A DNA stretch of 48,309 nt, from the IMG/VR virus record IMGVR_UViG_3300037462_000908, positions 1 to 48,309 of that record, one strand, 5' to 3'. The notes under the pieces were generated by a model that worked only from the letters and a program-made list of their open reading frames with translations, was not told the DNA's origin and ran no database searches. Below, piece by piece: positions 1 through 48,309 of this stretch. A program made the position numbers and the translations under genes. This stretch comes from a virus. Lineage: Duplodnaviria; Caudoviricetes. Numbering within the stretch: the first letter of the stretch is position 1; every line of letters begins with the position of its first letter.

Positions 1-1653
1 TTATATACCTCCTATTATGTTTGCTTCAATGTTATCACTTGATAAAATTGGAAGGCTTGGCTCTTCCAAAACTAAGTTGCCATTATATTTATAAATTTTA
101 AACTCCCAAGAATCCCCAAGAACATAAGAACCCGCATTGATTTTAAGAGAAATCTCGTTGGTATTGACTTGTTGAGTTACATTATAATTGCCAAAAAAAG
201 CGTTGTTTCTGATTAGCTGATACTCTGTTGAAGAGGAGAAGATAATTTTCCAACTTACTGTATTTTGAGAACCTTCAAGAATATCTACTTCCCAGTCCAA
301 TACCTTATTCGTAAGAGGTTTTGCGTATGGAATAGGATAAATTTTAATTAAATCGGAATAATCCACACCTTCAGCAGTTTCAATAGCTTGGTAAATATCT
401 CCAATAGCTATTTTACCCTTTACCTTTACCTTTACCTTATTTTTATTTGAACCTAATGCTACTATGTTATTGATAGCATTATTCAAAACAGTATTTTTTA
501 CATAATTTGGTAATATGTAAATATCAACTTTCATTTTAATCTGCACTTCCCCAGCAGCATAAACATTGAGTTTATGACCAAACATCTTAATTGGAAGTAA
601 ATAATCATATACATCATCAATGAGAGCTTGGCTAGCTATGCCTCCACCAGTAGGATATATGTATAAATTAATACTTTGACAGCTATGCTCTTCTCCAGCT
701 CTTTCAACACCAGGGTATAGTTCTGCTAATGCCACATAGTCTTCAGGTGTAACAGCCCTTTTGAGGGTACTTCTGTGTAAAGGAATTCTCTTTTTAAGGT
801 CTATTAGCGTTTCTGCGTTTGTTCCTCCAGATGCTTTTGTAGTATTTTTACACTTCAAAATCATTCCACTTGGAACTGTAACAGAAGAAATAACATCTGT
901 AATTTTATTTGCTCCAACATTGCCATTTAGACCTTCAGAAACATAATAAGAAGCCAAAACAGTTTCTAAATTAGTTGGTATTTTTCCCGTGATGCCGTCA
1001 CCAAGTTTTACTTGCATTCTATTGTCCTTGTTAATGGAGGGGATAAAATGCAAATCATCTTTTGTGGAAAAGAAAAATGTATCTACTTGCCCATAAACAT
1101 TGGTCCCAATGGTAAGAATTATATCATAATCCACAACTTTTTCAGGCAGTAAAAATACTTGTGATGGTTGTCCATTTGTTGTGCCAATATTGATATTTTG
1201 GTATTTTTGATATTGGAAAGCTCCAACTGTTGCCTGAGTGTTACCTGTTGTGATGGTTACATTTTGCTTTGTTACAAAAGGGATATTATCTTCAGTAGAA
1301 ACTATGGTGCCTGCGGGAATCACTACGTTTGAGGGAGCAGGGGTATCAAAATAAAAAGTAATATCAGCACTTGCAGGATAAGAACCTTTTACTCTATAAT
1401 TAGATGATTCTGCTGCCAAAATACCAGACTCAAACCTTTTTGCTACTGGTAAAAATGCCTCCTGAGTTCTCCTATCGAGATAATAATGTAGATTTTCTAA
1501 AATTCCTGCCCAAATTTTAGAAAACTGAAATAATGGGTCATTATCTATATCAGTAATTTCAGGAAGATACAAAGGAAACTTAGATTTTATATCCTCTTCG
1601 ATTTGCTCTGAAGAACGGTTTAAATACCCTATAAATTTATCACTAGCACTCAT
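1..1653 (-). CDS. Baseplate wedge J-like protein
   Basis: 550 aa; EAFLPVAKRFES, GTTNGQPSQVF, LGDGITGKIP, ASGGTNAET and RAVTPEDY motifs; follows a gp25-like gene. Confidence 0.88.
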   Translation of the reverse strand: MSASDKFIGYLNRSSEQIEEDIKSKFPLYLPEITDIDNDPLFQFSKIWAGILENLHYYLDRRTQEAFLPVAKRFESGILAAESSNYRVKGSYPASADITFYFDTPAPSNVVIPAGTIVSTEDNIPFVTKQNVTITTGNTQATVGAFQYQKYQNINIGTTNGQPSQVFLLPEKVVDYDIILTIGTNVYGQVDTFFFSTKDDLHFIPSINKDNRMQVKLGDGITGKIPTNLETVLASYYVSEGLNGNVGANKITDVISSVTVPSGMILKCKNTTKASGGTNAETLIDLKKRIPLHRSTLKRAVTPEDYVALAELYPGVERAGEEHSCQSINLYIYPTGGGIASQALIDDVYDYLLPIKMFGHKLNVYAAGEVQIKMKVDIYILPNYVKNTVLNNAINNIVALGSNKNKVKVKVKGKIAIGDIYQAIETAEGVDYSDLIKIYPIPYAKPLTNKVLDWEVDILEGSQNTVSWKIIFSSSTEYQLIRNNAFFGNYNVTQQVNTNEISLKINAGSYVLGDSWEFKIYKYNGNLVLEEPSLPILSSDNIEANIIGGI

Positions 1654-1988
1654 ATCGTTGGGATTTCTAATTCAGTAGTTTTGGGAATTAAGTCATTGAA
1701 TGACCAGATGATTTTTATACTCATTTTTTCTACATCTCTTGAGGTCACTACATCTATCAAATCTATATACTTAATGACACTCAATGTTTCTCTAATAGTT
1801 TGATTCGCTAAGGTGTCTAATATGTTGTCATTTTGTTCAAAAAGTAAACTTTCTATTTGACTGCCTCTTGACCTATTATAAAATATATCTCCAATCGGAG
1901 TTTCTATAAGCATCTTAATAATTTGGCTAACAGCTTGCTCTCCTTCAACATAAGTGCCATCGTACGGGAACTTGAGTATCTTAATCAT
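1650..1988 (-). CDS. Baseplate gp25/gpW-like protein
   Basis: 112 aa; IKMLIETPIGDIFYNRSRGSQIESLLFE resembles the gp25 L.T..GER...P.FGS.L..LLFE motif. Confidence 0.8.
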   Translation of the reverse strand: MIKILKFPYDGTYVEGEQAVSQIIKMLIETPIGDIFYNRSRGSQIESLLFEQNDNILDTLANQTIRETLSVIKYIDLIDVVTSRDVEKMSIKIIWSFNDLIPKTTELEIPTI

Positions 1989-2569
1989 GATAGTTTCACT
2001 TTTTCAGAAAGAAAATTTTTAGTCTTTTGTTCAAGAGCTTCAAACTGAGAAATATTTATAATTGCTGTTGAAGGAGCACCAGAACCACCACACAGAACTT
2101 TTAAGTTTTTTATTGCTAATAATAGTTCTTTCATAAAATCTTCTAACTTATTGCCAAGAGTTGCTTGCTCATTATCACCATTCAAGTTTACTGTATCTTC
2201 CATTTCAATCTTGGCACCTTTCTTATTTTGAATCAAAAGGTCTTGTTTTGATTTTAAAGTAAGGTTTTTGGATTGTGCCACCGCTCCATAACTCCAAATT
2301 GGGAATTTAATGTTTGATTGGATGAACTGTACCCAAACATTATCACCAATTTGAGGTATAAAAAGCACTCCACTTTTATCAGCATGCACTGACATAGGCA
2401 AAGCCCACTCCTCCAAAACTTTGTCTCCAAATGTGGGTATCTTAATTTTTAGCCTCGATAAATTTTCAGGGTCATTATTATCATACACAAGCCCAGCATA
2501 TACGCTAGGGAATATACCAAAGGCTTCAAAACCGTTCTCTTTTATCTTTTCTAAATCAGTCATGTACAA
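1985..2569 (-). CDS. Baseplate spike gpV/gp5 OB-fold protein
   Basis: VYDNNDPENLSRLKIKIP...WALP...FIPQIGDNVWVQF...PIW motif. Confidence 0.85.
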   Translation of the reverse strand: MYMTDLEKIKENGFEAFGIFPSVYAGLVYDNNDPENLSRLKIKIPTFGDKVLEEWALPMSVHADKSGVLFIPQIGDNVWVQFIQSNIKFPIWSYGAVAQSKNLTLKSKQDLLIQNKKGAKIEMEDTVNLNGDNEQATLGNKLEDFMKELLLAIKNLKVLCGGSGAPSTAIINISQFEALEQKTKNFLSEKVKLS

Positions 2570-2655
2570 ATTTATGTATTTTACTAAAAAAAATTAAATA
2601 AAATAAAAATTATTTATCAAAAATATACAAATTTGTAGTATAAAACTATACGCTT

Positions 2656-2904
2656 ATGCCACATACAAGTTTTGTAGAATTTCCTGCAGGCTCTATGCCT
2701 CGTGAAAAGGTAAGACAACTACACAGATACCTGAAAAAACATCCTGATACTAAAAATTCTTATGTTGGGCTTACAGGTAGAAAAATAGAGTTCACTTTTG
2801 AGACCAAAGAGGGGGCTGAAATCTTCATGAAGGATTTACAAGCTATGTTTAATCTTAGGAATACACAAACCATAACTAAAGAAGAGTATGTTAGTCGTCA
2901 ATAA
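2656..2904 (+). CDS. Hypothetical protein
   Basis: 82-aa ORF overlapping the start of the endolysin gene. Confidence 0.6.
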   Translation: MPHTSFVEFPAGSMPREKVRQLHRYLKKHPDTKNSYVGLTGRKIEFTFETKEGAEIFMKDLQAMFNLRNTQTITKEEYVSRQ

Positions 2905-3715
2905 AATACACGCTCAAAAAGCATTAAATAAAATATTAGCAAAGTATTATGCTGGTATTTCGGTTGAAGCATTCCAAAAATATGCTCAGGATAAAAAGCT
3001 ATACAGTGGTAAAATAGATGGAGATTTTGGGCTTTTATCTTATGCTGCTTTGTATGCTGACCTCATTAAGCCTGTGGAATTACAAGGTTTTACAGACTTT
3101 ATTCGTGCTGAGTTCCCCAAAGAGCAAATTGTGTTGCACCATTCTGCTGGTTGGGATAATGCTCGTGGCATGTTTGATTCTTGGCAAAAAGATGGACAAA
3201 GAGGCGTCGCTACAGCCATTGGCATTATTGATAATGGTACAATTGTGAGAGGCTATAATGAAGTATTCTGGGGGCATCACATTGGTTCTGAGAATTGGAA
3301 TAATGTGGCTTTGAACCAAAAAAGTGTTGCCGTTGAAATCTGTAATTTTGGGTGTTTGATGAAAAGGGAAGGCAAATATTTTGCATGGCCAAACAACTAC
3401 GGTACAAAGGGACCAGGAGTGGAAATACCAGAAAGTAAAGTTATCAAGCTCAATTATAAAGGCTTTGAATTTTATGAAGTCTATACGGATAAGGAAATAG
3501 AATCCCTCGAAAAGTGGATTTTAGTCATGAGCCTTCGTTGGAATATTGATTTGACTTATCGTCATCAAGATATGTTTCCTAACACTGGGCAGGTATCAGC
3601 AAGAGCATTACAGGGAACAAATGGTATGTTTACCCACAATAGTTTTATTGACTGGAAAACAGACATCAGCCCACAGCCAAAAATGATTTCAATGCTCGAA
3701 AAACTTGCCCAATAG
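2888..3715 (+). CDS. Endolysin: N-acetylmuramoyl-L-alanine amidase (Amidase_2) with N-terminal peptidoglycan-binding domain
   Basis: FQ...IDGDFG binding motif; IVLHHSAG, SVAVEICN, TH and KTDISP zinc-amidase motifs. Confidence 0.88.
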   Translation: MLVVNKIHAQKALNKILAKYYAGISVEAFQKYAQDKKLYSGKIDGDFGLLSYAALYADLIKPVELQGFTDFIRAEFPKEQIVLHHSAGWDNARGMFDSWQKDGQRGVATAIGIIDNGTIVRGYNEVFWGHHIGSENWNNVALNQKSVAVEICNFGCLMKREGKYFAWPNNYGTKGPGVEIPESKVIKLNYKGFEFYEVYTDKEIESLEKWILVMSLRWNIDLTYRHQDMFPNTGQVSARALQGTNGMFTHNSFIDWKTDISPQPKMISMLEKLAQ

Positions 3716-3766
3716 CTTATTAATCCCCTTTATATTTATCTGCAACACCACTTTACATTTATAAAT

Positions 3767-3937
3767 ATGCAACAACATTTAAAAAAAGATGCATGGGTTC
3801 AAACCTCTGAAAATGCACACAGAGCTTGGAGATACATTATGCAACTTAAACACCTGCTAGACAAATGTAAAGACAATGAGCAAGAAATTAATAAAGGGGA
3901 CAGTAAACGCCGAAGAAGTAGCAAACAGACTGATTGA
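3767..3937 (+). CDS. Small hypothetical protein (56 aa, not in ORF track)
   Basis: ATG 3767 to TGA 3937, MQQHLKKDAWVQTSENAHRAW...; fills the gap in the lysis operon. Confidence 0.4.
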   Translation: MQQHLKKDAWVQTSENAHRAWRYIMQLKHLLDKCKDNEQEINKGDSKRRRSSKQTD

Positions 3938-4406
3938 AGGTTTTTCTGAGGCAATATTTGAAATACAATCGGGAGTAGAATCTCTTATAGACGAAAAAGA
4001 CTCATACAAAGAGAAGTTAAAAGACATATTCAAAAGACTCGAGTCATTAAAGCATGACTCGATAGAAATGAAGCAAAAGTATGAGGAAGCTTTATCAATC
4101 ATTCAAAATTACGAACAAAGGATTAATCGTATGGAAAATCAAGATTTTGAAAAACGACTTACTCAACTTGAAGAATTTAGAAAAAACGTTGAAAAAGAAC
4201 GTGACAGGGAATATTCTTTATTGGAGAATACTAAAAAGCATGTTTATCAGCAAGAAGTAAAAAATGAGGTGGTAAAGGAGGATATTAAGGAGCAAAAGGA
4301 TACCAATAAAGAACAAACTGCTGAACTTAAAAAACTCGGTATTGAAATAGTAAAAATTATCAGTGTGGCTGGTAGTGTTGCTGCAATCTTCAAATATTTA
4401 TTATAA
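3876..4406 (+). CDS. Coiled-coil protein with C-terminal membrane anchor (lysis cassette)
   Basis: Heptad-rich body and hydrophobic C-terminus IVKIISVAGSVAAIFKYLL. Confidence 0.6.
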   Translation: MSKKLIKGTVNAEEVANRLIEGFSEAIFEIQSGVESLIDEKDSYKEKLKDIFKRLESLKHDSIEMKQKYEEALSIIQNYEQRINRMENQDFEKRLTQLEEFRKNVEKERDREYSLLENTKKHVYQQEVKNEVVKEDIKEQKDTNKEQTAELKKLGIEIVKIISVAGSVAAIFKYLL

Positions 4407-4684
4407 TGAAAAAAGTTAAATTATTCTTCATTGAATTATGGGAGAGAATTTTTGCAGAAACGCCTAAATTCTTCAAGATTATCCGAAACTTCTTCTTTTC
4501 TCTAGGAGGGTTATCCTTCCTATCATCTTTGGCAATAGAAGGATTAGGTCAGATACAATACATGCCTACTAACTGGACTTGGATTGAGCAATCACTCAGG
4601 GTTATGGCATTTGTTGGTTTTGTTGGTTCAGGAATAGCACAACTTGCGAAAGTAGATAAAAAACAAGAAGATGGACAAAAGTAA
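4406..4684 (+). CDS. Putative holin (2 TM)
   Basis: 92 aa, two hydrophobic helices, charged C-terminus, TPKFFK motif, downstream of the endolysin. Confidence 0.65.
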   Translation: MKKVKLFFIELWERIFAETPKFFKIIRNFFFSLGGLSFLSSLAIEGLGQIQYMPTNWTWIEQSLRVMAFVGFVGSGIAQLAKVDKKQEDGQK

Positions 4685-4925
4685 TATCGGGTTATCAATC
4701 GTTTGTGCCGTCTTATTGGCGTTTTGCTTCTATTTTGGTTTAGGCTGGAAGGAAGAAAAAAAGGAAAAAGACAATCTAATCTTTGAAAAAAAGAAGGTTG
4801 AGATGGAACTAAAGATTTATAAAAACTCTGTAAAGGATGAGGTTTTACAAAAGCAAATTGAGAAGCAGTCTGATAGTGTTAGGAATGCTATTGACTTTTT
4901 TGGCGGAGGGGCAGACTCCCTGTAA
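4671..4925 (+). CDS. Putative inner-membrane spanin-like protein
   Basis: N-terminal TM plus coiled coil, overlapping the next gene in an Rz/Rz1-like layout. Confidence 0.45.
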   Translation: MDKSNIGLSIVCAVLLAFCFYFGLGWKEEKKEKDNLIFEKKKVEMELKIYKNSVKDEVLQKQIEKQSDSVRNAIDFFGGGADSL

Positions 4926-5205
4926 GAGTTGCAAAGATAGTTTATCTACGGCTATGCAATACGGTAGGCTATTATCCAAAAATATTATTCTAAGGGATAG
5001 CCTCTTAAAAGTAAGGGCTGTAATTATTGAAGACCTAAAAGCTATCAATGTAAATTCAGAGATTGAAAAAGACAGCCTCAAAACTGTATTGAGTTTAGTT
5101 GAAGTTAAAATATCCAAAATTGATAAAAAACTTAAAAATGTTCAAAAGCAAAGGAACTCATTGGGCATTTTTTCAATATTATTAATCATTTTATTACTTC
5201 TATGA
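4837..5205 (+). CDS. Putative spanin-like protein (signal peptide, coiled coil, C-terminal TM)
   Basis: Overlaps the upstream gene; hydrophobic N- and C-termini; CKSC after the signal region. Confidence 0.45.
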   Translation: MRFYKSKLRSSLIVLGMLLTFLAEGQTPCKSCKDSLSTAMQYGRLLSKNIILRDSLLKVRAVIIEDLKAINVNSEIEKDSLKTVLSLVEVKISKIDKKLKNVQKQRNSLGIFSILLIILLLL

Positions 5206-6095
5206 TTTTAGAGGAAGAAATTTTAAAACTCTTTCCATCATTTTTCAAAAAATATGATGCGAATAAAGATATAAACAATGAAGGGACTCTGGAAAGGTTC
5301 AACAAGCTTCTGGCTTCAGAAGTGGATGATAATTTTATGGAGTCCCTTCAAAACTTCCTTCAAAACACTTTAGATGTAAAAAATATGAGTCCTGCTTTTC
5401 TTCCATACATGGAAAAATTGAGAGGTACGGATAAGTTTTCTTTTGATTTTCCTCCTTTTGACAATCAGAATGCAAGTCAGCTCCCGAGTGATATTTTGGC
5501 ATTGATGAGGCATAGGATTCTTACAACTGATCGTTCTAAGCAAAACATAAGGGTTGATGGAGCAAATGAGTATGCAATAGACTACACTGATGGAGTTTAT
5601 GTAACCAGCCAAGCAATAGCAGCAGCTCAGCCAAAAATCACAGAAGATGGATGGTATTTCAACGGAAGCAACCAACAAATGGTTACAAATAACATACCTG
5701 ATGTTGTTTTTGCAGTAGTTGTGGCAAATTCAACAAGAAATTTTGTTGTATATGATTGTTTTATTTCAAGTTATCAGGGAGGTGTACCTTATGCAAGCAT
5801 TATGGGTCAAAATGATACAACACTATTTCAACAAGTAGGTAGTGGGCAATATACGCAATCAGACATGAGAGTAAATAATATTCCAAGTACTGAATTTTCT
5901 CCTAATAATGTTTTTAAAGTTATCAGTGCCAAATTTGGAACAAAAACAGCAAATTTTTATGATATAGGTTTCAATGATGGAGGAAATGGAGCTCTTCAGG
6001 GAACAATAAAAGACATTATGTTTTTTCATACGGAGCCGTCAGAAGAACAAAAAACAATTATTCAAAATTACCTAGAAGCTTTTCATAATTTATAA
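5202..6095 (+). CDS. P2 gpI-like baseplate N-terminal part fused to a beta-rich (lectin/LamG-like) domain
   Basis: LFPSFFKKYD...LERF...MSPAFLPYMEKLRG N-terminus; later QP...WYFNGSNQQM and GTIKDIMFF...IQNYL resemble concanavalin-like folds. Confidence 0.55.
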   Translation: MILEEEILKLFPSFFKKYDANKDINNEGTLERFNKLLASEVDDNFMESLQNFLQNTLDVKNMSPAFLPYMEKLRGTDKFSFDFPPFDNQNASQLPSDILALMRHRILTTDRSKQNIRVDGANEYAIDYTDGVYVTSQAIAAAQPKITEDGWYFNGSNQQMVTNNIPDVVFAVVVANSTRNFVVYDCFISSYQGGVPYASIMGQNDTTLFQQVGSGQYTQSDMRVNNIPSTEFSPNNVFKVISAKFGTKTANFYDIGFNDGGNGALQGTIKDIMFFHTEPSEEQKTIIQNYLEAFHNL

Positions 6096-6096
6096 T

Positions 6097-6327
6097 ATGT
6101 TTATTTCTTTTCTAAATATAGAGGCAGCCAACGAGGCTTTAGATATAATTAATAGTCATTATGGGTTTCCAGATTTCAAAGGGACAGAGTCTTGGGATGT
6201 CGCTTTGAAAGCTCTTAATCAAAATGTATGGTTTATAAGAGCTCCCAAGGAAGAGATTTTGGCAAATATCACATACCATGAATTTTTAGAAAATATCAAT
6301 CAATATTTCCCAATTCAAGAAAAATGA
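6097..6327 (+). CDS. Hypothetical protein
   Basis: 76-aa ORF tightly coupled to both neighbours. Confidence 0.6.
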   Translation: MFISFLNIEAANEALDIINSHYGFPDFKGTESWDVALKALNQNVWFIRAPKEEILANITYHEFLENINQYFPIQEK

Positions 6328-6710
6328 TAGTAGATAGCTTGACAATAAGAAGAAAATTCTTAGAGCATTCTGAGGAAATACATCAACTCAAAGGCACAAA
6401 AAAGGTCTTGGAGGTATTATTTTCTTGGTTGGGGTTCTATGATATTGTTTTTGAAGAAATTTTCCCAAATACATTTGGATTTGATAGCCCTTATGAACTT
6501 GATAGTATAAGCAGAATATTTGATAACAAGTGTTCACAATGTAGCAGGCTCAATATCATGATGAAACATGATAATATTAGTGATGGGCTAAAAGACACAG
6601 TTATATCTATTGTGAAATGGAATACTCCCTATAAAGTGGAAGCTTTTGTATATTATAATGGGGAGGCATCAGGAACTTTTGATAATACATTCGCAAATCA
6701 ATTTTTATAA
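6324..6710 (+). CDS. P2 gpI-like baseplate protein, C-terminal part
   Basis: RRKFLEHSEEIHQLKGTKKVLEVLFSWLG matches the gpI RR..I......KGT...L...L..LG motif; ends IVKWNTP. Confidence 0.6.
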   Translation: MIVDSLTIRRKFLEHSEEIHQLKGTKKVLEVLFSWLGFYDIVFEEIFPNTFGFDSPYELDSISRIFDNKCSQCSRLNIMMKHDNISDGLKDTVISIVKWNTPYKVEAFVYYNGEASGTFDNTFANQFL

Positions 6711-6711
6711 A

Positions 6712-7656
6712 ATGAAAGAATATTTAAAATATCAAGAAGATGATTCAACAGCATTGTTGAATTCTTGGCTAAACGGAGTCCTACCAAGTGGAGTATATTG
6801 TGGATTTGATGCCTTGGATTTTCAGGCTGATATGATTTTGAGGCTAACACAATCTTTAGCCCCTGAGCATATTGATATGAGTGGTAATGGTAGCAAGGTA
6901 GGGGTTGTGAGAACCAAACAAGGAGTTATTTTAGCAGAAGACCAGAATATTAATTTTGATATAGCTCCTACTACCACTTTGCCTCGAATTGATGTAATAT
7001 ACATACAATATCAATACCAAGCCGTTGCAAATCCTCCTTTGCCATTTTATTCTATTTTAAAAGGGACGCCATCATCCACACCTACAGCACCCGATTTAAC
7101 GACACCAGCTTTACAGGTCAAGATAGCTGAATTGTATTTACCTGCAAACTGTGAAACCTTGAATGAACCAGGAGTGAGGTACATTAAATCTCCCTCTCCA
7201 ATATTATATAGAAATCCTCAAAGCCTTGTAATTGTTAAAACTGGGACTGCTGGACCTTTGCCAACTCAAAGTCTTATATTTACAAATTATGTAAAAATAC
7301 AAGATACAAAAAATGAATTTAATACAACCACAGGCATTTTTACAGCTATTGAAGATGGGTTTTATTTTGCGTCAATAACAGTTAGGTTTGACTTTGGGGA
7401 AGCTGGGACTGGAAGATGGTTTGGTATGTGTCATATTGAGAAATTCAATGCAAATTCTAATGCTTGGGAGGTAGTAAATAGTGTTTTTCATAATACTGAC
7501 CCAGGAGGTTATTATCAGGCAAATAAAACATTAATTGGTATAACCTATGTAAAAAAAGGGGAAAAGATAAGATTCAAGATAGAGAACCCTGGTGATGCTC
7601 CAATAAATTCTTATGACAATAATGTTTTCATATTCAAAATGCCATTACTAGATTAA
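6712..7656 (+). CDS. Tail fibre / receptor-binding protein with C-terminal C1q-like domain
   Basis: GVYCGF and LPRIDVI...GTPS..PTAP fibre N-terminus; FNTTTGIFTAIEDGFYF C1q-like motif; likely start ATG 6712. Confidence 0.7.
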   Translation: MKEYLKYQEDDSTALLNSWLNGVLPSGVYCGFDALDFQADMILRLTQSLAPEHIDMSGNGSKVGVVRTKQGVILAEDQNINFDIAPTTTLPRIDVIYIQYQYQAVANPPLPFYSILKGTPSSTPTAPDLTTPALQVKIAELYLPANCETLNEPGVRYIKSPSPILYRNPQSLVIVKTGTAGPLPTQSLIFTNYVKIQDTKNEFNTTTGIFTAIEDGFYFASITVRFDFGEAGTGRWFGMCHIEKFNANSNAWEVVNSVFHNTDPGGYYQANKTLIGITYVKKGEKIRFKIENPGDAPINSYDNNVFIFKMPLLD

Positions 7657-7668
7657 TAAGCGAAAATC

Positions 7669-7702
7669 AAAAACCCTCAAGCCTTTGGAGTGAGGGTTTT
7701 TT
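7669..7702. terminator. Bidirectional intrinsic terminator
   Basis: AAAAACCCTCA...TGAGGGTTTTT between convergent genes. Confidence 0.8.
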
Positions 7703-7703
7703 C

Positions 7704-8009
7704 TCATCGGTTTTGAAATTCCCACTTTTCGACTAAAATGTAGTTAAAGGTATTGCCATCACGAATTTTGTTTTTAATCTTGCCCTGAATGGTAATAGAA
7801 GAGTTTTTTTTGACATATTTCATAACAGACTCCTGTAAGTCTGTTGGAAACTGGAGGGAATGAAAGTCCTCAATTTGTTTTTTGACGCCATCAATCATCA
7901 TGTATTCATTAGTAACGAGGGTTACTTTTACTTTGGCTTCATGTGTCTTGGCATCTGTGAATTGAATAGGGTCTTTGGTTACCCTTCCTGAAAGAATTGC
8001 AATGTTCAT
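7704..8009 (-). CDS. ssb: Single-stranded DNA-binding protein (short, no acidic tail)
   Basis: MNIAILSGRVTKDP...LVTNE...FH...KKNSSITIQGKI OB-fold motif. Confidence 0.8.
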   Translation of the reverse strand: MNIAILSGRVTKDPIQFTDAKTHEAKVKVTLVTNEYMMIDGVKKQIEDFHSLQFPTDLQESVMKYVKKNSSITIQGKIKNKIRDGNTFNYILVEKWEFQNR

Positions 8010-8043
8010 ATTCCATAAGATTATATAATTAAAATTGTCAGAT

Positions 8044-8077
8044 AAAAAGCCCCACCCAATAGGGCGGGGTTTATTTT
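8044..8077. terminator. Intrinsic terminator-like hairpin
   Basis: AAAAAGCCCCACCC-AATA-GGGCGGGGTTT. Confidence 0.6.
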
Positions 8078-8093
8078 GCTAGATTATTATTCA

Positions 8094-8693
8094 CTATTGT
8101 TCAAATGGATATTTATCATGGAAGATATTATCCAAATTGTATTGTAATTCTGAATGCTCTAATAATACTTCATCGGGCAATTCTGTTGGGAGTTCTCCCA
8201 TGATACTATATTCAGAATTTAAGCCACTACCTTTTTTAGTAATTACAAAATCATATTTGGTAGGGTCTGCCCAACTTTGTTTTTTCAAATAGCCTAAAAT
8301 TCCAGCTATTAGACTTTTTTGAGTTATTTCAAGCACTTGGAATTTTTGTGTTTTCTGATTGAAAACTAAGAAAGCCCAAAAATACTTAGGGTCTTCAAAA
8401 ACCTTTTCACCACTTTTCTTGGTGATTGTTTTTGCGTTCATTTTTTGAAGCTCCTCATTTGTGAAATAAGATTCTTTTAAAATCTTTTTGTCATCATTGG
8501 GGTCTCTTTTGATTTTTCTTCTGATAGGTTTCGAGTTTTCATCATTGGTTTTCTCACTAAAGAAAACATACCCTTCAATGATTCGACTCATAATCCTAAC
8601 TTGATACTCTCCTTCTTCTTTGAAGCTAAGGAATTGGTCTGCTTTGCTAGGGATTTCAAAATCCTCTGTTGAATTGACTGGTAAGAACTGCAT
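8094..8693 (-). CDS. Putative ssDNA-binding/annealing protein (gp32-like)
   Basis: FWAFLVFN...QVLEITQKS...DPTKYDFVITKKGSGLNSEYSI; lies between ssb and gp157. Confidence 0.5.
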   Translation of the reverse strand: MQFLPVNSTEDFEIPSKADQFLSFKEEGEYQVRIMSRIIEGYVFFSEKTNDENSKPIRRKIKRDPNDDKKILKESYFTNEELQKMNAKTITKKSGEKVFEDPKYFWAFLVFNQKTQKFQVLEITQKSLIAGILGYLKKQSWADPTKYDFVITKKGSGLNSEYSIMGELPTELPDEVLLEHSELQYNLDNIFHDKYPFEQ

Positions 8694-8740
8694 ACTTTTT
8701 GACTTTTAAGGTTTAAAAAAATTACACTACGCTTTAAAGC

Positions 8741-8849
8741 ATATACAAAGTAAGTAAATAAATAATTTATTTACAAATGTTTCATTATATTTTTTTTAAT
8801 TAAATAAATTATTTATATATTTGTATAGACAATTTTAATATTCATTCAC
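8741..8849. promoter_or_regulatory. Divergent pair of repeated phage promoter elements
   Basis: Minus-strand copy (8741-8800) and partial plus-strand copy (TATATTTG at 8816-8823) of the element at 12166 and 23341. Confidence 0.65.
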
Positions 8850-8866
8850 CTTTAAATCATTTACTT

Positions 8867-9358
8867 ATGGAAAAAACAGGAATGTTTCAAATCTCAAGTC
8901 AGTACAGAGAGCTTGTAGAAGAGCTTGAAAATGCTGATGGAGAGTTCACTCCCGAACTATCAGAAAAGCTAAAACTTACAGAAGAAGACCTCAAAGCCAA
9001 AGCAGAAGCCTACGGTTTTGTAATTAAATCAAAGAAATCAAGAGTGGAGCATGCCAAAAACATGAAAAAACATTATGATGCTTTGATTAAAAAAGAGGAG
9101 GCTGATATAGAAAGATTAGAATTTAATCTAATCAGGGCTATTGGAATTTATGGGGAAATTAAAACACCTTCGTTTAAATTCTCAATTTCTCCAAGCGAAG
9201 TGGTAAATATTGAGAATAAGAATGAAATACCTAAAAAATTCCTGAAAGTAGTAGAAGCAGAACCCGATATATCGGCAATAAAAGTGGCTTTAAAAGCAGG
9301 AGAAAAAGTAAAAGGAGCTGTTTTAGCTAAGAATAGTAATTTAAGAATCGGAAAATAG
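8867..9358 (+). CDS. Siphovirus Gp157 family protein
   Basis: Coiled coil, KAEAYGFVIK, IPKKFLK...PDISAIKVALKAGEKVKGA.L....NLRI. Confidence 0.85.
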   Translation: MEKTGMFQISSQYRELVEELENADGEFTPELSEKLKLTEEDLKAKAEAYGFVIKSKKSRVEHAKNMKKHYDALIKKEEADIERLEFNLIRAIGIYGEIKTPSFKFSISPSEVVNIENKNEIPKKFLKVVEAEPDISAIKVALKAGEKVKGAVLAKNSNLRIGK

Positions 9359-9693
9359 TGAAAGTAAAAAAAAAGAATACCAAGTCCCAAGTCATACGCT
9401 TGGGTCTTCTGGCAGAGTTAGAAGCCTACTTAAAGGCAAAATATGGAATATATGCAAAAGAGTACACATTCCATCCAACAAGGCAATGGAGATTTGATTA
9501 TGCAATCCCCAATGAACTTGTAAAAATAGCAATTGAAATAGAAGGGGGGATATATTCAGGTGGCAGGCACACAAGAGGTTCAGGATACCAAAAAGATTTA
9601 TACAAATACAATACAGCTGTAAAGATGGGTTGGAGATTATACAGATTTACCTACAGCGATCTCAAGAAGAAAATTCACTTAAAATTCATATAA
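9358..9693 (+). CDS. PD-(D/E)XK / DUF559-like endonuclease (possible resolvase)
   Basis: EYTFHPTRQWRFDYA...IAIEIEGG...GRHTRG...D..KYN.A...GW...RFT. Confidence 0.8.
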   Translation: MKVKKKNTKSQVIRLGLLAELEAYLKAKYGIYAKEYTFHPTRQWRFDYAIPNELVKIAIEIEGGIYSGGRHTRGSGYQKDLYKYNTAVKMGWRLYRFTYSDLKKKIHLKFI

Positions 9694-9694
9694 T

Positions 9695-10486
9695 ATGCAA
9701 ACATACACTTTTATCTTGCCTTCAGGCATTGAGGCAGAAGTCAAATATATCTCTGGGGAAGCATCAGAAGTATTTACTAAAAAGAAGAATATTGAGACAG
9801 GAATGGCTCACACGCTTTTAATCAAACAAGTATTAGTAAGAGTTGGGGATGAAACAAACATTACAATTGAGTTTATAGAGAGGCTTTTAACAAAAGATAG
9901 AAAAGCTATTTTATTTACAGCAAGACAATTTACTTATGATTTCCCCGAAGAGTACAAGATTATTACCAAGTTTGGAAAATCAGAGGTAGAATATCCAATA
10001 TCTTTAGAAGACTATGTTCCCAGCAACTACCCTTTTTATCAAAAAATAGTAGATGAAAAGAAGAAGTTATCTGAGGAAAATGAATTCAAATACGAACCAG
10101 AGCCAGCTTTTAAGAGCTATGAAGAGGTATTGGAAAAAAGAAAATGTGAGGTTTTACTGCCAAAATCAAAAAAAACAGTCTATTTTTATTTGATGACAGG
10201 AAAAGACGAGAAGAGAGCTTTAAAAGTTAATTCAGATGAAGCTAGCCTTTTAACAGTCATGAGCTTGAGAAACCCTGTTGAGATGGGGCAAAAGGGAGAA
10301 ATCATGTTGAACTTAAGGGAACTCCATGCAATGGATTTAGGTGCTTTGAATGGAGAAATGGATGAGGCGGAAGATGATTTTCAAACTGTGATTGAGATTA
10401 ATGACCCGAATAAATTCGGGGAATCTAAAATTGTAAATATTATGGATCATCATTTTTTTTTCGGATACCGCCGCTCATCGAAATAA
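9695..10486 (+). CDS. Tail assembly chaperone (G-like), with -1 frameshift extension to 10653
   Basis: LPSG...LLTKDRKAILF..R...Y and LPKSKK.V.F..MTG.DE segments; T9 run at 10453-10461 before an open -1 frame. Confidence 0.65.
   Translation: MQTYTFILPSGIEAEVKYISGEASEVFTKKKNIETGMAHTLLIKQVLVRVGDETNITIEFIERLLTKDRKAILFTARQFTYDFPEEYKIITKFGKSEVEYPISLEDYVPSNYPFYQKIVDEKKKLSEENEFKYEPEPAFKSYEEVLEKRKCEVLLPKSKKTVYFYLMTGKDEKRALKVNSDEASLLTVMSLRNPVEMGQKGEIMLNLRELHAMDLGALNGEMDEAEDDFQTVIEINDPNKFGESKIVNIMDHHFFFGYRRSSK
10453..10461 (+). other. Programmed -1 ribosomal frameshift slippery site (T TTT TTT)
   Basis: -1 frame reads ...FFRIPPLIEIRFVLGYGENNLNITWQELLMLPVIHIERLFELHKNQKEIEDKEYEKIRSNRNPSF to TAA 10653. 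Confidence 0.75.
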
Positions 10487-10668
10487 GGTTTGTTTTGGGG
10501 TATGGGGAGAACAATCTCAATATCACATGGCAGGAATTACTAATGTTACCTGTTATTCATATTGAAAGATTGTTTGAACTTCATAAGAACCAAAAAGAAA
10601 TTGAAGATAAAGAATATGAAAAAATTAGAAGTAATAGAAATCCGTCATTTTAAGTAATAGTGTATATT

Positions 10669-10699
10669 AAAAAAGGGACTTTTTGAGTCCCTTTTTTTT
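10669..10699. terminator. Bidirectional intrinsic terminator
   Basis: AAAAAAGGGACT-TTTTG-AGTCCCTTTTTT. Confidence 0.85.
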
Positions 10700-11312
10700 A
10701 TTGTATGTCTCCTATGTATATTTTAACATCACTTCTGGCAGGTTCCCAAACTACTTTTCCCTTTATTTCTTTAGGTATCTTATAAACCAAATTAGTAGTT
10801 TTGGTAGTCAATGGATTAATCTGGTCCATCAATAGTCCCCATCCTTCAAGTAAAACTGGCTCAGGATTATCAAAAGTATAATCTTTACCATTATAGTTTA
10901 TAATAATCTTTCCTGCAAACATCATCCTACTTTCGTTATCAATATTTTTAAAAGTAACATTCATCACCAGGTATTGATTGTCTTTTTCTGGTTTCAAGTC
11001 CACAAACTCATTACCTGTATTGACAGCTTCCATAACACCTACCTTGTTGACTGTGATTTCAAAATATTCAGTTTTAATAGCTTGTCCTATTTGTGGTTTT
11101 GCTGGTTCATCTTTTACAACTACTGGCTGATCAGATTTGGAAGAGCTGCTACTACTTTCTTTTTTAGGTCCCATGATAATGCTCATGATGAAGGCCACCA
11201 CTATAATAAAAATAATCAGTCTTATGTAGTTTACTTTTACTTTTTCATTCTCCACAGTAAGTCCAATGAATTTGTAGAGACCAGGCAGTTTTTGGATTGC
11301 ATTTTTTAGCAT
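10698..11312 (-). CDS. Membrane-anchored DUF4352-like (Ig-like) protein, moron
   Basis: Single TM, Ser-rich linker, YLVMNVTFKNIDNE...QINP...LVYKIPK. Confidence 0.75.
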   Translation of the reverse strand: MLKNAIQKLPGLYKFIGLTVENEKVKVNYIRLIIFIIVVAFIMSIIMGPKKESSSSSSKSDQPVVVKDEPAKPQIGQAIKTEYFEITVNKVGVMEAVNTGNEFVDLKPEKDNQYLVMNVTFKNIDNESRMMFAGKIIINYNGKDYTFDNPEPVLLEGWGLLMDQINPLTTKTTNLVYKIPKEIKGKVVWEPARSDVKIYIGDIQ

Positions 11313-11380
11313 AGCATAAAGAGTTTTAGTGAAGACCAAAACTAAAAAAAAGATTCAAAATAACAAATAATATTAATAAG

Positions 11381-11680
11381 TGAAACGCAAAAGGAACGGA
11401 TAAGTATTTATAAATCAATGAAATATAATAGATTTTGAAACGCATTTGTGTACGATTACGGAACGCAAAAGGAACGGATAAGAGATTTTTGAAGAGTTTT
11501 TATAAAAAAATGAAACGCAAAAGGAACGGATAAAAAACTAAATGTCAATAATTTACATTGAATTTTGAAACGCATTTGAGTACGATTAACATAATTTTTA
11601 TTCATTTGAAACGCAAAAGGAACGGATAAATATTTGTTTTTCAGTTTTTTATGATAATTTTTGAAACGGTTTTGAGTACG
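11381..11680 (+). repeat. Iteron-like direct repeat array, candidate replication origin
   Basis: (T)GAAACGCAAAAGGAACGGATAA at 11381, ~11460 (variant), 11511, 11607; TGAAACGCATTTG(T/A)GTACG-like at 11436, 11566, 11662; followed by an AT-rich tract. Confidence 0.75.
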
Positions 11681-11821
11681 CCCTATCTCTAGTATATATA
11701 GTATATATATTTAGTTATAATAGTTAATAGTAGTTTTCTTTTTTGGTTCTTTTTTCTTTTGAATTTTTCTTGAAAAAAATGCGGAATATTTTTTTAATGT
11801 TTTGCGGAAAATTCATGAGAC

Positions 11822-11847
11822 AAAAAAAACCTGCTGTTTAGCAGGTT
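11822..11847 (-). terminator. Intrinsic terminator for the 12088-11846 gene
   Basis: AAAAAAAACCTGCT-GTTT-AGCAGGTT. Confidence 0.7.
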
Positions 11848-12088
11848 AATATTTAATTTTTTCGCCGAGTCCCCAGTCTGGTTTCTCCTGGTCTTCCATT
11901 GGAATTACGAAGAAAGTTCGTCCGTCTATATCTACTCTTTCAATATTTAGTTTTCCCGATTTTATATACTCATAGACTATTTTAGGTGTAACACCTATTG
12001 AATTTCGCTTCACATTAGGAAAGTGATAAGAAATACTGATCACTGTCTTTAATTCCGCAGGGTTTACAAGTTTCGTTTGCTCTCCCAT
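11846..12088 (-). CDS. Small DNA-binding protein (Xis/HTH-like)
   Basis: GVTPKIVYEYIKSGKL...IDGRTFFVI. Confidence 0.55.
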   Translation of the reverse strand: MGEQTKLVNPAELKTVISISYHFPNVKRNSIGVTPKIVYEYIKSGKLNIERVDIDGRTFFVIPMEDQEKPDWGLGEKIKY

Positions 12089-12165
12089 AGTTTTAGAATT
12101 TTTATGATAGGCACAAAGGAAATAAATAAATTACATATTTACAACTGCCAAATAAATATTTTTAG

Positions 12166-12246
12166 TTTTATTAAAAAAAATATAATAAAATATTTGCAAG
12201 TAAATAAATTATTTATTTACTTTGTATAACAATTTTAATTATTCAC
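12166..12246 (+). promoter_or_regulatory. Repeated ~80-bp promoter element, copy 1
   Basis: Near-identical to 23341-23421; TTTG (12193) and TTACTTTG (12217) 20 nt apart, resembling Bacteroidota -33/-7 boxes. Confidence 0.7.
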
Positions 12247-12264
12247 AATAAATATATTACTCTT

Positions 12265-12576
12265 ATGAAAAATGCAACTCAAAGACTCGTAATGAAAAAC
12301 GCTTGGGAAATTGTTAGAAGTTTAGGCGTTAAATTCGTAGAAGCTTTAAAAAGAGCTTGGCAAGCTATAAAAGCAGAAAGCTTATCTTATTTTAAAATCA
12401 AATTCATAAAAGAATCAACTGGAGAAATTACTGAAAGGGTTGGTTCAAACGCCAGAATTAAAAACGGCACTCACTTAAGTTTCCACTCAATTACTGATAA
12501 TGGTTACAGACAAGCAATCATTAAGAATATTATCTCCGTAGAACCTGCTAATGTAGAATATAAAGTAGAGGCTTAG
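12265..12576 (+). CDS. Phage early protein with WYL_2/SH3-like domain
   Basis: VMKNAW...FVEALKRAW N-terminal motif; KFIKESTGEITERVG...GYRQ. Confidence 0.55.
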   Translation: MKNATQRLVMKNAWEIVRSLGVKFVEALKRAWQAIKAESLSYFKIKFIKESTGEITERVGSNARIKNGTHLSFHSITDNGYRQAIIKNIISVEPANVEYKVEA

Positions 12577-12596
12577 TCCTCTACTATTTTAATCTT

Positions 12597-13397
12597 ATGG
12601 AAGAGATAAAAAAAATTTTGAACCCTGATAAGAGATATGCCCGAATAGTAACTGAGATACAAAAAAAGTTTGATGAATTGAGTTACTATGAGAGAAGCAG
12701 AGTGTTTGACGATTTCCTTACCTGTGCAATTTGTACTTTTCATAATACGAATTTAAGATACAGGCTACTGGCTTGTGATATTGAGAACGAAAAGAAGTAT
12801 TTGGAGGTAATTAAGCATTATAAGCCAAGAGAACAATTGATTATTAAAGAGATTTTACACTTATTCATAGCAGCTGTTGAGGCTAAAAATTACTCAGACC
12901 CTTTGGGAGAATACTATGAACAATACTTTGCAAATAGCAGGCTTGGGCAATTCTTTACACCGATGGAGGTTTGTAGAATAATGGCTAATATGGTTATAAA
13001 TGAAGAATCTGAATATAAAACAGTTGTAGATGATACTGGATGTGGTTCAGGTAGGAATTTACTAGCAGCCGCCGAGAAAAACCCGAAAAACTTCTTTAAA
13101 GCAAGGGATATAAGCCTCACAGTAGCAAAATTATGTACTCTCAATTGTTTTATGAATGGTTTGAGAGGAGAGGTAGCTTGGGGAGATGCTATTAGCCTTG
13201 AAACTTGGAAAGTTTGGGAAGTCAATATGATGGGCTTTGGTATTCGAGAAATTCCAATAGAAGAAAGTTTTTATTTTGGACAGGAAAAAGAAGCCCTTGA
13301 ATCTTTGAGAAGAAGAAAAGAAAGATTGAACGAAAAAATAACAGAGCAACCAAAAAACAATAAAAATAAACCCGATTTACAATTTAAGTTATTCTAA
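12597..13397 (+). CDS. N6-adenine methyltransferase-like protein lacking the catalytic NPP(Y/F) motif
   Basis: DPLGEYYE, GQFFTP, DTGCGSG and RDIS present; no (N/D/S)PP(Y/F) seen. Confidence 0.75.
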   Translation: MEEIKKILNPDKRYARIVTEIQKKFDELSYYERSRVFDDFLTCAICTFHNTNLRYRLLACDIENEKKYLEVIKHYKPREQLIIKEILHLFIAAVEAKNYSDPLGEYYEQYFANSRLGQFFTPMEVCRIMANMVINEESEYKTVVDDTGCGSGRNLLAAAEKNPKNFFKARDISLTVAKLCTLNCFMNGLRGEVAWGDAISLETWKVWEVNMMGFGIREIPIEESFYFGQEKEALESLRRRKERLNEKITEQPKNNKNKPDLQFKLF

Positions 13398-13401
13398 CCT
13401 T

Positions 13402-14916
13402 ATGACCATGAATTTAACAGACGAACAAAAAGACATCATCTCATTTGATGAAAACATGAAAATTAGTGCCTTGGCGGGTAGCGGTAAAACATCTACTTTG
13501 ATTGAGTTTGCAAAAAGCAGGGTAAAAAGTACATTCTTATACTTAGCATTTAACAGAAGTGTAAAAGATGAGGCAATAGAGAAGTTTTCCAAAAAAGGTG
13601 TTGAAAACGTAAGAATCGAAACTGCCCATTCACTTGCTTATAGAGCTGTAGCAATTCCATACAAATATGATGTAAAAAACTACAAAACAGCCGATATACT
13701 TGAAATACCTGAAAGCCTTGAGAAGTTTAAAGCAGAAGACAGGTTGGATAATTTCATTTTTTGCAAGCACATCATGAAATACTTATCCATCTACTGTAAT
13801 TCATCAGCTGTTAAAGTTACAGATATTAATTATTTGGAAAGTTGCACCAGTGAGCAATCTAAGGCATTTGTAACAGAAAATTATGAGTATTTGGAAATGG
13901 CAGTCAAGAAAATATTGAAAAAAATGGATCATGGAGATATTGCCGTAACGCATGATTTTTACCTCAAAAAATATCAATTATTATCTCCTGAATTAGATTA
14001 TGATTATATTTTCTTTGATGAGGGTCAGGATGCCTCACCCTCAATGCTTGATATTTTCCTTCGACAAGAAAGTAAAAAGATAATAGTAGGAGATACACAC
14101 CAACAAATTTATGGTTGGAGAGGTGCTATAAACTCACTGGAGCAGGTTGATTTTGAGGAGTTCTTTTTAAGTAATTCATTTAGATTTTCTCAAGACATAG
14201 CAGATTTGGCAAACTCTGTACTCTCTTGGAAAAGTAATTTAGGTGAAGGCTTTTCAAAAACTAAAATTACAGGTCTTGGGGAGTATTTTCCCGAAAAAGA
14301 AATGGAAGGCAGAGCAATTCTTTCAAGAACAAATATTAAGTTACTTGCTAAGGCTATCAATTTTGTTTCAAGAAACCCAAAAACTAAGATTTATTTTGAA
14401 GGAAATATCAGCAGTTATACTTATGCTGATAGTGGTAGTAGTGTTTATGATGTATTGAACTTGTATTTACAAAAGAGAGAATACATTAAAGATAAGCTAA
14501 TTAAGCAGTTTAAAAGTATTTCGGAGCTTGAGGAATATATTAAAAAGTCTGAGGATAACGAATTAGGCGTTTTACTCGAATTAGTGAGAACATACAGACA
14601 CGAACTTCCAAGATTGATAAATGCTATTAAGGAGCAACAAGCACCCACAAAAGAGCAGGCATCTATGGTATTCTCTACCATTCACAAAGCAAAAGGCATG
14701 GAGTATGATGAGGTAGAATTACTTGAAGGATTTTTAACAAAAACATCTTTTACTAAATTCTTAGAAGATGATAAAAAGGACAGTGAGGCATTTTCCAAAA
14801 TCATTGAAGAAATCAATATTCTGTATGTGGGCATCACGAGGGCAAGACAGAAAATAAAACTACCACTTGAAATACTCCTTAGTGGTTCATCAAGCCCTCA
14901 AATAATACTTACCTAA
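13402..14916 (+). CDS. SF1 UvrD-like DNA helicase
   Basis: ALAGSGKT, LAFN, DEGQD, VGDTHQQIYGWRGA, SFRF, STIHKAKGMEYD, YVGITRA. Confidence 0.92.
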   Translation: MTMNLTDEQKDIISFDENMKISALAGSGKTSTLIEFAKSRVKSTFLYLAFNRSVKDEAIEKFSKKGVENVRIETAHSLAYRAVAIPYKYDVKNYKTADILEIPESLEKFKAEDRLDNFIFCKHIMKYLSIYCNSSAVKVTDINYLESCTSEQSKAFVTENYEYLEMAVKKILKKMDHGDIAVTHDFYLKKYQLLSPELDYDYIFFDEGQDASPSMLDIFLRQESKKIIVGDTHQQIYGWRGAINSLEQVDFEEFFLSNSFRFSQDIADLANSVLSWKSNLGEGFSKTKITGLGEYFPEKEMEGRAILSRTNIKLLAKAINFVSRNPKTKIYFEGNISSYTYADSGSSVYDVLNLYLQKREYIKDKLIKQFKSISELEEYIKKSEDNELGVLLELVRTYRHELPRLINAIKEQQAPTKEQASMVFSTIHKAKGMEYDEVELLEGFLTKTSFTKFLEDDKKDSEAFSKIIEEINILYVGITRARQKIKLPLEILLSGSSSPQIILT

Positions 14917-15417
14917 CTACCAACCCAAATTATCTTTAATATCATTCACCCTTTCATTGACATCATTGTCTAATGTGAGGGTGATGCTTATTTCTATCAT
15001 CTGTGGTAAGAAATCGAAACCAGGTAAGTGAATCTTTTCTTTAGCAGAAAACTTGGAAACTACCCACTTGTTATTTCTAAATCTTCTTCCCCAAATCAAA
15101 ACTACCTGAGGAGTTTTTCCAGTGGTTGTATCTTGGTAAGTGAGGGATTCAATCCATTTAGCCCTGTAGGCTGCATCTGTCTTTGCATCATCATCAGCTA
15201 GTAGATAGAAAGTAAAGCTGATTTCCTTAGAGCCTCCAGTAAAGTGATGGAGCGGGTTGTTTCTTCCCACAGCCTGCACATTCTGAAGGTTTACGTTTCT
15301 ATTGATATTCAATTCCTCTGGCAAAAACTGAATAGCAAGCCTTTCATTTGACCTTAAATCAATTAAGTAAATGAGGGCATCTGTACTGGTGGCTATGGGT
15401 TTCCAACGTTCTTCCAT
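14917..15417 (-). CDS. Tail tube initiator / baseplate hub (CIS tube-like) protein
   Basis: QFLPEELNINR...GRNNP...FTGG...ISF and PQVVLIWG...P...EISITL. Confidence 0.7.
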   Translation of the reverse strand: MEERWKPIATSTDALIYLIDLRSNERLAIQFLPEELNINRNVNLQNVQAVGRNNPLHHFTGGSKEISFTFYLLADDDAKTDAAYRAKWIESLTYQDTTTGKTPQVVLIWGRRFRNNKWVVSKFSAKEKIHLPGFDFLPQMIEISITLTLDNDVNERVNDIKDNLGW

Positions 15418-15480
15418 CTTTTATTTTAATAAAAAATTTATATATTTGCAAATATAATTTATTTTAATTAAATTATTTTA

Positions 15481-16110
15481 ATGAAAGGTATTGATATAAA
15501 TCCCAAAGGGTATCATAAAAACCCAAGACAAATTAGCGAAAAACAGTTCGCTAATTTAAAAGAATGGCTTGAAGAGCTTGGAGACTTGTCAGGTATCATT
15601 CATGACCTAAATTCAAACGAACTCATTGGAGGTAACCAAAGGAGTAGGGTAATATTTGCGTCAGGAGATTACGAGGTAAATCTTACTAAAAAGTATGCAA
15701 ATCCCACAAAGACAGGGACCGTAGCAGTAGGGCATCTTACTTGGAACGGAGAGATGTATAATTACAGACAGGTTCGATGGACACCTAAGCAATGTGAAAA
15801 AGCCAATATCATAGCCAACAAAGCAGGCGGTACTTGGGACACTGATATTCTGGCAAATGAATTTGAAATAGAGGATTTATCAGACTGGGGCTTTGAGGAT
15901 TGGGAATTATCATTTGCAAATACTGAAGAGGAAGAAGAGGAGCAAGAAGAAAAGAAAGAAAATGGATATGTGATTAAGAGTGAAATCATATTTGATGATG
16001 AGGGACAGAAAGCAAATTTCGATAAGTTTTTAATCTATCTGAAGAAAAAATATAAACAAGAAGAGACGATTGCAGCAAGATTAGACAAGCATATTCAAGA
16101 ATTCATATAA
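15481..16110 (+). CDS. ParB/Srx-like domain protein
   Basis: YHKNPRQIS...LIGGNQR...ANIIANKAGGTWDTDIL; acidic linker. Confidence 0.8.
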   Translation: MKGIDINPKGYHKNPRQISEKQFANLKEWLEELGDLSGIIHDLNSNELIGGNQRSRVIFASGDYEVNLTKKYANPTKTGTVAVGHLTWNGEMYNYRQVRWTPKQCEKANIIANKAGGTWDTDILANEFEIEDLSDWGFEDWELSFANTEEEEEEQEEKKENGYVIKSEIIFDDEGQKANFDKFLIYLKKKYKQEETIAARLDKHIQEFI

Positions 16111-16143
16111 AGAATACCAATTACTAACAATACATATATTACT

Positions 16144-17238
16144 ATGGCAAAGAAGGATGACTATATCCAATACTTGGATATCGACGTTCTTGAAGCCTCG
16201 AAAAAGAGAATCAAGCATTTACTCAATAGCTTTGATCATCTTATCATAGCTTTTTCAGGAGGGAAGGACTCCCTTGTACTCTTGAACTTAGTAGAAGAGG
16301 TATATCAGGAACTAAAAATAGAAGAACGCCCGAAGGTTTTTTTTCGGGATGAAGAACTAATCCCAGATGATGTGATTGAATTTGTTGATTCAATAAGGCT
16401 CTCAGGACGTTTCGACTTTCGCTATTATTGTATACAGCTTGAAAGCGAAAAGTATGTTCTTGGCAAGAAAGAAACCTATATACAGTGGGATTCTAAGAGG
16501 GAACACATCAGACCTATTCCACAACACGCTATCACTCATGACCAGGTACTCAGCCAATACACAACTGATGAATTTGTCGTAAAGGACCTAAAAGGCAGAG
16601 TAGCTATTTTGACTGGCATCAGAGCTGATGAAAGTATCATGAGGTTCCAAGGCATCTTAGTCAAAAAAGATGAAAGCTATGTATCTGAAAGCCCATGCCC
16701 TCGTGTGAAGCTTTGTAAACCTATCTATGATTGGACTGAAAAAGATGTATTTAGATACTTTTATGATAAAGATATTAAATACTGTAAGATTTATGATTTT
16801 CAGATGTTTGCTGGGCAGAGGCTAAGAGTTTCTACTCCATTGCATGCAGAGAGTGCCAAAGAAATCAATAAACTCAAAACCGTTTATCCTGTATTTTATA
16901 GCCAAATCACATCTTTATTTCCAGAAGTACGCCTGCAGGAAAGATATTTCAAAGAGCTTGATCGTGATGGAATCATCTACCAATATCCACACACTTGGGA
17001 GGGTATTATGCAATACATCAAAGATAATATTGAAGAGCCTGCCCATAAGAAGAAAGCCATCGAAGCTGTAGAAAAGTGTAAAAGAGCAAGAAAAAATCAA
17101 ACCACTACGGAACGACCTTACGGAGGGTATCCCGTATTTTACGTGTTTAAACAAATCGTAAATGGGGCATACAAAAGATCCATTCTACCCAAAGCACACC
17201 ACAGAATTAGCAAAAAAGAAAAAGAATATGAGCAATAA
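16144..17238 (+). CDS. ibrA: PAPS-reductase family PP-loop protein (IbrA/YbdN-like)
   Basis: AFSGGKDS, FFRDEE, GIRADES..R, KPIYDWTEKDVF; paired with an IbrB-like gene. Confidence 0.8.
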   Translation: MAKKDDYIQYLDIDVLEASKKRIKHLLNSFDHLIIAFSGGKDSLVLLNLVEEVYQELKIEERPKVFFRDEELIPDDVIEFVDSIRLSGRFDFRYYCIQLESEKYVLGKKETYIQWDSKREHIRPIPQHAITHDQVLSQYTTDEFVVKDLKGRVAILTGIRADESIMRFQGILVKKDESYVSESPCPRVKLCKPIYDWTEKDVFRYFYDKDIKYCKIYDFQMFAGQRLRVSTPLHAESAKEINKLKTVYPVFYSQITSLFPEVRLQERYFKELDRDGIIYQYPHTWEGIMQYIKDNIEEPAHKKKAIEAVEKCKRARKNQTTTERPYGGYPVFYVFKQIVNGAYKRSILPKAHHRISKKEKEYEQ

Positions 17239-17791
17239 GAGATTTTTTTCAGAAGAGCATGTTCAGGCGTTTCTGAATTTTGGGATACTACCCGCTATCC
17301 ATAATGATATGGGAGTTTTGCTTGACAATTTCCTAAGAGATGGGGAGGTATGTATGGATTTGGGTTCCTGTACTGGCTTACTTGGTGTAAGAGCCATCAG
17401 GGCAGGAGCTAAGAAAGTAATAGGCATAGAAGCCTCTAAAAGATACATAGAGAAGGCTATCAATCATCCAAATATAGAATATCATAATATGCATGTAGCC
17501 AAAGAAACTCTTGATGATATTTCAGATTTGATAGTTAGAAACAAAGTAACTTCCATACTTGCCCGTAGAGTTATTCCTGAGATAGCAGCTCATTGCTCTG
17601 TTGGGACAATCTATGATTTATCTAGAATGTTTAATAACCTGGGCATTCAAAAAATATTCATTGAGGGTAGGGTATTGGTAGAAAATGCAAAAAGTCATTT
17701 CAGTTCCATAGAAAAAGAGATAGAGGCTTTTTCTACTTATTATAAAGTAACATCCCATAGCAAAAACGCCTATTTACTAACTAAAATATGA
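17228..17791 (+). CDS. Class I SAM-dependent methyltransferase-like protein
   Basis: MDLGSCTGLLG...GAKKVIGIE; likely start ATG 17228. Confidence 0.8.
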   Translation: MSNKRFFSEEHVQAFLNFGILPAIHNDMGVLLDNFLRDGEVCMDLGSCTGLLGVRAIRAGAKKVIGIEASKRYIEKAINHPNIEYHNMHVAKETLDDISDLIVRNKVTSILARRVIPEIAAHCSVGTIYDLSRMFNNLGIQKIFIEGRVLVENAKSHFSSIEKEIEAFSTYYKVTSHSKNAYLLTKI

Positions 17792-18237
17792 AAGAGTATA
17801 ATGGATTCTCAGGAGCTTACAGAGCAAAGGTAGGGAGGCTACTCAATAAAGCTATATTCGAAGGTAAGTTAAAAGCTCCTGAGAAATGCTGTGTTTGTGG
17901 TCAGGAAGAGGGAGGCATGCATTACCACCTTGAAGATTACTCAAAACCCTTTGAGGAACTAAGAGAAATCTGTATAGGATGCCACATGAAATTACACATG
18001 AGATTCGAATACCCTAATATGTGGAAACAGCATCTACATGAGGTTAGGCTTGGTAGAAAAAGCCCTCCTTATAAAAATGTAGGACACTTCTTTAATAAAC
18101 TTAGATTACTAAACATCACTAAAGATTTTGATTTCGTGCCAATGGTAGAAAACCCTACCACTTGGTATGAGAAACTAGCAATTACTAACGATAAATATAT
18201 TACTGATGAAAAAGCCACCAATTTACAACCCGATTGA
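17788..18237 (+). CDS. HNH-like zinc-finger protein
   Basis: CCVCG...HYHLEDYSKP...CIGCHMKLH. Confidence 0.65.
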   Translation: MKEYNGFSGAYRAKVGRLLNKAIFEGKLKAPEKCCVCGQEEGGMHYHLEDYSKPFEELREICIGCHMKLHMRFEYPNMWKQHLHEVRLGRKSPPYKNVGHFFNKLRLLNITKDFDFVPMVENPTTWYEKLAITNDKYITDEKATNLQPD

Positions 18238-18709
18238 ACATTGGACTTGGATTGATGCCTTAGAGCTCAAGGCAAATGATTATAATCCAAACTTTGTTCT
18301 ACCAGCAGAATTAGAACTGCTAGAATTATCCATCATCCAAACGGGTTGGGTACAACCCTTATTAGTTACAAAAGACCTTGTTATTATTGATGGCTTCAAT
18401 AGAGCCACAATATCGAGGGTGAACGCTTGGAAAGTCCCCGCTTGTGTACTTGACATTTCAGAATCAGAGAGAATGTTATTGACTATTAGAATTAATAGGG
18501 CAAAAGGTTCTCATGTTGCATTCAAAATGAGTGAGGTAATTAAGAAACTTATCAATGAATTTGGTTTAGAAAAATCTTATGTAGCTAGAAGCATAGGAGC
18601 TTCTCTGAAGGAAATTGATTTGCTTCTTGAAGATGATGTATTTACCCGACTAAACATCAAAGACCACAAATACAGCAAAGCGTGGGAAGTGAAAAAGCCT
18701 TCTAAATAA
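18206..18709 (+). CDS. ibrB: ParB-like protein (IbrB/YbdM-like)
   Basis: ANDYNPN...LL..SI...GWVQP...IIDGFNR...TIRINRAKGSH. Confidence 0.8.
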   Translation: MKKPPIYNPIEHWTWIDALELKANDYNPNFVLPAELELLELSIIQTGWVQPLLVTKDLVIIDGFNRATISRVNAWKVPACVLDISESERMLLTIRINRAKGSHVAFKMSEVIKKLINEFGLEKSYVARSIGASLKEIDLLLEDDVFTRLNIKDHKYSKAWEVKKPSK

Positions 18710-18753
18710 TTGTATTAAACATTTTATATTATAATAAATAAATTATATATTTA

Positions 18754-18784
18754 TTTGTTTTTTACAATATAACTATTATTTTTG
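18754..18784 (+). promoter_or_regulatory. Bacteroidota-type sigma-A promoter upstream of the RNA array
   Basis: TTTG (18754-18757), 19 nt, TATTTTTG (18777-18784) matching TAnnTTTG. Confidence 0.55.
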
Positions 18785-18850
18785 TAATGTAATTAAGCAA
18801 TTGTGGGTTTTACTGAATGCGAGGGTAGGTTTCGCCCTACCCTTTACAAA

Positions 18851-18921
18851 GCGAGAGTAGTTCAATGGTAGAACACCAGTCTTCCACACTGGATATGTGA
18901 GTTCGATTCTCACCTTTTGCT
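18851..18921 (+). tRNA. tRNA-Gly(TCC)
   Basis: Acceptor GCGAGAG/CTTTTGC, D GTTC/GAAC, anticodon arm CCAGT-CTTCCAC-ACTGG, T arm GTGAG-TTCGATT-CTCAC; no encoded CCA. Confidence 0.92.
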
Positions 18922-18943
18922 CAACCTATATACACACAGCGAG

Positions 18944-19163
18944 TCCCGAACTGTTTTTGGGGCAATTTACTTTAGGAAGTCTCTTTAGGCGGAGATAAGG
19001 TCCGTTTGGTTGGTTTGGTGCTTTGCAACTAATATCTGGTAGAAAGTCTTGCAAGCGAATACTAGTAACTTGGTAATAATAAGCACATACACTAAAGTAA
19101 ATCCAAAAATGGGGAGGGTGGGGGTTTCCTAAAAAGAAGCCCTCAGCATCAAAGCCGAAAGGC
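18944..19163 (+). ncRNA. Unidentified ~220-nt multibranched structured RNA
   Basis: CTGTTTTTGG/CCAAAAATGG, ATTTACTTTAG/CTAAAGTAAAT, GTGCTT/AAGCAC, GGGGGTTTC/GAAGCCCTC helices and a GCC-GAAA-GGC hairpin. Confidence 0.6.
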
Positions 19164-19181
19164 AAAACGTTCTTTAAAAAC

Positions 19182-19251
19182 ATAGTTGGTTCGGTAGGGC
19201 AAAAGACCCCTATAATAGTAGAAGCCAATTGGTAAGCCAGTCACCAACTAT
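19182..19251 (+). ncRNA. 70-nt structured RNA element
   Basis: 9-bp closing stem ATAGTTGGT/ACCAACTAT with internal hairpins; ends just before tRNA-CAT. Confidence 0.45.
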
Positions 19252-19252
19252 C

Positions 19253-19324
19253 GGTCTCCTAGCTTAAAGGTAAAGCAGTTCACTCATAATGAAAAGAGTG
19301 TAGGTTCGATTCCTGCGGAGTCCA
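19253..19324 (+). tRNA. tRNA with CAT anticodon (Ile2 or elongator Met)
   Basis: GGTCTCC/GGAGTCC acceptor (one mismatch), GCTT/AAGC, TTCA-CTCATAA-TGAA, GTAGG-TTCGATT-CCTGC. Confidence 0.85.
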
Positions 19325-19352
19325 CTTGGTTTAATTGGGGAATTAAAACCAA

Positions 19353-19399
19353 ATAACGCCGTGAGGCAGTCAAAACTTAGCCCAAACGTGGGCGGTTAT
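19353..19399 (+). ncRNA. Compact four-way-junction RNA element
   Basis: ATAAC/GTTAT closes GCC-GTGA-GGC, AGT-CAAA-ACT and GCCCA-AACG-TGGGC. Confidence 0.45.
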
Positions 19400-19428
19400 G
19401 GTTCAATTAAATTAGTGTTTTTTTAGTT

Positions 19429-19530
19429 GTAGGATGTAACTCAGTGGCTAGAGGGTGCTTATAATGCAAATTAGCAAGTGCATTTATTATGAATTTCATA
19501 ATAGCGTGGGTTCGAGTCCCACCATCCTAC
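19429..19530 (+). ncRNA. tRNA-like RNA A (expanded anticodon/variable region)
   Basis: GTAGGATG/CATCCTAC acceptor, D loop CTCAGTGGCTAGAG, T arm GTGGG-TTCGAGT-CCCAC; ~50 nt between D and T arms with no canonical anticodon loop. Confidence 0.75.
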
Positions 19531-19578
19531 CAAGCGGTTTCCTTGTGAAATGCTTATGTTGCGGTTGTGATTGACCCA

Positions 19579-19651
19579 GTACGATATAGCTCAGCAGGCA
19601 GAGCGAAACTGTATTCGGTTGTGTGCGTAGGTTCGAGTCCTACTATCGTAC
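19579..19651 (+). ncRNA. tRNA-like RNA B (shrunken anticodon loop)
   Basis: GTACGATA/TATCGTAC, GCTC/GAGC, AACTG-TATT-CGGTT, GTAGG-TTCGAGT-CCTAC. Confidence 0.75.
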
Positions 19652-19657
19652 TCAAAT

Positions 19658-19839
19658 AGGGGCTTAGCTCAAATGGATAGAGCGTTTTTCGTTTGAAGGT
19701 AGATTATAATAGCTAGCTAAAAAATCTATTCGGAGACAGGCAAAAGAATGGAAAAGACCATAGTGAATTTGCAAATAACTATACGATTCTTTTCTTCTGC
19801 AAAGAAAAAAGGTTACTGGTTCGAGTCCAGTAGCCCCTA
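19658..19839 (+). ncRNA. tRNA-like RNA C (~110-nt structured insert in place of the anticodon loop)
   Basis: AGGGGCT/AGCCCCT, GCTC-AAATGGATA-GAGC, TTTTTC/GAAAAA enclosing the insert, ACTGG-TTCGAGT-CCAGT. Confidence 0.8.
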
Positions 19840-19849
19840 CTAACTTAGA

Positions 19850-19981
19850 TACAATGTAGCGGAATTGGTAAACGCAAGTAATCGGATGCTTCTATGGGTA
19901 TGGCTCTATATACGTTGTCTTGCAGTAAAGAATTAACTCCCGTAGTCTTTGCTGTTTTGGGTTCGAGTCCCAACATTTTTT
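19850..19981 (+). ncRNA. tRNA-like RNA D (Leu-type D arm, structured insert, imperfect acceptor)
   Basis: GCG-GAATTGGTAAA-CGC, AGTAA/TTGCT and CTATGGG/CCCGTAG stems, TTGGG-TTCGAGT-CCCAA. Confidence 0.7.
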
Positions 19982-19989
19982 CTAAGTTT

Positions 19990-20061
19990 TTTCGGGGGTG
20001 AGGAATGGAGGATGTGTTCCGCCTGTGAAGTTCCGTAGGTCATGTGTACCCTACCCCGAAA
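19990..20061 (+). ncRNA. Three-way-junction RNA element
   Basis: TTTCGGGG/CCCCGAAA closing GGAAT/GTTCC and GCCTGTG/CGTAGGT hairpins. Confidence 0.5.
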
Positions 20062-20079
20062 TTTTTAACTTTTTGTATT

Positions 20080-20379
20080 ATGAAAACAAAAGAGTTGCTT
20101 CGTTTTTTAGTGAGATGGATTTCATTATTAATCCTCACTTCATTCTTCTTCTTTCCCATCATTTGGATAGTAGATTTTCTGTTTGACATTAATTTCAATT
20201 ATGCTTTTGGATGCCTTTTTAATCTATTCTTTTGTATGATTGTGGCATTGATAGCTCCTTTAATTAACTTCTTGAATTATCATTCTGTATCAGTACAGCA
20301 TAATACATTTCATGCTTATCCAGAAATGGAGCTGATTGAGAAGGAGGAAATACATTTTAAAATAGATGCAAGATTATGA
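20080..20379 (+). CDS. Membrane protein (2 TM)
   Basis: Two hydrophobic segments; likely start ATG 20080. Confidence 0.6.
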   Translation: MKTKELLRFLVRWISLLILTSFFFFPIIWIVDFLFDINFNYAFGCLFNLFFCMIVALIAPLINFLNYHSVSVQHNTFHAYPEMELIEKEEIHFKIDARL

Positions 20380-20516
20380 TAGTATTGTTTTTTTTATTGG
20401 GTATTATAATAGCAACCGTTGGAGCTGCTATAACTGTAAGAAGGGTAGATAATGAGATAGGAGTAGATTGGGACCCATTCAATGAGGATAAAGAAAAACC
20501 TAATATTGGATTGTGA
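20376..20516 (+). CDS. Small membrane protein (46 aa, not in ORF track)
   Basis: MIVLFFLLGIIIATVGAAITVRRVDNEIGVDWDPF...; start and stop overlap both neighbours. Confidence 0.55.
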   Translation: MIVLFFLLGIIIATVGAAITVRRVDNEIGVDWDPFNEDKEKPNIGL

Positions 20517-20743
20517 TGGAAGACTACAGCCAATATTATTTCAGTTTCTTCTTATGGTATAGGCATAGCAGGTATCATAGATTGGAGGCTGAATTTTATT
20601 ATTTTTTGGCTTTATGTGGCAATATTCAGAGAGCGGAGGAGATACTATCCCAAGATAAGGGAGTTACAGGACAAAAGAAAATTAAATTGGATACATGGAA
20701 GGCTTGGCTTATAAATCATCCAAGACCTTCATTAATTCGTTAA
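20513..20743 (+). CDS. Hypothetical protein
   Basis: 76-aa ORF coupled to the terminase small subunit gene. Confidence 0.5.
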   Translation: MMEDYSQYYFSFFLWYRHSRYHRLEAEFYYFLALCGNIQRAEEILSQDKGVTGQKKIKLDTWKAWLINHPRPSLIR

Positions 20744-20747
20744 TGCT

Positions 20748-21287
20748 ATGAAGAGAGGGGTAAAAATACCATTGAAAGAAAAGAAAGAGATATTTGATAA
20801 AGTAATATCGAATTATCTGGAAGGCAATACAATAGAGTCTTCTGCTGAATCAGAAGGAATATCTGAGAGGACATTCAATAATTGGGTAAATGAATTTGCA
20901 GAATTTGCGGAAATTTATAAAAAGGCTAAAGAAGATTATAAAGAGAAATTTAAGCAGGAATTAAAAGCCAAAGCTCTTACATCCCTTGAGAAAATGGTTA
21001 CTGGTTGGGATTATTACGAAACCCAAGAAGAGGGTATACCTGGTAAAGATGGTAAGATTAAAACCATTAAAACAGTTCGTAAAAAGAAGCATGTTTTGCC
21101 AGTTCCATCAGCTGTATTCTTTACTCTCACAAACATTGACCCTGAAAACTGGAAGAATATCCAAACGAATGATATTCGTGGCAAACTTGAAATTGATAAT
21201 CTCAATAAAGTAAGTGATGAAGATTTGGATAAACGAATCAAAGAATTAGAATCAAAGGTTGGAGGGGGTAAAAAGAAAAAAGCGTAA
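20748..21287 (+). CDS. Terminase small subunit
   Basis: N-terminal HTH (GISERTFNNW...AEFAE), GWDYYE, KKHVLP...AVFFTLTNIDPENWK, SDEDLDKRI. Confidence 0.75.
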   Translation: MKRGVKIPLKEKKEIFDKVISNYLEGNTIESSAESEGISERTFNNWVNEFAEFAEIYKKAKEDYKEKFKQELKAKALTSLEKMVTGWDYYETQEEGIPGKDGKIKTIKTVRKKKHVLPVPSAVFFTLTNIDPENWKNIQTNDIRGKLEIDNLNKVSDEDLDKRIKELESKVGGGKKKKA

Positions 21288-21542
21288 TTAACTTACGCTT
21301 TCAAGTTCTTCTATGTATGCTTGATGTTCTGATTCTTTCACAAACCTGACTAAAAGCCCTGTATTGATTAAGAATGTATATGTTTTAAGAGGTAATATAG
21401 CCTCTTGTACCTTTTCGTTATTCATGTCGTAAGCTGAGAAATAAATTTTATTTTCTGGCTCTTCAACTTTGGTAACTCTCCAGTGATGGAGAATACTCTT
21501 GTAGGTATAACCTACTTTGGGGAATTTTAGTAGCTCACTCAT
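21288..21542 (-). CDS. Hypothetical protein
   Basis: 84-aa ORF whose stop abuts the terminase small subunit stop. Confidence 0.55.
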   Translation of the reverse strand: MSELLKFPKVGYTYKSILHHWRVTKVEEPENKIYFSAYDMNNEKVQEAILPLKTYTFLINTGLLVRFVKESEHQAYIEELESVS

Positions 21543-21654
21543 AAACTATGTTTTTTGTTTAAAATACGCCGTTTACTCCGTAAAAACAGGGGGTAATGAT
21601 TGTAATTATCCATAAGAATTTCTATATTTGAATTGCTCATAAATTATTTGAATT

Positions 21655-21699
21655 AAACCCGATTGCTACGCCTAAATAGAAACAATCGGGTTGTTTTTT
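21655..21699. terminator. Terminator-like hairpin after terminase large subunit
   Basis: AACCCGATTG...CAATCGGGTT. Confidence 0.55.
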
Positions 21700-23311
21700 A
21701 TCCAAATGGCAGGAATGCTGCCTTCTTCACAAAGTAACCTTTACGAGCCCAATTCCAATACACAAAGCTATCAGCAATGTTGGGGCTTTTGCCCCCAAGG
21801 CGTTGTTTGATAATTTCCTTCTTCTCTACACTAATAGTCTTATCTGTTACTGTATATTTCGGTTCTACTAATTCAGTGATCAATCTTTCGATTAATCTTT
21901 TATCTTCTAATTTGATACTTATTTTTTTGTTTCGGAGGTCTTCTCTTGCCTCCCAATACATTTGGGAACGTAAAGAAGCAAATTGATAAAGAGGTTTTTC
22001 GTCTTTATCCTTTGGGATAGCCAATTCATTTTGCCCTCCTGAAAGTGCTTGAGCAAATATCTTTTTATTATGAAGGGTATTAATTGTACTGGTACCAATG
22101 CCCACGCTATCAACGCCAATGTATTCTCCTTTGATGCCCTTTGTTTTGATGTTTGGAATATCAAAAATATGATAACCTTCATTCATCAGCTCATCGAGGG
22201 GTAAAATGAGATTATAAGCCAAATGAGAGGCATCAGGGCAATTAAATTCTTTGATAAAATTTACCACATTACTTTCTCCATAAGCTACACAAGCCTTGTC
22301 TCCGTTAATAGAGTTTGCCACGTCCACACCTACAGCATTTTTACTATTATCTTTTTCGATATCCAAGTTTATACACTGTTTTATCCATTCTGCTTTAATT
22401 AAGCTATCAATCGATTGAGCAGGGGATATACCACGAACACGAGACTTATAGAAGGCTGATTCTTCTCCATACTCTTCTTTACGGTCCTCAATGCTCCCGA
22501 TAGTAGCAGCTCCTGGTATGAGTTCTTTTTGAAGTACGATATTTGGGTGATCATAAGCACTAATTATAAAATGCTTCGTGTTGGGCTTCTTACAAAAGTT
22601 ATGAAGGGTATCCGTTTGAGCATCTGGGTTACCTACTGCTAAAATCAAATTATGTTCCCCAGTGGATGTATTGATGTAAGCCTCCATAGATGCCAAGTCA
22701 ATACCTGGTGTTTCTTCTGTAATGATAAGCATGTGTTCCCTGTGGAAGCCTTGACGAGATGTATTTGATTTGCTTCCTGATGATGCCCTAGAAGCTACTC
22801 CCACAGCCTGCCAAGCGTTTTGATTTGCCTCATCATCTTCTAAGTTATCAAAGCCTCTTGCATCTACTAAAAGCCTTAATGAATCGAATAATTCGGCATA
22901 GGGACGTATTTTTTTGAACTTATGAAAGGATGATTTCATTTCACTCCAAAGTTGAGTTTTGAGCTGTCCAGCAACTGGTGCAGAAGTAACCACAAAACTA
23001 TTTTCAAAACAATCTAAGAACCAAAATACTACTCTTGCAAGCCAGTGGGTTTTACCTGTTCCTGTAGCAGACTCAATACCTACTTTTTTATTTCCATCTG
23101 CCAATGCCTGCCAAGCATATTTGAAAGGACTTATTGATCCATCCCAAACATGATTCTTATAGTCACCACCCCAAAGCTCCCAATCTACATTTTTTCTTGA
23201 CTCTCCAAATCTTTCTTCAAGCCAATCAACAGGGTTTTTCTGATAATGAAGCATTTGTAAACGTCTTAGCTTCTCTTCTTTCAATAGCCTTAATTCCTTT
23301 TTAATATCCAT
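21698..23311 (-). CDS. Terminase large subunit
   Basis: Walker A SATGTGKT, QGFH..HMLIITEE, VGNP, RVRG, GVDVA..GD, DSVGIG, SPNIADS. Confidence 0.92.
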   Translation of the reverse strand: MDIKKELRLLKEEKLRRLQMLHYQKNPVDWLEERFGESRKNVDWELWGGDYKNHVWDGSISPFKYAWQALADGNKKVGIESATGTGKTHWLARVVFWFLDCFENSFVVTSAPVAGQLKTQLWSEMKSSFHKFKKIRPYAELFDSLRLLVDARGFDNLEDDEANQNAWQAVGVASRASSGSKSNTSRQGFHREHMLIITEETPGIDLASMEAYINTSTGEHNLILAVGNPDAQTDTLHNFCKKPNTKHFIISAYDHPNIVLQKELIPGAATIGSIEDRKEEYGEESAFYKSRVRGISPAQSIDSLIKAEWIKQCINLDIEKDNSKNAVGVDVANSINGDKACVAYGESNVVNFIKEFNCPDASHLAYNLILPLDELMNEGYHIFDIPNIKTKGIKGEYIGVDSVGIGTSTINTLHNKKIFAQALSGGQNELAIPKDKDEKPLYQFASLRSQMYWEAREDLRNKKISIKLEDKRLIERLITELVEPKYTVTDKTISVEKKEIIKQRLGGKSPNIADSFVYWNWARKGYFVKKAAFLPFG

Positions 23312-23340
23312 AAATCAAAGGTTTAATTACAAATTTAGTA

Positions 23341-23421
23341 TTTTATTAAAAAAAATATAATAAAATATTTGTAAATATATAAATTATTTATTTACTTTGT
23401 ATAGACAATTTAATTATTCAC
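23341..23421 (+). promoter_or_regulatory. Repeated ~80-bp promoter element, copy 2
   Basis: Near-identical to 12166-12246; heads a run of small coupled ORFs. Confidence 0.7.
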
Positions 23422-23437
23422 TTTAATATTTATCATT

Positions 23438-23881
23438 ATGAAATCAGATGCTAAGAAATTCAAAACCATTGTAAATGTAGTTTGTGAGGGAGTTCGTGAG
23501 AATATTGATTATAGGGATACTGATTATTTTTCTGCGGAAAACTATCATTCTATTAAAGAAATTGATTGGAACGGCAAAGATGGAATGAAACTATTGAGCC
23601 AACACCCACAAATTCTAATGGAGTCAAATAAGTATTTTGAGTATGGTAAATACGAGATAGAAGTAGAATTAGAACTTGATATAAAAGAAGTAAGACAAGT
23701 TAAAAAGGTGAGAGGAGAAGATGTAACAAGTTGCTACTATTATTACAATGGAGAGTTTATTAATGGGTTTTTGAATGATGATGATATGTGGAACTTGGAA
23801 ATGCTTTTCAGAAATTCAGATACAGAGCAAACACAAGCACAGGCAAAACCACTAAATACATTCTTTGCTTATGCTTCTTAA
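23438..23881 (+). CDS. Hypothetical acidic protein
   Basis: 147 aa; first ORF behind the repeated promoter. Confidence 0.65.
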   Translation: MKSDAKKFKTIVNVVCEGVRENIDYRDTDYFSAENYHSIKEIDWNGKDGMKLLSQHPQILMESNKYFEYGKYEIEVELELDIKEVRQVKKVRGEDVTSCYYYYNGEFINGFLNDDDMWNLEMLFRNSDTEQTQAQAKPLNTFFAYAS

Positions 23882-24164
23882 TGATATAGAAAGAGTAACC
23901 CCCGAAGTATTAGTAGGGGAGTTACTTAGCTTAAAAGCCAATCCAACCCCTCAAAATATAACATTAGCCAAAGTATTACTTGGAGTCCTGCAAGATAGAA
24001 AAGAAAACCTTTTGGATAAAAAGATAAAGCTTCAGGAAAAAATCAGTAATCCTAATCTAAGCAAGTCAATACACAAAAGCTATGTAGATGAATACCTTGA
24101 GGTAAATATGCAACTTAAAACAATCGAGATATATGTTAATCCAAATCAAAATAGAAACGGGTGA
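23865..24164 (+). CDS. Hypothetical protein
   Basis: Overlapping ORF chain. Confidence 0.55.
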   Translation: MLMLLNDIERVTPEVLVGELLSLKANPTPQNITLAKVLLGVLQDRKENLLDKKIKLQEKISNPNLSKSIHKSYVDEYLEVNMQLKTIEIYVNPNQNRNG

Positions 24165-24474
24165 TATTGTAAATGTTCTATTGAACTTAGAAAAAACAAA
24201 TGATAAGGAGCTATTAAGCCCTAGAGAGGCTGAAAATTTCCCTTGCGAGCTTGACTCCAAGAAAACGGCTTTGGGATATGTAAATTATTATGCTGATACA
24301 CTTCAAAAAGTGTTGGTTGATTTTTTGGCAGTATCCGAAGGGAAAAAATTGATAGAGGCAGTCTTATTAACTATGCTTTCTGACCCTGAAAAATATGCAA
24401 AGTATTCAGGACTTATAGAACATCTAAATAAAGTATTACCAAATGAATTAGTATTCACAGAGGAGGGCATTTAA
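24133..24474 (+). CDS. Hypothetical protein
   Basis: Overlapping ORF chain; followed by hairpin GGAGGGC/GCCCTCC. Confidence 0.55.
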   Translation: MLIQIKIETGDIVNVLLNLEKTNDKELLSPREAENFPCELDSKKTALGYVNYYADTLQKVLVDFLAVSEGKKLIEAVLLTMLSDPEKYAKYSGLIEHLNKVLPNELVFTEEGI

Positions 24475-24497
24475 GCCCTCCATAAACAAATATAAAC

Positions 24498-24716
24498 ATG
24501 GACTCAGTTAAAACCAAAATAATTACAGAAGCTCTCGAATCAATAGGACTTACAGATATTACAGTCAGTGAAGAGAATAAAGAAATCACTTTCAAAAATG
24601 AAAAGTTGGTGCTTGCAGACTTACAACTTGTGGGAGAGATTGCTGGTATGTTTAAGCTTCAAGTTTTAGCAACTGCCAAAGAGCAATTTATAGAAGTAAA
24701 AATATCAGGGCTATGA
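24498..24716 (+). CDS. Hypothetical protein
   Basis: 72 aa; ATGA overlap with the next ORF. Confidence 0.6.
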   Translation: MDSVKTKIITEALESIGLTDITVSEENKEITFKNEKLVLADLQLVGEIAGMFKLQVLATAKEQFIEVKISGL

Positions 24717-24928
24717 GTGAAGATGATTACCTACAGCACTTTTTAGAGTTCTGTGGATTTATAAATGAGCCTAATTCGCTGATGCTTGTAGATGGATATT
24801 ATGGTATAAAACTAACAGCTGCTTATCCAGAACCTAATACATACGAAGGGCTTCGATTAGTACACAAACAAATTCTTGACAATGAAACTATTCAACATTA
24901 TGGTAGTCGAAAGCAAATCAATTCATAA
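24713..24928 (+). CDS. Hypothetical protein
   Basis: 71-aa coupled ORF. Confidence 0.55.
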   Translation: MSEDDYLQHFLEFCGFINEPNSLMLVDGYYGIKLTAAYPEPNTYEGLRLVHKQILDNETIQHYGSRKQINS

Positions 24929-25070
24929 AGTAGTATATGAGAGACCAGGTATGAAGCCAGTCACTCAAAAGAATAATAAGTTTTACGTTGGAGGCAAACC
25001 CCTCGAAAAAGTAAAAGACTATTGGAGATTCCTCCCATCAACAGCAGATACAGTTGATTTCTTAAACTGA
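24900..25070 (+). CDS. Hypothetical protein
   Basis: Likely start MVVES at 24900. Confidence 0.45.
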   Translation: MVVESKSIHKVVYERPGMKPVTQKNNKFYVGGKPLEKVKDYWRFLPSTADTVDFLN

Positions 25071-25168
25071 TGGAACTGCTTATCTCAATGCTTATTGCCT
25101 GCGTGGTTTCGTGGGCAATAGGCTTCTCAATCGGATTTATAAAAGGTAAATTTTTTAATCAAAAATAA
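25070..25168 (+). CDS. 32-aa single-TM peptide (not in ORF track)
   Basis: MELLISMLIACVVSWAIGFSIGFIKGKFFNQK; TGATG coupling, fills the gap. Confidence 0.5.
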   Translation: MELLISMLIACVVSWAIGFSIGFIKGKFFNQK

Positions 25169-25169
25169 C

Positions 25170-25664
25170 ATGAATACACTAGAAATAGCTCAAAAATGTG
25201 GCGTTCCTACGCCTCAGACTTCTCAGGAATTGAATTGGCAATCTATGACATTATTTGTTTGGATAGATTGCCAAGACGAAGGGGGTGTTATTTGTGTAAA
25301 TGATTCACAAATAGATAATCTTATAAAGCATGGGATAACTTTTAAGGAAATAGCATTAGCACCACAATTCCATGAGATAGCACCTAAATTGCCCGAAACA
25401 ATATATGATCATTACATCTTGGAATTAGATGAAAGTGAATGGATTGTTGAAAAGCCCAAAGAAATGCATGATGAAGATGTATTAAATGCTTACCACTTGT
25501 GGCAAAATGAACGATTGATAGGGTATTATCATGAAGAAGAAGGAGAGTCTTGTCATTTTAGGCAAAAAATAGAAAATCATCATCATGCTGAGGCATGTGC
25601 AAAACTCTATATCCAACTAAAAAACGAAAACCTACTATGCAAATCACTAGAGAACAAATCATAA
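25170..25664 (+). CDS. Hypothetical phage protein
   Basis: 164 aa; AP...EI...LP and AEACAKLYIQL motifs common in phage early proteins. Confidence 0.65.
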   Translation: MNTLEIAQKCGVPTPQTSQELNWQSMTLFVWIDCQDEGGVICVNDSQIDNLIKHGITFKEIALAPQFHEIAPKLPETIYDHYILELDESEWIVEKPKEMHDEDVLNAYHLWQNERLIGYYHEEEGESCHFRQKIENHHHAEACAKLYIQLKNENLLCKSLENKS

Positions 25665-26122
25665 GTTACGCCCCCTATAAAATAAATCTATTCCATACAG
25701 AATGGAAAGAGGTTGCACCAATGGAAAATATAGACGCTCTCACGTGGGAAAATGATACAAGAATCAATCTTGTTTGGATGCATGAATCAGACCATTGGTG
25801 GATGTTCAAGCCAGTTGTCAGACCTTTAACGGACCTGATAAAAGATATTCAGATAGAAGGCAATAGAATCATTCCTATTACTCATATCATGAGAGAAACA
25901 ATGGATTTAAGGCTTAAAGATTTTTCAATTCTCAATAATCTAATATTAGCAGATGGCTTTCCAGTCCTTGATTTAGTAAACATGAAACTTAGTCTTATCC
26001 AATGGCAGACGCTAATGAAGTGGCATTTCTGGGTGTATGACCAAAGAGTTTTTGAAGGGGATTTCCCCTTAGTCATAGACCTTACAGATTGGGAAAATGA
26101 AGGTAGAAAAGCAGGAAATTAA
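25637..26122 (+). CDS. Hypothetical phage protein
   Basis: YAPY...FKPVVRPLTDLIKDI...LMKWHF motif; likely start 25637. Confidence 0.65.
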   Translation: MQITREQIISYAPYKINLFHTEWKEVAPMENIDALTWENDTRINLVWMHESDHWWMFKPVVRPLTDLIKDIQIEGNRIIPITHIMRETMDLRLKDFSILNNLILADGFPVLDLVNMKLSLIQWQTLMKWHFWVYDQRVFEGDFPLVIDLTDWENEGRKAGN

Positions 26123-26216
26123 TAAAATTATGAGCTACGGAAAATTAGTTAAGAAAATCAGTTCTGGAAGTGGGTTTGTGAGGTTTATTGTGAGATAGAA
26201 GATGCTTGCAATAATA

Positions 26217-26888
26217 TCAGTTTGTTGGAGAAGCACTATTCCTCGGATCATCCTCAGGCAATCGACAAAGATGATAAGAGACTTTTAAAATAAAAAGATA
26301 AAATCCAAACATATCTAAAGATGCTACCCTATCAGATATGGTTTTTTCTTTTGATAGATTCAATTCATCCGTAGGATACCAAAAAACTCTATCCAAAAGA
26401 GCAATATATTCTAATCCATTTTTCTTATTTGGGGGTAAGTAGAAAACATTAGAATTTTGTTGATTCTTGATATTTGTTAAAATATTATCACGATTTGGAT
26501 GATTTTCTAATTTTTTTGAAAAATTGGAAAACTTTGTCAATGGAGCAAATAATACTTGTTTTGGAATATCACGATTTTTATCATCAATATTTATATCACA
26601 AGTATTAGAAATAATTATTGCGGCAGTTTCTTTTGATAGGTATAATTTAGTTTTAGAATCAAAAATAGGATGCCTAATAGAAGTAAGTATATCTCCTTGT
26701 AAGAAATGGGTTGGGGTGTTTTCTAAATAAAAATCAGTATAATACTTAGCAGGCAAAGACTGCCCAACCCTTTTTTCACTTTTGGGATGGAACTGTTCCA
26801 AGCCTGCTCTTAACTTTCCCTTGTCTGTATCACTTAAATAATGTTGGGAAAGAACCCTATCAAAAAAATCTGTTTCAAATAAACTCAT
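26217..26888 (-). CDS. Putative effector of three-gene cassette (QGD...SNTCD family)
   Basis: FLQGDIL...AIIISNTCDI...VLFAPL...FYLP...RVASL...CR. Confidence 0.6.
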   Translation of the reverse strand: MSLFETDFFDRVLSQHYLSDTDKGKLRAGLEQFHPKSEKRVGQSLPAKYYTDFYLENTPTHFLQGDILTSIRHPIFDSKTKLYLSKETAAIIISNTCDINIDDKNRDIPKQVLFAPLTKFSNFSKKLENHPNRDNILTNIKNQQNSNVFYLPPNKKNGLEYIALLDRVFWYPTDELNLSKEKTISDRVASLDMFGFYLFILKVSYHLCRLPEDDPRNSASPTN

Positions 26889-26914
26889 TATATCTTTATA
26901 ACGTACCAGTTTTC

Positions 26915-27229
26915 TTAATCTTCATATAAAGATTCTAATAACAAATCGTAAACTTCTCCAGTCAAAGGTTTAGTATTTTGGAACAACTCTTTGCCAAATG
27001 ACATAATATCAAATTGATCAGTCAAAGGAATTATATCTGAATCTGTTATTATAGATTTAGACAAACGCACATTCGTTGAATAAGATTTAAAAATCTCGTC
27101 TTGATTTATAATAGAAGTCAATGAGTGACCAAAGTAATAATCAATTTTAGATTTTTCCTTGGATTCTTTTAAATTCCATAAAGATACTATTTGTGCAGGT
27201 TTATTAGGGATTTCTGAAATCGCTGCCAT
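26915..27229 (-). CDS. Small acidic protein, middle gene of cassette
   Basis: 104 aa between two co-oriented genes with short gaps. Confidence 0.6.
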   Translation of the reverse strand: MAAISEIPNKPAQIVSLWNLKESKEKSKIDYYFGHSLTSIINQDEIFKSYSTNVRLSKSIITDSDIIPLTDQFDIMSFGKELFQNTKPLTGEVYDLLLESLYED

Positions 27230-27240
27230 AGTTTTAGATT

Positions 27241-27975
27241 TTACCTTAGTTTGTTTTTGAAATTTTCGGTTATAACTGTTTTAAATACTTCAACAGCATT
27301 TACATGCACATTATTGGCCAAGGTTTGCCAATCTGCCGCATCATCAGGGTATGTTCCAGTACAGTTTATTTGTACTGTAACCATTTTTTTAGGAGGAGCA
27401 CTAGTTTTTGTTTGGCATATAGTGTTTATAAGAACTCTAATTGTGTCATTTATGAAAAAATCACTATTGAAAACATGATTAATTTCTCTACCTTTTGAAA
27501 AACTACTCATATCGGGAACAAACTTCAAATAATCAACCAACTTCTCTTCAATATCAATCGAAAACTCATTTATATACATTACTTGCACATCTATGAGCCT
27601 TCTGCCCAAGTTTAGATCAAAATATATGCCTAAATATTTTTCGATTTTTGGAAAAAAAGTATCCCATCCATCATATTTATTTAGGGCATGTACTGAAAGG
27701 CTATCTTTGCTCATTATTATTGCATCATAGTCTTCTTCTGTCCTATATATTATTTGAAGATCATTTTGTATAGTTTCACTTGAAAAATCTTTAGGGTCAT
27801 TTGAAATGTTAAATTTAACTTGAACAGGTCTTCGCTCTTCTGTTTTAGTAAATCCAAATTTCTCTATTTCTTTATAGAAGTCTGCAAATTTACCAACATT
27901 CCAAGATGTTTCTAAACTTGTGTCAAAACGAAATAAACAAACTACTTCTTTGATTTTGTGGTTTTTAAATTCCAT
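27241..27975 (-). CDS. TIGR04255-family protein
   Basis: FKNHKIKEVVCLFRF, YDGWDTF, MYINEF and F...ITE C-terminus. Confidence 0.7.
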   Translation of the reverse strand: MEFKNHKIKEVVCLFRFDTSLETSWNVGKFADFYKEIEKFGFTKTEERRPVQVKFNISNDPKDFSSETIQNDLQIIYRTEEDYDAIIMSKDSLSVHALNKYDGWDTFFPKIEKYLGIYFDLNLGRRLIDVQVMYINEFSIDIEEKLVDYLKFVPDMSSFSKGREINHVFNSDFFINDTIRVLINTICQTKTSAPPKKMVTVQINCTGTYPDDAADWQTLANNVHVNAVEVFKTVITENFKNKLR

Positions 27976-28151
27976 TTTTATGGTTTTTTATAAAAAACAG
28001 ACAAAATTAATAGTTTATTTTATAATTTATATATTTTTTTCAACAAGCTATGATTTTTTTAATTAAAAATGAATAAAAATCATAGCTACTTTTCGTAAAA
28101 CAGTATTTTTCGATAAATGTTTTATAATGTCTTTTACAAATATTTGTAAAA

Positions 28152-28673
28152 TTAATTAGATAGTCTCATCTTTTTTATGATATGATGAGCCGAGAGGAAA
28201 GAGTTTACCATTGGATACATATATACAAAACCAAAAGATAGTAATAAGAATTCTTCAATAAATATTTCTTTTGCCCTGAATCTTAATAAATCAATCAACA
28301 TAAACATAAGACCAAATAAAAATAAAATCAAAGAGGCAATTGTAAGTATTTTAAAAAATAATGGTATGCGAATTTTAACTTCATCATTCTCAATCTTAAT
28401 GTAGCCGTAAGCATTCGAGACAGTCTTCCAATCAACGTCATTTTTTTTTCTAAAATTCTCTAAAGTCTTTAGTTTGGACAGTTTTATATTTAGCTTGAAG
28501 GCTTCTTTCAACCTGTTGTATTCAATGTAGTCTTCATTCATAGACTTGGCATCTTCATTCAAAAAATTATCAGATTTTAAATAACGTGTACTTTGTTTAC
28601 TTTGTCTTATCAAAAAATATCCACCAATAAGTGCAACAATTATTGGAACTAAACTATTGATTAAATCTTTCAT
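28152..28673 (-). CDS. Membrane protein (3 TM), moron
   Basis: One N-terminal and two C-terminal hydrophobic helices. Confidence 0.7.
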   Translation of the reverse strand: MKDLINSLVPIIVALIGGYFLIRQSKQSTRYLKSDNFLNEDAKSMNEDYIEYNRLKEAFKLNIKLSKLKTLENFRKKNDVDWKTVSNAYGYIKIENDEVKIRIPLFFKILTIASLILFLFGLMFMLIDLLRFRAKEIFIEEFLLLSFGFVYMYPMVNSFLSAHHIIKKMRLSN

Positions 28674-28734
28674 AAGCGTTTTTTTCTAAAGTAAGTAAAT
28701 AATTTATATATTACAAGCAAATGAGATAATATTA

Positions 28735-29091
28735 TTAAGATAAAGAAAAGGCATCTATCTCAGATAATTTTATTCTTATAAAATTTTTATTCCTTCCCAC
28801 ATCAGAAGAAGTAACAACATTTTTTAAATGTATAAAGTCTATTTTTGGATTGCTGTTACTTTTAGAGGCTTCAGACAAGTCTTTAAAAGCTGAAATTGCA
28901 AGAATTTTATTTTTATCCTTACTATTTTTTTCATAAAAATCAGCCAAATATTCGTAGTACTTATATTCTGGTATTAAAGTACCATTGATACAAACACCTT
29001 TTAAAATTACAAATATTGATAATTCTCCTTCTGAGAGCAACGCTTTTACAAAAGTTAATAAAAGCTCATCTTTAGAATCTATTAAATCCAT
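28735..29091 (-). CDS. GvpU-like family protein
   Basis: I.V..KG..INGTLI....YY, FIHLKNV and RIKLSEIDAFSL motifs. Confidence 0.55.
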   Translation of the reverse strand: MDLIDSKDELLLTFVKALLSEGELSIFVILKGVCINGTLIPEYKYYEYLADFYEKNSKDKNKILAISAFKDLSEASKSNSNPKIDFIHLKNVVTSSDVGRNKNFIRIKLSEIDAFSLS

Positions 29092-29329
29092 ATCTATTAG
29101 TTTTTGGCAACCTACAAAATAAAAAAACACCACACAATCAGGGAATCCCTGATTTTTGCATGGTGTAATGAAATAATTTTTTAGGCAATTTTTAGTAATA
29201 CAAACCTTGTTATTTATAATAAATTAGGGTATAGATGCTAAATTAATGGTGTAATATTTTGTAAAAAATTTAAGAAAAACGTCAAAATTAAATGTTATAA
29301 CATTTAATTGAAATTTGATTTTTTAGATT

Positions 29330-29872
29330 TTACTCCTCATAAAGCACATTAAATTCTTTTTCAATTATATCAATTTCTCTATTGATATGTTCTTTCTTTT
29401 CCTCTTCAGTCAATACCTCCAAATCCAAAATGCTTCTAATTTTGGAAGTGGCATGCCTTACAATGTGGCTGAGCTTAAAGGCTATTTTCTTGGAGTATCG
29501 ATACAAAACTACCAATAGGATAGAAAGGCTAAGAGAGGTAAAAAATAAGTCCTCATGTGGATCAAACTCTTCTTTGTAGGGCAATTTTTCCAAAAACTTC
29601 ATAAACTGATAAGAGATAGCAAAAACAGTGAAATTTCTATTCCTTGCTAAATAAATACCCACCAAAGTAATACAGGGGGCTAAAGATTGCTGGGAGAGCC
29701 AGATATAATAATAAAACGTATCATAATACAAGATCTTCCAATCCAACAAAGCTTTAGGCAAAATTATATGTAAATTATGAAATATTGGTAGGCTTAAAAT
29801 CAATATAAGCCCTACTTTTCTTGTAGGACTCATATTCATAAAGGTTTGAAATGCTTTGAAATTGCTTATCAT
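29330..29872 (-). CDS. Multi-TM membrane protein
   Basis: About four hydrophobic segments; coupled to the portal operon. Confidence 0.65.
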   Translation of the reverse strand: MISNFKAFQTFMNMSPTRKVGLILILSLPIFHNLHIILPKALLDWKILYYDTFYYYIWLSQQSLAPCITLVGIYLARNRNFTVFAISYQFMKFLEKLPYKEEFDPHEDLFFTSLSLSILLVVLYRYSKKIAFKLSHIVRHATSKIRSILDLEVLTEEEKKEHINREIDIIEKEFNVLYEE

Positions 29873-30084
29873 AAGTTCTCTTCAATGATTTCTTGGATAT
29901 TGGTTTTGGTTGATTGTGTTAAAGATGGGTCATTAAGCAAAGCAATAATTCCATCACGATCAATGAGGTTATTGGCTAAGGCATACAGCAAATCATCTTT
30001 GATTTCTGATTTTGGCTTATTGTTCAAACAAGTAGGCCAAGTGCTACTTCCGGGGAAGCATTTTCTTGTAGGTCCGTCAGGCAT
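29869..30084 (-). CDS. Small hypothetical protein
   Basis: MPDGPTRKCFPG... starts immediately after the portal stop. Confidence 0.5.
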   Translation of the reverse strand: MPDGPTRKCFPGSSTWPTCLNNKPKSEIKDDLLYALANNLIDRDGIIALLNDPSLTQSTKTNIQEIIEENL

Positions 30085-30085
30085 A

Positions 30086-31414
30086 TTATTGTTGGTTAGT
30101 TGGTGGCTGTGTAGGGGTTTCAACAGCAGGTTTATCATATCCCATTTCCTGGGCAAACTGCTCTTGAGAAATAATACCTTCAGCTTTAAGTTTCATAAGA
30201 TTATCTATCTTGACTCCTTGGGCTTCATGTTCAAGTTTTTGGTCACTAAGCACAGGTTTATCAAACTTCACTTCTAAATTCACATCATAGCCTTGCATCA
30301 AAAGATGCATCTCAAAAAGGTCTTCTAGGAAGTATGCTATAATATTTTGAAAAGAAGTAATTTTTGATGTAAATATTGTAAGCAATATTTTCCCAAATGT
30401 TTCTGCTCTACTTTGTTGCCTACCCAATAAGTTAGGGTCTTGCTTCAAGCCTGCCATTGTATTGATGTCATTGAGCATCATGATGTCTTTGGCATTATCT
30501 CCATCCATCATTTTACTGCCTGTTAGCTTGAATTCGTGACTATCTTTATAGCCCATCACGTATCCACTATTCATGTTTTTCTCAACTTGTGGACGAGCTT
30601 TTTCAAGATAAGCTAAACATCTTTCATAATAAGCGTCAGGGGTTTCATTCTCTTCTTGGGGAGGAGCTGTGAGTAATACCTCCAAGAACCCCATCAAGCC
30701 AAACTTTTCAGCCACTTTGGCAAACCCTTTCAGGAGGTTTCTTTCAATTCCTATACTTTCTAAGGCTGCTAAGAATGGAGGAATACCATAAGGATTATTA
30801 TTATCCGAACTGATAGCAGAATAAGTATAAGTAGTAGTATTTAGCTGTTTATACCCATTGGGAGCTTTTGAATTTTTTTGGTGAGGGACATAATCCCCAT
30901 CAATTGAAAAAAAACGTATTGTATAGGGATTTACAAGCGGAATCTTTACAATTTCAGTTAGTTTTGCGTTTGGGACTTTCTCTATGGATAAGCATCCATT
31001 AATTGCCATCTGACGAAGCATATTATTGATAGCAACGTCAAGATTTAGTTTTTTATGTAAAGCCTTTAATATCTTCCGAATTTTCTTGTCGGCTCTTTTC
31101 CCAGTATCTTCTAATATGACATTATAGGGTGTATTAGCCAAATTGATAATGTTATCTACTGCCAAAGAAACATTCCCATTAAATATTGCATAGCGTTGCA
31201 ATAGTGGCAACCATTCAACCCCAAATGTTGGCTCAAGAGGTGTTCTTGAGAATCTAATATTATACAAATCAGAATCTTCATTGACTGTCTCTCTACCCAA
31301 AGAAGCCCTATTACCCATAGGCATTTCAGGAGGATTCTTTTTAACATATATTTCTTTTACCTCTGTTTTTTTGCTTGAAAACAAAGATATAAAGGAAGAC
31401 CAAAACCAAGCCAT
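30086..31414 (-). CDS. Portal protein
   Basis: ~442 aa; INGCLSIEKV, NPYTIRF, PYGIPPFLAAL, GIISQEQFAQEMGY. Confidence 0.8.
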   Translation of the reverse strand: MAWFWSSFISLFSSKKTEVKEIYVKKNPPEMPMGNRASLGRETVNEDSDLYNIRFSRTPLEPTFGVEWLPLLQRYAIFNGNVSLAVDNIINLANTPYNVILEDTGKRADKKIRKILKALHKKLNLDVAINNMLRQMAINGCLSIEKVPNAKLTEIVKIPLVNPYTIRFFSIDGDYVPHQKNSKAPNGYKQLNTTTYTYSAISSDNNNPYGIPPFLAALESIGIERNLLKGFAKVAEKFGLMGFLEVLLTAPPQEENETPDAYYERCLAYLEKARPQVEKNMNSGYVMGYKDSHEFKLTGSKMMDGDNAKDIMMLNDINTMAGLKQDPNLLGRQQSRAETFGKILLTIFTSKITSFQNIIAYFLEDLFEMHLLMQGYDVNLEVKFDKPVLSDQKLEHEAQGVKIDNLMKLKAEGIISQEQFAQEMGYDKPAVETPTQPPTNQQ

Positions 31415-31542
31415 AACATATTTTTTTATCAAAATTAACTTTTTTCGTTAAAAATATTTTATTTTATTTAAAAAATTTTAGTGAAATTATTTTTTTTTGT
31501 TACTTTTGCTATATCAATATCTGAGGCTTTATTTCCTTTATT

Positions 31543-32886
31543 ATGAATAGTTCAATAAGATTAGAATTAGGGCGTTCAAGCCAAATTCCACAAGACACAG
31601 CACAAGCTAAAGCAGCAGCAGAGGCTTTTGGCATGGCATTCTCAGCAGAAGATGCACCTACCTATATAGTTGCTTCACAATCATCAGCAGATGGGGGAAC
31701 TTCATCATCAGAAACACAGTTTGATGGCGAATTTCTAAGAGTTCCTTTCAGAGCTATCACAGCTACAATGGTAGGAGCTTACAGTTTCAAAGCTACCGAT
31801 TTTAGTACACCTGGTGTATTGCAATCAGCTATGAAAATGATTGTAGGAAAGGCAGCATTTAAGAACCATGACCTTTGGGATGTTGAAAGTGCCATTGGTA
31901 CCATTGAATCCGCAAAGTGGACTGCTCAAAACGGAGATATTCCTGCTGGTATTGATATTATGTTTAAGATTAATGCCAAAAACAATCCTCGTATTGCTAA
32001 TTCTTTACAGAACAATGAGATTCAGTCTTGCTCTGTAACAATTGATTTTGATTGGGAACCAAGCCACAGAGAAAAATACACTGATAAAAATGGAAATTTT
32101 GATTGGTGGGAATTCTACTGGGATGTTGGTAGTATTGCAGCAGATGGCAAAATGATATGTCGTAAAGCTACCAAAGTTAATGATATTCACGAATGCTCTC
32201 TGGTTAGTTTAGGGGCTGATCCATACGCAAAACGCCTTGATAGCAATGGAAAGCCTATCAATATTGATAGAGCTGGAATACTTTCTATGTGTAAAGAAGG
32301 GAACTTCACTCAAGAGCCTATTTTGTATGTAAAACAAGATTTGAAGTTTCAAATCAATCCAGAAGATGATTTTGAAGAGGCTATTCAGTTCGCTTATTCA
32401 AAACTGAAAAAACAGTATGATGTAAATACTGAACTCAATAAGCAAAAAGAAGCCTTAGAGTCAAAATTAAGTTTTTCAAAAGATAGCACTGAAGAGCTTA
32501 ATAAAGCCAATGAGGAACTTGCAAAACTAAAAGAGCAATTAGCTCAATATGAGCAATTCGAAGCCTACAAAGCCAAAGCAGAGAAGTATGATGCAAACCT
32601 CAAGGCTCAACGTGATGAGGTTGTGAGGCTTTATAAATTGGCTAATCCTAAAAATATCCAAGAAGAACTCGTGAAATTGATTGAAGGCTCTGAAGGCATA
32701 CAACTAGATGCCTTTGCAAAACAATACGGGGGTTCTCTTATCAATATGTTTTCTCCGAAGTGTGGTGATTGTGGCTCTTATAATATCAACCATCAAAGCA
32801 CTGAGCATGAGAAAATAGAGAATGAAAATAAGGTTCAGATGTCGGATGAAGAGTATAAAAGAACCTTCAAATCCATGAAGATTTAA
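31543..32886 (+). CDS. Prohead protease-scaffold fusion
   Basis: FKNHD...IG, IQSCSV and ECSLVSLGADP protease motifs; C-terminal coiled coil and CGDC. Confidence 0.78.
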   Translation: MNSSIRLELGRSSQIPQDTAQAKAAAEAFGMAFSAEDAPTYIVASQSSADGGTSSSETQFDGEFLRVPFRAITATMVGAYSFKATDFSTPGVLQSAMKMIVGKAAFKNHDLWDVESAIGTIESAKWTAQNGDIPAGIDIMFKINAKNNPRIANSLQNNEIQSCSVTIDFDWEPSHREKYTDKNGNFDWWEFYWDVGSIAADGKMICRKATKVNDIHECSLVSLGADPYAKRLDSNGKPINIDRAGILSMCKEGNFTQEPILYVKQDLKFQINPEDDFEEAIQFAYSKLKKQYDVNTELNKQKEALESKLSFSKDSTEELNKANEELAKLKEQLAQYEQFEAYKAKAEKYDANLKAQRDEVVRLYKLANPKNIQEELVKLIEGSEGIQLDAFAKQYGGSLINMFSPKCGDCGSYNINHQSTEHEKIENENKVQMSDEEYKRTFKSMKI

Positions 32887-32927
32887 TATAGAAATCAAGT
32901 TGTTCAACTCTCAAATTTTATAAAAAG

Positions 32928-33323
32928 ATGGCATATTCATCAAAAAATTTATCCATTTCTTTCAACAGGGCAACAGGAAAAGAGTTCCCCGTTGGAGCTT
33001 CCGTAGCTCTCACTTCTGCGGGTGTTTTAGATACACCTACCACTCATGAGCTAACTATTGGTATAGTTGCTTCTAATCATGAAGATTTTGGGAGAACTAC
33101 TGTTGATACCATTTTTACAAATACAGTAAAAGGTATTGCTAAAGTAAATACAAACGCAGGCGTGCTTGTAAAAGAGGTATTCACTGATAGTGTTACAAAT
33201 AATAAGCCTACTTATACACTTGCTGCACAAGGCAATTATGCAATTGGTATTGCATTAACTACTGCCACGGCAGGCAACGAGATAGAGATAGGCATATTAG
33301 CTGCTCCTATCGTAAAATCTTAA
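32928..33323 (+). CDS. Capsid decoration/cement protein
   Basis: Gly/Ala/Thr-rich, IGIALTTATAGNEIEI; between protease and capsid genes. Confidence 0.65.
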   Translation: MAYSSKNLSISFNRATGKEFPVGASVALTSAGVLDTPTTHELTIGIVASNHEDFGRTTVDTIFTNTVKGIAKVNTNAGVLVKEVFTDSVTNNKPTYTLAAQGNYAIGIALTTATAGNEIEIGILAAPIVKS

Positions 33324-33382
33324 TCTTAATTCATTGGGTTAAGATAACAACTTGATTTTCAAACTTTAAAAATTTCAATAAA

Positions 33383-34606
33383 ATGAAAAAAGTTCATAGA
33401 TTAAATGTAGAAAATAAACAAGTCAAAGATGAAGTTCAAAAACTTCACAAGGAGCAAGGAGTTGTAGCTACATTCAGTAATGAAAGTCTCACTAAAAATA
33501 TAGCTGCTGACTTAAAATCTGGCTTCAAAATGTTTGAAGCATTGTTACAATCGGGTGCCAATAATACCGTTGCAAATCCACTTCAATATTCTTTTGCTGA
33601 CTTTGTTCACGAACGTTGGGGATTTTCAAAGTCTGAAAATGGTAGCCCTGATAGTTTTTACCATCAATTAGGGATTGACCCTAGCCAACACACATTGGCT
33701 AGCTTGTATCAACAATTCCCAGAGGGCGAAACAAGAGAATGGCTGGCTCCTGCCATCATTCGTGAGGCAATCCGTGAAGGTATCATCTCTGACCCAATGT
33801 ATCAGGAATTGATTCGTGCAAATGTTGGAGTAAATTCAACATCTGTCCAAATGCCAAAGGTATTAGTCTCTGATTCCAATGTAAAAGAAGTGTCTGAGGG
33901 AGAAACAATTCCCATTGGTACAACCAAATTTGGTAAAAAGACTGTAAACCTACGCAAGTATGCTTATGGTATTGAGGTGAGTTACGAGGTACTCCAATTC
34001 GTTCCTTTGAATATCATTGCTACGTACATGGAGGATACGGGTAATAAATTTATCAGAGGCTTAAACACAAGAGCAATCAAGACTTTGATTGAAGGGGATC
34101 AGGCGGATGCTTCTGAGTCTGTTGGGGTAATTGGGGTAGATACTACCAATACTCTTGCATACAAAGATTTATTAAGAGGTTGGTTGAGAATGCAACTTTT
34201 AGGAAGACGCCCTTCTGCAATGCTTGCAAATGAAGTAATGAGTTTGGAGGTTCTTGAAATGCCAGAGTTTAAAAACTATATTCAAGGACAGCCAAGAATT
34301 GGTTTAAATATCAAAACTCCATTGCCTCAGACTCAAAATCACTATCTACATAGTGCTGCTCCTGCAAAATCTATTGTCTTGCTTGATACGCTTCAAACAA
34401 TGATGCAATTAACTGCAATGGACTTGATGGTAGAATCTGATAGAATTGTTGCTAAGCAATTAGAAGGCACTTATGCCTCTATGATTACAGGCTTCTCTAC
34501 TCTTCAGAGAGATGCAAGACTTGTAATTGATAAATCAAAAGCATTCAGCTCATTCAATTTTGGCTCATTGCCATGGATGGCTACAAATGATGCTGTAGAA
34601 TTATAA
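33383..34606 (+). CDS. Major capsid protein (HK97-type)
   Basis: 407 aa; EVSEGETIP...KYAYGIEVSYE. Confidence 0.88.
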   Translation: MKKVHRLNVENKQVKDEVQKLHKEQGVVATFSNESLTKNIAADLKSGFKMFEALLQSGANNTVANPLQYSFADFVHERWGFSKSENGSPDSFYHQLGIDPSQHTLASLYQQFPEGETREWLAPAIIREAIREGIISDPMYQELIRANVGVNSTSVQMPKVLVSDSNVKEVSEGETIPIGTTKFGKKTVNLRKYAYGIEVSYEVLQFVPLNIIATYMEDTGNKFIRGLNTRAIKTLIEGDQADASESVGVIGVDTTNTLAYKDLLRGWLRMQLLGRRPSAMLANEVMSLEVLEMPEFKNYIQGQPRIGLNIKTPLPQTQNHYLHSAAPAKSIVLLDTLQTMMQLTAMDLMVESDRIVAKQLEGTYASMITGFSTLQRDARLVIDKSKAFSSFNFGSLPWMATNDAVEL

Positions 34607-34630
34607 TCTCCAAACTTCTAATTTCCATCT

Positions 34631-34656
34631 AAGCCCTGCTTTTGGGTAGGGCTTTT
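34631..34656 (+). terminator. Intrinsic terminator after capsid gene
   Basis: AAGCCCTGCT-TTTG-GGTAGGGCTTTT. Confidence 0.7.
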
Positions 34657-34668
34657 AAAATTAAAATT

Positions 34669-34911
34669 ATGGCAACAGTAAAAGTAAAACACAAGAAAGC
34701 GGGGAGTTATATACACCCTGTAACACGCGTATTAATTCCAAACGGTGATTTTGTTGAGGTAGAACATGATGATGAGATTGAGAAGCAAATTGTGCTTGGT
34801 CGTCTTGTGAAAGATGAAAGTGGGGAGAAGGAAGAGAAGGAGGATAAAAAGACGGAAAAGAAAGAGGATAAAAAGGAAGATAAAAAAGATTCCAAAACTG
34901 ACAAATCCTAA
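34669..34911 (+). CDS. Small charged hypothetical protein
   Basis: K/E/D-rich tail; likely start ATG 34669. Confidence 0.6.
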   Translation: MATVKVKHKKAGSYIHPVTRVLIPNGDFVEVEHDDEIEKQIVLGRLVKDESGEKEEKEDKKTEKKEDKKEDKKDSKTDKS

Positions 34912-35132
34912 TGCGAAAAGTAAAAGTTCGATTAAAAGATAGTTCTGCTTCATTCGAGGATTCTGGGCAAAAATTAATAGGACGTTCTGTAATGAGTTTT
35001 CCTAAAACTGAAAAAGTAGAAAGGGGTATCAAAACAGGATTACTTTTGGTAGAAAAGGAAGAACCTCAAGAAGAAATTAAGCTTCTTAAGGAAGAAAAAG
35101 AGGAGAAAGAAGAAAAAAACAAAAAGAAATAA
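34911..35132 (+). CDS. Small charged hypothetical protein (possible paralog of upstream gene)
   Basis: Similar layout: VKV N-terminus, I..G.L motif, K/E-rich tail. Confidence 0.6.
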   Translation: MRKVKVRLKDSSASFEDSGQKLIGRSVMSFPKTEKVERGIKTGLLLVEKEEPQEEIKLLKEEKEEKEEKNKKK

Positions 35133-35135
35133 AAG

Positions 35136-35585
35136 ATGCTTGATAAAACGCTATTAGAGTTAGTAAAGGGCAGAATAACAGTAGCCACAGAAGATGAGGT
35201 AAAAGTAGAGGAAATAGGGATAGAAGTTATCATTGAACTTGAACCTTATCTCAAAAAGAACTTACCTTTTGAGGAATATACTGACCTTGAAAAACTACTC
35301 ATAGCAGATTACACGGCATACAAATTTCTTGATTTTGATTTCTCTATCAATAATTCTACTCAGGAAGCCCAAGGAGACAATCCTATTAAAATCACAAAAG
35401 CAGATGTAGTTGAAGTACATTTTGATACTTCCAGAAGTAAGGATGATTCATTGATTCGGCTTACAAGTAGATTGAAAGCTTCTATTTGCCAAAAAGCTAA
35501 AACTCTGAATATAAGTTTGCCACTTTGTTCAAGTGGGCAATCTACGAAAAGTAATTACAGACCATTTATTACTTACACCCCATGA
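35136..35585 (+). CDS. Putative head-tail adaptor
   Basis: Position after capsid gene, 149 aa, KITKADVVEVHF. Confidence 0.5.
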   Translation: MLDKTLLELVKGRITVATEDEVKVEEIGIEVIIELEPYLKKNLPFEEYTDLEKLLIADYTAYKFLDFDFSINNSTQEAQGDNPIKITKADVVEVHFDTSRSKDDSLIRLTSRLKASICQKAKTLNISLPLCSSGQSTKSNYRPFITYTP

Positions 35586-36082
35586 AATCAAAAATCTTAA
35601 TAGCATTTATGTTGCTTTTTGCAACGCTATCATTTGCAGTTCCTAAAATCGAAACGAAAATGCCTAATCCACTTCCTAAAGACAAATTACGAGAAGCCTT
35701 AAAAACGCCTTTCGATTTGATGGCTCAGATGGATATCGTCTATCATCTGAAAGCCCAGAAACCTGATCGGTTTAAAGAAGGAGAATCTTATGAAGTGACT
35801 AATTATAATATCAAGGGTTTAGTAGTTGAAGACCGAAAGAATACAGAAACCAATACTACCCTCCAAGGCAGTCGAACGAATAACGAAGGATACCTGCTTA
35901 TCAATTATGATTATGCTAATGATGCGGGTCTCGTTACTTCTGATGGAAATTTTAAAGGCAATCCAAATCGAGACACATTCACATATCAAAATCGAGTCTA
36001 TGAAATTATAGACATTGTTCCGGTTGGGCAACTCGTAGATGAGTTTACAGCATTCAAAATTTACTACAAATACAAGAAATAG
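35582..36082 (+). CDS. Putative head-closure protein
   Basis: Position; DTFTYQNRVYEI motif; alternative start at 35660. Confidence 0.5.
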   Translation: MKSKILIAFMLLFATLSFAVPKIETKMPNPLPKDKLREALKTPFDLMAQMDIVYHLKAQKPDRFKEGESYEVTNYNIKGLVVEDRKNTETNTTLQGSRTNNEGYLLINYDYANDAGLVTSDGNFKGNPNRDTFTYQNRVYEIIDIVPVGQLVDEFTAFKIYYKYKK

Positions 36083-36092
36083 AAATTATAAG

Positions 36093-36641
36093 ATGATTAA
36101 GAAGTTTGGTGATTGGAATAAAGTAGAAAGTTTAGTTCGCAACCTCGATACTATGCTGAAGAAAGCCAATCACCAAGCACTTCAAAAAATCACAAAAGAG
36201 GCAGAAAAAAGAGTAATAGACCATTTGGATAATCAGGATTTATCTTGGGAACCGCTCTCCGCTTCTTATAAAAATGACAAGGTTAGAAAAGGTTTATCAA
36301 ATGGTATACTGATAGCTAGCCAAGATTTCAGAAATGCAATTACAAGTATTATAACATCAGATACAGGCTTTGTAGGAATTCCAAAAGGCAAGAGAAATAG
36401 AGAAGGGGAGGAATTAGAAATCATTGCAGCAGTTCATGAGTTTGGTTCAGAGAAAAGAAATATCCCAAAAAGGCAACTTTGGGGACCAACATTAGAAGAA
36501 GTTTCGCTTTGGATAAGAAGTAATAATATTCCTGAGCAAGAAGTTGAAAAAGAATTCAAAAAAAGAGGATTAGAAGTAGGAAAGAGAGGGGGAGTATTTT
36601 ACCGAAACAGTCAAGGTAATAAAGTTTACGTCAAAAGATAA
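36093..36641 (+). CDS. Virion morphogenesis / neck protein
   Basis: WEPLS..Y...K, AAVHEFGS...IPKRQLW.P. Confidence 0.72.
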   Translation: MIKKFGDWNKVESLVRNLDTMLKKANHQALQKITKEAEKRVIDHLDNQDLSWEPLSASYKNDKVRKGLSNGILIASQDFRNAITSIITSDTGFVGIPKGKRNREGEELEIIAAVHEFGSEKRNIPKRQLWGPTLEEVSLWIRSNNIPEQEVEKEFKKRGLEVGKRGGVFYRNSQGNKVYVKR

Positions 36642-37267
36642 TGTTTTTCACACCAGCACAAATAGAGAGGGGAATTTTTGAGGCTATCAGATTAAAAGCT
36701 GTAGCAATGGGATTGTGGCCTGATGAAACAACAATGACAACAGCAGAAGAGCTAAAAACAGCATTAGATGCTATAAATACTCCAATAGAAATAATAGGTA
36801 TTGGGGACTACAGGGCAAGAGGGGAAAAACCTCTGAATTGTCTTTTAGTAGATTTTGATAGTGGAAATTCGGCAGAAGTTGGAGCAATAGGAGGCGTAAG
36901 ATATGAGCTTCAAACATCTGGCAATACATATAAAAAAATAGGATTACCCACACAATCTGAAAACTTGAATTTTCAAATCAGGGTAATAGCCGAAAATACA
37001 GCCGGCAGAAGGCTTGCAGAATTAATACTAAGAGCTTCATTAAGAAGAAAAACATACCTAAAAGGGGTAAAAGATAATGGGTCTTATACTGATAATGGAT
37101 TTTGGGTATTTGGAGGTAATTTCATAGACATCTCAAAAAACGAGTATGGAATTGAAAGAATGTTTACCTACACCGTTTCTAATGTGTTCTTAGAGCCTAC
37201 TGAGGACTTGGGAGAAGTTGCAGCAACCCAAGAAATCACAATTGATACTGAAATAAATCTCAACTAA
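36641..37267 (+). CDS. Putative tail terminator/completion protein
   Basis: Position immediately before the sheath gene. Confidence 0.5.
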   Translation: MFFTPAQIERGIFEAIRLKAVAMGLWPDETTMTTAEELKTALDAINTPIEIIGIGDYRARGEKPLNCLLVDFDSGNSAEVGAIGGVRYELQTSGNTYKKIGLPTQSENLNFQIRVIAENTAGRRLAELILRASLRRKTYLKGVKDNGSYTDNGFWVFGGNFIDISKNEYGIERMFTYTVSNVFLEPTEDLGEVAATQEITIDTEINLN

Positions 37268-37274
37268 TATAATT

Positions 37275-38813
37275 ATGGCATCACCATCAGCAAATACAAT
37301 CATTACAGATAGCTCTACACTTAATCCATCAGGCTTAAAAGGAGTTGCTTGTGTGCAAGGTATTACAACCAAGGGACCTATTGGGAAGTCTATTTTGATA
37401 AAAAACTGGAGAGAATTTCAACAGTATTTTGGTGGGTATCATCCAACAAGTTTATTCCCTCTCTATTGCCAAAGAGCATTGGATAAAGGGGCTAAATTGT
37501 ATGTCACGAGAGCAGCCCATTATGAGGATATTGATGATATAGAATCATGGACGGGTACACTTGCTTCAGTTTCTTTGGGTGGAAGTATTAATGCAAGAGC
37601 ATTATATCCTGGTGTGGGATATAATGGTATAACTGTTACGGTAGCTGATGGTGGCACCAGTTTATTTTGTACTATCACAGTAAAAGCTTCTGGCATGGAA
37701 GATCAGGTTCTTTTGAACGTAAAAAGAACTGTTACACAAACAGAATTAGATGCCATCAGTCAGCAATTTAAAGATAAGTATAGAGATAAAGCTCTTATAT
37801 CTTTCAAGGCTACTTTTGCAACTCCTACCACTACTGTGTCTTTTACAAATTCTGCAAATAATGCTCTTACTTCAGGTGCTCAGGATGTTTCAGAAATTGT
37901 TGCTGATGATTACAATGGTTCAAGCGTTGCAAAAAATGGTTGGTACGCTTTTGATGAAATAATTGATAGTGATGTAATCTATAATTTTGATGCTCCTATT
38001 CCAGAAGTAGATGCAGGCTTAGCAGCATACTGTATATCTAGGGCTGATATGCGTTTTGCTATTCGTCCTCCTGTTGGATTGAATGCAAATGGTTGGGAAG
38101 ATTATCGTATGGGTACAGGTGCTTACTCACATACTCCAATTGACACATGGCAAGGAAAATTGATTGCTGGGGATATTAAAGTTTATTACCAAGACATTGA
38201 AACTACAATTTCTGCTATTGCAGATGTGTGTGCTTTAGAAATGAAGAAAAGCTTCAAGTGGTTTTCTACTGCTGGTCCAAACAGAGGGAAACTAACCAGT
38301 GATGTAATTGGTACACCTTATAATTTATTGTCAGCAGCTCTCAAGGGAGATTATGATAATGTATATCCTAAAGGTGTAAATGCTGTAGGTAAACATGTCA
38401 GTTTCGGGATGGTGTTCTGGGGTAGTAGATCACTATTATTAGACCAAACAAAAGTCTTAAAATTTGATAACGTTGCTGATTTATCTCTGTACATCAAAAA
38501 AGAGCTAGATAAAATCGTTTCAAAATACACTTTTGAGCCAAATGACTTGATAATGATTGGACAAATCTATAATGAAGTCAAGCCATTTGTAGAGTCTTTG
38601 GAAACACAAAGAGCTATCCACCCTGGTAAATGGGAATGGATTGGAGACCAAAATGTATCTGATGTGGCTGATGTAGATTATAATACTCCTGAGGATATTC
38701 AAGAGGGTAAATACAAAGCAAAACTAAGATTTGCTCCAATTGTAGCAAATGAAATTATAGAGATAGAAGCATCTAATAGTGATTTAGGTTCATTTACTAC
38801 AACTATTCTATAA
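37275..38813 (+). CDS. Contractile tail sheath protein
   Basis: GITTKGPIG...WREF...FGG, ARALYPG..YN, AGPNRG, GVNAV, WGSRSL, FEPND. Confidence 0.92.
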   Translation: MASPSANTIITDSSTLNPSGLKGVACVQGITTKGPIGKSILIKNWREFQQYFGGYHPTSLFPLYCQRALDKGAKLYVTRAAHYEDIDDIESWTGTLASVSLGGSINARALYPGVGYNGITVTVADGGTSLFCTITVKASGMEDQVLLNVKRTVTQTELDAISQQFKDKYRDKALISFKATFATPTTTVSFTNSANNALTSGAQDVSEIVADDYNGSSVAKNGWYAFDEIIDSDVIYNFDAPIPEVDAGLAAYCISRADMRFAIRPPVGLNANGWEDYRMGTGAYSHTPIDTWQGKLIAGDIKVYYQDIETTISAIADVCALEMKKSFKWFSTAGPNRGKLTSDVIGTPYNLLSAALKGDYDNVYPKGVNAVGKHVSFGMVFWGSRSLLLDQTKVLKFDNVADLSLYIKKELDKIVSKYTFEPNDLIMIGQIYNEVKPFVESLETQRAIHPGKWEWIGDQNVSDVADVDYNTPEDIQEGKYKAKLRFAPIVANEIIEIEASNSDLGSFTTTIL

Positions 38814-38856
38814 TTTTTCTTCAATAAGTAAGGTAAAACTTTAAAATATCACAGAG

Positions 38857-39327
38857 ATGCAAGGTAATCCATTAAATACATTTCAATTCAAACTATTGAT
38901 ATTTGGATTGAATCCACTTTCTGAAATAGAAGTGCAAAAAGTAAAGACTCCTACCAAAGAGATTTCAGAAATAGAAGTTGGAGCAGGAACGGAAACTCTT
39001 AAATATCCGGGCAAGATTAAGGTAGGTGATTTGGAAATAGAAAAACTAAAGGTTAGTGTTGTGGGAGCTATTGACCCGATTTACCAATGGTTTAATGATG
39101 CTCAGAATTATGGATTTGGTTCAAAAAGTCCATTATCTTATAGAAAGCAAGGTCAGTTATGGCTATTAGCTGCTGACATGGTTACGAAATTACAGGTTTG
39201 GGAAATAAAAGAAATCTGGCCTAAAAAAATAGAAGGCTCTGATTTAGACCTCAAAGCAAATGAGTTGTATATTGATAAGGTTACATTTTCGGTGAGAAGA
39301 TTTGAGCCTGTCATTATAAACGCTTAA
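38857..39327 (+). CDS. Tail tube protein (T4 gp19-like)
   Basis: NPLNTFQFKL, KYPGKIKVGDL, WEIKEIWPKK...DLD. Confidence 0.88.
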   Translation: MQGNPLNTFQFKLLIFGLNPLSEIEVQKVKTPTKEISEIEVGAGTETLKYPGKIKVGDLEIEKLKVSVVGAIDPIYQWFNDAQNYGFGSKSPLSYRKQGQLWLLAADMVTKLQVWEIKEIWPKKIEGSDLDLKANELYIDKVTFSVRRFEPVIINA

Positions 39328-39376
39328 CTTAGCACCTTTGTAGCCCTAAAAGGTTATGAATAATTAAAATTGTCAC

Positions 39377-39408
39377 AAAAGGCTGTAGGTAATAACCACA
39401 GCCTTTTT
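39377..39408. terminator. Bidirectional terminator between tube and tape measure genes
   Basis: AAAAGGCTGT...ACAGCCTTTTT. Confidence 0.8.
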
Positions 39409-39411
39409 ATT

Positions 39412-41616
39412 TTATCCATCTCTTCTTCTTTGGTTGTTTTCATTTTTCTTATTGACAATTTTTGTGATTTCTTCATCTCCAAATACAAATGTGAATTTTT
39501 GTTCTTGTTGTTGTTGCTCTGGAGTATTGACAGTAACATTTGTATTGCCTCCTGCCATTTGTTGGGCTTTTTGTTTAGCCATTTGCTGAGCCATTTCATT
39601 GAGATTAAACATACCTCCCATTTGAGTAGTTTGCCCTTGTGGTGTTATGCCTGCAAACATTGCTCCTGCCATACCACTTCCTGCATTGGGACCAGTGCTA
39701 ATTCCTGCCGCCTCAAAAATCATATCCATACCAGGTATCTCTAAGATTTTAGAAAGAAACCATCCCTTAAATGATTCCCAAGCTCCCAAAATTCCATTTT
39801 TAATATTTTCTACCATCTCCATACCCCAATTCACAAACCTTGAGGGCAGAGCAAAAAACCATTCAGTAAATTGATTGAATTTGATAGCTAAGTAATTTGT
39901 AAATGATCCCCACAAATCGGAAACCCATTGTGTAATAGCTCCCCAATTCGTAAACGCCATGTAAACGCCATAAATCAAACCTATGATTAATAAGAAAGGC
40001 CATGTAGCAGCTATTACTGCTGATGCCAAAGCCCACATTTTAATAATCAAAGCCCCCACAGCAATCACCATAACCCCTGTTAAAAATCCTGCCAAAACTT
40101 GACCAGCTGCTCTCCATTCATTTATTGAAGAGGTTGTTTTATTCAGCCAAGGCACCCATTCAAAAATAACATTCAATAGTGGTCTGATAGCTGATTTAAT
40201 GACATTGAATACACTTGAAACAACATTGCCTATGGCTTTAAATATTGTGGCAAAGGCTGAGAACATTCCTGAAAACATTTCTTTTATCCTGATAATCCAA
40301 GTTGACAAATTGACAACTAAATCCAATATACCTAATTCAGCAAGCCTATTCTCCATCCCTCCCAAATTAAAGCTATTACCATCCCAAGAGTTCCATACTG
40401 TAATGAGACTTTGCACCACGCCTCCCAATCTTTGCATAAATAGCAATAACCCACTGCCTTTTGAAGCCGTTCCATTTGCATACTCATTAAAACTACTCAA
40501 TGCATTCTTAATGAGCATAAACACACCAAAAATAGCAACACCAATAGCTATGTAGGGTAAAAAAGGTATCATAGCCTGCCAAGCACTCAGAGCTAACATC
40601 TTCAATCCTCCTGTAAGACCATTGACAGCAAACGCATTGGCAATAGCTGTTTTACCCATACTCATGAAGGTATTGGATAGAGATAAAGACATAAACCTTG
40701 CCCCAGCCATTGTAATCGTGAGAGCTCCAAGAACTGTTAATAACAAACCTAAGCCCATAGTAGCCACAAACAACACTTTGCCAAGAGGTGTTTTAGCAAA
40801 CTCAGCAGCCGCTTGAGCAAAGTTAATGAAGAATCTAACACCTTGTTTCAAGTAAGGTAATAGGATATTTCCAAACTCCTGCTTTACAAAAGTTAAGTTA
40901 TCTTTAAAGGTAGATACTAAACCATTATAAGTTCCTGACTGAGCCTCCATCATATTATAGAATTTGCCACCCTCAGAGGTCATGTTTCTAAATGCCTCTT
41001 CTACTTGTGCAAAAGGTATTTTCAAGCCTCTTGTGCTTGTTAAATCTTTCACAGTTCTTCCTGTTACTCTCGATAACTCCTCCCAAATGGGGATACCTCT
41101 ATTTGCAAACTGACGAATATCTATAAGTCCTGCATAACCAGCAGTCCTAACAGTACCATACAAATATGATAATTGTCCCAAAGGGATATTCAAACCAGAA
41201 GCAACATCACCAAGCGTTCTCATGGTTGGGATAAGCTCCTGTTGAGCAAACCCATAAGCCAAGAGTTGTTTTGTGGCTCTCGTAATCTCTGGGGTTTCGT
41301 AGGGAGTAGCTGCTGCAAATGCTTGAATATCTTTAATCATAGCCCTTGCCTTCCCAGCATCCCCAAGCATCGTTCTGAATGCCATTTGTTGTTGCTCCAA
41401 TTCTGCTGCTGCTGTGATGGATGAGCCTGCACTAGATAGAAGGGTAGTACCTGCTCTCAGTAATGCAAATCCACTATTCATAGAGTTCATCATTATATCA
41501 AACTGCTTTTCTGCGTGCTTAGAAGAGCCTGTAAGATTAGAAAGTGAACGTTCTATTTGAGAAGCTTCAGCAGAAAACTGATTCTTTAACTCGAAAATAA
41601 GACCAAAACCCAACAT
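39412..41616 (-). CDS. Tape measure protein
   Basis: AFRTMLG...FAAATPY...LLAYGF...LGDVASG tape-measure domain; periodic W/F; TM segments. Confidence 0.92.
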   Translation of the reverse strand: MLGFGLIFELKNQFSAEASQIERSLSNLTGSSKHAEKQFDIMMNSMNSGFALLRAGTTLLSSAGSSITAAAELEQQQMAFRTMLGDAGKARAMIKDIQAFAAATPYETPEITRATKQLLAYGFAQQELIPTMRTLGDVASGLNIPLGQLSYLYGTVRTAGYAGLIDIRQFANRGIPIWEELSRVTGRTVKDLTSTRGLKIPFAQVEEAFRNMTSEGGKFYNMMEAQSGTYNGLVSTFKDNLTFVKQEFGNILLPYLKQGVRFFINFAQAAAEFAKTPLGKVLFVATMGLGLLLTVLGALTITMAGARFMSLSLSNTFMSMGKTAIANAFAVNGLTGGLKMLALSAWQAMIPFLPYIAIGVAIFGVFMLIKNALSSFNEYANGTASKGSGLLLFMQRLGGVVQSLITVWNSWDGNSFNLGGMENRLAELGILDLVVNLSTWIIRIKEMFSGMFSAFATIFKAIGNVVSSVFNVIKSAIRPLLNVIFEWVPWLNKTTSSINEWRAAGQVLAGFLTGVMVIAVGALIIKMWALASAVIAATWPFLLIIGLIYGVYMAFTNWGAITQWVSDLWGSFTNYLAIKFNQFTEWFFALPSRFVNWGMEMVENIKNGILGAWESFKGWFLSKILEIPGMDMIFEAAGISTGPNAGSGMAGAMFAGITPQGQTTQMGGMFNLNEMAQQMAKQKAQQMAGGNTNVTVNTPEQQQQEQKFTFVFGDEEITKIVNKKNENNQRRRDG

Positions 41617-41665
41617 AAATTTTATATTTCACTAAAAATATTATAAATTTACTAAAAATATTTTA

Positions 41666-42934
41666 ATGAAATCTCCTTTTTACGAAATATTCTTGGTTGT
41701 AGGTGAGCAGAATAAAAATATCACTGATTATGTAGAGAGCTTTGATTATGAAGACTGTCTCAATGAAGATGATATGCTGACTTTATCTATTAAATCAAAA
41801 TCATTTGATTTTTTAGAGAATAAAGATATTGTAGTGGGAGGAATCATTCTATTTCAATACGGCTACATTCAAGGGCTTACGTCTGCTCTTAGAAAAGCAA
41901 GAATTACAGATATTGATACAAATTATGGGGATATTGTGAGTGTTACAGTCAAGGCTTATGATTTAGGTACTGTGATGAAGAAAACAACTGAGCAAACTGT
42001 TTGGAAGAATAAAAAAGCATCAGATATAGCTACTGAAATAGCCAAAAAATATGGATTAAATCCAAAAGTAGAGGCAACTCAAAGGGTTTATCCATCATTA
42101 CCCCAAGGCAATAAAACAGACTTTCAATTTTTAAAATACTTAGCTTCAGTAGAAGAAAATGGTTCATATCGATTCTTCATTAAAGATGGAGATTTGATAT
42201 TTAATAAGTTGGATTTAAAGAAGGATGCTAAAAGACTTTATATTTATCGTGATAATTCCACTGGGGCATCTGTGATTAGCTTTAAACCATCTTTAAGAGA
42301 AAGTTCACAAAGTAGTAAAGCGAATGAATTAAAAACAGTGGGTTTTGACCCAACAAAACAAAAAACGGTTGCTTCAGTAGTAAATGATGCCACCTCAAAA
42401 GATGATATTAGGCTTGGCAATAGTAGCATTAATATGTATGATGCAAATGGGAATGTTTTGGCAGGCAATTTAAAAGATGGGACTAAAGTATTACAGGGAA
42501 AAGCTGTTGGGGGGCAAAACAGTTCAAATATTATTTCTACTCCTGAAATGTCTTTGGGAAGTGTTTCTGATATAGCCAATTCAAAGAAGAAAGCAAATAC
42601 TCAAAAAACATTAGTAGGAACACTCACAATAGAAGGAGACCCTACACTCAGTAGTGATGAAATCATTACAATGGGGGGTGTTGCTAAGATACATTCAGGC
42701 AATTGGTATATTGAGAAGATAAAGCATACTATTAATAGCAATGGCTACACAACAGTATTAGAACTATCTAAGAATGCAATCAATGCTAAGAATTCAGACA
42801 TTCAAAATAATACTGGTGGGGTTGTTTCTGGGCTTGGAAGTGGTGTTCAGAAGAATGATAGTGTTGGAGGACTTGTGGCAAGCAAAACAAAAGAAATACC
42901 TCGTTATGATGCAAATGGTAATCGATTAAACTAA
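41666..42934 (+). CDS. Baseplate hub, late control gpD-like protein
   Basis: SFDYED...DMLTL, ASDIATEIAKKYGL, Q.NKTDFQFL..LA, GDPTL, SGNWYIEKIKHTI. Confidence 0.88.
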   Translation: MKSPFYEIFLVVGEQNKNITDYVESFDYEDCLNEDDMLTLSIKSKSFDFLENKDIVVGGIILFQYGYIQGLTSALRKARITDIDTNYGDIVSVTVKAYDLGTVMKKTTEQTVWKNKKASDIATEIAKKYGLNPKVEATQRVYPSLPQGNKTDFQFLKYLASVEENGSYRFFIKDGDLIFNKLDLKKDAKRLYIYRDNSTGASVISFKPSLRESSQSSKANELKTVGFDPTKQKTVASVVNDATSKDDIRLGNSSINMYDANGNVLAGNLKDGTKVLQGKAVGGQNSSNIISTPEMSLGSVSDIANSKKKANTQKTLVGTLTIEGDPTLSSDEIITMGGVAKIHSGNWYIEKIKHTINSNGYTTVLELSKNAINAKNSDIQNNTGGVVSGLGSGVQKNDSVGGLVASKTKEIPRYDANGNRLN

Positions 42935-43248
42935 TGGAACTACATAAAGATAACCCTTATTCAGAAAATGGTAAAATAGTTGTTTTTGATGATGGAACAA
43001 CTGAATTAGATAGACCTCAGGTTTCTTTACCAAGCAATGTGCCTTTTTACTCCTACTTAGTAAAAGAAGGAGAATATTTGGATCAGATTTGCAAAAAATA
43101 TTATGATGGGAAAGCAGACTATCCAGAATGGTATAGTCTAATAGTAGCCGATATTAATAATATTGACTTACCATTAGACCAAAGTTCTTATGTAGGAAAA
43201 ACAATTAAGATTCCTTTTTTCCAATATCTTGAATTTTTAAATACTTAG
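42934..43248 (+). CDS. LysM-like baseplate protein (gpX-like)
   Basis: YLVKEGEYLDQICKKYY...IVADINNI...GKTIKIP. Confidence 0.8.
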   Translation: MELHKDNPYSENGKIVVFDDGTTELDRPQVSLPSNVPFYSYLVKEGEYLDQICKKYYDGKADYPEWYSLIVADINNIDLPLDQSSYVGKTIKIPFFQYLEFLNT

Positions 43249-43549
43249 TATATTTTTCTTGAGCCTGAAGAGCTTGAGGACTTCTGATAATTAGCTCCTT
43301 TTGCTCAAGTTTAGAGAGGTACATAAGTAATGAAATCTCAGTGATTCCAACATCTTTGGCAATCACTTTTTTTGCCTCCATACACCAACCTTTTACAGTT
43401 TTCTCTTGCGTTTGGTACTGATAAATGATATTCAAGATAGCAGCCTCATAGATATTTATCTCAAGCTCTTTCATGGCTTTGGTGCTAACTTGAATATCTA
43501 AAATTTCGTAAGATGCTTCTTTTACTGGTCTTCCTGCTTTTTTACCCAT
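43205..43549 (-). CDS. Winged-HTH protein (Rep N-terminal-like)
   Basis: GWCMEAKKVIAKDVGIT...LSKLEQKELI. Confidence 0.65.
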   Translation of the reverse strand: MGKKAGRPVKEASYEILDIQVSTKAMKELEINIYEAAILNIIYQYQTQEKTVKGWCMEAKKVIAKDVGITEISLLMYLSKLEQKELIIRSPQALQAQEKYTKYLKIQDIGKKES

Positions 43550-43624
43550 AATATTTTAAATATTAGTATTAGTATTTAGGCAAAAATATAAAAAAATAAT
43601 AATAATAAAATTTTTATATTAAAA

Positions 43625-44527
43625 TTATAAAGCAGAGAATGGAGGGATGTTGTCTATTGCTTCTAAAATAAGGCTTTTCTGAGTATCAAATTTTTTGCCT
43701 TTGAAGTGTTTTACTAGATACTCAATGAACTCTTTGAATACTCTGATTCTTGCATTATCAAGGGATATTACGAAAAAGTAGTTATTATCTATGTGGCATT
43801 TCTTCTGATATTTTTCTGCAAAAACAGCATACTTATCTGGCATATCAGCAATATCTACTTGCGTAATAGCTTTGAAGACCTTTTTACGTTCTTCTAATAA
43901 TATTTTCCACTTTGTTTCTACAGGTATTTCATAGAGATTATTATCTGTAATGTATTTAGATAGAGATGTTACTACATTTCTAGTATATAAGTTAGGTACA
44001 AAATATTCACACTCAATTTTGTCTTGGACACATTTAAGGCAATATTCGAACAATTCTTTGAGAAATTTTATTCTATTTTGTTCCCTTAAAATATCCTCCT
44101 GTTTTTCTTTTTCTTTTTCTTGTTCCTTCCAAAGTTTTTGAGTGACTTCTGATTTATATTTTTTGTACGAAGCAATAGCTTTGATAATACCAGGTATAGA
44201 TAAGAACTCCATCGTTGGAGTAACATCATTTTCAACATCTCCACAGATAGCAAGTTCTATTGCAGTTTCAACCTCCTTTGTAGTAAAATTATAGGCTTTT
44301 GATAATAGTTGAAGCTCTAAAGCTTCTTCAAAAAATTGTCTTTCTTGTGGATTTTGAAGCATTTTATTGTGACCTAAAAGCAGTAATGTTTTGCTTACAA
44401 GTTTATTAGAAAACATAGCCATTTCTGGCTTTGATAGCTCCTTTATGGTTTTTGCATCTGAAGCATGTACAATGCTTAGCTGAAATGGATTAAGCCCCGA
44501 TGTTTGTCGATATACTACCAGATTCAT
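43625..44527 (-). CDS. Putative helicase loader / replication accessory protein
   Basis: Directly downstream of the initiator; FTTKEVETAIELAICG motif. Confidence 0.45.
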   Translation of the reverse strand: MNLVVYRQTSGLNPFQLSIVHASDAKTIKELSKPEMAMFSNKLVSKTLLLLGHNKMLQNPQERQFFEEALELQLLSKAYNFTTKEVETAIELAICGDVENDVTPTMEFLSIPGIIKAIASYKKYKSEVTQKLWKEQEKEKEKQEDILREQNRIKFLKELFEYCLKCVQDKIECEYFVPNLYTRNVVTSLSKYITDNNLYEIPVETKWKILLEERKKVFKAITQVDIADMPDKYAVFAEKYQKKCHIDNNYFFVISLDNARIRVFKEFIEYLVKHFKGKKFDTQKSLILEAIDNIPPFSAL

Positions 44528-45239
44528 CTTGATTAATTTTTTTTAGTTTTTCCTGTAATACTTGATTCCCTACCATGAATGTATTTGAAATGCCTCCAGA
44601 ATTCTGATTCTGAAATAGTGTTGTTTTCATTTTTGGCTTACCATTATTCACATCTCCATCAATCCAAACCTTACAGGTTAGTAGCCAATTGCTCTTTTTA
44701 TATTTATTTGCTGTACTACCTTTAGGCCAGTCCATGAGCCTGCCATAATAATATTGTATATCGTATTGGGAATATGAAGGGTATTTTTCAATAAATTCTT
44801 TTTCAAAGAGAACATTATTATCATAATAAGGGGTATCCCTAAAGAGAATTTCATTATTTATCTTCTCTACCTTCTCTTTGACTTTTTTAGCTTTAGGCTC
44901 TGGTTTTGCAGTATCTTCTTGGATTTCTTCAACCACTACAGCATCATGAACTTTCACAAGCTCCCAAACAGTTATTTTAGTTGCGTATGGGAATGCCTCC
45001 AAATCTATGTATTTGATTTCTTGTAAATATTTCAAAAATCTATTTACATCTGTTTTACTCCAACGCCATTCTAATGCTAATTGTCCTAGTGTAAATGCAG
45101 CCTGAGAGTTATCACATTCTATAACATGATAACCAAACCTACTCGATTTACCACACTTAGAAAGCAAACTCAAAAGAGCCTCAGCTTTTGAGTATTTACC
45201 ATCTACTAAAGACAATATTTTATTTACATCTATTTCCAT
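44490..45239 (-). CDS. Putative replication initiator (lambda O-like)
   Basis: TLGQLALEWRWSKTDVNRFLKYLQ...TKITV wHTH; C-terminal KSNWLLTCKVW. Confidence 0.7.
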   Translation of the reverse strand: MEIDVNKILSLVDGKYSKAEALLSLLSKCGKSSRFGYHVIECDNSQAAFTLGQLALEWRWSKTDVNRFLKYLQEIKYIDLEAFPYATKITVWELVKVHDAVVVEEIQEDTAKPEPKAKKVKEKVEKINNEILFRDTPYYDNNVLFEKEFIEKYPSYSQYDIQYYYGRLMDWPKGSTANKYKKSNWLLTCKVWIDGDVNNGKPKMKTTLFQNQNSGGISNTFMVGNQVLQEKLKKINQDESGSISTNIGA

Positions 45240-45457
45240 TATTGGATAATGAATAATTTTTCTTTTAAAAATGTCTCAATTTTTTGCTTTGCATCAGGAA
45301 TTCCAAAGACTTTTCCGACGAAGAATACACAATTAGGAGCATCTTTTACGATTATAAAGGCTTCTAGTGACACATCTTCAGTATTTTCAATGATTGCAGC
45401 ATCAAAATAGTTGTTAATGCTGGCTTTTTGGCAGTCTCCATTTTGCTCAAATATCAT
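45239..45457 (-). CDS. Hypothetical protein
   Basis: 72-aa coupled ORF. Confidence 0.55.
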   Translation of the reverse strand: MIFEQNGDCQKASINNYFDAAIIENTEDVSLEAFIIVKDAPNCVFFVGKVFGIPDAKQKIETFLKEKLFIIQ

Positions 45458-45762
45458 ATGTGTATCGGTTTTAGCTTATCTTCCCAGTCTTTGGGTCTAT
45501 TAAAGTATCTGTAATTCAAATTTTTGTTATAAACCTGCTGTAAATCGTAGGAATTATATCCTTTATCATTATATTCCACAGCCATCATTTTTACAAGCCT
45601 CCTAAGTGTAGTATTACTGCACTGAAGGTATTTGCAGGCTTCTGCTGACTTCAAATAAGGTTTCTTTTGCAAGACTTTCTCTTGCATCTCCAGAATTTGC
45701 AAAAGCATACTCTCTAGTTTGGGGATTTTGGCAATGTATACTGCCATTTCGTCAAGAGTCAT
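45454..45762 (-). CDS. Excisionase-like HTH protein
   Basis: PYLKSAEACKYLQCSNTTLRRL. Confidence 0.65.
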   Translation of the reverse strand: MTLDEMAVYIAKIPKLESMLLQILEMQEKVLQKKPYLKSAEACKYLQCSNTTLRRLVKMMAVEYNDKGYNSYDLQQVYNKNLNYRYFNRPKDWEDKLKPIHI

Positions 45763-45843
45763 ATCTGTGTTTTTAGTAATTAATATTCTTTAATTGATTA
45801 ATTTATCTTAATCAATATTTCAAAAAAATTTATGATTTCTTAA

Positions 45844-46095
45844 TTAAATTTCTTGAGTTTGAAGTTCTTGTTGATATTCTTGGATAACTTTTTTAAAAAG
45901 TTCAAGAATTTTCCAATTCACACACCTGCCTTGCTTGACATTATAAATTAATGTCTTACAAACTGTATTATCTGTCTTAATAACCCTTTCAGCATAAAAA
46001 GGAGGCAGTTTTGGGGTTATTTTTTTTAATTCTTTAGCGAATTTTTCCATGTCCTCAGGCGAAGACACTTTATCTGTATTTTTTAAGATTGGCAT
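45844..46095 (-). CDS. Cro-like early regulator
   Basis: 83 aa, divergent from CI; LP...IYNVKQGR..NWKIL. Confidence 0.5.
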   Translation of the reverse strand: MPILKNTDKVSSPEDMEKFAKELKKITPKLPPFYAERVIKTDNTVCKTLIYNVKQGRCVNWKILELFKKVIQEYQQELQTQEI

Positions 46096-46264
46096 AATTT
46101 TTAACGCTATTGGAAAAATTAATCAAGAAAAGTTATCAAATTTCTATTCTTATTATTAATATTAGTATTCATACAGTAAATATAATTAAGATTTCTTTAA
46201 TAAAAAAATAAATAATTAAGATTTTTTAAAACACAATTACAAAACAACTAAAACTCAAACAATT
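46096..46264. promoter_or_regulatory. CI/Cro divergent control region
   Basis: Direct repeat ATAATTAAGATTT at ~46182 and ~46212. Confidence 0.5.
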
Positions 46265-46996
46265 ATGGAAGACATTAACGATAGGATAAAGTATTTTAGA
46301 GAGAAGATACTAGGCATTGATTCTCAAAAAGAATTTGCAGAAAAAATAGATGTAAGTCCCGCAAATCTCTCACAAATAGAGTCTAAAAGTCAAAAGCCTT
46401 CGAATAGTTTTATTGAAAAGTTACTGGGGGCATACCCAAATATAAATATGAATTGGTTACAAAAAGGCAAAGGTCCGATATACGAAAATAAAACAAACTT
46501 AATGGGTAATTTCCACTCTGATGAATTGGAGAGGGAAACTGTAAAAGGAGTAACATATCTCAAAATGGGGGACAAGAGGGTAATGGTTGAATTACCTTAT
46601 ATCCGTATGATTGCAACAGCTTCTATACTTGATGTCTATAATGATAATAATTGGACAGATATTCAGGAAGTAATGTGGATACCTTATGTAGATGGAATTC
46701 AATACAAAGACACTATTATAACTGATAGTAATGGAGACTCTATGGAGCCTACAATAAAATCAGGAAGTATCATAGTAGCTCAAAAGGTTGATCCCAGTGA
46801 TTGGGAATACACCACGGGTATTTGTATGGTAATTGTCAATAACATGAGAGTTATTAAAAGAATTAAGGAAAACACGCTACATGAAAGCGAAACTCTAAAA
46901 CTACATAGTGATAATCCTAATCATGGAGCAATCACAGTCAAGAAAAAAGATATTCATTCAATTTATAGAATCTCATTATCTGTAAATAAACTATGA
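46265..46996 (+). CDS. CI-like repressor (XRE HTH plus S24 peptidase)
   Basis: SQKEFAEKIDVSPANLSQIES, NMNWL..GKG, GDSMEP, VIKRI, LHSDNP. Confidence 0.92.
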   Translation: MEDINDRIKYFREKILGIDSQKEFAEKIDVSPANLSQIESKSQKPSNSFIEKLLGAYPNINMNWLQKGKGPIYENKTNLMGNFHSDELERETVKGVTYLKMGDKRVMVELPYIRMIATASILDVYNDNNWTDIQEVMWIPYVDGIQYKDTIITDSNGDSMEPTIKSGSIIVAQKVDPSDWEYTTGICMVIVNNMRVIKRIKENTLHESETLKLHSDNPNHGAITVKKKDIHSIYRISLSVNKL

Positions 46997-48309
46997 AGTT
47001 TACATTCAGATCAGAATTAGAATCAAAGCCCAATGCAAATGGCTATCATACTATTTTTGTTAGGATAACTCAAAAAACACAAGGAGACCAAAAACCAATT
47101 CTGAAACGTGTTCATACGGATTACTCCGTAAAAAAATCTGATTGGGTAGAGAAATCTCGTGAGGTTGTGAAAGGTGGTGGAGTGAAGAAAACACACCCAA
47201 ACGCTTCTGTCTATAATTCTAAAATTAATGAGCTTATTTATAAAGGAGAGGAGTATGCAAAAAATAATCCTCTTGCCACTATTGATGAAGTAAAAGCATA
47301 TTTGGATGGTAAAGACATTACAGTTAAAAACCTATTATCTTCCTACATAGAAGGCTTAAAATTGAGAAACCCTCGTAATTGGTCAATATCCACATTTGAG
47401 AATATTGATACGCTGATGAGAGAAATCAAAGATTTTGGTTCATTGAAAAAAATAGAAAATGTAGATTTTAAGCATATTGATATAGATTTTTTGAAAGAAT
47501 TAGATGAAACTTTTTATCAGAACCTTGCTCCAGCTACAGCCAACAAAAAAATAGAAATGCTTAATTCTATTATAAATTTGGCAAAAGATGAAGATGTTTT
47601 AGAGGAATCCTACAACCCAACAAAAAAATGGAGATTCAGACCTGAGCCTCAAACTATCAAAACATTTTTAACAGAAGAGGATATTTTAAAGTTAGAAGAA
47701 GCAACACTAACCTCTCCATTATCAGATGCTAGAAACTTTTTTATCATGCAATTCTATTTGGCAGGAAAAAGGGTAAGTGATGTGCTTTTGATGAAATTTA
47801 CAAGTATTACGGATAAGAATTTCAGACCTATTAATATTGAACAAATAAGAGAAGTAGAAGCTCGTTATACTCATTATGTGTATAAGCAATTTGAAAATCA
47901 TCCCCGTTTGCACTCTGTAAAACTGCCAATGGTAGCAAAGGAAATCATTTTACATTATTATCAGACTAGAAAAAACAATGTTTTTGTATTCCCTTTTTTG
48001 GAGGATAGCCTAGAATCTGATAAGTATGGCACAGCAAAGTTAAAAAATCAAATAGAGAGCAAAACAACCATCATCAATAAGAACCTGAAAAAAATAGCAA
48101 AGTTGCTTGAACTACCAAATTTCTCTACTCATACAGCCCGTAGGAGCTTTGCTCAGATTTCACGAAACTTGAATGTTTCAGACTTAGACATAAAGGATGC
48201 CTTGGGTCATTCGGATATTAAAATTACTCAAGGTTATCTTGATAGTACGGATTACTCAGGTATTGACAGAGCTTTAGAATCTGTGGAAAAGAAAATGAAA
48301 AATAAATAA
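46993..48309 (+). CDS. int: Tyrosine integrase
   Basis: Arm-binding N-terminus; GKRVSD, HTARRSFA, LGHSDIKITQGY catalytic motifs. Confidence 0.95.
   Translation: MKFTFRSELESKPNANGYHTIFVRITQKTQGDQKPILKRVHTDYSVKKSDWVEKSREVVKGGGVKKTHPNASVYNSKINELIYKGEEYAKNNPLATIDEVKAYLDGKDITVKNLLSSYIEGLKLRNPRNWSISTFENIDTLMREIKDFGSLKKIENVDFKHIDIDFLKELDETFYQNLAPATANKKIEMLNSIINLAKDEDVLEESYNPTKKWRFRPEPQTIKTFLTEEDILKLEEATLTSPLSDARNFFIMQFYLAGKRVSDVLLMKFTSITDKNFRPINIEQIREVEARYTHYVYKQFENHPRLHSVKLPMVAKEIILHYYQTRKNNVFVFPFLEDSLESDKYGTAKLKNQIESKTTIINKNLKKIAKLLELPNFSTHTARRSFAQISRNLNVSDLDIKDALGHSDIKITQGYLDSTDYSGIDRALESVEKKMKNK

What the first reader, a model, noticed from the sequence alone, without database searches (positions are those of the whole stretch)
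18820..20062. A 1.25-kb polycistronic RNA array alternating tRNA folds with other structured RNAs
Seen: after a TTTG-N19-TATTTTTG promoter, nearly all of this GC-elevated interval falls in hairpins, tRNA folds or multi-way junctions, with short spacers and no credible ORF. Known: RNase P and 3' trimming enzymes recognise tRNA elbows, and some phage ncRNAs such as GOLLD lie within tRNA clusters. Inference: one precursor is cut at the tRNA folds to release about ten small RNAs.
Basis: partly seen in the sequence, partly recalled or inferred. Interest (0 to 1): 0.72.

Follow-up and report, generated by a model that had tools for sequence, protein, structure and literature searches.

The report
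Prophage operon of tRNA look-alikes
A prophage carries a 1.25-kb stretch with no credible protein gene that holds two ordinary-looking tRNA genes, four tRNA-shaped sequences whose anticodon arm is replaced or broken, and a copy of the hairpin-plus-boxA signal of ribosomal RNA operons; it is likely read as one transcript and cut by the host's tRNA-trimming enzymes into non-decoding look-alikes, possibly decoys, a recurring but little-studied kind of phage RNA.

Summary
The array is real. Six tRNA frames lie in 18851-19986 and nowhere else in the window (0 in 200 shuffles). Two are near-canonical: Gly-UCC and a CAU tRNA of Ile2 type. Four keep acceptor, D and T arms but have a collapsed anticodon arm or 49, 81 or 131 nt in its place. 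They are consecutive, not alternating with other RNAs. New here: a hairpin-AAAA-boxA site (19154-19179) with the layout of the rRNA leader of a same-genus genome. It recurs twice in an unrelated prophage of this genome, also beside irregular tRNAs; that prophage also shares a two-hairpin motif with one compensatory pair. Two related prophages hold other cargo in this slot, so the array is a swappable module. Long-insert tRNA frames are common in phages (89 of 117 pattern matches close an acceptor stem; G-1:C73 in 17 of 89 versus 0 of 45 canonical). No homologue of the inserts was found, they fold no better than shuffles, and expression and processing are untested. Verdict: new variant of phage irregular-tRNA arrays; decoy role likely but unproven.

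The parts
18754..18784 (+). Bacteroidota-type promoter match, TTTG-N19-TATTTTTG; overlaps a repeated AT-rich phage cassette (18735-18777)
   Evidence: 13 loose matches in the window; family D3. The consensus is recalled; the rRNA leader of G003 shows the same layout
18821..18844 (+). 5' hairpin, 9 bp; its left arm can also pair with 20049-20061 and its right arm with U3
   Evidence: -14.6 kcal/mol; duplexes -17.9 and -17.6, found post hoc, no control
18851..18921 (+). tRNA-Gly(UCC), near-canonical; U73, G3.U70 wobble, no encoded CCA
   Evidence: (69.7 bits)
18938..19104 (+). U1: unassigned multibranch region closed by an 11-bp helix (18965-18975 / 19092-19102)
   Evidence: 18926-19252 z -2.26; truncated piece z +0.41; no Rfam match; no homologue found
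19110..19179 (+). U2: hairpin followed by GNRA hairpin (boxB-like, 19154-19163), AAAA and boxA-like CGTTCTTTAAAA (19168-19179)
   Evidence: z -2.36; (rRNA leader and spacer layout of G003, G129, G036); also in C1:469181, C1:469379 and L021
19182..19251 (+). U3: three-way junction ending at the 5' end of the CAU tRNA
   Evidence: z -2.54; resemblance to the C1 array not significant (28 of 200 shuffles reach it)
19253..19324 (+). tRNA with CAU anticodon, likely Ile2 type (C4-G69; U3.U70 and G27.A43 mismatches)
   Evidence: 62.6 bits; scores 42 against the host's Ile2-like tRNA and 33-34 against two other CAU tRNAs, tied at 42 with an irregular one
19354..19396 (+). U4: GNRA hairpin plus AAACGU-loop hairpin, uncatalogued motif
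   Evidence: homologue at G000:C1:473022-473060, score 49 against null maximum 25 in 200 shuffles, one C-G to U-A change; no substitution inside it in run X6's variant (one base missing at its 5' edge), which diverges just after it
19429..19530 (+). T5: tRNA frame, 8-bp acceptor with G-1:C73, 49 nt between D and T arms including a 9-bp variable arm
   Evidence: (39.2 bits); irregular relative at C1:469626
19579..19651 (+). T6: tRNA frame of normal length, 8-bp acceptor with G-1:C73, no 7-nt anticodon loop
   Evidence: anticodon unreadable; 44.4 bits
19657..19839 (+). T7: tRNA frame, 8-bp acceptor (U-1:A73), 131 nt between D and T arms; an alternative 4-bp hairpin with a UCU loop lies just before the T arm
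   Evidence: missed by Rfam; ARAGORN with introns calls Cys + 106-nt intron
19844..19986 (+). T8: Leu/Ser-type D arm, 81-nt insert with long variable arm, acceptor 5 of 7 pairs extended by 6 more pairs; weakest frame
   Evidence: not recovered by the stricter finder
19990..20061 (+). U9: multibranch element closed by 8 bp, uncatalogued
   Evidence: z -0.92; one 151-nt contig of run X4 holds 53 nt of it with 1 difference directly behind the 3' end of another tRNA

Best explanation
The stretch is a prophage cargo module of two near-canonical tRNA genes, four tRNA-shaped sequences with a replaced or broken anticodon arm and an rRNA-type hairpin-boxA site, which is likely transcribed as one RNA, predicted to be kept running by host NusB-boxA antitermination and to be cut by host RNase P and 3' trimming enzymes at the six elbows, giving non-decoding look-alikes that most likely act as decoys for host proteins that bind or attack tRNA. 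Shown: the anatomy, the boxA layout, the recurrence of boxA and U4 in an unrelated prophage, the swappable slot. Inferred from known biology: single transcript, antitermination, processing (about 0.75). Inferred with no direct evidence: the decoy role (about 0.4 given processing), with Gly-UCC and Ile2 serving as replacement tRNAs. T5 and T6 would be cut one base upstream, like tRNA-His, and might be charged with histidine without decoding, as shown for other G-1 irregular tRNAs (PMC5389517).
For: Six of six frames keep a 5-bp T stem, a TTCGA T loop, U8, A9 and the D-loop GG, while four of six have lost a canonical anticodon arm: the pattern expected if selection acts on the elbow and acceptor. 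The few variants in other runs fall mostly in loops: two T-loop changes that keep the consensus and a change in T5's variable-arm loop that keeps its stem. Hairpin-AAAA-boxA matches the rRNA leader and spacer of a same-genus genome; the pattern occurs 3 times in the 4.9-Mb genome, each time in a prophage beside irregular tRNAs, and in 0 of 400 other genomes of the phylum, reversed control 0. A phage contig has the same site ahead of a tRNA-like frame with a large insert (L021). The host encodes RNase P RNA and NusB. The class is widespread: 89 of 117 distinct IMG/VR matches close a 6-7 bp acceptor; G-1:C73 in 17 of 89 against 0 of 45 canonical frames from the same loci (sequences not independent). 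Codon use gives the two tRNAs little translational reason (GGA 0.34 phage, 0.37 host; ATA 0.33, 0.27).
Against: No homologue of U1, U3 or of the T5, T7, T8 inserts was found, so there is no covariation for them; the inserts fold no better than shuffles. The two related prophages with the same flanking genes lack the array, and none of 8 terminase-relative loci shows one (three have short upstream flanks). A boxA-like site lies near only 1 of 122 other long-insert loci, so it is not a feature of the class. boxA sits about 380 nt into the array, not at its start, and no terminator closes the array, so it may serve the downstream genes instead. T7 keeps an alternative anticodon-like hairpin. The best RNase Z match in the host is far below the family cut-off. 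One X6 change breaks the closing pair of the hairpin before U4. The prophage's genes are inverted relative to relatives, so it may be defective. Nothing here tests the decoy role.
Confidence: 0.45

Rival explanations
1. Natural tRNA scaffolds and processing handles: the frames exist to have the inserts and the spacer RNAs (U1-U3, U4, U9) cut out and stabilised, and these cargo RNAs carry the function.
For: U4 is shared with an unrelated prophage, directly beside tRNA frames in both, with a compensatory pair; U9 recurs directly behind another tRNA; U2, U3 and 18926-19252 fold better than shuffles; U3 ends where RNase P would cut.
Against: Inserts are not more stable than shuffles, share nothing with each other or with 122 other loci; T6 has no cargo at all; U4 model found no further true copy in 148 genomes or 89 other loci.
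Confidence: 0.22
2. Decaying tRNA genes: a captured tRNA cluster in a possibly defective prophage whose anticodon arms have gained insertions and drifted without function.
For: Mismatches even in the two 'canonical' tRNAs and in T8's acceptor; no conservation of the slot; scrambled gene orientation of the prophage.
Against: Damage is confined to one arm in four of four frames while T arms are perfect; extra -1:73 pairs; near-identical pieces in several other studies; the same design recurs in many phages.
Confidence: 0.13
3. Intron-bearing tRNAs: T5, T7 and T8 are spliced to working tRNAs.
For: ARAGORN with introns calls Leu(UAG)+10 nt, Cys(GCA)+106 nt, Thr(AGU)+60 nt; T7 keeps 4-bp UCU and 2-bp GCA anticodon-like hairpins near the T arm.
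Against: No group I or II intron match and inserts far too short for either; by inspection T7's bulges lie on the wrong sides for a bulge-helix-bulge site; no RNA ligase or splicing nuclease family among the 48 (Pfam) and 55 (PHROGs) window proteins scanned; T6 has no insert.
Confidence: 0.1
4. The region is chiefly an antitermination leader for the downstream packaging genes (a nut-like site), the tRNA frames being passengers.
For: Transcription can run on into the small ORFs and the small terminase gene on the same strand; in the C1 prophage two such sites lie behind the first gene of the operon that diverges from an HTH gene.
Against: Related prophages express the same gene order without array or site; all three sites in the genome sit beside irregular tRNAs; order is boxB-boxA as in rRNA operons (PMC10250234).
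Confidence: 0.1

Closest known systems
Polycistrons of irregular tRNAs (Mukai et al., PMC5389517; passages and section 16 read, supplements not read)
   Same: Tandem irregular tRNA frames, some with G-1; two G-1 species there were histidylated in vitro yet did not decode
   Different: Those are attributed to acidobacteria, from soil metatranscriptomes, near toxin-antitoxin genes, with 7/5 or 8/4 stems and extra loops; here a Bacteroidota prophage, anticodon domains replaced by up to 131 nt, boxA inside, no toxin-antitoxin family detected next to it
Phage tRNA clusters with stable RNAs of unknown function: T4 RNA C and RNA D (PMC9697503, passages read; their place in the tRNA cluster is recalled)
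   Same: Phage small RNAs of unknown role expressed with phage tRNAs
   Different: No sequence similarity found (one search hit only ordinary tRNAs); here four of six frames are irregular and the phage is temperate
GOLLD and ROOL RNAs near phage tRNA islands (PMC12286853, passages read)
   Same: Structured phage RNA next to tRNA genes
   Different: No Rfam match; the longest non-tRNA stretch here is 327 nt, GOLLD often exceeds 800
rRNA-operon boxB-boxA antitermination site (PMC10250234, PMC13753749; passages read)
   Same: Hairpin then boxA; sequence close to both quoted consensus forms and to the rRNA boxA of relatives
   Different: In a prophage RNA array, about 380 nt from the likely start; binding untested; boxC not identified
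YrlA / bacterial Y RNAs (Rfam RF02553)
   Same: tRNA-like elbow without decoding; host has two TROVE genes
   Different: Only a 20-bit partial match spanning two neighbouring frames; ends lie in the acceptor stem as in tRNA, not in a Ro-binding stem; no TROVE gene in the window

Membership tests
Canonical tRNA (RF00005) | Cloverleaf with 7-nt anticodon loop on a 5-bp stem | tested here: met
   Gly-UCC and CAU only (5 and 4 stem pairs)
Canonical tRNA (RF00005), T5-T8 | Canonical anticodon arm between D and T arms | tested here: not met
   inserts of 49, 131, 81 nt; T6 has no 7-nt loop on a stem
RNase P substrate (tRNA elbow) | Acceptor plus T stem, TTCRA T loop, D-loop GG | tested here: met
   six of six frames in sequence; T8 acceptor only 5 of 7
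RNase P substrate (tRNA elbow) | Cleavage at the 5' end | not testable with these tools
   needs in vitro cleavage or end mapping
rrn boxB-boxA | Hairpin followed by boxA matching the lineage's rRNA boxA | tested here: met
   on relatives G003, G129, G036; the host's own rRNA operon is not in the assembly
rrn boxB-boxA | NusB-S10 binding and antitermination | not testable with these tools
   host has NusB
GOLLD / ROOL | Match to the family covariance model and size | tested here: not met
   no match at E up to 5
YrlA Y RNA | Permuted tRNA domain on a Ro-binding stem, next to a TROVE gene | tested here: not met
   20 bits against gathering 69; no TROVE in the window
tmRNA or tag-less tmRNA | Ala-type acceptor without D stem, model match | tested here: not met
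   ARAGORN and Rfam find none in the window; all frames have D stems
Intron-containing tRNA | Group I/II intron or bulge-helix-bulge site restoring a normal anticodon arm | tested here: inconclusive
   no intron family match; ARAGORN proposes splices; no RNA data
allo-tRNA / irregular tRNA polycistrons (PMC5389517) | 8/4 or 9/3 acceptor/T configuration | tested here: not met
   T stems are 5 bp; extra pair is -1:73

The most novel reading that the evidence does not exclude
Temperate Bacteroidota phages borrow the host's ribosomal-RNA antitermination site to run a modular small-RNA factory: host RNase P cuts one transcript at tRNA elbows to release anticodon-less, G-1:C73-capped tRNA scaffolds and uncatalogued motifs (U4, U9) that are traded between unrelated phages and neutralise tRNA-targeting defence.
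Probability: 0.2. Interest if true: 0.78.

Novelty: new variant of a known kind. Interest (0 to 1): 0.5.

Why it matters
Why phages carry tRNA-like RNAs that cannot decode is an open question. This locus puts four different look-alikes, two ordinary tRNAs and a boxA site under one promoter in a removable slot of a prophage, so processing, antitermination, charging and counter-defence can each be tested with one 1.3-kb cassette. Standard annotation reports three of the six frames, and a single narrow pattern is estimated to hit about 1500 IMG/VR stretches, three quarters of the sampled ones true frames, so the class is undercounted. The G-1:C73 enrichment gives a concrete biochemical prediction.

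Tried and rejected
Rfam at gathering and at E up to 5: only tRNA. Array as DNA query: 150 relatives and 50,697 phage records gave short tRNA-sized matches only. No RNA holder listed among public runs, which says nothing on expression. boxB-boxA pattern: 0 of 400 phylum genomes, 1 hit in genome contigs without an array, judged chance (L029), 0 in metagenome contigs, 4 one-mismatch hits in 5 relatives, three in a coding gene and none with an array. U4 patterns: 0 viral, 2 metagenome hits judged chance; U4 model: 2 weak hits in 148 genomes, one inside an ORF, the other not confirmed by my motif check and not inspected further. U9 patterns: 0 viral, 0 of 200 genomes, 1 viral hit in coding DNA. Four viral loci with relatives of the upstream ParB-like gene hold no tRNA. 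U3 likeness to the C1 array was not significant. Likeness of U1 to RNase P RNA or SAM riboswitches, of U4 to twister and of U9 to a fluoride riboswitch, all recalled, were dropped for lack of an Rfam match. A 40-nt match to U1 in run X8 (7 differences) was treated as chance. A homologue search with the large terminase could not be made, so the synteny test rests on a single-protein scan. Nine literature searches returned no paper on a boxA-bearing phage array of anticodon-replaced tRNAs; the library lacks most subscription papers, and the supplement of PMC5389517 (its Figure S6), not read, may show similar arrays.

Full report
Setting. The window is a prophage: integrase, repressor, terminase, portal, capsid, sheath, tube and baseplate families, on contig C20 of a 4.9-Mb genome with a host tRNA-Ala just beyond the integrase. 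Promoter type and relatives point to Bacteroidota (inference; the nearest named homologue of the upstream gene is labelled Raineya sp. by its source). The array lies between a PAPS-reductase / methyltransferase / ParB-like gene block and two small ORFs followed by the small terminase gene.

What is there. ARAGORN finds three tRNAs and Rfam four. A frame finder that demands acceptor, D arm with GG and T arm but allows any insert finds six in the whole window, all in the array, with 22, 23, 49, 22, 131 and 81 nt between D and T arms, and none in 200 shuffles; a stricter version recovered five of the six, missing T8. All six have a perfect 5-bp T stem, a TTCGA loop, U8 and A9; none encodes CCA at 74-76. 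Gly-UCC and the CAU tRNA have normal anticodon arms. T6 has normal length but no 7-nt loop. T5 has a disordered anticodon region and a 9-bp variable arm. T7 carries a branched 131-nt domain and keeps an alternative 4-bp hairpin with a UCU loop before the T arm. T8 has a Leu/Ser-type D arm (type recalled), a weak acceptor extended by six pairs and a long variable arm. T5 and T6 have G-1:C73, T7 U-1:A73. Between the frames lie U1-U3 (327 nt, z -2.26), U4 and U9. G+C is 0.421 against 0.336. Folding support is uneven: U2 and U3 reach z -2.4 and -2.5, the inserts -0.74, -0.51 and -0.03, U4 -1.43, U9 -0.92.

A boxA site. At 19154-19179 a GNRA hairpin is followed by AAAA and CGTTCTTTAAAA. The rRNA leader of same-genus genome G003 reads hairpin, AAAA, AGTTCATTGA, and its spacer hairpin, AAAA, AGTTCTTTGT; G129 and G036 have AAAAAGTTCTTTGACA in the spacer. 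The order boxB then boxA is that of rRNA operons (PMC10250234, passages), and boxA is also known upstream of CRISPR operons and suhB (PMC13753749, passages). The pattern occurs three times in this genome: here and twice at C1:469181 and 469379, in a second prophage-like region that shares none of the window's structural genes by tblastn, followed by two irregular tRNA frames. It was found in 0 of 400 other genomes of the phylum, in one IMG/VR contig ahead of another large-insert frame, once in genome contigs without an array and not in metagenome contigs. The host encodes NusB, RNase P RNA and two TROVE proteins; its best RNase Z match is below the cut-off.

Shared motifs. U4 has one homologue, in the C1 prophage between an armless tRNA frame and a tRNA-Gly(UCC): score 49 against a shuffle maximum of 25, with one C-G to U-A change. 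Of 24 element-by-region comparisons, four passed: U4, and T5 (twice) and T6 largely through their T arms. A model from the two U4 copies found no further convincing copy. U9 recurs in one short contig of run X4 directly behind a different tRNA end. Runs X2-X8 and X10 hold near-identical pieces of the array; the listed variants are two T-loop changes, a loop change in T5's variable arm, two changes in the hairpin before U4 (one breaking its closing pair), one spacer change and single-base indels (contigs of depth about 2, so errors are possible).

Synteny. Two prophage fragments of a sister genus keep the ParB-like gene (64% identical) and the small terminase (41-43%) in the same order, with no tRNA frame or boxA between them. 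Eight viral loci with large-terminase relatives (47-55%) show no array; one has a single tRNA-like gene on the other strand, and three have 4.1 kb or less upstream. The array is therefore exchangeable cargo.

The class. A pattern of D arm, 50-80 nt and T arm returned 122 IMG/VR loci and an estimate of about 1500 stretches. Of 117 distinct matches 89 close a 6-7 bp acceptor; most of the other 28 that I could see are tandem ordinary tRNAs (output partly cut). 30 of 89 carry a CAGCAA-type insert motif absent here, 18 of 89 encode CCA, and 1 of 122 loci has a boxA-like site. Of 79 loci with long flanks, 10 hold two or more long-insert frames. G-1:C73 occurs in 17 of 89 against 0 of 45 canonical frames from the same loci, while any Watson-Crick -1:73 pair is no more frequent (41 of 89 against 22 of 45); related sequences were not collapsed. 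No insert of the window matches any of them. Earlier notes of this scan describe similar RNAs in other phages (unchecked AI notes, used only as a sign that the class recurs).

Mechanism. Established biology (recalled) says RNase P reads the acceptor-T helix and elbow, not the anticodon arm, and cuts at -1 when G-1 pairs with C73. One promoter, one strand and six elbows thus predict one precursor yielding two decoding tRNAs and four non-decoding look-alikes, with boxA protecting an untranslated transcript from Rho. Phage tRNAs can replace host tRNAs cleaved by defence nucleases (PMC7824862, passages), and codon use offers little other reason for Gly-UCC and Ile2 here. Frames that keep the protein-binding half but lack a cleavable anticodon loop fit a decoy or sponge for tRNA-binding proteins; G-1 irregular tRNAs that are charged but do not decode have been shown in vitro (PMC5389517 section 16). 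This last step is inference only. Rivals: scaffold for cargo RNAs (0.22), decay (0.13), splicing (0.10), late-gene antitermination leader (0.10).

Comparison and verdict. It works like phage tRNA clusters with extra stable RNAs (T4 RNA C and D, PMC9697503, passages) and like the irregular tRNA polycistrons of PMC5389517, also reviewed in PMC7609411 (passages); it is not GOLLD or ROOL (PMC12286853, passages), YrlA, tmRNA or allo-tRNA by the tests listed. The combination of four different anticodon-replaced frames, an rRNA-type boxA and motifs shared between unrelated prophages was not found in nine literature searches. New variant of a known kind; interest 0.5, held down by the recurrence of the class and by the lack of homologues, expression data and any functional test.

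Noticed in passing
window 21698-23311, 30086-31432, 39412-41616, 1-2569: Large terminase, portal, tape measure and baseplate genes lie on the minus strand among plus-strand head and tail genes; in relatives L163/L164 terminase, portal, protease and capsid are colinear.
   Followed up: partly
window 8742-8843, 12150-12251, 15419-15460, 18735-18777, 23322-23426, 31430-31487, 46180-46231: A family of AT-rich, promoter-like cassettes up to about 100 nt and 84% alike, in both orientations, precedes gene blocks; recombination between them could explain the inverted blocks.
   Followed up: partly
window 11371-11684: Three to four repeats with two fixed blocks (GAAACGCAAAAGGAACGGATAA and GAAACG-GAGTACG), spacing 52-130 nt, in a non-coding stretch; iteron- or operator-like.
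   Followed up: no
G000:C1:467700-500000 (L176, L175): A second prophage-like region with two boxB-boxA sites, two irregular tRNA frames, an armless tRNA frame, U4 and tRNA-Gly(UCC); it has a P-loop ATPase gene and no similarity to the window's head or tail genes.
   Followed up: partly
G000:C1:303320-304030: Four tRNA frames with about 54-73 nt inserts, interleaved with repeats of GGTCAA...CTTACTTC; the first would be a normal tRNA-Asp if the insert between positions 29 and 30 were removed.
   Followed up: partly
G000:C10:122833-124573: Host tRNA array with permuted, YrlA-like elements, 1.8 kb upstream of a TROVE gene.
   Followed up: partly
G000:C7:84903-85597: Eight tRNA-Leu genes in tandem covering five anticodons, alternating long and short variable arms.
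   Followed up: no
G000:C26:87195-87754 and C22:92683-92856: Seven-tRNA cluster with shortened anticodon regions in four members; two near-identical tRNA-Trp genes behind an attenuator-like hairpin.
   Followed up: no
L021 (reverse strand 415-565): Phage contig with the same boxB-boxA followed by several hairpins and a tRNA/tmRNA-like frame with a large multibranch insert.
   Followed up: partly
L037-L158: About a third of long-insert phage tRNA frames carry a hairpin-ACAGCAA module placed 5' of a retained anticodon loop, and C73 frames nearly always have G-1 (17 of 20).
   Followed up: partly
window 15481-18709: ParB-like, PAPS-reductase-like, methyltransferase, nuclease-like and second ParB-like genes form a block typical of phage DNA-modification modules directly upstream of the array.
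   Followed up: no
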